A DNA stretch of 64,000 nt from NCBI RefSeq assembly GCF_902459465.1, contig NC_047082.1, forward strand, positions 8,680,001-8,744,000, read 5' to 3'. Position 1 is the first letter of the stretch, and each line of letters begins with the position of its first letter. The notes beneath the pieces are model-generated. The model was not told the DNA's origin and ran no database searches. It saw nothing but the letters and a program-made list of their open reading frames with translations. The position numbers and the translations under genes were made by a program. Positions 1-64,000 of the stretch are shown here, piece by piece. The stretch is from Asterias rubens (taxonomy: Eukaryota).

Positions 1-1138
1 GATTGTGCCTAGACCTGGCACCGGGCCGAGAATATTATATACAACAAATTTCCGGCGACAGATTATTGAGCTCACTATATTATAAAACTATGGCTCTTTC
101 AGTACTACATCATCCAGAGGCATATCGGCTGATTTACCCACAAAAGCCTCATAATTCCTGCAAATAGAATGGATGTTCTAATATTTATAAATATTATAGC
201 CATTATGAATGTTGCTTGCTTCCACTTTAGTCTATAAATAACCAAAAGCCAATGATAAACTCGGGACGTGACTTTGTTCAGTTGGCCGAGGCCAAATTAA
301 AGAAACAGAAAATCAAAGTTAGGTGTTGGGGTCCTCCACATTTCCCTTTGTTCAAACCAATATGAATGTGAATCAAACAAGAAATTAATGTTTTTATTTT
401 ATTTCTTAAATCGGTAAGTATTTTGGAAATTAATCTTGGATTCCATCTGGCTAATTTGGGGATTGTATGAGTGATCTGGGATGGTTCGGGGAGTTTTCAA
501 CCGGGGAGGGAAACTTTATTTCCCGGGTGCACCAAGTCGCCGGTTGTGACTCCTTCCGGTCGTCGTTCGTTGAGCCTGGAAATTATTAGTGTCAAAAACT
601 ACTTTCAAAACTATGAATTAAACGATATTTGAAAACATCCATTGAGGTCATGCAACTTCAAAATACTAATTTGTGAGTATTTTGGTCATTTAATAGTTCA
701 TGTAAACTAAAAATCAACGATTTTCTGGAATAATGTTTTGGAGTTGAACAAAAACAATAACGAAACTTAAAAAAATCATGGCGTCGGCTGGAGAATTTGT
801 TACTTTGACCATCAAGTTGATACTCTAAATTCCGCCTGAAGTCGATGTTGTTTTTTGACGTTTTTCTCAAAAATTTAAGATTACATATCAAGTTTTAATT
901 GTGTCAACGTAAATAAAATGAAAACGTATGGATTTTGTAGTAAAACTCAGTTAATTTTAGGTTGTGATTATTTTTTTTCTGATTTTTAGTTGCACGTAAA
1001 TTTTCCAATTGAACGTGAATAAATCCACTGGAAATCTTTACACCAGAAAACGCATTGAAGCCTATTGTATCGAATTGGACTAAAAAATGCCCCTTTTGCA
1101 ATTTAATTTAGTAGAAAATCTGGCCCCAAAAGAAGGTA

Positions 1139-1251
1139 CTAACACATCAATTTCTAAAAACGCCATTTTACATTGTAAATTGCGGCAGGTTCAAGGGTAG
1201 TGCGAGTGCCTAATTGGGTGATTTCCCACACGTCCGCAACCAACGTATAAG
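1139..1251 (+). promoter_or_regulatory. H1 promoter: AC-box-like AACACA, inverted CCAAT, TATA
   Basis: AACACA at ~1141, ATTGG at 1213-1217, TATAAG at 1246-1251, about 90 nt upstream of the ATG. Confidence 0.6.
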
Positions 1252-1340
1252 TGGAGAGGGTTGCGTTTCCCTGGCATTACTCCCTGAACTACGTGTACGA
1301 CAAGTTGAAATTGGTGTGAATAAGTGAAAATTTGATCGCC

Positions 1341-1988
1341 ATGGCCGAACAAACCCCAGCAAAGACGAAGAAGGCCCCCAAGCCAAAGGCACCGGCTTCT
1401 CACCCTCCACCACAGCAAATGGTCACCGCAGCCGTCACTGCTCTGAAGGATCGCAAAGGCTCTTCACTTCAGGCAATCAAGAAGTACGTGAAAGCCAACT
1501 ACAAAGTTGGAGACAACTACGACATCCATGTGAAGAGGTGCGTGAAGAACATGGTCGCCGCTGGCAAACTGTCCCAGACTAGGGGCAAGGGTGCAAGCGG
1601 TTCCTTCAAGCTGGACAGCAAGTCCGCTAAGGCCGATGCCGCCGCCAAGAAGAAGTCAACCACCGACAAGGCAAAGAAGGTTGCCCAGAAAGAGAAGGAC
1701 AAGGCCAAGAAAGCTGCAAAGAAGGCCAAGGCAGCCGCCAAGAAAGCTGCCAAGACCACGAAGAAACCAAAGTCTCCAAAGAAGAAAACCCCAAAGAAGG
1801 CCAAGAAATCACCCGCCAAGAAACCAGCAGCGAAATCCTCCAAGAAGACGGCCAAGTCGCCGGCAAAGAAGCCTGCTGCCAAGAAAACCACCAAGTCACC
1901 AGCCAAGAAAGCTGCCAAGCCAGCGGCCAAGAAGGCAGCCGGGAAAAAGAAGGCCAGCAAGGGCGCCAAAAAGTCGAGCAAGAAGTAG
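1341..1988 (+). CDS. H1: Histone H1 (linker histone), intronless, 215 aa
   Basis: ATG at 1341 (gccATGG); globular domain HPPPQQMVTAAVTALKDRKGSSLQAIKKYVKANY...GKGASGSFKL; Lys/Ala/Pro-rich tail with SPKK/TPKK/SPAKK motifs; followed by a histone stem-loop. Confidence 0.97.
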   Translation: MAEQTPAKTKKAPKPKAPASHPPPQQMVTAAVTALKDRKGSSLQAIKKYVKANYKVGDNYDIHVKRCVKNMVAAGKLSQTRGKGASGSFKLDSKSAKADAAAKKKSTTDKAKKVAQKEKDKAKKAAKKAKAAAKKAAKTTKKPKSPKKKTPKKAKKSPAKKPAAKSSKKTAKSPAKKPAAKKTTKSPAKKAAKPAAKKAAGKKKASKGAKKSSKK

Positions 1989-2018
1989 ACGATGCGTCAA
2001 CCAAACAACAAACCCAAC

Positions 2019-2056
2019 GGCTCTTCTCAGAGCCACCACAATTTCCAAAGAGAGAT
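2019..2056 (+). terminator. Histone mRNA 3' stem-loop and purine-rich histone downstream element
   Basis: AAC-GGCTCT-TCTC-AGAGCC-ACCA (stem-loop 2019-2034), then CAAAGAGAGAT about 11 nt downstream, resembling the echinoderm HDE CAAGAAAGA. Confidence 0.93.
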
Positions 2057-2123
2057 GATTACCACTTGTCTGAAAAGTTATCTTTTTGTTTTCTGGGCTA
2101 ATTATTAAACAAAACGAAAATGT

Positions 2124-2213
2124 TAATTTAAAGATAATTCCCAAATGCAATTATGTTGATTACCAATCTAATTTAAAGATAATTAACAAATGCAATTACC
2201 GTGATTACCAATC
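2124..2213. repeat. 45-bp tandem duplication downstream of H1
   Basis: TAATTTAAAGATAATT..CAAATGCAATTA...GATTACCAATC occurs twice, starting at 2124 and 2169. Confidence 0.7.
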
Positions 2214-2909
2214 TTCACTGGGCATTATTAACGGTTGAAGAGGAAACTTGATGGGTTCGCAATTGCAAGAATATTGGAAATAATATTTCAAAATCCGTTC
2301 TTTTTGGGGGAAAAAAGCTGGAATTATGAAAACCTTCCTACTTGAAGTCTGTTTGCATTTTTTTTTGCGCCCTAGGGAGAAAACTTATGAAAAAAGCATG
2401 ACAAAAATAAAAATAATTGCCATAAAAATAAATGCTTAACACAGCATGGGTGTGTATTAGGTCGACCCTTTTACTCACGGTAGCAAATATCATGCATAGA
2501 AAATTCGTAACGCGGAACTCTGGTATTGTTCTTAAATCAATTAAATGGTGGGCTTTATTTCATACGGAACATGCGCACCACTCCTTTAATTTTAATGAAT
2601 TGACGATACATCCACATGGCGGCTGTTGTTCTCGCATGATACTATAATTATTTCCACCATCGATTGCGGTATTTCATTTGGTTCATTGGTTATAAAAAAA
2701 ATAATGATTTTCTGGCTTGGCTTTTATTGACATTCCTAGTTTTATTATAAAAACAGTTGGGGCCGCATGAAAGCTACAGTCGATGTTCTGGCGATACAGC
2801 GGATAGTTCAACAATTAAACAAACCTCTGGTTTTAACCTTCGCGCAGGTTTTGTTCATTTCGTAGTCTTACAAAAAACACAGGAATGTGCCTGTGTCACG
2901 GGGCTTAAA

Positions 2910-5900
2910 ATGGGCAGACTGGTTTGCTGTTTGTTTGTTATCGTCGGCTCTCTCTTTATGTCAGGTAGGTAGTTCCATTTCTTTGTTTTAGGGTAGGAAG
3001 AACAACTTCAAAGCGGCGTTCCATAGCCGTTCTAAACATGGCATGGTGTCACCACAAATTTTAGACTTAAATTTATGAAAAGATAATAGGATGATACAAA
3101 ATTGACTGTCGGATGTTAAAATACAGTCTTTTCCCACTTGTGTGACTTTTTTAGCAACACGGTGTTTTGCGTGGTGACGACTCAGCAGCAGGTGACAAAT
3201 TCCGCGAGCCTGACTCGGTAATGAACTTCCCGCCTACCACAAATTCTGTGTTCTTGCAATTGTATTTCAACATTTGTTTACATTGATGTTTGTTCAAGCA
3301 CTGTATACAAAGAACTCAATATTATACGTTCCCGAACTCTGTTAAAACGATTCACAGGCAAATCACTCGTGTTCGAACCCACGACCTTTGCACTGCTCGA
3401 TCACATAACTACATGTATTTTGTTTTATAGACCATCGAGCTACGCAGGTGGCTGGAGGCAGTTCTAATGTATTTAGCAGCGGGTTCCGCAACGATCCTTG
3501 ACCAAATGTCTTGGGTTCGAATCCCATCTGAGTGATTTTCATATGGGAAAAGTACTGAGTATAGATTTTCCTTTAGAATTTCTTTTTCACAGAGTTTGGG
3601 AAAAAGTACTGAGTATACAGTACACGAGTAGATTATACTTTTATCCATCAGATCCAAAACTAACATTATATCAATTTGTATTTTTTAATTATAGGCGTGA
3701 AGTCTTTCACTTCGCTAAACAACAGTGCCACTGGATACACCTTTGTAGTGTTCGAAGATAGTCTGTACGACACAGACTCCTGGTTTGATGCTAGGAAACT
3801 ATGCCGCACGGACGTGTCCCCGTTCGCCGACCTGGCAGAAATAACGGACGAAAGTGACGTCACGACGGTGGAAAATCTTCTCTCGTCTTCGGGCGCCTCG
3901 TAAGTGAATTATTAATTTGCTCAAAGTAAAGCACACATTTTGGGTTTTTGGTGAATAGTAAACTAGTAAATGGAACTATTTATGTTCATTCACCAAAACG
4001 GCATTGATTATGGGAGGCCTGCCGAGCGGCTTAAGTTCTGATGGCAAATACATCAGGGTGTGGGATCGAATCCTGGTCAAGACACGTGTGTCATTAGCAT
4101 TTCAGACAGCATAAACTTCTCTTTCTCTCTAAGTCCATACACGTATCTTATGGGGTTGTCGTGGCCGTTGAACAGGTAAAAGAGCACCGAACTCAAGCAC
4201 TGGTGTTTCTGTTGAGCAGAGTGTGGGTGCGAGTCCACTTCGTGACACTTCTGTTATTAAACTATTATTGCTTCTCCCCATCCCCATGGGGTACCTGTGA
4301 GTGAGGGCATGCTGTGATTGATACAGCTTTGCGCATCTAATTGTTGCACAGGCTCTCTCCAGGGAGACGGGATGGTTTAAAACAATTGCACAACATCGGT
4401 AAACAGTATTGTCCAAAGGCCCACACTTCGTGTATCACAACTGATAAAATATGAAATAACAAACCTGTACAAATTTAGGCTCAATCGGTCATCGGAGTCG
4501 GGAGAAAATATCGAGAAAAAACTCTTGTTTCAGCACGTTTCGCCGTGTCATGACATGTGTTAAAAATGAATCTGTAATTTTCGCTATCGAGAATTGATAT
4601 TGTTTCAATGTTTTCTCAAAAAGTAAAGCATTTCATGGAATAATATTTAAAGAGAAGTCTTTCATTATTACCTTCTGTAAACCCTGTAAGTTATTTGTAA
4701 ATCTGTGTGAACTTTTAATTTTTGTTCTGTTCAGAAAGTGTCCTTTAAGGACTGAACTAATTCCCAAGTGACAAGTGTATAATATGATGTTGGAGTGCCG
4801 CTTTGGAGCAAAGAAGCCCTTCGGCTGTTTAAAGTGCGAAACCGATTATTATTATTTATTGATCTTCAGGAACCCAGCCTATTGGCTCGGAATCCACAAC
4901 TTGGAGGTATATCCATCGGCACGCTTCACCGCGTCCCTTCAAACAGGGCAGCCCTTAACGTTTGACAAGTGGGATACTGGTAGACCCAAGTCTGACGGCG
5001 TCAGATGTGGTACCGTGAAAAAAGACAACAACAATTGGAGAGACGAGAGGTGCCACCTGGGATCCCAGTTATATGGTGTTCTCTGCCGTCTCCCAATGCA
5101 ACCTTCCCCTATTGACTCAAACACAGGTAAAACAGAAACAAACTTTTTTTTCCGCGCTTCTTTTAGAAACGTCTCAATTTTCACATAGTAAATTTTTGAG
5201 AGAAGTCATATTATTTTACATGGTGAATTAGAAAAATTCACAGAACTTTCACGAAGTAATTTAGAAAATTCCAATTTTCGCAAAAGTGATTAACAGTGGT
5301 TAATTTAATACTATTGGATGCATGCAAGTGCGTAATGAAGATCGACTGCACATGACGTCATTGACCGCCATCTTGGAAGGAAACGTGCACGTGATACGCG
5401 CCGCGCACGACTCTATTATTTTCAAGGAACTTTCTGTAGAATCAGGGAGAGTTTGCAGTTTAGTTTAACAACATCTGTTTTGTGCACGAAATTCAGGTTG
5501 TCCACCAACAATGGTACCATTCGAAGGGAAGTGCTACGATTTTCACATTCTATCGAATGCTTGGGTCAACTTTACCACGGCGAGATCAACCTGTGAAGGG
5601 TTACCAGGGGGCAGGATGGTAGTACCAACGAGCACCATGCAGGAATTTGTGGCGCGCTACGCCATTCTGTCAGGGTAGGTCAACGGCACGACAGAGGGAG
5701 GGGGGGAGGGCTGGGTTTGGACACTATTGGTTTTGTCAAAGACCAGTCTTCTCAGTTGGTGTATCTCAACATATGCATAAAATAACTAACCTGTGAACAT
5801 TTGAGCTCAATTGGTCGTCGAAGTTGCGAGATAATAATGACAGAAAAAACACCCTTGTCACACGAAGTTGTGTGCGTTTAGATGGTTGATTTCGAGACCT

Positions 5901-7631
5901 CAAGTTTTAAATCTGAGGTCTCGAAATCAAATTCGTGGAAAATTACTCCTTTCTCGAAAAACAATGGCACTTCAGAGGGAGCCGTTTCTCACAATGTTTT
6001 ATACCATCAACCTCTCCCCATTACTCGTCACCAAGAAAGGTTTTATGCTGACAATTATTTTGAGTAATTACCAATAGTGTCAACTGCCTTAAACAAAGTA
6101 ATAAAATCCATTGTAAGACAAATTGTCAGTACCACCATCCATAGTGAGTTTTATTGTGACAGTGACGTCACACATTATAACAACGATTGATTTTCAGTTA
6201 AGATCAATCTTAGCTTTTTAAGAAATCGGCCCCTGGTCGGCCATATCATGAAAAAACAGCCAAAATGTTGGTTTCTAAAATGAAATCATTTCTTGGTAAA
6301 ATTGAGGGCGGTTCGAAGGCTTATGTGAATAAAGCTTTTCCTAGCTTTGCCACTATATGTTATTTTGCCTTTGAATCTCCTTAAACACAGGGGTCGATTT
6401 TACAAAGAGTTGATACTAAAAAACGTAAGTCAGGATGAGTAACTCGTCCTAACTCGAGATAAGACTAGTCTTACCTCTTTGGGACCACGAAAAAAAAATT
6501 ATATTTGTTTTATCATGACGTACAATGTTTAAAGCCATTATACACTTTCGGTAAACAGTATTGTCCAAGTCCCACACTTCGTGTATCACAACTTATATAT
6601 AAAATAACAATTCTGTGGAAATTTAGGCTCAATCGGACATCGGAATCGGGAGAAAATAACGGGGAAAACCCACTCCTGTTTTCGCGCGTTTCGCCGTGTC
6701 ATGACACGTGTTAACAAATTAATCCGTAATTCTCGCTAACGAGAATTTATATTGTTTTACCGTTTTCTCAAAAAGTAAAGCATTTCATGGACTAATATTT
6801 CAAGAGAAGTCTTTCACCATTACCTTCTGTAAACCCTGTAAATTATTTGTAAATCTGTGAACTTTTTTTTTTCTGTACCGAAAGGGTCCAATGGCTTTAA
6901 TCTTTAATAATATTTTGTTTCCAATCCCAGCGTGCTTAACTTCTGGCTTGGGGTTACAGACCAGGAAGTTGACAGGGAATTTAAGGGTGTTTACGGGGAG
7001 GCCCTCGACAACCCGAAATGGGACACAACAGATTGGGACTATGGCGGACAGGACGGCGAGGTAGATTGCGTATTTTTCGATACCAGTGATGGATACTGGC
7101 TCACCAACGATTGTAACGCAGATCTCCATGGAATTTTGTGTGTCGTGGATCCGCTTGTCTATGCAGGTGGGTTTCTGAAGCCATTTGCTGAAGTTAGATT
7201 TGAATAAATGCTGGACAAAGACACTGGACACCATTGGTAATGGTCAAAGACCAGTCTTCACACTTCGTGTATCTCAAGATATGCATACAATAACAAACCT
7301 GTGAAAATTTGAACTCAATAATAAAATTGGTCATCGAAGTTGCGAGATTTAATAATGGAAGAAAAAAACACCCTTGCCACAAGACGTTGTGTGCTTTTAG
7401 ACGCTAGATTTCGGGACCTCAAAATCTAATTCTGTCGTTTCGGAATCAATTCAAGTTATTTTAGTGGAAAATTACTATTATTAATGTTTTCTCCTATCAA
7501 CAGCTTTCGATATCGAGAATACTTAGGTTTTTTTTTTTCTGTTGTCCTATCCTCAGCAAGTACTCCTGGGCAGTTTTCTCCCTCGGCGGTCTCCTCGGCG
7601 GCCTCAGCAACTGTAACCCCAAGCGTGGGCT
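2910..7631 (+). CDS. Secreted protein with two C-type lectin domains and a Ser/Thr/Ala-rich linker (3' end not resolved)
   Basis: Phase-compatible GT-AG exons 2910-2964 (signal peptide MGRLVCCLFVIVGSLFMS), 3695-3899, 4870-5126, 5497-5674, 6931-7166, 7557-7631. CTLD1 has YWLG and 4 Cys; CTLD2 is long-form (CPPTMVPFEGKCY...FWLG...DC...W...DC...LC). TATAAAA at 2746. A possible short terminal exon at 8925-8977 is low confidence. Confidence 0.85.
3440..3660 (+). mobile_element. tRNA-derived SINE (diverged copy)
   Basis: B-box GGGTTCGAATCCCA and body GGGAAAAGTACTGAGTATA shared with copies at ~32340-32520 and ~62700-62880. Confidence 0.65.
6527..6900. mobile_element. TTAA-flanked MITE, family B (also ~4377-4750)
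   Basis: TIR TTAAAGCCATT...TTCGGTA / TACCGAAAGGGTCCAATGGCTTTAA; internal sequence near-identical to the copy at ~4380-4750. Confidence 0.75.
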
Positions 7632-8440
7632 GTAAGGAAATCCGTAGATTGTTAATAAATCAAGAACCGTCCTTCTGTCCGTTAATATGTTGGGCTGTCT
7701 GTCTGTCTGCTTGTCTTTCTGTTCATGTAGCAACAACACGGTGATCGATGATTTGTGAAATTCCTCTTTTGCATGCGCCGCTTTTGCGTTTTTTAGGGAT
7801 TTTTTTAAGTTTTTAGTTCTGAGTGGTTCGGCAAGATCTGGATCATCTTGTGATTATTCATACAGGGAAGTTACATCTTGAAGACGATTGGTATGAAGGT
7901 AAGATGTTAGGGTGAATAAGGCCAGTGTCAAACGCAATTGTGTCCGCCATGCAATACTGTCCGCTCCGGACACTTTTGCATATGCAACCGTGTCCGGGGC
8001 TATGCAAAAACCGTCAGGTGGACATGTACATGACTGTACATGTATAGTGCGCGCGTAGTAAGCGAGCGTGCATGCACGCGTATTATGCAGCATGAATATT
8101 CACGTATTTTATGATTGCAGCGAATACCCAATGGCCAAACACTTAGCTTGTAAAAAAATGGCGAACGTGTTCCGTCGACCAAGGGCGTTTAAGTACTGCA
8201 AGGACGGTTTTGCACGGGGCGGACACAACTGCATGTATGCACACACAAAATGTGTCCGGGCGGACACAATTGCATTATGCAGCAGCGTCCGGGCGGACAC
8301 GATTGCATATGCAAAACCGTCCGGCGAACATTATTGCATATGCAATAATGTCCTCCGGATAGTATTGCATAGATGACATAATTGCATGCGACACCTGTCT
8401 CCAATGGAAATCTGTCCTCTGGAGATTCTGTCCCCCCAAT

Positions 8441-8582
8441 GGGAGACTTTGGAACGCTAGGTGGCAGCAGACTTACCAGGTAAATTTCCATTGTTTACGT
8501 AGTTCTGAGCGTGCGCACATAACCGAGAACAATGGATTTTACCTGGTAAGTCTGCTGCCACCAAGCGTCCCAAAAGTCTCCC
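8441..8582. mobile_element. Short palindromic MITE (GGGAGACTTT...AAAGTCTCCC)
   Basis: ~45-bp TIRs GGGAGACTTTGGAACGCTAGGTGGCAGCAGACTTACCAGGTAAA and its reverse complement; flanked by AAT/ATT. Confidence 0.75.
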
Positions 8583-10253
8583 ATTGAAAAGTAACGTGGG
8601 CTACAGGAGGATGTTTCAAAAGAGGGCGCTATGAGAAGTAGTTGTGTACACAGTTAACCACTTAATTTTTGGGGGAGGGGCGGGGACAGAATCATTCGGG
8701 AACAGAATCTCCTGCCACACCATTATCCGAATAGTTGGCGTCTACAGCTGTTTACGGTTACAGAAGGGTTATGCTTAGGACGTGCAGTACCTCAATGCAT
8801 GATGATGCGGAAATGTAGCTGTAGTCATAAAGCTGTATAGTCGCCAATTAGTACACAGATAGGAACCTGTCTTGGATTACTAATTTGTGTCGAGAAGTGC
8901 CTCTTTTCTTGTAAACTGTTAAAGATGATCACTCAAACTTTGGAAGAGACACCGATCTGATGGGGTTGTTGTCTTGAGCCACAACAAGCTGTGATGATGG
9001 TGGAAACTCCATTTTGGGCTTCCTTGGCACTTCGATTTCATCAATGTTTCGGTCGGATTGTCCGTAAAGTCACCTTCTCCCCCAGCCTTGCAATACAGGG
9101 GGACGGGAGAATTGGACCGTTGATGGGGCATGCATCAGCCTATGCCAAAAGACCAACCATGGAACACTCAATCAGGGAGTGAGAGGAATAGCACAATACT
9201 CGTCGGCATACTACCAACTTCAATCAGGTATAACTCCTTTGGTAACGTAGACTAGACGTGTGGACAACTCGTTGAAAACGGCGAGAGAAACGATTTTCAC
9301 TCGCCATACTGCTGGGCCCAATTTCATCAATAGCAGGAAGTACTGCGTGACAAACTTCTTTGCTAAGTAAAAATTGAGTGGACACCAGTCACAACAATGC
9401 AAACTTAGTTTTTGGCTGGTAACCTGTTTGTGTTAAGCAATACTTTTCTTTGCTTAGCAAGTTTTCGTGCTGACAGGCTTTATGTTCTCATAAGATAGCA
9501 GTAGTGTGAGCAGCAGTCCCGCGCAATCCCGTAGTCTTGCGAGATTTGCAAAAGAGCCGTTTCAGACCGCGACAGACATTACGACTTGTCCACAAGTCTA
9601 TAAAACGACGCGTGTAAAATAAAGTTTTCGTTTATAAGCTAATTAATTAGGCTCTTTAAACAAGTTCAAAGTATATGCAAACATTTTGGTGGCATGCGTC
9701 AAAAGAAAACTTTTTCAAGAAATCATGATTTTTTTATATTATTGTTATTAACGAAATTTTTCGTTTTGCAACCTTTTAGGGCAGATCTCCATGAATAAGA
9801 ATTAAAATACGTAATTTCCGATTTGTTTTCCCGCTCCGTATAGATCGACTGGCGCCTTTTGTTCTTTGTGGATAGGTTCCTCGCATGACGACTGGGGGCT
9901 TACTCCATGCACTCAAGCGGCCATGACGCTCGGTGGACTCAAGGAGGATAGAAGCCATTTTCGACGAACAATAGTTTTGAACCTTTGTCGAGACTAAAAC
10001 CTTATCAAGATCATTCATGCCTTGTACTATTTTATACAGCGATAATCTGTCGTTTTGTCGATCCGATGGACCCATCGGATGAATTGATAGTCTTAGCAAC
10101 TTATTGACAATGTGAGTTTGGATTAAATAGGCGATTTGATTGGATTTATTAAAATAATTCAGATTTTTATTTCCATGATCAAGCTATTAAATCAAATGCT
10201 CCACTTCACAGTGAGGGGGTCCATTAATTTATTTTTTAAATACTTTATAATTC

Positions 10254-10640
10254 TTAAAGGCAGTGGACACTATTGGTAATTGTCAAAGACTAGCCTTCAC
10301 AGTTGGTGTATCTCAACATGTGCATAAAATAACAAACCTGAGAAAATTTGAGCTCAATCGGTCATCGAACTTGCGAGATAATAATGAAAGAAAAAAACAC
10401 CCTTGTCACACAAAGTTGTGTGCGTTTAGATGGTTGATTTCGAGACTTCAAGTTCTAAATCTGAGGTCTCGAAATCAAATTCGTGGAAAGTCACTTCTTT
10501 CTCAAAAACTATGGCACTTTAGAGGGAGCCGTTTTTCACAATGTTTTATACCATCAACCTCTCCCATTTACTTGTTACCAAGAAAGGTTTTATGGCAATA
10601 ATTATTTTTAGTAATTACCAATAGTGTCCACTGCCTTTAA
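10254..10640. mobile_element. TTAA-flanked MITE, family A (Kolobok-like termini); further copies ~5720-6093, ~7216-7480, ~19069-19220, ~20517-20893, ~29840-30220, ~32652-33330, ~35725-36085
   Basis: Perfect 28-bp inverted repeat TTAAAGGCAGTGGACACTATTGGTAATT; TTAA target site with AG...CT termini (RR/YY plus TTAA matches the Kolobok definition); conserved non-coding interior in all copies. Confidence 0.85.
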
Positions 10641-11149
10641 ATAGTTTCAGGTATTGTCAAAACATGTCGAGTAGTACAAGTCAAGCGTTTTAAAGGGACA
10701 CGTTGCCTTGGATCGGTCGAGTTGGTCCATGAAAAGCGTTTGAATCCATTGTTATAACTGGCTGTTTTATACACACAAACATGGCTCAAAATTGCGTTGT
10801 TTTCATTTTACTTTGCGAACTAACACGGTCGGCAAAACCATGCAATTTCGAGGCATATTGTAATGTAGATCATTATTTTTTATTCTACTTTTGCGGTTAT
10901 TATAGGACTATGAAAGAGTAAATAAAGTGAAATCTGCTTTTCCGGTAGCAGAAAAGCAGAAAACAAAATGGAAGTTAATGCACTTTCACAAACGTTCAAT
11001 ATCATTTCCAGGTAGCAAAAAAATAGAAAAGTGCAAACATTTCAACGTTAAATCTGTCTTTTTCTGGCAATTCTGATAGCACTTTTTGGTCTTCATGTGG
11101 CGTAACGTATACTATTACGCGTGTGTATACGTCTAGTGGATGATGCGCA

Positions 11150-11330
11150 GTTATATAAAACAAATAATTGAGTGGCTTTAATTCGTGGAAGGATTATTAT
11201 CGCTCGGTAAAATTTGGACTGTACCATTTCACTCGGCTTCGCCTCGTGAAATGGAACAGTCCAAATTTTACCTTGCGATATTCCTCCCATTCCACTCTGA
11301 GCCACTCAATAATTATTTTTGTATACTATA
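11150..11330. repeat. ~180-bp imperfect palindrome centred on CTCGGCTTCGCCTC
   Basis: GGTAAAATTTGGACTGTACCATTTCAC / GTGAAATGGAACAGTCCAAATTTTACC, with outer arms AATAATTGAGTGGCT / AGCCACTCAATAATT. Confidence 0.75.
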
Positions 11331-12169
11331 AAAGGCCGAGTAAAAAACAAAACATGTTTAGCGTCAGGGTTTCTGAAAAAGAAAAAAAAAGTTTTTTTAT
11401 TAATTTATTATTATACCTTTTTAAGAAAAATATTTTGCTCAAAAGAAAAGGTGGGAAAAGTGGCCTCTGAAGGAAGTGGGCGGGGCGGTAAACATGTTTC
11501 TTCTTAAAATTTACTTGCCATTATAATGTCATGGAAATAATATTGTAAATAATTTTAGTTATGCGAAATGAAATTACAATAATATTTGACTTTTGAAATT
11601 GATCATGGTTTGTTATAAGTTCAATTTTGTTTACAATAAAAACATGACTTTTTTATGAATGAAACATTAATGTCAATAACTGTTTATTAGTAATTTCATA
11701 GTTCGTCCTCTGCTAAAAAAAACATGAATTTAACGCTTTAATTAGACGTGTAGTTTTAACTTGGAAACGAGAGAGGGCGGAGGAAATGGGCTGTTGCTGA
11801 CGACATGTGTGTTTTGTAGTTTTCTTAACCCTGTCCCAATAATTAAAAACTAAAAGACAAACAAAAAATACCAGTTGATCGCCCCCCCCCCCCAACCACT
11901 CCCTCATCCTTTTTTTTTTTTGAGGCCGCATCCTTTTTGTACTTATTTTACGTTTTGTTTGTTAAAAAGACACATTTACTGATGAGTAGATTTCTCAATA
12001 AACTTACTTATCTTTGAAGAACAAACATTAGTAAGCGATGACTGAAGAATATTGGTATAGCAGTTTGAATAAAAAAAACAGTGGTGGCCACCTTTAAACT
12101 AAAAAAAATAAAAAGGCCCCCATCCACTCCTCTAATCCCGGACGATCAACTGGTGTTTTTTGTTGTTTT

Positions 12170-12170
<1 letters not shown>

Positions 12171-12228
<58 letters not shown>
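12171..12228. repeat. (TGT)n microsatellite
   Basis: About 19 uninterrupted TGT/GTT units. Confidence 0.95.
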
Positions 12229-12229
<1 letters not shown>

Positions 12230-12779
12230 TTTTCCACTTGACCTAAGCAAGTTCCCAAGTGATCCCACAAAGTAGACTAAAAACATCTAAAGCCAAGGAC
12301 CAAAGATCATCTGTTGAAAACACGAAGCAGGAATTTAAAAAAAAGCGTGTTCAAAACACCAGCAGTAACATAATGAGCCCATTATTTAATTATGCACAAA
12401 AAAACTTGCTTGGCACCCAATTCTAACAGTAGAAACAGTTTACCAGCCCAATTAAAACAATTATTGTAATCGACCCGACATTTTGGCTAAAATCTGTGTT
12501 CAAAAATAGAGAACCAGGAGTGCTAGAATTAAAAAAAAAACTTGTGTGCTGAACTGCTTGACACAATAGTAGTAGTTCTTTGCTGAGCAAATAATTACAT
12601 TTTTTTTAGTCGGGTAAAAAAATAATGTCGGGTCGGGACGATCACAATAATAGTGTCAAATCAAGTCACCATCTAGATGAAGTATTCAGAAAAACTGAGG
12701 GAAAGGAAGACAATTATTTGTTAATAATTTGTTTTTGCATTGCCTATAATATTATTCTTCAGAATATTCTCGGTTTCAT

Positions 12780-13050
12780 GAATTCGGGCGGGGGGGGGGG
12801 GGGGGGGGGGCTTGCACTGTTCAGTCCGACTCACTGGAGGGCGCTATAACCAATCACCGGTAACTAGTTGCTGCTTGAGTTTTGTGCTCATGAATCGAAT
12901 CTCCACACACACACAGGCCGTCCGTGGACGATTTTAACTGCCTGTGTTTTTCCACGCAAAAAAAAATGTGCAATTTATACAACCAGTAACTCAATTTACT
13001 CTTCCAAAGATATGGTAACTGTGAGACAGTGTAGTGGTACGACGTTCCAT
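12780..13050 (+). promoter_or_regulatory. Putative promoter and non-coding first exon of the PAQR gene
   Basis: GGGCGG / poly-G, CCAAT at ~12850, CpG-richer stretch, strong donor CAT|GTAAGT at 13050/13051. The link to PAQR is inferred. Confidence 0.45.
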
Positions 13051-14900
13051 GTAAGTAGTATTGTCTTTTCCACCCAATTCTAAGAGTTTTTTAATATTTT
13101 CTGTGCTTCGAGTAGTTACTACGGACCGGGTTAAACTGTTTGTTTTTTGTTTGGGCGGGGTCGTTCAGTTCAGTACCACACTGTGCAACATGTATTTACC
13201 ATGAGTACTGAACGTTGTTTGCTAATGCTAGTATTTTGATATGTTTGGCGCTATACAAAGTTGTAGAATTCTTTGAACATCCATGGATGAGTGTTTACAA
13301 TTGGTGTTTTTGTTTCCATGTCGAATGTTCATTTACCGTCCTTTATTTAGGCAGGATAGGCTTAGCTAAGGCTTAGTGAATTGTCTAGAATTTAATTAAA
13401 TTTATAAATGGAGTCAGACAGTTCATTGACCTGTCTGCTGATATAAAAATATGGTATGATTGATGGATGATGAACTGAGACCCTGCTCTACTTTCCGGAT
13501 CACGCCACCACTTTTCACCCATGGCCATTTGTACACAAAACGTAAAAATATGTAAAAAGGATATCTCATTCTCATTGAGGTTAATTAGATACTTTATATT
13601 ATTATTTCAAATCGATGAAAAAGTGGTGGCGCCATACGTAAACTTTCCCTTTCCGGAAAAGTTTCCGTATGGCGCCACCACTTTTTCATTCGATATAAAA
13701 TAATATAGTATCTAATTTACCTCGATGAGATATCCCTTTATGTAAAAATTTGTGAAAAAGTGGTGGCGCCATTTGTCAAACTTTCCCATTTCCCTTTGTG
13801 TTTCTATCTTCTTGTGGTTTTGGTCAAACCAGTCCCTTCCCTTCACCCCCCCACCCTTTTGTCTTCCTATTCATTGTCTACCCCTGCTTTTTCTGCATGA
13901 TTTCTGACTCCATTCATGTATTTCCACTTCACTGCTTATTTTATGTTAGACTTAGCTACTGCTAGAACTATGCGGTTTTGATTCGCTATATTGTCTCCCC
14001 GTAACCTCATAGTCATAGACGTACATCTCTCACGAAAATAACGAGTCTGCTTTTTTCCGGTTCTTTTATAACAAAAAATTTTAATTTTGGCAATGCAAAT
14101 CTTTTGTTTTCTTTGTTTATTCATCTCGCCAAAATTAGGCTCTGTGTCCTTTGAACTCTCATTGGCCCTGGGGGCTACAGAAAATCCACTCCGCAATCTC
14201 AAAAATTTTTAAAAATGATAAATTCTTACCGTAACTCAGTCCCCTACTTCTCCGTTTTACCACTACTACACTACAAATGTCGATTGTCCCCGACCATGCG
14301 CGTATTTTTTCCCACAGGACAAACGTGGAGAATTATCTGCACACATTCGTCCTGGAAAAAAAAAATACCTGATCCGTAGTTTGTGTAAAAAACATATTAT
14401 GGACATGTGTCTGGGAACACACTCTTCGTGGTTCCCAGACGCGTGTTGATAGGCCTACCACCTTACAGGTATGTTAAAAAGTTGTGAAAGTACAAAAAAA
14501 CACAAAGAAATGCAAGAAAATAAAACTGGGTTTTATGTTAAGTTGTTTATTTTCAATGATTAACCACTTTCGGATGTAACTTATCAGGAAGGAAGTTTCC
14601 AAAATAAAATGCAATATATTTCAGCATTTATTTATTTTTTTTTTTCCCATTTTTTTTTCACCCTTATTGGCTTGTTTGGGCTTGTTTGGGCATGTTTCTC
14701 CACTGGTATCAAAATAAATCATTTTTCCTGATCGCATCACGTACATGTCAGCACAAATGGCTGTGCCTTTGTTTAGCGCCAAGGTCGAACGTGTGTACAA
14801 TCTATTTTATGTTTTCCAAAAGGGCCACTATCGTAATCTGTTTTATGTACGGTACTCAGAAAGAGTGTCATCAACAGTACATTATATGACTCATAGATTT

Positions 14901-14941
14901 TGTTTGTTTGTTTGTTTGTTTGTTTGTTTGTTTGTTTGTTT
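14901..14941. repeat. (TTTG)n microsatellite
   Basis: About 10 TTTG units. Confidence 0.9.
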
Positions 14942-16399
14942 GAATGATCTTCACATCAAGGGAACTCGGCAAACTCCTACAAGGGATATAAACACCAAGC
15001 TGGCAACAGCCAATCTCTCTCTTACAAACATTGGTTTAACTTCTATGATTATGAATTACACAAATCAAGAAACTGTGATTCATTAACGAGACGACAATAT
15101 TCATTCTAGTCAGTGTGAAATCAGAGGTTAGCTTTGGGGATTCGAACCCACAACCTTGTGATTGCAAGTCCTACAGTCCAACCACTTGACCACGGTGACT
15201 TAATGATATACTGTCGGCCTACTTGCACAAGACGGCATTATCACACAATAATTACTAAAATAACTATTTTCCAAGAACACCCAAAACAGTAAGTTACATT
15301 TTGTTTTGTGAGAAAGCCTTGTTAATATTTTAATAATATAGGTTGTTTATTTCATGTTGTATCCAAGGCTACCCCTTTTTACAGTCTCGGTTATTGTTGT
15401 GGGGGAAAAAATGTAATAAATATTATCCAACCTTTGCTTGAATCTTTAATATTTCATTTCGCAACGACTAAAAATAATGAAGACAGGTGCATCTTTGCAA
15501 ATTTTCAAGCCAAGTTTCTAATGCACAGACTCTAATATAAGAACTGTACAGCGTATGTTTGTCAATTGTCCAACACCCCAAGAACCACATCCATACCATT
15601 GAGTCACTGTCAACAGACATGACAGATTGTTTTAAATGTAAAGTAAGCTTTACTTTGTAAATCATCAATCATGAGGAAAGATTTTGTTTGTTTAGTCCGC
15701 TGTTACCAAGTGAACTTGTATTGAGCTAAACTGTAGGGCCTATTGCAGCGTGTCCTGATCAAACAATACACATGGCATATGGTTCAGGCTATGGCTTATG
15801 GGTCCCTACAATCATAATACAGTACATGAATACAGTCCCTACCTGATTGAGTGGGTTTTCCAATTGGGGTTCAGCGCTTGAAATTAACGCTGGAGGGCAG
15901 TGATTTTAGAGTTAATAATAATAATAATAATATCAAAGTCTTATTTATAGCGCACGTATCTACCAGACAAGGTACTCAAGGCGCTGAGTATAGAATACAA
16001 ACTTCCAGAAAGATAGGTTAAATTGCAGTGATGAATTCTGAGACTCAATTATTTAGCACCTTATAAGGGTTAACAAGGTGCTACAGCCAGGAACACTGAG
16101 ACAAACCCCTTCTTTTTTCGATGAGGGCACTGGGTTCTTTTCTATGCGTTAAACAACACTTGGGATCAATGGCTTTACATCCCAATTTACCTCGACTTCG
16201 TCTTGGTAAAATTCTCAAGAACCAGGCCTCGTTGGGATTAAACCGCTAGTTTGATTCACCACACATTGATTCCCTTATTATAGTTAGAAGTGCATTGAAG
16301 CTCTTCATGAAGAATTATTTTTTGTTTTTTTGTTTTTTTTTAAATCTGTTTTCTTTTTGCAGTTCCTCATTAGATGACAGTCAGTTGATAAGTGGAAAG

Positions 16400-17398
16400 A
16401 TGAAAATCTCCATCGGTTACCGAGATGACAACCAGCCGCCCGGCCTACGCGCTGAAGAGGTGCCTCTCCAGTTCAGGGAGCCGTACGTGGAGGTCGGCTA
16501 CCGGAAGCCCTACCAGCCTCTCACCTTCTACCTTAAGAGCTTCTTCCAGATTCACAACGAAAGCCTAAATGTGTGGACCCACGCCATCGCCTGCATCGCA
16601 ATCGTATTCCAAGGAATCCGTTTGTGCTCCATGATCGACATGGAGAGGGATCCGTACGCTCCAATGTTCCGGATGTTCCTGATCAGCAGCGTGACGTACC
16701 TGTTCCTCAGTGCATGCGCACACTTGTTCCAGTCCATCAACGAGATCGGCCACCACGTGTGTTTCTTCATCGACTACATGGGAGTCAGCATCTACTGTTT
16801 CGCCGCCGGGATGGCTCAAGTTCATTTCTGCTCTCTGCCCTGGGTCTACAACCTCCTCCAGGGGTTTTACGTACCGCTGCATTGGCTGCTGTCGTTCCTC
16901 GTCTGTTTCTGCTGTAGTTACTCAAAGTATCGCTACAAGCGTCCGTACCCCTTTGCCCGAAAAGTCTGGCAAATGTCGTCGGTCGCGGCGGGGTACATCG
17001 TCGCCATTCTACCTATCTTTACGCGTCTTCTCTTCCAGGGTTTCTCGATTTTTCATGATATCGCGATGTTTTACCACGTAATCCAGGTCGCCTGTTTTCT
17101 GATTGGATCATTCTTCTTCGCCGCGCCCTTCCCGCAGAAGTTCTCGCCTGGTAACTTTGACATCGTCGGTCATGGCCATCAGCTCTTTCATATTTTCATG
17201 GCGCTGGTGTCGTACACGGAAGCAGAGGCTGTGTATCGAGATTACATCGACCGGAGGAACGTCTACTCAAGTCTTTTTACCCCCACACCGTCACTTGTGT
17301 ATGGTTATTTTGTTCTACTTGTGGTCGCTAATTTCACCGTTGTTATTGTATTAGGACATAAAGTTAAGGCTAGGTTAGACAGGGAAAAAGAAGAATGA
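16400..17398 (+). CDS. PAQR-family 7-TM protein, membrane progestin receptor alpha/beta (PAQR7/8)-like, 332 aa, single coding exon
   Basis: VPLQFREPYVEVGYRKP, FFQIHNESLNVWTH, SACAHLF, FIDYMG and GHGHQLFH metal-binding PAQR motifs. The ORF's upstream part (16295-16362) is an intron pyrimidine tract ending TTTTGCAG; first in-frame ATG after the acceptor is 16400. Confidence 0.9.
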   Translation: MKISIGYRDDNQPPGLRAEEVPLQFREPYVEVGYRKPYQPLTFYLKSFFQIHNESLNVWTHAIACIAIVFQGIRLCSMIDMERDPYAPMFRMFLISSVTYLFLSACAHLFQSINEIGHHVCFFIDYMGVSIYCFAAGMAQVHFCSLPWVYNLLQGFYVPLHWLLSFLVCFCCSYSKYRYKRPYPFARKVWQMSSVAAGYIVAILPIFTRLLFQGFSIFHDIAMFYHVIQVACFLIGSFFFAAPFPQKFSPGNFDIVGHGHQLFHIFMALVSYTEAEAVYRDYIDRRNVYSSLFTPTPSLVYGYFVLLVVANFTVVIVLGHKVKARLDREKEE

Positions 17399-17419
17399 AA
17401 ACTGGCCAAGTTGAATGGG

Positions 17420-17695
17420 AAAATGGTTTCCACAATGTAAGCAAAAAGATTACGCTAAGCACATGTCTGAAAACAAAACAACAGCGAGGGCCTTATTTCA
17501 TAAAGAGATGCTTTTAAGCATGAAACATCTTCTGCTTACAGGAAAATGATTTCCACATTATCATCTACTGACTAACATGTAAGCAAGAAGATTGTGCTAA
17601 GCGTGTCTGATATGAAAACAAAACAAAATCCAGGGCCTTATTGCACAGAGATGCTTTTAAGCATAAAACAATTCTCTGCTTAGTAAAATAAGCAG
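17420..17695. repeat. Tandem duplication (~125-150 bp units) in the PAQR 3' region
   Basis: AAAATG(G/A)TTTCCACA...GTAAGCAA.AAGATT..GCTAAGC...AGGGCCTTATT...AGAGATGCTTTTAAGCAT...TCTGCTTA occurs twice. Confidence 0.65.
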
Positions 17696-20073
17696 GAAGG
17701 CAGACATGTGAAATTGTGGAATTCATTTTTTTCTTTCACTTTAGCATTTTTTTATTATTCAAGTTATTATTGTACATGTATGTAGAATGTACAATATGCA
17801 TTCACCATGCATATAGTCCTTGTAATAATTACCATCGACTGGTTTGACATTTAATTATGTGAGATCATTAGCAGTACTGCATTGCATCAGGCCAGACCTA
17901 TCAATCTTAAAGTTGTGAGAGTAAAAACAAATGTTGGTTGGATTTTGTCAGCAAGATGATAATTTCCTAGCGCAGTTTAATATAATAGTGAAAGCTTTAA
18001 GGTTCTTGTACTATAATAAATAAGTGCAATTCTTTTGACGCAGCGAGTTACATACATGCAGGGAAATTTACGACACAGGGACATAAGAGATATCCTGCAC
18101 GCACTTTTTATTACAAAATAAAAAATTGTAACTAACGTAGGGTGCGTCGTGCATAAAGCTGTGTTTTGTCTCGGGCCAATAATATTATCTAGACAAGAAG
18201 GCTGCCTTAGCCTAATCAGCAAAACTAACTCTGGAAAAAAAATTGTGTTTTGTCATATTTTTTTTGTATCAAAACAACGATCACCGTTATCAATATATTA
18301 CCTTGGAGAAATTTTGTTTTGACTGCAGCCTCTACATGAATGGTTAATTATGTGAAAATGTACAATGTACAGTGTATGTGGACAGTTTTTGTTCTTAAAT
18401 ACGATTGTCCAAGCTTGTATCAATGCTTTAAGGTCCGGACTGGAACTCTCAGTATGCTGATCGGAAATAACACCAGGGCCAAATTTCATAGAATCGCTTC
18501 TAAATGCGAAAAATATTCCTTTTAAAAACAATTGTGTTCTAAGGAGAAATTTAGTATTTTATCAGTTCCATTTGTACACGCGACATGATACAATGTAGTT
18601 TGGCTGGTAACCTTATTCTGGTAAGCATAGTTTTGTTGTCCTGAGCTACTCTTTAGTAGGATTTGAAACTTGGGAGGTTTGCGGTAACCCCATGTGAACA
18701 CCATGTGAATATCTCTTTTTGAGTAGTTTTGGTTCTGCAAAGAACAGTTGGTTAACGGCTCTAATTTTTGTGCTTTCAAAGCAACTCAGTAACTCAGAGC
18801 CTAAGTCTAGTGCGCTAGACCACTCGGCCACGACACGACACGCCACTGGAGGTTCCACGCCTATGCCATCTCACCATCCACACATAATTATGTTAACCAA
18901 CTATTTCTTACTTGGCAGTTGTGCGATGAAATTTAACCAAAGGTGTTTGCCTAGTGTTAGATATAAGTGTCAGATCAAACACTTTGTCATGAAGTCTCTC
19001 CGACAGACAAACCATGTAAATGAGAAATGTTAATTTTCCCCATTTGCTATCACCTTGAAAATATCATTTAAAGGCATTGGACACTATTGGTAATTACTCA
19101 AAATAATTGTTGGCATACAAATTTACTTGGTAACGAGCACTGGAGAGCTGGTGATCAGTTGATAGTAAAAGTACATTGTGAGAAACGGCTCCCTCTGAAG
19201 TAACATAGTTTTTGAGAAAGTAAGTAGTTTCTCATGCAACTACTTGGGCACACTCCATGGCTGTTTAGGAGTTATCCCTTTACATCGTTGCACTGAATTT
19301 CCTTTACTTTAGCCACGGGCTGTTTGTGTAGTAAAAGCTTAGTGATATCAGTCATTTGTATGTGCTCACTAGCACTAGCAGTGTTCTACTCTTGACTTGT
19401 TTATCGGCAATCCCGCTGTAAACTTGTATCTGCAGGATGGAAACTAATGGCTGCCTAGTAACCCTAAATTGTCTCGCAGGAAATCAGTCGCGGTCACCAG
19501 CTGTTCCTTGTAGACACGATACATTTGTCGTTGCTTCGTAACAAAGCATGTTTTTTTGTGTTACTTATGAATTCATATACCATGATCAGTCAAAGTTCCA
19601 TGAACATGTTTGTTTGAGTATAGGCTATGCTTGACTGCTTGCCGCGCTTGACTGATGAATTATTCTAAACCTAAAAATGGTGAATGATGTATTACTTCAT
19701 GTTGCTGAGGTTTTGGGTATTGGGGTTTTCATCATGAAATACTTCACTGCATAATGGTTGTCTGAATTTGCATTATACATTAATACAGAGATTTGTTTCA
19801 TCATTTTGGTACTTCAGATTCCCACTGCTTGTACGTATTTAACATAGTGCACAAGACGCCTGTTCATATGTTTTGATTTGTGTCGGAATTTGAAAAATGT
19901 CTTTAATTGCTGTCACAGTGTGTTGAGTTACTCTCCGGTATGAGGAAGTTGCACAGGGGGATGTTTTTCATTTCCAGTGGAGATTCACAAAATGAAAATC
20001 ATAGAAAAATTAAATTGGCAAAAAACTTATCTTGGCAAAAAATAGGTTACCAGCCTGAGCCAGAACATCATAC

Positions 20074-20107
<34 letters not shown>

Positions 20108-23100
20108 GATTTATAACGCGCACGTATTCACCCTGACCTGGGTGTTCAAGACACAGAAACCATTGCTGCGACTGGTACCCCGGTGGAAACTTGCTTAGCT
20201 GAGAAATTTGCTATAAAGCAGAATGTTCTGCTCGAACAGCGATATGAAAATTGGCCCTGGGCTGGACGACTGCACAACTTATAAATATTTGTCATTAAAA
20301 AAGTGAATGCATAGTTCTAATGCAAACGCAGTCACCTTTATTCCACACACACACACACACAGAGCAAACCAATTCCACATGAAAAAATAAAAATGAGTTA
20401 AATCCTTCAGGCTATGTGCGAGCCATTCTCAATCCCTTGAAGTGATTTCACGGGATTTTCATTTCTATATTCCAGAAATAATGTTCTCAATGAATGGTTT
20501 ACTCCTGTATTTTATTTAAAGACACTGATCACTATTGGTAATTTATTGTCAAAGGAAAGACTAGTCTTCTCACTTTGTGTATCTCAACATCTATATGCAT
20601 AAAATAACAAACCTGTGAAAATTTCATCTCAATTGCGAGTAATAATGAAAGAAAAAACACCCTTGTCATGCGAAGTTGTGTGCTTTCAGATGCTTGATTT
20701 TGAGACTTCAAAATCTAATTCTGAGGTCTCAGAATCAAATTCGTAGAGTTTATTTCTCAAAAACTACATTACTTCAGAGGGAGCCGCTTCTCACAATGTT
20801 TTATACTATCAACCACTCCCCATTACTCGTTACTAAGTAAGGTTTTACGCTTATAATATTTTTGAGTAATTACAAATAGTGTCCCCTGCATTTAACAGAT
20901 GCTGCTGTTTGCTGAACCCTGTCTTTTAAAACGGACGGCCTTCTTGGAGTTACTTACCCCTGGGAAAATAATGTAATCTAAACGGCCAAATCACAAAAAT
21001 CTAATTATAGAAGAAAAAGAAGAAAAAAACAATACCCGGGAACCATCACCTCTGAAGTTTAGTTTTCATGTTTTTATTTTTGTTGCAAGGTCTGTTGGTT
21101 CATTAATACTAGAGTAGTTTTCTTTGCAGGTATTGTGTCTATAAATCAGCATTAAATTGACAAAACCAAACAACTCTACCTTTGACATAGTGTAAAATCT
21201 ACGCACTTTCTTTTGAGCGAACCTTTTTTTTTAATTGTCTGTAGCAAGTCCTTTTAAACCCAACATCCTGAGTTCCGTAAAATATTCAGAAACTGTGACT
21301 TGTTTTTGAATTCAAATCTCTATTTAAAAAGCGCCCGAAATGGTTTAGAAATGGTGTGTACACACATCACAATGTCAGTGCTTCATTTGTAATGTAAATT
21401 ATACAAGTGCCAAGTTCACTGTAGTACCCTCAAATATTATAGAACCATCGACAAATTCCGAAAGATTCTGAAAACCCCTGAAGTCTTTTTTGTTAAAAGA
21501 TTTGAGAAATCCATGTAAAAAATCGCCTGTACATTGTTAAAGTGCAAAATTCACTCTCTGTAGTACCTTCAAATATCAAATAAATAAAAATATAAAAAAA
21601 CCTGAAATCTATTTTGTTAAAAGATTTGAGCAATCCAAGTCTTAAATCCGAAATTTGCTGACTAATGTGGCATTGTTTGTCTGCGTGCGGTTCACATGTA
21701 CGTGTATCAATTATCGTCTACTCTGCTCCTAATACTACTGATTGAACGATGAAGCGTGCATCCATATCTAGGCACAAGAGAAATAATTGAATTTGCAGAC
21801 AGTGTAAGTAAATCAGGCACGATAAATCACTCTACACTCTACACACAGTTGGTTTTTCAATAGAAGCGTACACACTGAACCATCTAATAGCAGGATACGT
21901 ATGTCTTTGTATTTTTAGATATTATTGAGATTATTAGATGAGATATAATGTCAAAGTTAATTTTCTTTCGAGAAGAATGTATAAGATATTAAATTATTGC
22001 GTATATTTTTTTGTGAGTAAGGAAAGAATTAACTAATTTATTTGTAGTCGTAACGGTATTTGAAGTAGTACTTTCACAGCTTATTGAGTCAAGATCTTTA
22101 CCACATACATCAGCCATCTTGTTTGCTTCCCATAGGAATGTACACAAACCAAAGTGAGGCTGGGAGGGATTTTGTTTAGTCTGTTCCCATTTGTGTGCAT
22201 GCTTATGGTACCTCCTGATTGTGTTGTGTATACAGGGAGCTTGACTTTGATGGACACAGTGTGAGTTAACTCGGCTGTAAACTAAAAAATAGTACTTTTC
22301 AGTTGGAGCAGTGGCGGAGCCCGACTACTTCAGCCATGTCTGAATTGGCGGCTTTGGCTATGTATGGCTATGGCTGTTCCTATGGCTGATGCTAAAGGCA
22401 TTTTATGCTTCAAAACAAAGTGACCTAGCCGCAGTCACCAATTCAAAGGCAGCCAGAAACAGCTTTTTGGCTGTGGCTACAAAACAACATACTAATGAAG
22501 AGAGTGGTTTATTCATGTTGCAGTAGTGCTGGCCTCTAGTGCATAATCCGACTGAAATAATCAAAGTATAATTTATAAAGATTGTCTGCCCACTGAAATT
22601 ATGGAAACTATGGTCAGTTATCGCTGAAACTGAAAAAAAAAAATGTGATAAAAATACTCTCCCGAAATAAGACAAAGAAAGCAACTGAATTAAAGAAAAA
22701 ACTTTAATTTATTGTATAAATATAAATTGTATTTGGATAATATTACACATTTTCAATGCTACGATTATGATGATAATATTAATAACCATCTATTTTTGTT
22801 AATTTAGTGGTGATGGTTCTTTGAAAATATATAAATTCATGGTGTGAATTTTAGATTTCTTCTCTTAGTGCTAGTGTTAAGTGTGTTTAGAAATTTAGTG
22901 CAATTGTGTTTTGAGTCGGGAGTGCGAATCGTTTTGCAGTCACTTTCGTAGCTTTCTTTAGAGTTCAGAGCAAAAAAAAATGCAGATATAACCTATGGGA
23001 AGAAATTGATTGTAGAATTTAAAATAAGATGGTGGTTTTGTAACATCAGGCAGAAAGCATTGTGTGTCATTTTGAAGGGCTTTGCAGAGGAGCCAACTTC

Positions 23101-23912
23101 TGTAAGCAAATTGTCATATTATTTGCTCAATTGGGACGCCCACGTTTGGGTTGAACACCCATGTGTGACAAAAACAAAATAGCATCTTGGCTAGATTTTT
23201 CAAACTAATTTGGTGAAATTTTGAACCAAATCCTTGTTTGATTTGACTCATATTTAAATGACTTTTTGGTATAATTCATATCCTCATTTGACATGTACAA
23301 AAGATTTAATTGTCCTATTTTCTGTAAGTTTAGGGTTTTTGATACTGATAACTTAATCGATCATACAGGTGTGAAAGGAATAGGGGTGGAGGTTGAGGTA
23401 CATGTATAAAATGTGATAGTTACATGTACTGCTGCGAATGGACTGGTTGTGGGAGGAGGTTGAAGTACAGTGTGATGAATGACACGTACTGCTGACGTCC
23501 CCTCCCCTTCCCCATCCTTCATCCCATATTTTATAGGATTACACTTGGTAACTATCCAAAGTAGAAAAAGGGAACTACTTTCAAGCAGCTTTACATCCAG
23601 CCGAATTGATTTGATGTGCAAACGCAATTATCATCGTGGTGTTTGTATAATTGACAATCATATTTTGGCCAAAAGCTTGCAATGTGGTTAAAATTCCATT
23701 GTTGTCGCTTCTATTGTGAGTCTGCATGTAATGCCCTTAAGTGGCAAGTAAAGGTTAGTTTTCTACGCAAAGACAAGTTTGACGCATTTTTTTAAAAGCA
23801 AATACATACAGATACTTGTAGCTTTTCTATTTTTTATTTCTATTTTTGTTAAAGGTGTCCCAGTAAATGTCAGAGGATCATGAGTGGGAAACAAAATGTC
23901 TGTGAATAGTAA

Positions 23913-24091
23913 AGGCCCGGTCACACAGGCCCTGATAACGAGAACGAAAACAAGAACGATCAAAATGCATGCCCTCGATTGGTTGAACGAGCGTGGGTGA
24001 ATTCTGCGTGGAGCATTTCAACCAATAGGATGTGTTTCTTTGCGTCGTTGTTGTTATTGTTTTTTGTTACTGCTCCAGTGTAACTTGGCCT
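23913..24091. mobile_element. AGGCC-terminated MITE with TAA TSD (PIF/Harbinger-like)
   Basis: TAA|AGGCCCGGTCACACAGG...GGCCT|TAA; same family as 54634-54822. Confidence 0.65.
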
Positions 24092-26966
24092 TAAGTCTGG
24101 TTTAATCACTTAAAAAATAATGAAGATACATCATTATAGAGCCAACAGGAAACATCAATCAAGATATTGTCAGTTCTTTGAAGGTCAAAAAGAGTTTTCA
24201 ATACTTTCTTTCTACTTGCCTCTTCAATCTTATCAGGCCTGTTTTCTGTTAAATTCAAAAGTTATGTCAGTATTATAGTTTCCCATTATGTTTAACGACT
24301 CAAGACTATTAATGATCCTCTGATATTTTAATATCTCATTGACCTTTATAGAAGGTATATACATCATGTAGTTAAAAGTGTAAAATGTTAAGATGTGACT
24401 ATTCGTGTCTGGATATTTGATGTTATATTCTTTATACTTAAAGATGAAAGCCTTCTGAAAAAAATAATATGCAATTTGTAAAAAAAATTATAATAATAGC
24501 ATCCACAGCGCTTGAATGTTATTTTGCCTTTGTAAGACTTTTTGTTACAAAACATCAGGCCACTATTCTTTTGCATTTATTGTGGTTCGGTTGGATGGTA
24601 AGCATTTTGCCACAGCTAATTCTATTTTCTCACTATTTTGTCAAACACGTTACTTGTTATCTTTTTTGTGACAAAAATGAATCATCACACATGCAGATTG
24701 TATTTTAAGTGTGGGTAGAAGCTCTCTGGAATAGACCTTTATCATGGTTCAGCCATCTTGAATTTTTGTTTCAAATTGGTATCAATGTAATCAAACCGAG
24801 GCTGAAAGAACAACATAGTCTGGTTCCTATTCTCAAAATGATTATGCAATTGTTATTCGATACAAGGAACATGACCAAGATGGAGACAGCCTGATTGAGG
24901 TCTATTGACCTTACTCATTTACATAAACATTCAAAAACATAACTTTTGTTACCTTATATTTTATTTTGAAACAGTGATATAAACATAAAATACATCAGTA
25001 TGTACATTTTGTCAAGTCAGGTGTATATTTTAGTAAAAATTTAAGTTGATCTTAGTATATCAAAAGGTAGTTTTATTTTGTTTATCCTTTGTTTTCTTCA
25101 ACTATAGTAGGCATAAACAACTTGTGAAATTTATGAAGTTTTTACAAAATTTGAAAGAATCCTTTACACTCCAGACACTTTCCTTGAAGTCATTTGGGTT
25201 CCCCTGAATGTTATTGCTGATAACTTTGTACTTGGGACACATTAAGTTATGTGATTGTTTAAAGTGTGTGTACTTGTTGTGTCACTTGGGTTTGTATAAT
25301 TGTGTGTCTAATAAAACAGATTTCAAGTTGAATGCTGTGATAAATTTGTGTTACTTTGTACTATGTGTTGCTTTTTTATACGACTGTTTTGTGTTTGATT
25401 GTATTCAGACATGCAATGTTTTAGATAGTCAGCTATTTACCTTTTGTTGGCGTTTATAGAATAGCGCCATAGAAAACTGAAGGGTGAAAAAAAAACATTG
25501 GAAATGTTATCATGGTCGTTTTAGCTTTCACAGTCTAACAAAATAGCATTGTTTTTCGTTTCCGGATAATAATTCAAACATAGGGCGCTTGGAGTTACAA
25601 CAAAGAGTTCAAAGTTTAGACCTAGACAAAAGGCTAAGTGCATTCATTTTAAACTTACTATATAGTTAAATAGTACTTGAAAGCAGATAACAATGTTTTT
25701 GTAGTTTCCATTTAATAACACACATTCCTGAGAGGTCATACAAAAAGAAAAATTACCTCCCGAGATTTTAGTCGTACAAATTCTATATTTTGCGTTACTT
25801 TTATACAAAGTAGGCTAGTCTTATGTTCAGGCCTGTAATGATTCGTTGTTGACGGAAGGTCAAGCACCAAGTCATTTTCTCTTCGGTAAAGGGCACCCTA
25901 TGAGGAATTTGTACTAGAACATTTCATGGGCACCAAGGCGATGACCAGGGGGCATCGAGGCATTTACCTTTATTGTCTACGTGATGTATGAAAGATAAAC
26001 ATTGGACAAGAATAATTTTAGATTGCATTATATCTTTACATCTTCCCAAAATAATCAATCAAGTTGGCAAACTCGTTACTTGTGTCTGTATTTTTTTTTT
26101 TTTTTTTTTTTAACGAAATCGTGGCGCAGAAGTATTTTCAATCAACATTTTTGAGACTGCATCTGCTCGGAGGTTTTTATGAAATTAGCCCCGTAAGACT
26201 TCACGATCGAATGGCGCCTCTTCCTGTCATTAGGAATTCATAACCTCGGTGTAGCAAGTTCACATGTAATGATGATCAATCGAAAAAGGGAAGTTCTGGA
26301 AATCAATTCAGTTTTAAAGGCACTGGCCACGGTTTGGTTAATAATGATATTATCAAAAAACAGTTGGTGTTCCAACATAGTACGCATTAAAACGATGAAC
26401 ATTAATTTTGCTATATTGGTCATCGAAGTTGCAAGTGAATAACGAAAGATAAACACATAATGTTGCAAAAATTGTGTTTGCTTTCCCCCCAATTATAAGA
26501 AGCGTTCGTTACCGCGGTAACGCTTCTCAGATTGTACTTTTTGGTACCACCGTGCCTCCTGCGGTGGACAATAATTTATTATTCGCTCTGGATTTTTCGG
26601 CGATTTCCCAAAAATGAAATGATTTTTTTTCTTCACATTTTAATATTTTTATTGTATACAACTAGAGTTATTTAGGATATTATTATAACGATCGAACGGT
26701 TTCAAAAACCAAGGGTATAGTTTGGCTCCAACCCCTCCTCTATGTTGAATAGTGTCGACAATCATCCGTGTACGATCTTCGCAGCGCTGGGAACTATTTC
26801 CGGGAAATTGTATCACTTTACCAGTTTACAGAATCGCTCTCGATTAATACTCCCATAGGCCCATATGTCTTACGGTTGCGTGATGCATTGTCAAAATTAA
26901 CCATTGGCGCCTTTATGGAGTCAGACGGTGGCAGAGTGCTCAGCAGCTGGAGATACGGGGGCGCGA

Positions 26967-27107
26967 AGGCCGTGTCCGAAACGGCGACTTCGGCTACAGC
27001 TACGGCTAGATCGCGCGCGTCTGCCTATTCTTCAACACTCAATCTGGTAGACGCGCTGATCTATACGTAGCCGGCTGTAGCCGAAGTCGTCGTTTCGGAC
27101 ACGGCCT
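26967..27107. mobile_element. 141-bp hairpin MITE upstream of ACSS2
   Basis: AGGCCGTGTCCGAAACGGCGACTTCGGCTACAGC / GCTGTAGCCGAAGTCGTCGTTTCGGACACGGCCT inverted arms. Confidence 0.75.
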
Positions 27108-27199
27108 AATTAGAGATTGCAGCAGTCACCATGATGGATGGATGGATGGATGTCTGTTTGGCAAATATTATTTGAAAAGCACTTCGACAGAACCAAAAA

Positions 27200-27380
27200 T
27201 TGCCTGGGGGGTGGGGCGGGGGGCGGTGCGGTACTTTGACAATCCCTGGCCAATAAAAAAAACCGCACATGCCACACCCATCTATCTACCAGCACCTTGG
27301 TGGTAGCCCGCCCCCTTGAGTCCTTCTGAAAATCCAACCTCAAATTTTAGTTTACCACGCGCCGTTAGGACCAATGAACC
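27200..27380 (+). promoter_or_regulatory. ACSS2 proximal promoter (GC boxes, CCAAT boxes)
   Basis: GGGGCGGGGGGCGG at ~27212, CCAAT at ~27250 and ~27371, immediately upstream of exon 1. Confidence 0.5.
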
Positions 27381-27451
27381 AACACAATGCAGTACGACCA
27401 TGGTCCGCAACAGCAGTAGGAAAAGAAACCCAAATACAATCCTCCAACAAC

Positions 27452-30400
27452 ATGGCGTCGAATGGGAAAGGCGATTCAATGGAAACTTCTGCAAAGCTTT
27501 TTTACCCCAACCCTGACATTCAAAATGGGGCCCATGTTCGCTCCATGGAACAATACCGTGAGATGCACAAGCAATCCATCGAACAACCTGACGTATTTTG
27601 GGGCGAGATAGCCGAGCAATTTCACTTCGAGAAGCCGCCGACCGAGGGGAAGTTTTTGGAGTACAACTTCAACGTCAAAAACGGGCCGGTGTTTATCAAA
27701 TGGATGCAGGGCGCCACCACTAATGTTTGCTATAATGTTTTGGACAGACATGTTAAAGATGGCAAGGGTAACAAGATTGCTTTTTATTGGTAGGTATACA
27801 GGTATAACCTGCTGACATTCTGCATCCGATATCCGCACCTCTTTGAGGATCTCCCTTCATTGATTTAGGTTGGGTCAAATCATGGAGGTAGGATTCTACC
27901 TCCATGGTCAAATTAATTACATACCCAGCAGAATGTAAAATTGGGCTGGGCTGGGGGGGGGGGGGGGGGGGAGGCGTTAAAATTCATTCAGCTGTCACAT
28001 CATCATCATCATCATGATTCATGGGCAATCAATCAATCTTAAAGAATGTCCCTACTGACAGTGACACCTCTCATACTCTACTACCTAGCTAGGGATAGGA
28101 CTATTATTATTATGAAATTTGTTGGAGACTTACTATCCTGACGATAGCTGGACCATCCATAAGGTTTATCGCGAATAGCAAAATATCAAGAGAGGGCGCT
28201 GTTGAACCCACACAAAGGTATAGGCGTTGCGTGCGCGAGTTGTAGAAACTGCATAGAAACCGCCCCATATTCCTTCCCACAATGCATTGCATTTCTGAAT
28301 CGCGATAAACCTTATTTTTTATTGGAGGATGCGAACCTCAGTCAGCATATTTAGTTCTAGAATCTAGGTATAGGACAACTGTATGTTTGATGTGACCTAC
28401 AACAAAAATGAAATCTAATTTTTGTATGAATTTTTCATTATTTACAAGTAACATCATTTCATTTTTTCGTAACATTCTGACGCCACAAACGAGTCAAAAT
28501 TTGTTTTAAAAAAATGCACTACCCTCTGTGTTAGTTCATACATGTATTAAAATTGGCCGTGAGCCAAATCACTTTGATAACAATGCATGAAGCAATAACT
28601 ATTGTGTGGCAAAGATGGTTATTTCCAGTATGTAAAAACACACTCATGGCCATGGGGTGCAGTCATTTTACAGTAGAAGTAACCTGTATCAGTTCTACTA
28701 TGGAGGTAGAAATAGAAGGAGTTGGAACGAAGCAGGGATCAAAGGTTCAATGTCTAGTGCCGCAGTCGTAAAATCAGCGGGAGTAAACATCAGCCACTAA
28801 TCCCATTAGCGCCTCTGGCCGGTCGCGCCCCGGCCGGGCCCAAACACTCACCTCCATGGTTCTACAAAGCACAACAAATTCAGATCTCAGTGGCCCAATT
28901 TCATTGAGCTGCTCAGGCAGAAAATATTGCTTAACAACTTTCTGCTAAGCAGAAATGAGCAGGACACCAGTCACAAATTCTACTTGTGGCACATGGTTTG
29001 GCTGGTGACCTTATTCTTGTAAGCTAAGGCAGACCTTTTTGCAGCAGCTGTTTGAAACTTGGCCCTAGTGTGATTATGAATTCAATAGACCTAAAGTGCT
29101 GCAGAAAACCCATTCAGAATTCATTCAACTATAACAATGGGGAACACAAGCAAAATTAAATTCCGAACAGGAACGGGGGGCCATGTATACACTAAGGAGG
29201 CTGTATGAAGTGTCGTGGTCGATCGGCTTGGTTACATTTCTGGGTTACAATTTGTATTTCATTTATTTATTTATTTTCTTATTTAGATACGACTCTTTTT
29301 TTATTTTATTTTTATTTATTTATTTATTTATCAATTTAATGCCAGTCCTACCATGGAGGAAATTCACTATGCATACATTATTACTTTTAATACATACGAT
29401 GTTGATGAAATTTGTCCTTTCTTTTTCTTCCTATGGGGCAGGGGGGGGGGGGGGGTTCCATTCTATTGTACCATCTCTCAAACTTAATTTGAAAAAACTT
29501 TTTCTGAATCAACTATTTTATTTTTTTTAACTTTTTGGATTAGGCAAGGGAACGACCCAAATGACACAGCAAAGATCACCTATGGACAACTTCTTAAAGA
29601 AGTCTGTAAATTCTCCAATGTTCTCAAGGATATGGGTAAGTAATCACTCATTTTGAGTTTTCCCCCATAAATTTCGTTTTTTAAAAAAACACACGTGTGA
29701 GTTTTAAAAACTGAAATTACATTTCCTTATAATAATGTGACACTTTTAGGACACTTGGGGGCAGCAGACTGCAGCCTTTCCATTGTTCCCACTTTTCTAA
29801 GAACAATGGGCGCTGCACTAATAAGATCCCAATAGCAACCAAAAGGTACTGGACACCATTATTTCAAATGGTAATCACTCAAAATAATTGTTAAAGCATA
29901 AAAACTTACTTGGTAAAAAGCCATGGAGAGCTGTTGATAGCATAAAACATTGTGAGTAACGGCTCCCTCTGAAGTAACATAGTTTTTGAAAGATAGGTAA
30001 TTTACTACTCAAATAATAAAAGACCTCAAGCCTGAATTTTATAAGGCAACAAACAAACCAACAAACAAATTTGTGTTATTTCTTTCATTATTCTCTTGCA
30101 ACTTCGATGAGGAAAAGGAGTCCCAAGTTTTTAGAGATTTTTTATTATATATGCTGGGATACACCAAATGAGAAGACTTGTCTTTGATATTTTTACGAAA
30201 CTTGTCCAGTGCATTAAAAGTCCTTCATGACTTTTTATCTATATGAAAAATGACATCGACATTCTCATTTCTTCTTTCCATATTCAGGTGCAAAGAAAGG
30301 AGATCGAGTCGCCATCTACATGCCGATGATCTTTGAACTTGTTGTGGCCATGCTGGCTTGTGCACGACTTGGAGTCATCCATTCAATAGTGGTTTGTGTT

Positions 30401-33400
30401 TGATTTATTTATTGTACTTAATAACATAGCTTTTTAAAACTATCTTAAAATTGGAAATATGGATATTTGATGGTAGTTCATGAGACCTGAAACTTCATAG
30501 AGCATGTAGAGGCAATTAAAATTTGCCTCCATGCCCCTTGTAGAGTTGGAGAAAAAGTTGTGCATTCATAATAGGCCTCACTCCGTCCCAGTGCCAAACT
30601 TTTAAAGCAAATGGCTTAGAGAACAAACTGTTTATTTTTTTCTTCTGTTGCATGGGATGATACCGTCCTTCAATATTGTTGTTACATGTGGTACTCAAAA
30701 TGAAACAAGGGATGCCTCGCAATTGAACTTAATCATTGTAGCTCGCAAGCCTGTGATCAAGGGTGCTTGCTACTTGTATGTGAACCAGAAACACAGCGAC
30801 TCTTTCAGGATAAGTGTTCTGGGTTCTTTTACATGTCTCTACCAATCCTGTAACACAGAACCTATGGCTAATAAGCAATTATGGTAATCTTGCTCAAGTC
30901 TCATGACCGGGACTCGAACCCACACGCTGTTGATCAGAAACAAATGGGGTGCGTTTTTGTGGTCACTGATTAGTGTTTAACCAATGGCCAAGTCAACCAA
31001 ACAGTTATTGGTTACGACCGCCTAAACGCACCCCAGAGCTTGAGTCAGGTGCTCTTAACCGCTCGGTCAGGACACGCCAATAAATCCCCTTTTGTTTTTT
31101 TGTTTCATAGTTTGGTGGTTTTTCAGCGGACTCTCTCTCCGGTCGAATGATAGACGCTCAATCTACTCTTCTTATCACAGCAGGTGAGTAAAAACTTCAA
31201 AAGTTTTCTCATTTTTATAATTTTTTCATAAAAATGATATGATACCCATGCCTACATCCTTATACGGGTGGTGAAGGGGGTATTAACAGTGCCAACTCTC
31301 CTTGATTCCACAGGACCTGAAAACAAACCAATCTTTCAATATTCTAGCGAACAAATTTGAGAGTAAGTCTCCTCAATTATGGAAACTTTTTCTGTATTAT
31401 GTTGAATGTAATTTTCTGCATACAATATATTCCTGAACTTTGTACAAAATCTCCCTTTATCAAAATGCAAATAATGGCAGCTCTAGGGTTTAGTCCATTA
31501 TTGGAGTAAAAAATCTGAGAAAAGGATTTTATCCAGAACTGTTTCTGAGACTTGCATTTCTCTAAACCACGTTCCGTAAAACTTTAAAAGGAAATGAGGA
31601 TGTTATCGTTATCATTAGCTGCAGTGCTTCTTTACATTTAGTTTTCACGGTCGTCAATCTTTTTACGAGTAATTACCAGCTCTGTGCTATGGGGTGATAA
31701 TTTTTCTCTGTGGGCGTTCGTTGTTTACACATCGCTATGGCAACTAAGCCGAGCAGAATGAAACATTAATGTTAGCGGTATTACAATGGTACATGAGTGC
31801 CTGTACAATGGCCTTTTTAAATAATGCTGTTATCTGTCTTTCTTTGGCCTTGATCGACATGTGTAGCCAGGACAAAAGGTTTGCAGTAGTCCACACCCCC
31901 TGTAAATGATAAGGAATGACAATAACTTCGGTTAAAAAAAAGCAAACAATAACGGCTTTTTCATTCACTTTGTGATACAAAATTGCAAAATGAAATGCTT
32001 GTTCAATATATTTTGGCATTTTACATGTGTAATTTGTTTTCATTTTATTTATTTTTGTTTTATTTCACCACTGTTAGCATGTTTTGTGGGGGGCTTGTTT
32101 ATCCGAGCTAAATATTTCGTTGTTTTTAAATAACCAGAAATAATAGTTAGGGTAAAAATAATAAACAAGATGGCAATTGTAAGGCTTTAAAAAAAAAGTC
32201 CAAGGTACCGGTCCTAAAGAAATTGAAGTATACTGAAAAATATTCTCATACCAGGCCCTGAAAAAACCCACGGCACCCTCTGCATTTGCTGTGGTGCTCT
32301 CTGCAAAGTTTCAACACAAACTTACATTTTCCTGCCTCTAGCTACCGGGAAATCTCGGTAGTCTAGTTGGTAAGACACTGCTCTGGAATTGCAAGGGTCA
32401 TGGGTTCGAATCCCACCCGAGTAAATATGCCTGTGATATTTTTTTAACAGGACTCGGGGAAAGTACTGAGTATACAGTGCTAACACACACCAGTGTATAG
32501 GTAAAAACAAAAAATTTGATTACATTTTCCTCTGAGAAGTGCCCCTTGTTAGAGGAAAATTGCTGTGTCCCTCCAAGAGTGAAGTTCAGGCGAACCCCTT
32601 CCCCGTCGAAAAACCCCGTCGAAAAACCCCTGCTTCCTCCTGTTAACTACTTTAAAGACACTGTACACTATTGGTAATGCCCCTTATTTTTGACCGCGCG
32701 AGGGCGCTATAAATAGTATTTTGATCACTTCCGGGGGTACACGCGATTCGCCCTGCACAAATTAATAGGCGTTCTGTCACTTTTGTTGCGCCGTAGTTTC
32801 AATTTGCTTTAGAGGTGGATTATAACCGCTCCTTTAAAAGTTTTATTGTCTGTGATGGATTAGATGTCTGTGGTTATAATGTGTTCCAATCTTTAAAAAC
32901 TGTTTTGCGTATGAATGAATATACCCCCGGAAGTGATTGAGAGCGCCCTCACGCGGTCAAAAATATGGCCCATTGTCAAAGACCAGTCTTCTCACTTGGT
33001 GTATCTCAACATAATTAATAACAAACCTTTGAAAGTTTGAGCTCAATTGGTCTTCGAGGTTGCGAGATAACTGTGAAAAAGACAAAAACCCTTGTCAGAC
33101 GAAGTTGTGTGCCTTCAGATGCTTGATTTCGAGACCTCAAGTTCTGAATCTGAGGTCTCGAATTCAAATTCATGGAGAATTACTTATTTCTCGAAAACTA
33201 CGTCACTTCATAGGGAGCCGTTTCTTACGATGTTTTATACTATCAACCTCACCCCATTACTCGTTACCAAGTGAGGTTTTATGATGAACATTGTTTTGAG
33301 TAATTACCAAAGGTGTCCACTGCTTTTAAACTACAAATAAATATACAGCGATGGTTATTTCACAGACGGGGTCTATCGAGGAACCAAGCTTGTTGATCTG

Positions 33401-36400
33401 AAACAGATAGCAGACGACGCAATCGACCTCTGCAAAAAACAGTAAGTAGTTTATGAGATAATTATTCAGCTGATTAGAATATTCATTATTCAGTATTTCA
33501 CATGTTGGATGATTTAGTTGGCTGGTGCACAAACCTAAAATGGATTTCTAATTAATTATTCAGACAACCGGTTAAATATTCATGAGAAGTTTGTGGTCAA
33601 GGCGCCTGGGAATAAATAATTTGAACCTTTTGAATAAACATGAAGTAGTATGAATGTTAAAGGAACATGTTGCCTTGGATGGGACGAGATGGTCTATACA
33701 AAGCGTTTGTAACCATGGTAACCATTTGTTATAAAATGCATATGATTGGAAAGATGTTTTAAAAGTAAAATAGAATGATCCACACAAATTTGCCTCGAAA
33801 TTACGTGGTTTTCCTTTTACATTGCGAACTAACATGGTCGGCCATTTATGGGAGTCAAAAATTTGACTCCCATAAATTGCCCGACAATGTTAGTCGACGA
33901 GGTTAAAGGAAAACCGTGCTATTTCGAGGCATGTTTGTGTGGATCATTGTATTCTAGTTTTACAACATCTTTTCAACCATATGCATTTAATAACAAACGG
34001 TTACAAACGCTTTCAAAGACCAACTCGACCGATCCAAGGCAACGTGTTCCTTTAATAAGTGTATGAGGAATGAAGTATCAGGCGTGATACTTCTTTGAGG
34101 CGACGAAGGCGATTGCCTCCATGCCCCCTGGTCATTGTCTTGGTGTCCTTGAAATACGGCAGTAAGGTGCCGCCGTGGTGCCCTTGCCCTTTTATCAACA
34201 AAGCATAAAGGCTTGAAGTATCAGGATTTTATCTTGCAGAAAAAATTTCCTATTTGGATATAAAGGAATGACAGAAAATGTCAAAATTTCAGAAAAGGAA
34301 TACAGCGCCCCAGTTACTGGGTCTACTTAAGACCTTTGAACGTTAAGGTTATGTAGCAAATTTTGTTTGTACAACAAGTCAATAATGCAAGCTTGTTTTA
34401 TGTATCTATTGATATGGACTCTTTTTATTATAAATAAAACAACTAAATTGTTGTGTTTGTTCTTGTTTTTATTTTTATTCTTATTTATTTACTTGTTTTT
34501 TGGGGAGGGGCCTTGACATGTAAGCAGTTTTTTTTTGGTTCGTGGAAATTAAAAACCACTGAGGCTGAACTAAAAGCATGTTTTTATGTCCAAAAATGAT
34601 TAAGTCTAAATTCTCTTTCAGGTTGAAGTGTGATTAAGCTTTAACAACCCAAAGCCAATTTTCCAATATATTGCAGGCAATGCAGCGTTAAATGAGACAT
34701 GCCTTTCCTGTAATGTTGATGACAAAGTGTAATTATACCTGTGTAGTCTGGCTGGAAGAAATGTCTGAACAGGGCAATATTTTGACAAGTTTGTTAATTT
34801 ATTGGCGAGTCATGGCTGAACGGTCAAGGGCATCGTAGCTCAGGTGTTTTGGGTCAGCTGATTGTGGGTTCATGCCGCATAACAGTTAAAGGAACATTAC
34901 AGAATTGGTTTTGCAAACAAAATAGTTGCTGGCAGTGTAAGCAACCATAGTTGTAATCCACCATATACATAAACTGACAAACCTGTAGAAGTTTGAAAGC
35001 CATCGACGATCTGGGTCAAAAGAAAATAGTGAAAAAAAAAACGATTTAAATGCATTTTGCTTGACATTGATGCAAAACAGAAATGAATAAAACGCTCACT
35101 GAAGGTGAGCGATAAACCCCAAACGCGAATCAAATTTGACATTTCAGACAGAAATGTTTCAAATGATGTTTTAAACTCCCATCATCTTTAGACCGTGTAA
35201 GTTTTGTGTACACCTGTGATCTTCTTGTTTTTTTGTTTCTTACCAATTCTGTAAAGTTCCTTTAAGACGAAGTACACTGGTAGTAAAAAAAGGCAAAATA
35301 TATATCAAAGCCTTATGCCAAACAAACAAAAAAAAACAGTTGTTTGCCCCTTCCTCATCCTGAGGTGCAAATGGTGATGAAATTATTACCCGCCTTTGAA
35401 ACAGGCTTGAAGAAATAATGCAACAATTGATCATCTTCGTTTATTTAGTTTATTTACATTATTGTTTATCTTTGGGCATTTCCAACAACTTTATAAGACA
35501 AAATTTGTATACAATTAAAAGGTCTGCTGATAACACAAAATTGAACTCAATATGTTGTAAAGTTAAAACCATCCTCCAGACAATCAAAATTATATCCAAA
35601 TATTACCAGACAAAGATTGTGCACATTAATCTTTAATAAGGTGCAGTGAGCCAATTGCAGAGGTTTTAAAGGTCAACTTTTAAAAATCCACTTAATTTTA
35701 ATATTTTTGCAATTAATAAGCATATAAAGCCACTGGACACCTTATGTAGACCAGTCTTCTCACTTAGTGTATCACACTTAATATGCATAAAATAAAAAAC
35801 CTGTGAAAATTTGAACTCAACTGGTTGTCAAAGTTTTTAGAGAATTGTGGAGGAAAAAAACAACGTTGTTGTGCAAGTTGTGTGCTTTCAGATATATGCC
35901 TGATAAAAGGCTTCAAGTATTTTGAGAAATTACCTCCTTCTCTTATAAAAATATGATGCTTCAGATGAGGGAGTAGTTTTCTACAATGTTTTGTACTATA
36001 AACAGCTCTCCATTGCTCATTAACAAGTAACTTTTTATGTTAACATGTATTTTCAATTTATTACCAATATAAAGTTCAGAGCCTTTTGTATGTATACAAT
36101 ATAAAGTAATAAATTAAAAGTAAAGTTTTTTTGGGCATCCTATTAAAGCTGTACATTAATAAATGCTGCCTTTGTGCCCCGACGTTTGACAGGTTTACAA
36201 TCCATTTCTTGCGATGTTTGATTCGCTGTAGCAGGGGCAATGGTAGCCTTACAACACGGGAAGTAAGGGTTCAACAACCGCTTTGTGGCAGAACGAAACG
36301 AGTGGTTGAAAAAACAATATATGAACACATTGAAGAAGCTGTTGCATATCGCGAAACCCTTTGTGATGAAAATGAGCCAGTTCTTCAATTGTTTCTGGTT

Positions 36401-39400
36401 TATCGCAGCAATGATCCGTGCAACTCGTAACGGCGTCCAGCAGACGGCAAACAGAACAGTTATAACGAGGAACGACCGCAGTGCCTTGTTGTCGAGGAAA
36501 TTAGGATCGTTTTTACAGTCTTTGTTTTTGTTCAACATCACGGCGTGATTTCGACTGAGCTTGATCAGCCGCCAGTAAATAAGAATCAGAACGATCAACG
36601 GTAAGATTACAAAGAACACTAAAATGGAGACTTCAAACAGTGGACCGTTGGAGCCCACGACACAGAGAAGTACAGCTTTAAAAATGAACTTGTCCGAGTC
36701 TTGCTGGATTAGCGAAAGGATTATCTGAAGTGCAAAGGATAAGATCGACAAGAGAACGACGAGGTTGATCACGCGATTCTTAGCGCAAAGACTTGGGAAT
36801 TGAAATGGCATCGTCACGGCGATGTATCGCTCAGCGTTCATCAATACAATCAGAATGATCGACATACAACAACAGGTTGCATCCAGAGTAGCGTTGATCG
36901 AACAGTACAACTCACCGAAAGGCCAGAAGTTGAACGCCGATGCGATGACATTCGGTAGGGAAATAACACCGGTTAGGAGATCATAAGCTGCGAGAGATAT
37001 CATGAGCACTTTCGTGCTGTCCGCAAGTTTGGGCATACTGCGCGTAACAGTGATTGATAACGCATTTCCTGAAATGATCATGAAGACGACAGCGGCAACG
37101 AAACAAGTCCGCAGAGCAATCAAATACGGCGACAGATATTCTTCCGCTGTAGTGTTATTCATCCTGAACTCTTGATTTCTTGAAAGAAGTAAATCCTTCT
37201 GTTCTTAAAATGTACTAAGTTCTTCTATAAAATGATCAATTCAAACGTCAACAAGAAAAGTTTTCCCCTTCGTAAGCACTTGATTACTTGCTAAGATAGC
37301 TTCCTCAAACGTTAGCTCCTAAGAAAAGTACAAGTAAAGTCTAGTTCCCTAACTTCTTCTTTCTTTCGTAGGCACTTGACATTCAGCAAAGACTGTTTAT
37401 ATTACTCCATTTGTGTTTTTGTTTTGTCTGCAACAAGCATGGGCTTTTCTGGTTATGCCCCCATTTCCAATTCTCCGCTTACTGTTCTTTCTTATCTTTA
37501 TTTTAATTCTCTGTTGGAATGGAAATAAAATGAGATGAAAGAAGTCTTCGTTCACAACACTGATTGTTACTGTCGACGGACGTCCAAAACTACAATGGAG
37601 ATCCTATTTCAAGTGTATGAAAAGTTTTCTCTCCACATCACAGCTGCCGTGTTAGTTTGCCTTCAAGCCTCACTTTCAAACAGGCTGAAAAGTGTCTTTC
37701 AGATGAAAGCAATACTCGTAGAAACTTCTCCAATCCGGCAAAATAAGATGAAGTGTCCTTTTGAATCAGGAGCCAATATATTTGTCAACAGTGGTAGCCA
37801 ATGGTTCGATTACTTTCCTATTGACAAAATACAACAGTCGTTACTGAAGTTTGACGATCATTCGCCATTAACATCTTGCAAACATCCCTCAAAATATTAC
37901 CATGCACGAAACACACCCATTTTATATTTGATAATGTATTGTCGCTCAACCGATGACACAGCTCTATAGAGATAGTCCAACAGGTGAATTGCGATTAGAA
38001 GTTTTGACATACATCAGTAGCTTTTATGGTTTAAACCATAAAGAAGGCAATTAAGCCAATTAAATGTTTCGATCAGTTCTTGTCAGCTTCATTTATTGCT
38101 CTTGCCTCTTTTTCCTCGCTGATCAAAATGTCAGCTTCACGCTTGATTCTGATTGGTCGGTGTCCCCCTCATAGTCGTTGGTAAACGCTGCATTGTTTCC
38201 CCTCTTTATTCAGCTCATCCACGCTGCCCCTATTAAGTATTGATGTTTCTAACAGGTTTTCTCTTAAGAAATTAATCGGATGCGGGTAAATTGCTTGTTG
38301 AGTTGCCTTGAACGGGTACATGTTTGGAAAAAGGCCCTTGTGCATTGAGTAATTTACTCATAACAACCAAATGGATCACCAGCCAGAACTATGCGTAATG
38401 TACCTTTTATTGGGGGGGGGGGGAGGCTGCTCATTTCGACCTATAAAGATAATGTCACTGCACTTTTTTGTTCATTGTTGGTTAAAAAAAAGTACATGGT
38501 GCATGAACAAATGAATGTTACCATGGTGATGCAAAATTAGCAATGGATAAAAAAAAATTCAGTTTCATTTATGCTTGTGACAGTTAAAAGGACACTTTGC
38601 CTTGGATCAAGTTTTTCTATGAAAAGAGTTGGAAAATGTTTTTTTGTAAAGATAATGCCTTTATGTTATGGTTAGAAAGATGTTTTAAAAGTAGAATTAA
38701 TAATCCACACAAACATGCCTGGAAATTGCACGGTTTTCCTAAGTTGTGAACCAACACGGTATGCCAATCTTTTGAGTCAAATCATTTTTTTTACTCCACA
38801 AACTGGCAGACCGTGTTAGTATTTGAAGTAAAAGCAGATAATTTTGTTTTTTTTGTGAAACGCTAGGACCTATTTATTCTACTTTTATAGTTTTAAAACA
38901 TCATTTCTAACCATTATGCGTTTGAAATGGTTTCAAACACTTTTCACAGACAAACTCGACCTATCCAATGCAACGTGTCTCTTTAATATAGACCTTTAGC
39001 ATTGACCTGTAAGCTTATAACTATGGAAACGTTCAGTGATGCTGATAATCTACATACATGTAACAAAATTATGAGCTGTCTCCTAAAACCAATGGTTAAT
39101 TAAGCCTATTAGTAAACAAATTTATTGCCTTGGTGACAATAACAAAAAAGTGCGTTGAGCCATTAGCAATATTCTCAATAATTCCTGGGGGAAAAATTAC
39201 ATAGTTAGTAAGATGTGAATGGGAGTCAATTTGTTTATTGTTTCACTTACCATGGTTACACACTGAACAGCGCAGCGCGAAGAAAAACAAAAATAAGAAA
39301 ATTTGTTCAGTTTTCGATGTGGGAAGAAAACCCTTTTGGAGAAAAAAAAAGCAATAAGGGACTGAAAACCATTGAAAGGCTCCCTCAAATCAGTAAAAGG

Positions 39401-42400
39401 GTCCAAGTTAGGGGCCACAGAGGTGGAAGTTAGGCCAAAGAAAAACCCTAGAGCTAACTTGATCCCCCATGTGGTATCCTTTATATCTAGTCTCTCCTCA
39501 CTAATTAAAAACAATTTTTTTCCCACATGTTTTGTTGTGTTTTTTTTTATCCTCAATGTTAACTCCTTTTGTTTTCACACATTTTACCCAAACTCGTGTT
39601 TCACTTTTCCATTCACAAACAATTCTTTATATTTATCCAACGTTTCAATACTCAACCTTTTTTTTGAAATCTCTAACCTCTAGAATATAAACACATGATC
39701 TAATTTCCTGTCAGATCTTTTTTTTTTAAATCCATAATGTACAATATTTTTTTTTTCGTTCTTATTTTTAAAAAGTTGCTTTTTTAAACTGTGAAATTGA
39801 TAAATTTAATCTATTTGTTTTGTTATGTAGGAACTTTATTGTGGACACTGTAGTGGTTGTACGTCACCTGTCACCAGACAGCCCTAGTAGAGACGCTCCT
39901 GCCGATCATGGGGCAGCTAAGAGGCCCTGTTTTAGCCTGAAGGTAAGTCAGTTTCATCCACAGTCAAACAAAGACGAAACTTAAGGGCGTTGGATTTGAA
40001 CCTGTGTCCTTTTGATTCAAGTATGGATGGAAACTCTGCCATTAATTTATATAGTTTTTCAACTTTTTTTTTTTTATATTTTGTCTGTTCTAATGTTTTT
40101 CTTTTGAGGGCGATTGCTGTTTAAGATATACTCTAGACTTGTGGACAAGTCGTTTAATGTCTGTCGCGGTGATAGCGTTCCGACTCCCTACCTAGATTCC
40201 CACGGTATTCTACTACTGCTGTCATGACTACGAGGTCAGCAACTACGTGTAGCAGTTCACACGAGAGCAGAGATCTCGCCATAGTACCGCCATAGTACCG
40301 CCACAACTCGACTATCTCACCGTGTGGGACCATTAACGACTTGTCCACAAGTCTATATATATTTCTCTGTTTTTGGTAGTTCTTGGTCAGATTGCTTGTT
40401 CTCAGTCTTCTGTTTATTATTGTGTTGTGAAGCTTGACCGAATAAATATTTATAAGTAAAAGCCTCTTTTCGTTCCCAGACTAACTTTGTAGAGGGTCGT
40501 GATCGTTGGTGGCATGATGTCATGACTGGCGTTACCGATGAATGTGATCCGGTGTGGCTGGAAGTGGAAGAACCCCTCTTCATGCTGTACACAAGGTACA
40601 ACAACTTCTTCTTCTTCTTCTTCTTCTTTCTTCTTCCTTTCTAGTAAAGTCTTCATGATTGAAGATAGTCGCACTGCCTGACACACTGAGACGTACTGGT
40701 GTCTTTTAATTGGGTTGACAGGACCTACAGCTGTAAAACAAAAAAACTTCTTCTTCTTTCTTCTTCCTTTCTAGTACAATCTTCATGATTGAAGATAGTC
40801 GCACTGCCTGACACACTGAGACGAACCCCTTCTCTTTGAGATAAGTGTGTACTGGTTTCTTTTCCTTGTGTTGACAGGACCTACAGCTGTAAGTCCAATC
40901 CGAAGGGTGAAGCAATGGTTAAAGGAACACGTTGCCTTGGATCGGTCGAGCTGGTCTTTGAAAAGCGTTTGTAACCGTTTTTTATAAAATGCATATGGGC
41001 AGAAAGATGTTGTAAAAGTAGAATACAATGATCCACACAAACATGCCTCGAAATTGCGTGGTTTTTGTTTTACCTCGTCGACTAACACGGTCGGCCATTT
41101 ATGGGAGTCAAATTTTTGACTCCCATAAATGGCCGGCCGTGTTAGTTCGCACAGTAAAATGAAAACCACGCAATTTCGAGGCAAACTTGTGTGGATCATT
41201 GTGTTCTACTTTTAAAACATCTTTCCAACCGTATGCATTTTATAAAAAACGGTTACAAACGCTTTCTATAGACCAACTCGTCCGATCCAAGGCAACGTGT
41301 TCCTTTAAGTGTCTTGCTTAATTAAGGATACAAGTGTCACGACCGAGACGTGAACCAACACTTAGATCAGATACAGCAAAGACACTAAGTATTTTGTTTT
41401 CATTTTGTTATAATGCAGTGGTTCAACTGGGAAGCCGAAGGGTGTTGTACACACGCAAGCAGGGTACCTACTCTACGCTGCGACAACCTTCAAGTACTCC
41501 TTTGACTACCACGAGGGAGACATTTATTGGTGTACGGCAGACATTGGGTGGATTACCGGCCACACCTACGTGGTGTACGGGCCGATGGCCAACGGAGCCA
41601 CCAGCGTTATGGTTGGTTTCTTAACACTTGAGAATTTCAAGAAGTTCTTTAACTACACAATTTCTTTACCATTGCATTTAAAAATATTCAATATTTCTAT
41701 ATTTGCGTGTCATTTTTCGTTTGTAGTTTTGTAGTGATTTTAAACTGATTTCTATACTTTTCTTTTTAATCATGATAATTACTTTGTGTTTAAAGTTTTT
41801 TTTTTTTAATGTTACTCTGTAGAACCATGGATTATGTTTTTTTTATGGATTGGGCACTTTATAAATTTTTGCTTTGTTATTGTAATTAAGAAGAAGAATC
41901 TGTTTTGTTATAAAGTTCCTCACATTTTCTGTTTGTTCGTGTCCACAGTATGAAGGGGTACCCACTTACCCAGATGCAGGGCGCTGTTGGGAGATTACCG
42001 ATAAGTATAATGTAAATCTCTTTTACACGGCGCCCACCCTCATCCGATCTCTCATGAAGTTTGGGGAGGAACCAGTAAAAAAGTGAGTAACAACATCGGT
42101 GGGATATTCTTTTTCTTGTTTTTTCTTTTTTTCGCTCCAGGAGTCACAATTTGGATAGATGTCATTTATTTTACAAAATATTTTGTCAATTTATTATCTT
42201 TAATTTTAAAGCCAGTCAGAGCAAATTAGTTTTACATTAATTTGGAGGTTATTCGTTCTAATCCTGATCTGGTAAATCTGTCTTTGTTCAACTGGAAATT
42301 ATTTACAACCTACCCAGTCAATTTTCCCTCAACCTACCCAGTCAATTTTACTTGAAACAAAATGAAATTAAAATAAGATTTGTACCGTACACTTCTCCTT

Positions 42401-45400
42401 TGTTCTGTAGGTACAGTCGCAAGTCGCTGAGAGTTCTTGGGACTGTAGGCGAGCCCATAAACCCAGAGGCGTGGTTGTTTTATTACAACGTCATCGGAGA
42501 TGGTAGATGTGCAATCAGCGACACCTTCTGGCAAACAGAAACGGTAAGATGATGGAACGATAAATCCAGTCACTAAAGCAGGGATGTGATTCCTCCGCTT
42601 TTAACCAGAAATCCTTTTTTGTTTTACCTCCACCCCCAAGAATAAATAAATAAATAAACAATTTACAACATACAAAAAATTTTGTTGAAGTTTTGTGTTG
42701 TACATTTTTTGTTGTCTAAATATTATTCCTTTACCATGGTTACAGGGAGGTCATACTGTGACTGCGCTACCAGGCTGTACACCCATGAAACCTGGATCAG
42801 CAGTAAGTTGTTCAGATTTTGTTGTTGACTGTTGTACGTTCAAATGTTAATGTCAACAAGTTATGTATCATTTTGGAGAGGAAACACTCTTTCCAGCCAT
42901 GATACTCTTGTCAAATTTGGTGTATGTTCAGTATTTTTTACTATTATCCAAGAAGCAACTTTTCTTTTTTCAGTTGTTCAAGTATCTTATTTTCTTGTTT
43001 CGTCCATTTAACTCTAGATTATCATAATGGCAGCTATTAAAGTAAGAAAGTCTGATATCATAAAAAAGAAAATTGTGTCCGGTATAACATTATAATACAA
43101 AGTGTTTTTGGTGGTGATTGCATTATTTATTAGATAAATATTTTCAGAAGTGTGAGTGAACATTGCGTGTATGTGCAGGGGCTTAGGCACATACAAGCTT
43201 TGATGGATTAAAAGTAGTACTTTATTTTAAAAACTGGCCTTTAAACATATATCGTAGTAGAACTCAGTAGCTGAACACAAGAGATCAAACAAATTGAGCA
43301 TTTTTAGAAGTCTTGATTGGTAACCAAAAACTCAATTGTTTTGTTTGTGTTGTAGTCCTTTCCATTCTTTGGGATTGACCCTGCTGTGGTTGACGAGAAT
43401 GGTGAAGAACTCAGTGGAGCGTGCGAAGGATATCTGGTAAGTTAGAAAGCAGGCAGGCCATGCTTCGTTTTTGAAGGATGCTTGATAGTCAAAGACTGTA
43501 CCACGTTTGGAACAATTCAAATCTAAACTTAAAACCCATCTTTTTAAATGCGCTATACAAGAACTGCTTTTTATTATTATTACTTATAATTTGTCACTAG
43601 GTCTTCAAGAGGCCATGGCCCGGAGTAATGAGGACTGTGTACGGAGACCATGCTCGCTATGAAGGAACTTACTTCAAACAATTCCCTGGATACTACAAGA
43701 CTGGAGACGGTAAGAAACTCAACTTGACCCAATTTCATGGCTCTGCTTACCGTAAGCAAAGAAGCTTACGGAAGCAGGGAATGCTGCGCTAACGTCGAGC
43801 ATGTTTCACGGTAAACAGGAAGTTTGTGCTCGTGTGTGTGCAGACTCCCCATTATAGGCATCCTTTGCTTACGCAGTAATATGGCGCGTGCACAGTAAGC
43901 CTAGAATGCAGAATTGGCGGTAAGCAGAGCCATGATATCAACGGTTGTTTTCCCTTGTTTCTCTTGATGTCTTTCTAATATACATTAACAAACAGTAGCC
44001 AAGAACACAAGTAACCAAGAACACTGTTTTTATCCCAGCATAAAACTTAAACCCTGTTCAAGTTCTTGTCATGTTTAGGCTGCCAATATATCTGTTCATA
44101 AAACTCAAACCATGTTTTCTTGTCATGTTTAGGCTGCCAATATATCTGTTCATAAAACTCAAACCATGTTTTCTTGTCATGTTTAGGCTGCCAATATATC
44201 TGTTCATAAAACTCAAACCATGTTTTCTTGTCATGTTTAGGCTGCCAATATATCTGTTCATAAAACTCAAACCATGTTTTCTTGTCATGTTTAGGCTGCC
44301 AATATATCTGTTCATAAAACTCTAACCCCATTTTCTTGTCATGTTAAGGCAATCAACATACTTAGTACATAAAACTCAAACCCCATTTTCTTGTCATGTT
44401 AAGGCAACCAACATACTTAGTACATAAAACTCAAACCCTGTTTTCTTGTCATGTTAAGGCAATCAACATACTTAGTACATAAAACTCAAACCCTGTTTTC
44501 TTGTCATGTTAAGGCAACCAACATACTTAGTACATAAAACTCAAACCCTGTTTTCTTGTCATGTTAAGGCAATCAACATACTTAGTACATAAAACTCAAA
44601 CCCTGTTTTCTTGTCATGTTAAGGCAATCAACATACTTAGTACATAAAACTCAAACCCTGTTTTCTTGTCATGTTAAGGCAACCAACATACTTGTACATA
44701 AAACTCAAACCCCATTTTCTTGTCATGTTAAGGCAATCAACATACTTAGTACATAAAACTCAAACCCTGTTTTCTTGTCATGTTAAGGCAATCAACATAC
44801 TTAGTACATAAAACTCAAACCCTGTTTTCTTGTCATGTTAAGGCAATCAACATACTTGTACATAAAACTCAAACCCCATTTTCTTGTCATGTTAAGGCAA
44901 TCAACATACTTTGTACATAAAACTCAAACCCTGTTTTCTTGTCATGTTAAGGCAATCAACATGCTTAGTACATAAAACTCTAACCCCATTTTCTTGTCAT
45001 GTTAAGGCAATCAACATACTTAGTACATAAAACTCTAACCCTGTTTTCTTGTCATGTTAAGGCAACCAACATACTAGTACATAAAACTCAAACCCTGTTT
45101 TCTTGTCATGTTAAGGCAACCAACATACTTAGTACATAAAACTCCAACCCCATTTTCTTGTCATGTTAAGGCAACCAACATACTTGTACATAAAACTCAA
45201 ACCCTGTTTTCTTGTCATGTTAAGGCAACCAACATACTTAGTACATAAAACTCAAACCCTGTTTTCTTGTCATGTTAAGGCAATCAACATACTTAGTACA
45301 TAAAACTCAAACCCTGTTTTCTTGTCATGTTAAGGCAATCAACATACTTAGTACATAAAACTCAAACCCTGTTTTCTTGTCATGTTAAGGCAATCAACAT

Positions 45401-48400
45401 ACTTAGTACATAAAACTCAAACCCTGTTTTCTTGTCATGTTAAGGCAACCAACATACTTAGTACATAAAACTCAAACCCTGTTTTCTTGTCATGTTAAGG
45501 CAATCAACATACTTAGTACATAAAACTCAAACCCTGTTTTCTTGTCATGTTAAGGCAACCAACATACTTAGTACATAAAACTCAAACCCTGTTTTCTTGT
45601 CATGTTAAGGCAATCAACATACTTAGTACATAAAACTCAAACCCTGTTTTCTTGTCATGTTAAGGCAACCAACATACTTAGTACATAAAACTCAAACCCT
45701 GTTTTCTTGTCATGTTAAGGCAACCAACATACTTAGTACATAAAACTCAAACCCTGTTTTCTTGTCATGTTAAGGCAATCAACATACTTAGTACATAAAA
45801 CTCAAACCCTGTTTTCTTGTCATGTTAAGGCAATCAACATACTTAGTACATAAAACTCTAACCCTGTTTTCTTGTCATGTTAAGGCAACCAACATACTTA
45901 GTACATAAAACTCAAACCCTGTTTTCTTGTCATGTTAAGGCAACCAACATACTTAGTACATAAAACTCAAACCCTGTTTTCTTGTCATGTTAAGGCAATC
46001 AACATACTTAGTACATAAAACTCAAACCCTGTTTTCTTGTCATGTTAAGGCAATCAACATACTTAGTACATAAAACTCTAACCCCATTTTCTTGTCATGT
46101 TAAGGCAACCAACATACTTAGTACATAAAACTCAAACCCTGTTTTCTTGTCATGTTAAGGCAACCAACATACTTAGTACATAAAACTCAAACCCTGTTTT
46201 CTTGTCATGTTAAGGCAATCAACATACTTAGTACATAAAACTCAAACCCTGTTTTCTTGTCATGTTAAGGCAACCAACATACTTAGTACATAAAACTCTA
46301 ACCCTGTTTTCTTGTCATGTTAAGGCAACCAACATACTTAGTACATAAAACTCAAACCCTGTTTTCTTGTCATGTTAAGGCAATCAACATACTTAGTACA
46401 TAAAACTCTAACCCTGTTTTCTTGTCATGTTAAGGCAACCAACATACTTAGTACATAAAACTCAAACCCTGTTTTCTTGTCATGTTAAGGCAACCAACAT
46501 ACTTAGTACATAAAACTCAAACCCTGTTTTCTTGTCATGTTAAGGCAATCAACATACTTAGTACATAAAACTCAAACCCTGTTTTCTTGTCATGTTAAGG
46601 CAATCAACATACTTAGTACATAAAACTCAAACCCTGTTTTCTTGTCATGTTAAGGCAATCAACATACTTGGTACATAAAACTCTAACCCCATTTTCTTGT
46701 CATGTTAAGGCAATCAACATACTTAGTACATAAAACTCAAACCCTGTTTTCTTGTCATGTTAAGGCAACCAACATACTTAGTACATAAAACTCCAACCCC
46801 ATTTTCTTGTCATGTTAAGGCAACCAACATACTTAGTACATAAAACTCTAACCCCATTTTCTTGTCATGTTAAGGCAATCAACATACTTAGTACATAAAA
46901 CTCAAACCCCATTTTCTTGTCATGTTAAGGCAATCAACATACTTAGTACATAAAACTCAAACCCTGTTTTCTTGTCATGTTAAGGCAATCAACATACTTG
47001 GTACATAAAACTCTAACCCCATTTTCTTGTCATGTTAAGGCAATCAACATACTTAGTACATAAAACTCAAACCCTGTTTTCTTGTCATGTTAAGGCAATC
47101 AACATACTTAGTACATAAAACTCAAACCCTGTTTTCTTGTCATGTTAAGGCAACCAACATACTTAGTACATAAAACTCCAACCCCATTTTCTTGTCATGT
47201 TAAGGCAACCAACATACTTAGTACATAAAACTCTAACCCCATTTTCTTGTCATGTTAAGGCAATCAACATACTTAGTACATAAAACTCAAACCCCATTTT
47301 CTTGTCATGTTAAGGCAATCAACATACTTAGTACATAAAACTCAAACCCCATTTTCTTGTCATGTTAAGGCAACCAACATACTTGTACATAAAACTCAAA
47401 CCCTGTTTTCTTGTCATGTTAAGGCAACCAACATACTTAGTACATAAAACTCAAACCCTGTTTTCTTGTCATGTTAAGGCAATCAACATACTTAGTACAT
47501 AAAACTCAAACCCTGTTTTCTTGTCATGTTAAGGCAATCAACATACTTAGTACATAAAACTCAAACCCTGTTTTCTTGTCATGTTAAGGCAATCAACATA
47601 CTTAGTACATAAAACTCAAACCCTGTTTTCTTGTCATGTTAAGGCAACCAACATACTTAGTACATAAAACTCAAACCCTGTTTTCTTGTCATGTTAAGGC
47701 AATCAACATACTTAGTACATAAAACTCAAACCCTGTTTTCTTGTCATGTTAAGGCAACCAACATACTTGTACATAAAACTCAAACCCTGTTTTCTTGTCA
47801 TGTTAAGGCAATCAACATACTTAGTACATAAAACTCAAACCCTGTTTTCTTGTCATGTTAAGGCAACCAACATACTTAGTACATAAAACTCAAACCCTGT
47901 TTTCTTGTCATGTTAAGGCAACCAACATACTTAGTACATAAAACTCAAACCCTGTTTTCTTGTCATGTTAAGGCAATCAACATACTTAGTACATAAAACT
48001 CAAACCCTGTTTTCTTGTCATGTTAAGGCAATCAACATACTTAGTACATAAAACTCTAACCCTGTTTTCTTGTCATGTTAAGGCAACCAACATACTTAGT
48101 ACATAAAACTCAAACCCTGTTTTCTTGTCATGTTAAGGCAACCAACATACTTAGTACATAAAACTCAAACCCTGTTTTCTTGTCATGTTAAGGCAATCAA
48201 CATACTTAGTACATAAAACTCAAACCCTGTTTTTTTGTCATGTTAAGGCAATCAACATACTTAGTACATAAAACTCTAACCCCATTTTCTTGTCATGTTA
48301 AGGCAACCAACATACTTAGTACATAAAACTCAAACCCTGTTTTCTTGTCATGTTAAGGCAACCAACATACTTAGTACATAAAACTCAAACCCTGTTTTCT

Positions 48401-51400
48401 TGTCATGTTAAGGCAATCAACATACTTAGTACATAAAATCAAACCCTGTTTTCTTGTCATGTTAAGGCAACCAACATACTTAGTACATAAAACTCTAACC
48501 CTGTTTTCTTGTCATGTTAAGGCAACCAACATACTTAGTACATAAAACTCAAACCCTGTTTTCTTGTCATGTTAAGGCAATCAACATACTTAGTACATAA
48601 AACTCTAACCCTGTTTTCTTGTCATGTTAAGGCAACCAACATACTTAGTACATAAAACTCAAACCCTGTTTTCTTGTCATGTTAAGGCAACCAACATACT
48701 TAGTACATAAAACTCAAACCCTGTTTTCTTGTCATGTTAAGGCAATCAACATACTTAGTACATAAAACTCAAACCCTGTTTTCTTGTCATGTTAAGGCAA
48801 TCAACATACTTAGTACATAAAACTCAAACCCTGTTTTCTTGTCATGTTAAGGCAATCAACATACTTGGTACATAAAACTCTAACCCCATTTTCTTGTCAT
48901 GTTAAGGCAATCAACATACTTAGTACATAAAACTCAAACCCTGTTTTCTTGTCATGTTAAGGCAACCAACATACTTAGTACATAAAACTCCAACCCCATT
49001 TTCTTGTCATGTTAAGGCAACCAACATACTTAGTACATAAAACTCTAACCCCATTTTCTTGTCATGTTAAGGCAATCAACATACTTAGTACATAAAACTC
49101 AAACCCATTTTCTTGTCATGTTAAGGCAATCAACATACTTAGTACATAAAACTCAAACCCTGTTTTCTTGTCATGTTAAGGCAATCAACATACTTGGTAC
49201 ATAAAACTCTAACCCCATTTTCTTGTCATGTTAAGGCAATCAACATACTTAGTACATAAAACTCAAACCCTGTTTTCTTGTCATGTTAAGGCAATCAACA
49301 TACTTAGTACATAAAACTCAAACCCTGTTTTCTTGTCATGTTAAGGCAACCAACATACTTAGTACATAAAACTCCAACCCCATTTTCTTGTCATGTTAAG
49401 GCAACCAACATACTTAGTACATAAAACTCTAACCCCATTTTCTTGTCATGTTAAGGCAATCAACATACTTAGTACATAAAACTCAAACCCCATTTTCTTG
49501 TCATGTTAAGGCAATCAACATACTTAGTACATAAAACTCAAACCCTGTTTTCTTGTCATGTTAAGGCAATCAACATACTTAGTACATAAAACTCTAACCC
49601 TGTTTTCTTGTCATGTTAAGGCAACCAACATACTTAGTACATAAAACTCAAACCCTGTTTTCTTGTCATGTTAAGGCAATCAACATACTTAGTACATAAA
49701 ACTCTAACCCTGTTTTCTTGTCATGTTAAGGCAACCAACATACTTAGTACATAAAACTCAAACCCTGTTTTCTTGTCATGTTAAGGCAATCAACATACTT
49801 AGTACATAAAACTCAAACCCTGTTTTCTTGTCATGTTAAGGCAATCAACATACTTGGTACATAAAACTCTAACCCCATTTTCTTGTCATGTTAAGGCAAT
49901 CAACATACTTAGTACATAAAACTCAAACCCTGTTTTCTTGTCATGTTAAGGCAACCAACATACTTAGTACATAAAACTCCAACCCCATTTTCTTGTCATG
50001 TTAAGGCAACCAACATACTTAGTACATAAAACTCTAACCCCATTTTCTTGTCATGTTAAGGCAATCAACATACTTAGTACATAAAACTCAAACCCTGTTT
50101 TCTTGTCATGTTAAGGCAATCAACATACTTAGTACATAAAACTCTAACCCCATTTTCTTGTCATGTTAAGGCAATCAACATACTTAGTACATAAAACTCA
50201 AACCCTGTTTTCTTGTCATGTTAAGGCAACCAACATACTTAGTACATAAAACTCAAACCCCATTTTCTTGTCATGTTAAGGCAATCAACATACTTAGTAC
50301 ATAAAACTCCAACCCCATTTTCTTGTCATGTTAAGGCAATCAACATACTTAGTACATAAAACTCTAACCCCATTTTCTTGTCATGTTAAGGCAACCAACA
50401 TACTTTGTACATAAAACTCAAACCCCATTTTCTTGTCATGTTAAGGCAATCAACATACTTAGTACATAAAACTCAAACCCCATTTTCTTGTCATGTTAAG
50501 GCAATCAACATACTTAGTACATAAAACTCTAACCCCATTTTCTTGTCATGTTAAGGCAACCAACATACTTTGTACATAAAACTCAAACCCTGTTTTCTTG
50601 TCATGTTAAGGCAATCAACATACTTAGTACATAAAACTCTAACCCTGTTTTCTTGTCATGTTAAGGCAACCAACATACTTAGTACATAAAACTCAAACCC
50701 TGTTTTCTTGTCATGTTAAGGCAATCAACATACTTAGTACATAAAACTCAAACCCTGTTTTCTTGTCATGTTAAGGCAACCAACATACTTAGTACATAAA
50801 ACTCTAACCCCATTTTCTTGTCATGTTAAGGCAACCAACATACTTTGTACATAAAACTCAAACCCTGTTTTCTTGTCATGTTAAGGCAATCAACATACTT
50901 AGTACATAAAACTCTAACCCTGTTTTCTTGTCATGTTAAGGCAACCAACATACTTAGTACATAAAACTCTAACCCCATTTTCTTGTCATGTTAAGGCAAC
51001 CAACATACTTAGTACATAAAACTCAAACCCTGTTTTCTTGTCATGTTTAGGCTGCCGTCGTGACGAAGACGGTTATTACTGGATCACTGGGCGTATTGAC
51101 GACATGTTCAATGTCTCTGGCCATCTCTTGAGTACAGCTCAGATTGAAGCATCTCTAATGGAGCACCCAAAGTGTGCGGAGGCTGCGGTGGTGGCCTACC
51201 CTCACAAGACTAAAGGAGAATGTTGCTACTGCTTCATCAGCCTGATTGAGGTCAGTTTAAAGAGATGTGGTTTCTCCGTTAGTAAGCGGAATTTCTTTTT
51301 TTCTTTTTTGCCCCGAAAAGAAGAAAATTACAGGTTGTTTTTATCCGTCCCCCAAAAAAAATAAAAATAAAAAATAAAAATAAAAAAAATTCAGAAACAC

Positions 51401-52029
51401 CATGTGTATTTAATTTGCTGTGTAGAAACAATATCCCTCGATGTGTATTTAAAAAATATTGATTAGTACATGTAACTTTTTCTTTTTTAATTAGGGAGCC
51501 GAGTTCACAGAGGAACTTGTTCACCAACTCAAAGATATGGGTAAGCTTCTTAAAGATGAAATATTATTTGCTTTTAACTAGCTCTCATTTATGGACTGTC
51601 CTCTCTTTTGCAGAGGGCACTTCATCAGATTTAATATAGTTGTGGTAATCAATGTAACAGACATGTAGTAATTATTTGTCAAACTGTCTCTGTTTTTTTT
51701 TTTTTTTTACAAAGCTGGAATATAAATACCTGTTTACGTTGTGTTACTCTGTGACTAAGTGGTTTTGTTTTGGTGGGTTTTTTTTTTCTTCGATAGTGCG
51801 TACAAAGATTGGCCCATTCGCTGCGCCGGACGTTCTTCAGAATGCTCCGGGCTTGCCAAAGACGCGCTCGGGGAAAATCATGCGCCGCGTTCTACGCAAG
51901 ATAGCGCGTAACGACCACGACCTGGGAGACGTCAGCACCATGGCCGATTCAACGGTCGTTGAGGTTCTATTTGCCAATCGACCCGACGTGGAGAAGTGGT
52001 CGGGATTGCACAACCAGATTGTCCTGTAG
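27452..52029 (+). CDS. ACSS2: Acetyl-CoA synthetase, cytoplasmic/nuclear (ACSS2), 16 exons, 698 aa
   Basis: Exons 27452-27789, 29544-29635, 30288-30391, 31111-31183, 33366-33441, 39831-39942, 40480-40595, 41419-41611, 41949-42082, 42411-42543, 42746-42802, 43356-43436, 43601-43709, 51051-51250, 51495-51540, 51797-52029. All GT-AG and phase-consistent (2097 nt). Motifs [60 protein letters not shown]. Confidence 0.96.
28890..29067. mobile_element. GGCCCAATTTCAT-type MITE (related copies ~9315-9480, ~18475-18740, ~43736-43935)
   Basis: GGCCCAATTTCA...TGAAACTTGGCCC inverted termini; recurring interior GCTAAGCA / GACACCAGTCACAA. Confidence 0.65.
30880..31080 (-). mobile_element. tRNA-derived SINE interrupted by a ~90-bp inverted-repeat insert
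   Basis: Minus strand: GGCGTGTCCTGACCGAGCGGTTAAGAGCAC (A box) ... GGGTTCGAGTCCCGGTCATG (B box); insert TGGGGTGCGTTT...AAACGCACCCCA at ~30944-31034. Confidence 0.65.
32340..32520 (+). mobile_element. tRNA-derived SINE
   Basis: A box TAGTCTAGTTGG, B box GGTTCGAATCC, no closing acceptor stem; shared body with other copies. Confidence 0.75.
32679..32971. mobile_element. MITE nested inside a family-A MITE
   Basis: TIR TATTTTTGACCGCGCGAGGGCGCT / AGCGCCCTCACGCGGTCAAAAATA interrupts the host sequence GGTAAT|TGTCAAAGACC. Confidence 0.75.
33657..34055. mobile_element. TTAA-flanked near-palindromic MITE, family C
   Basis: TTAAAGGAACATGTTGCCTTGGAT...ATCCAAGGCAACGTGTTCCTTTAA; central TTTATGGGAGTCAAAAATTTGACTCCCATAAA. 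Confidence 0.85.
36143..37162 (-). CDS. Intronless class A (rhodopsin-like) GPCR, aminergic/trace-amine-like orphan, 339 aa, nested in ACSS2 intron 5
   Basis: 7 hydrophobic segments; N-terminal N-glycosylation sequons (NNT, NTT); TM1 GN, TM2 [11 protein letters not shown]1 [10 protein letters not shown]3 Asp at 3.32 and ERY, TM6 CWTP, TM7 NSFFNVFIY. Confidence 0.93.
   Translation of the reverse strand: MNNTTAEEYLSPYLIALRTCFVAAVVFMIISGNALSITVTRSMPKLADSTKVLMISLAAYDLLTGVISLPNVIASAFNFWPFGELYCSINATLDATCCCMSIILIVLMNAERYIAVTMPFQFPSLCAKNRVINLVVLLSILSFALQIILSLIQQDSDKFIFKAVLLCVVGSNGPLFEVSILVFFVILPLIVLILIYWRLIKLSRNHAVMLNKNKDCKNDPNFLDNKALRSFLVITVLFAVCWTPLRVARIIAAINQKQLKNWLIFITKGFAICNSFFNVFIYCFFNHSFRSATKRLLNPYFPCCKATIAPATANQTSQEMDCKPVKRRGTKAAFINVQL
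38585..38987. mobile_element. Diverged family-C TTAA MITE
   Basis: TTAAAAGGACACTTTGCCTTGGATC...ATCCAATGCAACGTGTCTCTTTAA. Confidence 0.7.
40134..40355. mobile_element. TA-flanked MITE (TAGACTTGTGGACAAGTCG termini); older interrupted copy ~9253-9601
   Basis: TAGACTTGTGGACAAGTCGTTTAATG / CATTAACGACTTGTCCACAAGTCTA inverted termini. Confidence 0.75.
40615..40892. repeat. ~130-bp tandem duplication just downstream of the ACSS2 exon 7 donor
   Basis: (TTC)n-TTTCTAGTA..TCTTCATGATTGAAGATAGTCGCACTGCCTGACACACTGAGACG...TTGACAGGACCTACAGCTGTAA at 40621 and 40751. Confidence 0.85.
40919..41308. mobile_element. TTAA-flanked near-palindromic MITE, family C
   Basis: Perfect TIR TTAAAGGAACACGTTGCCTTGGATCGG; whole element largely self-complementary. 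Confidence 0.88.
44045..51056 (+). repeat. ~7-kb minisatellite (5 x 54 bp plus ~122 x 55 bp) built from the ACSS2 intron 13 3' splice site
   Basis: Main unit ATGTTAAGGCAAYCAACATACTTAGTACATAAAACTCWAACCCYRTTTTCTTGTC from 44341; 54-bp ATGTTTAG|GCTGCC units at 44071-44340; the array runs into the true acceptor ...TTTTCTTGTCATGTTTAG|GCTGCCGT at 51050/51051. Confidence 0.97.
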
Positions 52030-52101
52030 AGTCATTCTGTAGAGTCATTCTGTAGAGTCTTTATGTAGAGTCATTCTGTAGAGTCATTCTGTAGAGTCAT
52101 C
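52024..52101 (+). repeat. 13-bp tandem repeat (CTGTAGAGTCATT) x6 starting at the ACSS2 last codon and stop
   Basis: Units start at 52024, 52037, 52050, 52063, 52076 and 52089; the first unit contains CTG TAG. Confidence 0.9.
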
Positions 52102-54633
52102 CAGAGAGCCCAAAAGGAGTACTGTAATACATGTATATTGCCATATTTTGGTGAGATGAACAATTTCATCTGTTGAGCAGGGGGAGGAAAATGGGCTAGA
52201 CGAGTAAAAATTGCTGTTATACTCAAAAAATTACAAGGAGATCGCCAACACATATAGCTCAGTTGGTGTCTCAGTTGGTGTCTCAGGGAAACCTGTCCAT
52301 CGGTGATTCTGTCCCTCATATTATGGTTAAATGGAAAAGTTGTACACTGTTCCCCGTACATGCCCTAATGGGGTGGACAGAATCTCCTGCTGCCACACCA
52401 GCACGTTAATATGGAGGTTGTTGGTTCGAACCCCACTTTAGTAAATTTGTCCTTGTTCAACCCCAAATTATTTAAAATTTACCCAGTCAGTTTCCCCTGT
52501 TGTTTATTACTTGATACTAAAATACTGGTCAACTCTGTTTTGTTCTTTATTGGGCTGGATCAAGGGAAGTTGTGTTGAAGAAATATGAAAGTATTATATA
52601 AAAGATGAGTAAGAATAAATTTTAGGATTAGTCAATGTTATTTTTTTTTTTAGTTGGAATCATTTTTTATTTTTTGGGGAAACTGTATTCAGAGGACTCC
52701 TGCCTGCTTAAAAAAATGTAAAATGTTACCATGGAAATACAATTTGTATTGCTATGTACTAACTAAATCATAAAATTTCCTGTTTTTGCCATTTGCCAAT
52801 TCTTTATTCATCTGTCAAATCTCTGCCCTGAAGAGGGAAGACTTCTGAATTGTTTCTTAAACTTAATGAACTGGGCTTTCAAAAATATGTGCACCATAAT
52901 GATGTATTGACTCATGGTGCTTTTATTACTTAACAGTATTTGGTTGCCTTGGAAATTATGTACTTTTCTTCATTCTGTCATCGTAATAAAAACATGCCAT
53001 AGAAACAGATATTATTTTACATGCAATATAAACTGCCAATATTCAATTTCAAAAACTTTTATCCATTATTTTTTCCCCAGAAAGATGCTCAATAGGCCTT
53101 ACAGTCTTATTATAATGCCACCATATTTTAAATCTTGCTCCCTGTGTGTAAAAGCGAGTAATACCGAGTCTCAAATTCACTGGAAAAGCCCTATGAAAAA
53201 TACCCAATAAATTGTTTTAAATTATAGTTTTTTTGCCAATTATAGTTTTTGCTAATTAACAAATTATCTTCAAAGTGCATTCCTAACTACATTCTAACAT
53301 ACATAGATTGAAGGTTTTTGTTACAATTGGTGTCACGATGGAGCTGAGGAATTTTCTGTATAAATTTTGGAGCATTTGATTTTCATAAAAGAAAACCAGC
53401 TGATGTTAATTTTTAACTTTTGATTAGGAGTCGCTCTTTGTCTAACTGCTAAGCATAATTTAGTACGGTATTGGTACAAACATGTTTATTATTACATATT
53501 AGGTGATTGGTAACATATTTCTGCTAAGCAGATTTTTTGCATCAATCAGCTTAAATTGCATTGGGCAAATCCAAGGACATGCAATAAACCACGCCCCTCC
53601 CTCACTAAACAAATTAATTGGAATGTGAACATATTTGTGTATTTTTATGTATTTTATAGAAACCAGTGAATACATAAGCTTATGAGGGAAGAAAAAAGGC
53701 AATTATGAAATAGACTTGTTCCTTTCAATGTGTGTAAATAATGTTCTTAGATTATCGTTCTTAGTACCATATACATTGCTATAAAACTGTGCAAGGTAAT
53801 TAGTTTGATTGATATAGTTGTAGAGAAATCAGAACTGCAGAGGTAGATTGTAATAGCAGTTTATTGAGGATACCTAGTGAGGCTGTTTAACCAACAATGC
53901 GCACAATCAATCGCAAATTTCGCATGAATATGTAAAGCAGTTTGCATAATTAAAAGAGTGCTGTATCAAAGTCTCAGTTCTTGCGACAAAAATAGTATTG
54001 AAAACATGTAAATTGAGGCTTTTTAACCAACAATGCAAGTTCCACGTGAACTTTATAAATTAATGGGTTGCATAATTAAAAAGACCGCAAAATTTCATCT
54101 CTTTTCAAAAATAGTATTGATAATAAACCACTGTGTAAATTAAGCTTTTTAAAGAGGCTTTTTGTTGTACACGGAGTTGTGAACTCTCACCCAGTTACTA
54201 ATAACTGGGTAAGAGTTGATGTACCATGTACAGCCAGAGACCTGTTTTGATCTTGACGACAAAGCCCCTTTAAGTGTAGCAAAATATGGCTCCCATCTTT
54301 GAGAAACTCGATTTCCAAGTTTTAAAAAGTTTGGTGCCACCGTGCACTTGTGTAAACATTCTCCTCAAGTTTGTTGATAGTTCAGAACGAGAGGTCACGG
54401 AGGTCATGACCTCTGTTGACCTGGTCTGTCCTTTGTTGACCTTGTCTTTGCCCCCTTTTAATCAGACAAAGTACCTGGGCCATATTTAATAAAGCCTGTA
54501 AGAACAAAAACTTGCTAAACACAGAATAGTTTAGCAACACAGAAACAGCGATGGTCTATTTTTATCAAGGTGTGTACATTTTTGGAGCTGTTAAGAATTA
54601 CCAGTTTGCATTCAGTGTTAGCGTTTACAATTA

Positions 54634-54822
54634 AGGCCGGGTCGTCGCACAGGCCCTGATAACGAGAACAAAAATGAGAAAGATAAAAATGCACGCCCTC
54701 GATTGGTTGAAAAGCTCCTTGCCTAAGTGCATTCAACCACTCTATGATTCAACCAATCGAGGGCGTGCATTTTTATCCTTCTCGTTTTCGTTCTCGTTAC
54801 CGGGGCCTGTGTGACCGGGCCT
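54634..54822. mobile_element. Palindromic AGGCC-terminated MITE with TTA TSD (PIF/Harbinger-like)
   Basis: TTA|AGGCCGGGTCG...CACAGGCCCTGATAACGAG / CTCGTTACCGGGGCCTGTGTGACCGGGCCT|TTA. Confidence 0.8.
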
Positions 54823-55419
54823 TTAATCAAGTTATGTTTAGAAACAACAATATTAAGTTGTTTGTGCATCTGAACATGTCAAACATTTTTGTAGTTTTAA
54901 ATATTCTGTACTAAGTTTGTTTGCAAAGTGCAATCTTTAAACTTAAATTTTAGGACTGGTCAGAAATTTCCAACTTACATTGTTTTCAAATGCAAAAACA
55001 AAAACTTATAACTTCCACTGTATTCTACTATTTTGTAATTTTTCTATTGATTATTTAATCAAGATTACTGCATCAGTTTCATAGGTAATTATTTGATGTA
55101 TTTCTGTACACAGCATTTATATATCGGACTGACCAATAAATTTTCAACTCTTGTAATTTACTATAAAAACCGCGTGTATGTAAGATGATATAATTGTGTT
55201 CCAGATCATCACAATTCTAACCCTAACCCAGCCTCAGCCCAACCCAAAACTTTTATCTGAATTCAGACTTTTTATGTCTGCATGATGAAGAAAATTTGAT
55301 GTTATTTTCTCCAGATTTAAATATATCCTGCTATTTAATCTCCTTCTCTAGCGCTTAGGATACTCTTCCTAGAAGCCCCTTGAAATCTATCAATCATAGG
55401 GGGGTTATCATGGTTAAAT

Positions 55420-55735
55420 GGTGGCATGGTTGGCGTGGTGGCATGGTTGGCAGGTGCGTAAAGCACTCGCCTCTCACCCTTGTTCGATTCCCGGCCGGGG
55501 CCATATTATGTGAGTCGAGTTGGTTCTCTGCTGTGCCACAAGGGTTTTCCAGTCCATCCGGTTATCCTCCCTCGGGAAAAATCAAACACTTTCGATCTTG
55601 GCTGTGCTCCGTGGTCATAATGGGTTGATGTGGCTGGCAGCCAGAGGCTCCCTTGCATGCCTGCTTCTCGAACACGTTGTAGCCGCGTCCTTCGCAATTC
55701 AGCTCTTAGCTGCGAGTAAGGATGATTAGCCCCCC
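55420..55735 (+). mobile_element. tRNA-derived SINE with V-domain-like core
   Basis: B-box-like GTTCGATTCCC; core GGGTTTTCCAGTCCATCCGGTTATCCTCCC resembles the V-SINE core; ends in an AT-rich tail. Confidence 0.55.
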
Positions 55736-56964
55736 AAATTAATTATTAATATCAAAAGGCTGAAATGCCATTATTCCAATATACCTCCTAAGATATGGAT
55801 CCAGTTTTGGACCTTTTTATTCAATCGAAATTCAATCGAAATTGAATGAGCTGTACGTTGAATTGGATGACTTTTTTTTTTTTACAACATTCATTTTGCC
55901 TGGAAAAAGAACCAAAGGATTGATCATCAGTCCTAAAATACTCAAAAATGAAAGAACTCAAACAAACTAGTGTTGTTTCAAAAAACACTGACTGTATTTA
56001 TTCTGAAAAAGGCACATACAATGATTACATGATTTGATCATATAAAAAAAGCCTATTAACATGATATTTGGCCCTTAGAAAAAAATGGGAATTTTTTTAT
56101 TGTGTACGAATGGTACTAGGCCTATAGGCTTTTTTATAACAACTTTGCAGGTTTTTTTCTGAGGGCCAAAAAACAGAAATCAAACTTTTAAGAAGGAAGA
56201 ATACCTTGCATGATAACAGAAAAGTTTGGATACATGCTTGTAACAAAACATATGTTTATATATTTTTGGTTTCTAAAAAAAAAAAGATAAGCTGAAGTTT
56301 GAACTGATATAAATATTTTTTAACAAATTTTCCTCGCTGAGTAAATACATAATGTGCATGAGAAGAAAAATGTGTTGGATTTTATACGAGCTTTTCAAAG
56401 AAACCATCCAATGCAGAAACAAACTGATTATCTAAAACTTAGATAAGTAAACGTGATTTTTACCTAAATTTTGAAAACAGAACAAAAGCTAATTACAACA
56501 CTGTTTTTGAGAGTATATTTCCATCCTGTCTGTTTCAACCAACCAGCATTAAAAAAAATCCACTTCTGTCGGCAAGTTTAGTTTAAAGAGGGACTTAAAT
56601 TCGGATTCAGTTTCATTTCTTTACTTTTCTTAATAGACAGAGTCATTGTGACAGTGGAAATTTCTTTTACTCTGACTCCAACTCCAAAGGGAAAGTATAC
56701 CTTTTAATTTGTACGGTATTTTTTACTATGTTGCCGTTATGCTATTAAGTCAAAACCTCTGTGGGACCAGTCCTATTTGGTATACATTACTCGGTAACCA
56801 GTTTCCCTCGAGATTTTTCTGTTCTAAGCAATTCTTTTGCTTTTAAAAACAGCTCAGAGAAGCAGGTATATTTACAATTGGAAAAATGGCATCTAATACT
56901 CGAGTCACACTGAAATATCCCAGGTCCTCCCCACTTCATACCAGGGGTGCCCCTCTAACAATCC

Positions 56965-57200
56965 GAAGGTCCCCCTCCTTGGTCAAAGGTTTTCCCCCTC
57001 CTTGGTCAAAGGTTTACCCCCTCCTTGGTCAAAGGTTTCCCCCTCCCTTAGTCCAAGGTTCCCCCTCCTCCCCCAAGGTTTCCCCCTCCTCCCCCAAGGT
57101 TCCCCCTCCTCCCCAAGGTTTTCCCCCTCCCTAGTTAAAGGTTTTCCCCCTCCCTAGTCCAAGGTTTCCCCCACCCTAAGATTTTTCCCCTCCCCAACCC
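56965..57200 (-). repeat. Degenerate ~20-23-bp G-rich (minus strand) tandem repeat in the RPA2 3' region
   Basis: About 10-11 units of AGGTT(T)CCCCCTCC(TTGGTCA/TCCCC)A on + strand, i.e. GGGGAGGAGGGGG-type runs on the RPA2 sense strand. Confidence 0.85.
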
Positions 57201-57238
57201 GATCATCAAGGTTCATCACGTATTGCTCACTCAGATAT

Positions 57239-60200
57239 TTAGCTGTCCGTTGACTTATAGTGATCATCATCTATCGTTGAGTAAATATGTCCCTCGTTGC
57301 TAAGAAACTCGAGTGCTTCTCTGTATAAAAGAAAACAAGAGAAAAGAGAGAAAAAAATGAGGACCACGATACAAGACATACGACTCGAGCTGCCTTCGAT
57401 AGGCTTGGACTGTCACTGATGTCTCACAAACATTCTTGTCTTTGATGCACTTTTGGAACTCCCTGAAACTGTGACACTTTCAAACTCACTTGGCATGTAG
57501 ACCGTATTGACTAACCCCTTTGTTGCTATGAAAATCGCCATATTGTAGGGCAAACCGTATGCGCCTCTTAGTGCGTACATCAAAGAAGCACGCAGCGTTC
57601 CCGGTTTGATTTCTACGGCACACGCACACGCTCTCAGGCGCCATGTGGTACGGCAGGTCTTTGAATGGTGACGTCATATTCAATACCGTCTATTCAAGAA
57701 CAGTTTAAAATCCTAAATGTAGTAATGGAGGTTTATCCTCCAGTCCTACTAACCTGATTTTATCTTGAGAAACTCGCTTCATGCTGGACGCTAGGTAGTT
57801 GACGCTTACTCCTTGGTCGTCGTTACATTCTGTGATGAGTTTATGAACCTAAACATAAAAAAGAAACCATGATTATCAGCGTGTCATGGTCGAGAGGAGT
57901 AGGTCTTATAATTCAAACGCGATCTCACATACCTTGTAGGAAAACACTGTATGTTAAAGCGCCTTGAGCGTCACTGAGAGACGGATATGCACTCCATATA
58001 AGAAGACACATATATTATTTACCTGTGATTGTGTGTCGTTAAGTCCATTCGATGGAGCGGCAGAAATGTAACCAGAGGTGCTTCCCATTCCGCCCTTTGC
58101 CGGTGTCATACTGCCTCCAAAATCACCGTTCGCCTGCTATGAAACAAACATCGAAACAAACCTTTAGATTTATGATGTCAAAATTGGGTTAGGTCTGGGG
58201 CTCAAGTAATTCATTGCTCAATAAGTTTGGTGTGATATTTCAGATGGTTTTGGTTTGAACAAAGACAATTTTAATAGAGTGGGATTCGAACCAACGACCT
58301 CTGGATTAACATGCCGGCGCTCTACCAACTGAGCTATCCAGCCCTATGTTGACGATCTCCAGATTTTGTCAATATCTTTGTTCAAGGGTGCCAGTCAGAA
58401 GCCATACGACTGTTAACTGCCGTGTAACCAGGGATCACACCTAAATATTTCAGATTCAGATTTTGAACTTCGAAGGGGTTTGTTCTTGTCCGTCTTACCG
58501 AGTGTTTCCTCTTAGTCAGAAGCATGTGTGTGTGAACCGTCTCCAGCATGTGTAGTGTCAGATCATTCATGTCTGTGATTGGTTTGATCTTGAACGGTGC
58601 GATGCTCCTCTTCCCGCCGAACGTCCGGATGTTTCCAATTACTTTGACGTAGGTGTTCTCACCGAGTACATTCGGCTGAACCTGTTCTTCTGCGTTTTCC
58701 TTTGAAGTATAAACAAGAAACATTGTTATCCACTAATATTCGCTCAAATGTAACAAACGACCATGATATTGTGAAGCAATTTTACAGGCTATGTTGTTCC
58801 TTAACTGAACCTCGTACTAAGTAAGTTTATATTGCCAGTAATTATAATTTGTATTGCCAGTCATTACCAAAAATAAACCAGACCGATTACTACAGTTTTC
58901 TACCCCCTTCCTTCCAATATCACCATTGTACTCACATCACTTTCTACCCATTGTCTGACGTCCAATACGGGACCTGTCCTATCGTCTACTTTGTAAAGTA
59001 TGTTGGTTGCCGCCATCTCCACACTTCGAATTAGCCCAACGACTGACACCTGTAAGGTCAAGGGTCAAAAGGTAAGGTTCAAGTACACAATGCACAACTG
59101 AGAAAATATCAGAGGATAGTCCAGGGCTCAAGTTTCTAGAAAACTGCCTTCGGGAAAACACAGGACAGTAGGATCTCTGGACGCTGGCCAGCGGGTCAAG
59201 AACGTTAAAAAATAAGGACACAAAAAACAATGGCCTTTTACCTGATATATCTCCACCTCTCCGATTTTGAAGTGATCATCAATCTGTGTTGCTTGAAGGA
59301 TTTGTGCGATGGTACAAGGAATGAGATTCTGAACTCTTTTACCCTAAACAAAAGAAAAGTAAAAAAAAAAAAAGTAATAAATAATGACACTGAAACATTT
59401 ATTGTTTCAGTCACAGTTTCAAATTTTATAGCGCCGTTTCAGAGGAACAAATTTGTGAGGGAAATTAAGTGGGAGGCAGCCATACACAGGCTCGTAAAGT
59501 TAGATCTGAAATCTAACAAACCTTTGCAGTAACTCTTTGTATACACATGGCACGGGTTACCTTAGTCTGTAGTGGTAACCAAAATTAGTAGTTGGGTTTG
59601 TGCTTTTATAGCTCAGTTAAGTCGCGACTATTTGAGGCACGGCTAGTGGAGTAATAAATTTCACTAGTCGCCCGGGCTTAGACATGGGATAGCTGAAGGT
59701 GGAGAGAGCGGGAGGGGGACTCGGGTGTCAAGTAAAAGCCATGTATGTACCTTAGTTCCTCCGCCAGTAGATGGTGAACTCAACTGTCCTGCATTACCTC
59801 CTTGTGATTGATAGTAACCACCGCCCTGACTGCTCTGACCTTGGTCTGAGAAACCACCTGTGTGGGAAGTTTCAAGAAAAAAAAGACTTAGTACAGTCGT
59901 CTTCCGCTACCTATACGAACTCGGGCCTTTGTCTTTGCTTTGCTTTGCGACGAGTGAATTGTGTTCTGCTGCTGACTGAGTGCTGTCAAGTCCACCGCGG
60001 AACTTGGAAGATGTCATTGTCACCCTGTCACCTGTACGGCATGTTCTAATGATGGCGTAGCCGTATTTATTATTTAGAGTTTGCTAAACTTAAGTAAAGC
60101 CTAAGGAAAGATCATTGGGGCGTAGTCATGCCTCATGGTAGTGAGAACAAAAAATATGGGGAGACAGCTCCGTTTATTAGTATTACTAGTAGAATCAAAT

Positions 60201-60692
60201 GTATGTAGACAGTAGGTAGTGTCCACCGAAAGGAGGCCGTTATTTAGGGCTAGCACAGCAGCACACAGGCACATCCATGACTGACACACTGACAGTGACA
60301 CAGGCCTCAGCACAGCCATGACGACAGCAGATAATCATTTCAATTTTCATTCAAATATCAAACAAGATTTTGCACACACAAAAAACACCAAAAAAACACA
60401 CACAGAAGTTTAGCAACCCAGCATGCTTCAATTAAACAAAGCATACTTCAGAAAACAAACAACGACCCTACCATGATCACAAACAGTGACGATAATGACA
60501 TTTCAATGGTACTGTCTGACTGACATTTCAATTAAAAACAATACCCTCTATTGTCCGGAAATTGGCCCACTTAACAAAACGTTGTTTGAAAACACCATAA
60601 AGTTCCCACATGTTTTTCTCCAATTAAAAATAGTGATTTATCCACCGAATAGATAATATGCATACAAAATTACCTCCTTGGTTGTTCCACAT
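57239..60692 (-). CDS. RPA2: Replication protein A 32-kDa subunit, 8 exons, 277 aa
   Basis: Exons (minus) 60692-60674 (MWNNQG), 59857-59751, 59343-59242 ([10 protein letters not shown]), 59049-58936 (VSVVGLIR...YKVDD...DVRQW), 58699-58499 ([12 protein letters not shown]), 58136-58023, 57848-57754, 57320-57239 ([26 protein letters not shown]). Phase-consistent, 834 nt. Confidence 0.96.
57498..57692. mobile_element. 195-bp element with TAGAC...GTCTA termini in RPA2 intron 7 (probable MITE; structured RNA not excluded)
   Basis: TAGACCGTATTGA / TCAATACCGTCTA (12/13 complementary) plus internal stems; same terminal pentamers as the 40134-40355 MITE. Confidence 0.45.
58240..58380 (-). mobile_element. 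tRNA-derived SINE in RPA2 intron 5 (related fragment ~52405-52520)
   Basis: Minus strand GGATAGCTCAGTTGGTAGAGCG...GGTTCGAATCCCACTCTA; acceptor and anticodon stems do not close; shared body TTGTCTTTGTTCAA.CC. Confidence 0.7.
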
Positions 60693-60779
60693 TTTCTTCT
60701 CAGATTTCTCTAGAACAATGGATGATAAAGATGAATTTTAACGTAAGCCTTTCCACGATCTCTACGGACACAACGCAGT

Positions 60780-60875
60780 TTGAGTTCGCGGGGTTCAGCA
60801 ATATGGCGCGCCATGTCCGGACCAATCATCCAATCACAGCCCCCGTTAGAAGAGCTCTTTGAAATTTGCATATTT
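60780..60875. promoter_or_regulatory. RPA2 proximal promoter
   Basis: TTCGCGG, palindromic ATGGCGCGCCAT (E2F/YY1-like), two CCAAT boxes at ~60822-60835, octamer ATTTGCAT at 60864-60871. Confidence 0.55.
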
Positions 60876-61569
60876 AGAACGGACACTTACTGCTGAAAAT
60901 GTACTAAAACACAAACATTTTGCAATTCAAAATCACACAAAATAATGAGGTTAGTTATATCAGTCCATAAGATCAATAATTTATTCCAAAGCTTTTAATA
61001 TGAAAGTTGACAAAAGTTGAAAACGGTCGGCTTATTAACCCCATCCATCCCACATCAACTACACGTAGACAATGTTTTTAAGGCACGACACATTTTTTTT
61101 AATATAATCGCGATCGGAATGAGGTCAAGGCTCACACATCATAAACAAAGTTAAAAATTCATTTTTACTTCCAACCAGTTCTAGTAAGCATTGCCAGTAT
61201 CTGAACAGAGTTCCTCACAGCTTTTGCAACTGCCAAGAGGTAAGTTAAAAGTACGATTACTGCCGTAAAAACGAGAAATAATGAGCTATGTAACTAGCTA
61301 GGTCCGCAGGATTGTTTTGGTAAATCGTGCGATGTAAACAAGTGCACGTGCTGAATGCGTGACCGAATTTCTATTATGGATCTAACTGGCGCCGTTAGTT
61401 TGTGCACAGAGAACACGTAATCCATGGGCGGGCCGGGTAATCAACGACTGAAGAAACCAGAAAGGGAAGGTTGGGCTCGCTTTACGGCCCCATGCGTTAA
61501 ATCATTTTCCGTATTTTTACACACACCAGGATTGAACTAAAATATAATTGCTATTGTCTTTGTGGATAA

Positions 61570-61692
61570 CTTTCCGTATGGCGCCACCACTTTTTCACTC
61601 ATTTTTACAAAAAGATCATTGAGGTAAATAATATACTATATTATTTCATATCGGATGAAAAAGTGGTGGCGCCATACGGAAACTTTTCCAAG
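61570..61692. mobile_element. Short inverted-repeat element (TTTCCGTATGGCGCCACCACTTTT arms); composite copies at ~13500-13780
   Basis: TTTCCGTATGGCGCCACCACTTTTTCA / TGAAAAAGTGGTGGCGCCATACGGAAA; shared interior with 13521-13775. Confidence 0.7.
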
Positions 61693-64000
61693 AGTTTTTG
61701 TTGGAATGGGTAAAATGTTATATTCATCTACATTAATAATATAACAGGACTTCCCATTTTTCAATATTTTAATATTTTTTTATGTCAATGACAATAGATT
61801 TTAAAAACGTTTTTGTGTAGCCTTCTGTTTATCATAATTTCAACGCCTGGTTTCAAATCTGTATATTTTATCTTTTTCAGTTTTACTTGTTTGTCTGCCT
61901 ACACTACCCTGTTTTTAAATTGTTTTAATTGTACAATATATTCCAAGTTGAATTTAATTTAATTCAATTTAATTTTGATTTATTTGTAATTGTATTGTAC
62001 AGTAGTAACAAAATGTACCATACGTACTGACAATTTTTTTACAATTTTTATTGCAGAATTTTACTTGATTTTTGCATTTACTCCCAAGTTTTTGATTGAA
62101 CTATGGACCATAGACCATGTAGTAGGTGCATAGAGTAGGGAGTCTCCACCCTTGCTCTATAGGCATGAACTGATGGAGGAATGGTTGAAGATAAGGTCTG
62201 CCTGTGACTGTGAACTTCTTGAATCCCTTAAATTTCTCATGAGTTCTTTGTTTTTCAAGAATAAGTGGATCTATATAATGTGAATTTTGTTAGTGTTTTT
62301 ATTTCAATTGAAATAATTTGTTTACGTTGACCATTATTTTAAGCTGTTTCCGAAAATGAAACTTGCCCTCAAGGCAATAGGCCTATTATTATAAGCAAAC
62401 ATCTGTCAACCATCCGTTTAAGGTACCAGCAACTTTTCATTTATAAAATGGAGGGATTATTTACAAAGTCAAGTTTTTTTAGAATCCAGCCAGCAGCCTT
62501 CCTTTTTCTGAAGCTTGTTTTTCCTCACCAAAAAGTATTTCCACTGCTTGTGTTTTAAAACCAGTATCCTATAAGGGGTTTGTGTGAGTTGTCATTTTAA
62601 ATGTCAACTTAACTCACACTAAAAACAGGTGTGCTACCATTTTAGTAATTGAGATAATGACTACTGAGAGGGTGGAAGTGTGAGGCCATTCAGTTTGTTT
62701 TTACTCTAAGCCCTTTTGGTTGAAAGACACTGCTCTAGTAGAATTTTAAAGGCCGTGGGTTTAAATCCCACCCGAGTAATATGCCTGTGATTTTTTCATA
62801 GAACTCTGTAAAGAACCGAGTTTACAGTGCTGTCACACAAGGGTAAAACCAAATTTAATATTCTTTATCCCCGATGTAAATTTCCATCCATTAACTCTTT
62901 TTCTTGTAACTTTAAACCACCCATAGTCTATTATTAAGGACCAGCCATGCATGAACTGCGTGTTCCAAAACAGATGGTTTCCTTTCTGTATCCTAGCTTT
63001 GTTGACGCAACTGCCAATGTTGTAAAACCAATTTACGTTTTTCTTTTTTCTATTGTTATCTGATATATGGCATATAAGATTTGTGTCAAATCTATTACCA
63101 AAAGCTCTCCAGATAATTTGTATTCCACAATTTTTCTGAAGTTCTCAAAAAGACAAAAAAAATCATTTTATAAGTTTAATAAAAAATAAATTTAAAAAAA
63201 ATTAATTTTTTTTTAAAGGGTACAAATAATATTCTATGATCCTTTGTGGTGCAGAAAGTGTGGTGTCATTGGTCGAAAAAACCCAAAAATACACTGTTTT
63301 CAATCAATGCATTTTAACTTGAAGAACAAATAAAATTGTGATTAAAATTGTTTAAAATTTGACGAAATTACTTTAAAAGGTGGAAGAGCTTATTTGGGAA
63401 GCTTGATCTCTTTCCTGTTGATTTTGAATTGACTAATTTTTTCTCACTAAAAATGAACAGCCAAAAACCTAATTGCAATACAATGTAGTGTATTGGTAAC
63501 AGTTAATGGATTTCATCATTATTATTACTCTAATAAATCAGTTTATACGTTGAATGCCATAGGATCAACACAGTTATTCAAATTCATTCAATCATTCATT
63601 CATGACGTCTGTTGGATGTCATTTGTTCAAAACCTTGGGGCTCCTTGCCTCACTGCCAAGATGATGCAACCCTACTCTGAGGCCTAAACTCTACCTGAAC
63701 TGGAACAGTCAAACATAGAATGTTAAAAAAATGCGCCCCCAGTGTCAGGTTGAGACAGGCAGTAATTATTAATGTATACAGCTGACATTTATAAATGGCA
63801 AGACTTTGTGTGTGGTGCTGCTGCTGATGTAGAAACTAGTAGCAAAAGATGATGCAATCTTGTTTTTGTTGGCCAGTGTGTGTGTTTATGCATGGTTTAT
63901 GCAAACCAAGGACTTTATAAATTGAACAAAGACATGAAGGTCATTCTTGGGGGTGTGTGTATGGGTGATGAAATGGGGGGGGGGGGTTACTGGTAGGCAA

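What the first reader, a model, noticed from the sequence alone, without database searches (positions are those of the whole stretch)
44045..51056. A 7-kb minisatellite made of ~127 copies of ACSS2's own splice acceptor
Seen: the repeat unit is the last ~35 nt of intron 13 (CTCWAAC branch-point-like motif, CCCTGTTTTCTTGTC pyrimidine tract, ATGTT(T/A)AG) plus exon-start-like bases. The array terminates exactly at the genuine acceptor TTTAG|GCTGCC (51050/51051). In about 122 copies the -3 base is A (AAG) instead of T (TAG). Established: -3 preference at 3' splice sites is C>T>A>G, and exon definition needs a nearby downstream donor, which only the last copy has. Inference: the spliceosome must skip a very long field of near-complete decoy acceptors, so the array could act as a U2AF/SF1 sponge, slow or tune ACSS2 splicing, or be a VNTR-type splicing QTL on a central acetyl-CoA enzyme.
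Basis: partly seen in the sequence, partly recalled or inferred. Interest (0 to 1): 0.8.

Follow-up and report, generated by a model that had tools for sequence, protein, structure and literature searches.

The report
Splice-acceptor minisatellite in starfish ACSS2 intron
Intron 13 of the common starfish's acetyl-CoA synthetase gene holds 128 head-to-tail copies of its own splice acceptor, a very large, recently expanded example of the known "mirage" type of repeat, and nothing found here shows that it regulates the gene.

Summary
A 55-bp minisatellite of 128 units (window 44039-51056) fills intron 13 of Asterias rubens ACSS2-like. Its last unit supplies the true acceptor, TTTAG|GCTGCC at 51050/51051. 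Five units at the 5' edge copy that acceptor plus six exon bases. The other 122 carry TTAAG|GCAAYC.

The sister species A. amurensis has only about 7 units at the same spot. There the true acceptor is the "weak" AAG and the decoys are TAG, so the -3 base does not decide which site is used. The last few A. rubens decoys also lie 255-475 nt from the exon 14 donor, so "only the last copy has a nearby donor" is too strong. Patiria and Acanthaster have short introns, CAG acceptors and no array.

Most of the array is younger than the Asterias species split. It includes a 2.2-kb block duplicated at 99.6% identity.

This is a tandem repeat spanning an intron/exon boundary, already described as "mirages" in amphioxus; a donor-side parallel is the human F7 IVS7 VNTR. 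This scan has noted the same kind of repeat at other loci of this genome. The likeliest reading is a near-neutral unstable repeat, with the exon-proximal acceptor chosen through exon context. RNA-level use of the decoys could not be tested.

The parts
43601..43709 (+). ACSS2-like coding exon 13 (109 nt), donor GACG|GTAAGA
   Evidence: Exact rebuild of the A. rubens RefSeq protein P0368 from 16 exons. The exon size is the same in four sea stars.
43710..44038 (+). Unique 5' part of intron 13 (329 nt)
   Evidence: Aligns to the A. amurensis intron at 88.8% identity. It ends just before unit 1.
44039..44312 (+). Units 1-5, old type: complete acceptor copies TTTAG|GCTGCC followed by AATATATCTGTT. 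The first decoy boundary is at 44078|44079.
   Evidence: These units are closest to A. amurensis unit 5, with 4 differences. If used, the reading frame gives GCQYICS then a stop.
44313..51014 (+). Units 6-127, the A. rubens-specific amplified type: TTAAG|GCAA(T/C)C followed by AACATACTTAGTA, 55 bp
   Evidence: Mean pairwise difference is 2.06 per unit. If used, the frame gives GNQHT then a stop.
45212..49607 (+). Two adjacent copies of a 40-unit (2.2 kb) block inside the array: 45212-47410 and 47411-49607
   Evidence: 99.6% identical (5 mismatches, 4 gap columns), against 96% for a control pair at the same offset.
51015..51050 (+). Intronic part of the terminal unit: the working branch-point region (CTCAAAC), pyrimidine tract and TTTAG acceptor
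   Evidence: The nearest upstream AG is only 38 nt away, so the branch point must lie inside this unit.
51051..51250 (+). Coding exon 14 (200 nt). It starts GCTGCC, and its donor is GAG|GTCAGT.
   Evidence: The exon 14 protein stretch aligns at 100% identity to the A. amurensis protein.

Best explanation
This is a 'mirage'-type minisatellite: an unstable tandem repeat seeded by a small duplication that spanned the intron 13/exon 14 boundary of ACSS2-like.

A short array of about 5-7 units already existed in the common ancestor of Asterias rubens and A. amurensis. In the A. rubens lineage one variant unit was then amplified to about 122 copies, by replication slippage or unequal exchange, including a recent 40-unit block duplication. 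This inflated a roughly 0.7-kb intron to 7.3 kb.

It most likely has no designed function. The productive mRNA uses the exon-proximal (last) acceptor. That site is the only unit followed by real exon 14 sequence and by its donor at the native 200-nt spacing, so the choice rests on exon context, not on acceptor strength. Use of any decoy meets a stop codon within 5-7 codons and would probably be removed by nonsense-mediated decay.

Shown: the anatomy, the gene model, the species comparison, and the lack of a sequence difference between the true site and some decoys. Inferred: the mutational mechanism, selection through exon context, decay of decoy products, and neutrality.
For: - Array anatomy.
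- The window is identical to A. rubens LR699112.1, and the RefSeq protein requires the junction 43709|51051.
- A. amurensis has 6.3-7 units at the orthologous position in a 692-nt intron. Patiria miniata (768-nt intron) and Acanthaster planci (280-nt intron) have CAG acceptors and no boundary repeat.
- Units differ from each other less (3.7%; 0.4% for the block duplication) than the unique intron 13 flank does between the species (about 11%; the exon 14-exon 15 stretch differs by about 5%).
- A position weight matrix built from 58 sea-star ACSS2 acceptors scores the A. rubens true site at 8.8, its TAG decoys at 8.8 and its AAG decoys at 6.2-6.6. The A. amurensis true site scores 4.1, below its own decoys at 8.3-9.6.
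- Apart from five weak TTG|GTACAT sites that only match the weakest real donors, nothing in the array scores like a donor.
- A spliced cDNA-like contig from a related sea star shows the same junction.
- The class is described in the literature: mirages in amphioxus are said not to disturb splicing (PMC3087553 and PMC3902484), and F7 IVS7 donor pseudo-sites stay silent (PMC1557585).
Against: - No RNA-seq or transcript assembly from Asterias could be reached for this gene. Low-level decoy use, slower splicing or loss through decay are therefore untested.
- The RefSeq junction comes from a computed gene model.
- Neutrality is an inference. The five full-strength decoys lie only about 370-590 nt from the exon 13 donor and are transcribed first, so some mis-splicing cost is plausible.
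- The exact copy number rests on a single assembly.
Confidence: 0.78

Rival explanations
1. The array is a working modulator of ACSS2. In this reading 127 decoy branch-point/U2AF sites delay or divert splicing, creating decay-prone products. Expression would then depend on copy number, making the array a VNTR splicing QTL or a local factor sink.
For: - Each unit is a self-contained 3' splice-site module scoring within the range of real acceptors, and above 95% of random intronic AGs.
- Units 2-5 are indistinguishable from the true site.
- Copy number differs 18-fold between sister species.
Against: - No expression or junction data are available.
- The same gene works in A. amurensis with 7 units, and in Patiria and Acanthaster with none.
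- The amplified units carry no conserved feature beyond what they inherited from the acceptor.
- Amphioxus mirages and the F7 pseudo-sites are reported as silent.
- A genome-wide sponge effect from one gene's intron is quantitatively implausible (inference).
Confidence: 0.1
2. The array is real, but its length in this assembly is wrong: some units, for example the 40-unit block, were duplicated or collapsed by the assembler.
For: Two adjacent 2.2-kb blocks are 99.6% identical. Long, near-identical repeats are hard to assemble. The amphioxus globin paper notes a mis-assembled mirage in a draft genome.
Against: - The units carry a patterned set of variants, not perfect identity.
- The two blocks still differ at 5 substitutions and 2 indels.
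- An orthologous small array in A. amurensis shows the locus really is repeat-prone.
Confidence: 0.15
3. The repeat is a satellite carried in by a transposable element, or an array of small RNA genes, that only happens to abut the exon.
For: None found. This was considered because intronic tandem arrays sometimes derive from mobile elements or encode snoRNAs or miRNAs.
Against: - Units contain the first six coding bases of exon 14. The homology runs through the real acceptor in both Asterias species.
- No copy occurs elsewhere in the 64-kb window.
- No Rfam match at E<=1.
- Three units fold no better than shuffled sequence, z = +1.29.
- Stop codons interrupt the 55-bp units in all frames.
Confidence: 0.02

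Closest known systems
Amphioxus 'mirage' minisatellites (Adh3, globins BflGb6 and BflGb9, troponin C, PGBD5)
   Same: Tandem repeats whose unit spans an intron/exon boundary and so copies a splice signal plus some exon bases. The authentic site sits at the edge of the array. They are reported as unstable in length and as not disturbing normal splicing (PMC3087553 and PMC3902484).
   Different: This one is in an echinoderm, not a cephalochordate. Only 6 exon bases are copied. The copy number (128 units, 7 kb) is far above the 3-6 units given for the globin example. The amplified subfamily has drifted away from the exon bases (GCAAYC).
Human F7 intron 7 37-bp VNTR (donor pseudo-sites)
   Same: A minisatellite whose exon-proximal unit spans the exon boundary, so the true splice site is followed by identical pseudo-sites that stay silent. 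The exon-proximal site is the one chosen (PMC1557585).
   Different: That repeat is on the donor side, with far fewer copies, and has been dissected experimentally. Here the repeat is on the acceptor side and no experiment exists.
Other splice-site minisatellites noted by this scan in the same A. rubens genome (MRPS18A, a P450 gene, others)
   Same: The same architecture: tandem copies of a gene's own intron/exon junction, with the true site last. The notes report these as silent in assembled transcripts (I did not check those loci).
   Different: Those arrays have about 11-18 copies. This one has 128, and it now has a sister-species comparison.

Membership tests
Mirage-type minisatellite (tandem repeat of an exon/intron boundary) | Head-to-tail repeat with a minisatellite-sized unit | tested here: met
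   Period 55, 127.7 copies, 96% matches; 128 units parsed.
Mirage-type minisatellite (tandem repeat of an exon/intron boundary) | The unit spans the boundary: a splice signal plus exon bases | tested here: met
   Units 1-5 and the A. amurensis units carry TTTAG|GCTGCC, which is the acceptor plus the first 6 coding bases. The derived units keep 4 of those 6.
Mirage-type minisatellite (tandem repeat of an exon/intron boundary) | The authentic boundary is the terminal unit of the array | tested here: met
   Unit 128 is the true acceptor at 51050|51051. The protein is rebuilt exactly across this junction.
Mirage-type minisatellite (tandem repeat of an exon/intron boundary) | Normal splicing is not disturbed; decoys are not used in the mRNA | tested here: inconclusive
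   The RefSeq protein models of both Asterias species, and a spliced contig from a relative, use the true junction. No Asterias RNA-seq or transcript assembly was reachable.
Mirage-type minisatellite (tandem repeat of an exon/intron boundary) | Length instability | tested here: met
   Shown between species only: 128 units in A. rubens against about 7 in A. amurensis, plus a recent 40-unit block duplication. Variation within the species could not be tested.
Functional decoy-site array or splicing-QTL VNTR | Decoy use or gene output depends on copy number | not testable with these tools
   This needs junction-level RNA data and genotypes from several individuals.
   The A. amurensis true site is AAG (score 4.1) while its decoys are TAG (8.3-9.6). 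The A. rubens TAG decoys score the same as the true site.

The most novel reading that the evidence does not exclude
Exon-edge minisatellites in Asterias may not be random. Both sizeable arrays inside ACSS2 sit exactly on a coding edge: one on the exon 14 acceptor, the other on the last codons plus the stop. This holds in both species, with opposite copy-number changes.

That pattern could reflect a mutational process targeted at exon edges. It could also mean that array length measurably tunes ACSS2 output through decoy splicing and nonsense-mediated decay.
Probability: 0.08. Interest if true: 0.65.

Novelty: new member of a known kind. Interest (0 to 1): 0.3.

Why it matters
The finding is mainly descriptive. 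It extends "mirage" boundary minisatellites from amphioxus to a sea star, with an unusually large example of 128 units and 7 kb. It also shows an 18-fold growth since two sister species split.

Its most useful aspect is as a natural experiment on 3' splice-site choice. Complete branch-point, tract and AG modules, some identical to the true site, lie upstream of it. In the sister species the true site is the weaker one. Position next to the exon, not site strength, must therefore decide which acceptor is used. Minigenes could test that directly.

Nothing found here indicates any effect on acetyl-CoA metabolism.

Tried and rejected
- **Exon 14 reading frame (108 aa) against the 5.8-billion protein collection.** Only fragments at 82% identity or less came back, none from a sea star.
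- **Exon 14 against the representative library.** This gave only distant or badly predicted ACSS2 proteins (P0111, P0151).
- **Aligning all 15 exon peptides to a scaffold protein.** The alignment came out scrambled. A reduced alignment (A3) worked and recovered the Asterias cluster.
- **The full A. rubens protein as query.** I was looking for transcript-derived or truncated decoy-spliced products. No Asterias transcript assemblies turned up, so RNA-level use remains untested.
- **Cañestro et al. 2002, the original mirage paper.** It is not held in the library, so I cite it only through PMC3087553.
- **Small-RNA array idea.** Rejected: no Rfam hit and no stable fold.
- **Coding repeat idea.** Rejected: stops in all frames of the 55-bp units. 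Only the five 54-bp units give short, chance open frames.
- **Transposon satellite idea.** Rejected because the unit contains exon bases and is absent from the rest of the window.
- **MaxEntScan.** Not available, so I used a crude position weight matrix from 58 acceptors of the same gene in four sea stars. Its scores are only relative.
Full report
**Observation**

Tandem Repeats Finder reports one array at 44039-51052: period 55, 127.7 copies, 96% matches. Parsing on the invariant core TTGTCATGTT gives 128 units.

- Units 1-5 (44039-44312; one of 58 bp, four of 54 bp) read ...CTCAAACCATGTTTTCTTGTCATGTTTAG|GCTGCC AATATATCTGTT. Units 2-5 copy the true acceptor from -36 to +6 with a single difference.
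- Units 6-127 (44313-51014) read ...TTAAG|GCAA(T/C)C AACATACTTAGTA.
- Unit 128 is the true acceptor, TTTAG|GCTGCCGTCG, and the exon starts at 51051.

The core motif occurs 127 times in the window, all inside the array, against 0.01 expected by chance.

**Gene and organism**

Window positions 26452-53029 are identical to Asterias rubens LR699112.1:8706452-8733029. The RefSeq protein named [quoted passage not shown] (P0368, 698 aa) can be rebuilt exactly from 16 coding exons:

| Exon | Window coordinates |
|---|---|
| 13 | 43601-43709 |
| 14 | 51051-51250 |
| 15 | 51495-51540 |
| 16 | 51797-52029 |

The protein reads ...YYKTGDG|[10 protein letters not shown]..., which requires the junction 43709|51051. 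"Intron 13" is therefore correct in coding-exon numbering, and the intron is 7341 nt long.

**What each unit is**

The nearest AG upstream of the true acceptor is 38 nt away, in unit 127. The working branch point must therefore lie inside the last unit. By the same logic every unit is a self-contained module of branch point, pyrimidine tract and AG.

I built a crude position weight matrix from 58 real acceptors of this gene in four sea stars.

| Site | Score |
|---|---|
| A. rubens true site | 8.8 |
| A. rubens TAG decoys, units 2-5 | 8.8 |
| A. rubens AAG decoys | 6.2-6.6 |
| 95th percentile of 3658 other intronic AGs | 5.6 |

The AAG decoys also score above 9-14 of the 60 real sites. AAG itself is used at 4 of those 60 real acceptors.

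Apart from five TTG|GTACAT sites that only match the weakest real donors, nothing in the array scores like a donor. No pseudo-exon can therefore be framed inside it.

Use of a TAG decoy gives GCQYICS then a stop. Use of an AAG decoy gives GNQHT then a stop (read directly from the sequence).

**Related species**

| Species | Intron 13 length | Array at the acceptor | True acceptor |
|---|---|---|---|
| A. rubens | 7341 nt | 128 units | TTTAG |
| A. amurensis (locus L001) | 692 nt | 6.3-7 units, same unit, same position | TTAAG |
| Patiria miniata | 768 nt | none; only an unrelated degenerate repeat in mid-intron | CAG |
| Acanthaster planci | 280 nt | none | CAG |

In A. amurensis the true acceptor is CCCCATTATCTTGTCATGTTAAG|GCTGCCGTCG, with A at -3. 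Five upstream decoys carry T(T)TTAG, and one has lost its AG. The matrix scores the true site at 4.1 and the decoys at 8.3-9.6. The -3 base therefore cannot be what separates true from decoy. Position next to exon 14 is the only consistent difference.

The A. rubens 5' units are closest to A. amurensis unit 5, with 4 differences. The amplified A. rubens type is 7-14 differences from every A. amurensis decoy unit. A small array therefore predates the species split, and the 122-copy subfamily is specific to A. rubens.

- The unique intron 13 flank differs by about 11% between the two species; the exon 14-intron 14-exon 15 stretch, which is about half coding, differs by 5%.
- The amplified units differ from each other by 3.7% on average.
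- A 40-unit block (45212-47410 against 47411-49607) is 99.6% identical, against 96% for a control pair at the same offset.

The expansion is therefore young and proceeded partly by large unequal exchange, or, less likely, the block is an assembly duplication.

**RNA evidence**

I could reach only indirect evidence. The RefSeq models of both Asterias species use the true junction. A 1978-bp intronless contig from a related sea star (L005, about 90% nucleotide identity) is spliced at exactly the same junctions, exon 9 through exon 16. Three protein searches found no Asterias transcript assemblies and no truncated decoy-spliced products. This absence says little, because no canonical transcript assemblies were found either.

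**Rivals**

- A transposon-borne satellite is unlikely. The unit contains exon bases and is absent from the rest of the window.
- A functional decoy, sponge or QTL role remains possible but has no support. The gene works with 0, 7 or 128 units in related species.

**Comparison with what is known**

Tandem repeats that span an exon/intron boundary were named "mirages" in amphioxus. They have been reported for Adh3, globins, troponin C and PGBD5, as unstable in length and as not interfering with splicing (PMC3087553 and PMC3902484).

The human F7 intron 7 VNTR is the donor-side equivalent. Identical pseudo-sites follow the true donor, and the exon-proximal site is the one used (PMC1557585).

Earlier notes of this scan describe several smaller splice-site minisatellites elsewhere in this same genome. 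Those notes gave me the "mirage" lead, which I checked in the papers, and the species identity, which I checked by sequence.

**Verdict**

This is a new and very large member of a known kind, with one instructive twist: the TAG/AAG assignment of true site and decoys is swapped between sister species. Interest is modest.

Noticed in passing
window 52024-52100; L001 21549-21889: A second repeat sits on a coding edge of the same gene. A 13-bp unit (CTGTAGAGTCATT, 5.9 copies) begins at the last codon plus the stop codon of ACSS2. A. amurensis has a 14-bp version in 25.3 copies at the same place. The spliced contig from a related sea star (L005) lacks it.
   Followed up: partly
window 36143-37162 (minus strand): A 339-aa intronless open reading frame is nested in the large intron 5 of ACSS2. 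The orthologous loci of A. amurensis, Patiria and Acanthaster carry a called gene of 336-339 aa with 7tm_1 (GPCR) hits at the same position, but none is listed for the A. rubens locus.
   Followed up: partly
L005 (GCA_014845345.1, contig of 1978 bp): An intronless, cDNA-like copy of ACSS2 exons 9-16 plus 3' UTR from a related sea star sits in a 'genome' assembly, with a frame break near position 312. It could be a processed pseudogene or cDNA contamination.
   Followed up: no
window 44047-44331: The five 54-bp units (54 = 18 x 3) create chance open frames of 84-94 aa on both strands. These could be mis-called as genes.
   Followed up: yes
window 56970-57172: A 23-bp repeat (TCCCCCTCCTTAGTCCAAGGTT, 9.3 copies, 86% matches) lies downstream of ACSS2. 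Its context was not examined.
   Followed up: no
window 46642, 46972, 48839, 49168 and 49828 (units 48, 54, 88, 94 and 106): The variant ACTTGGTAC creates a weak donor-like TTG|GTACAT 16 nt after the AAG decoy. Its score of 4.1 only matches the weakest real donors of this gene.
   Followed up: partly
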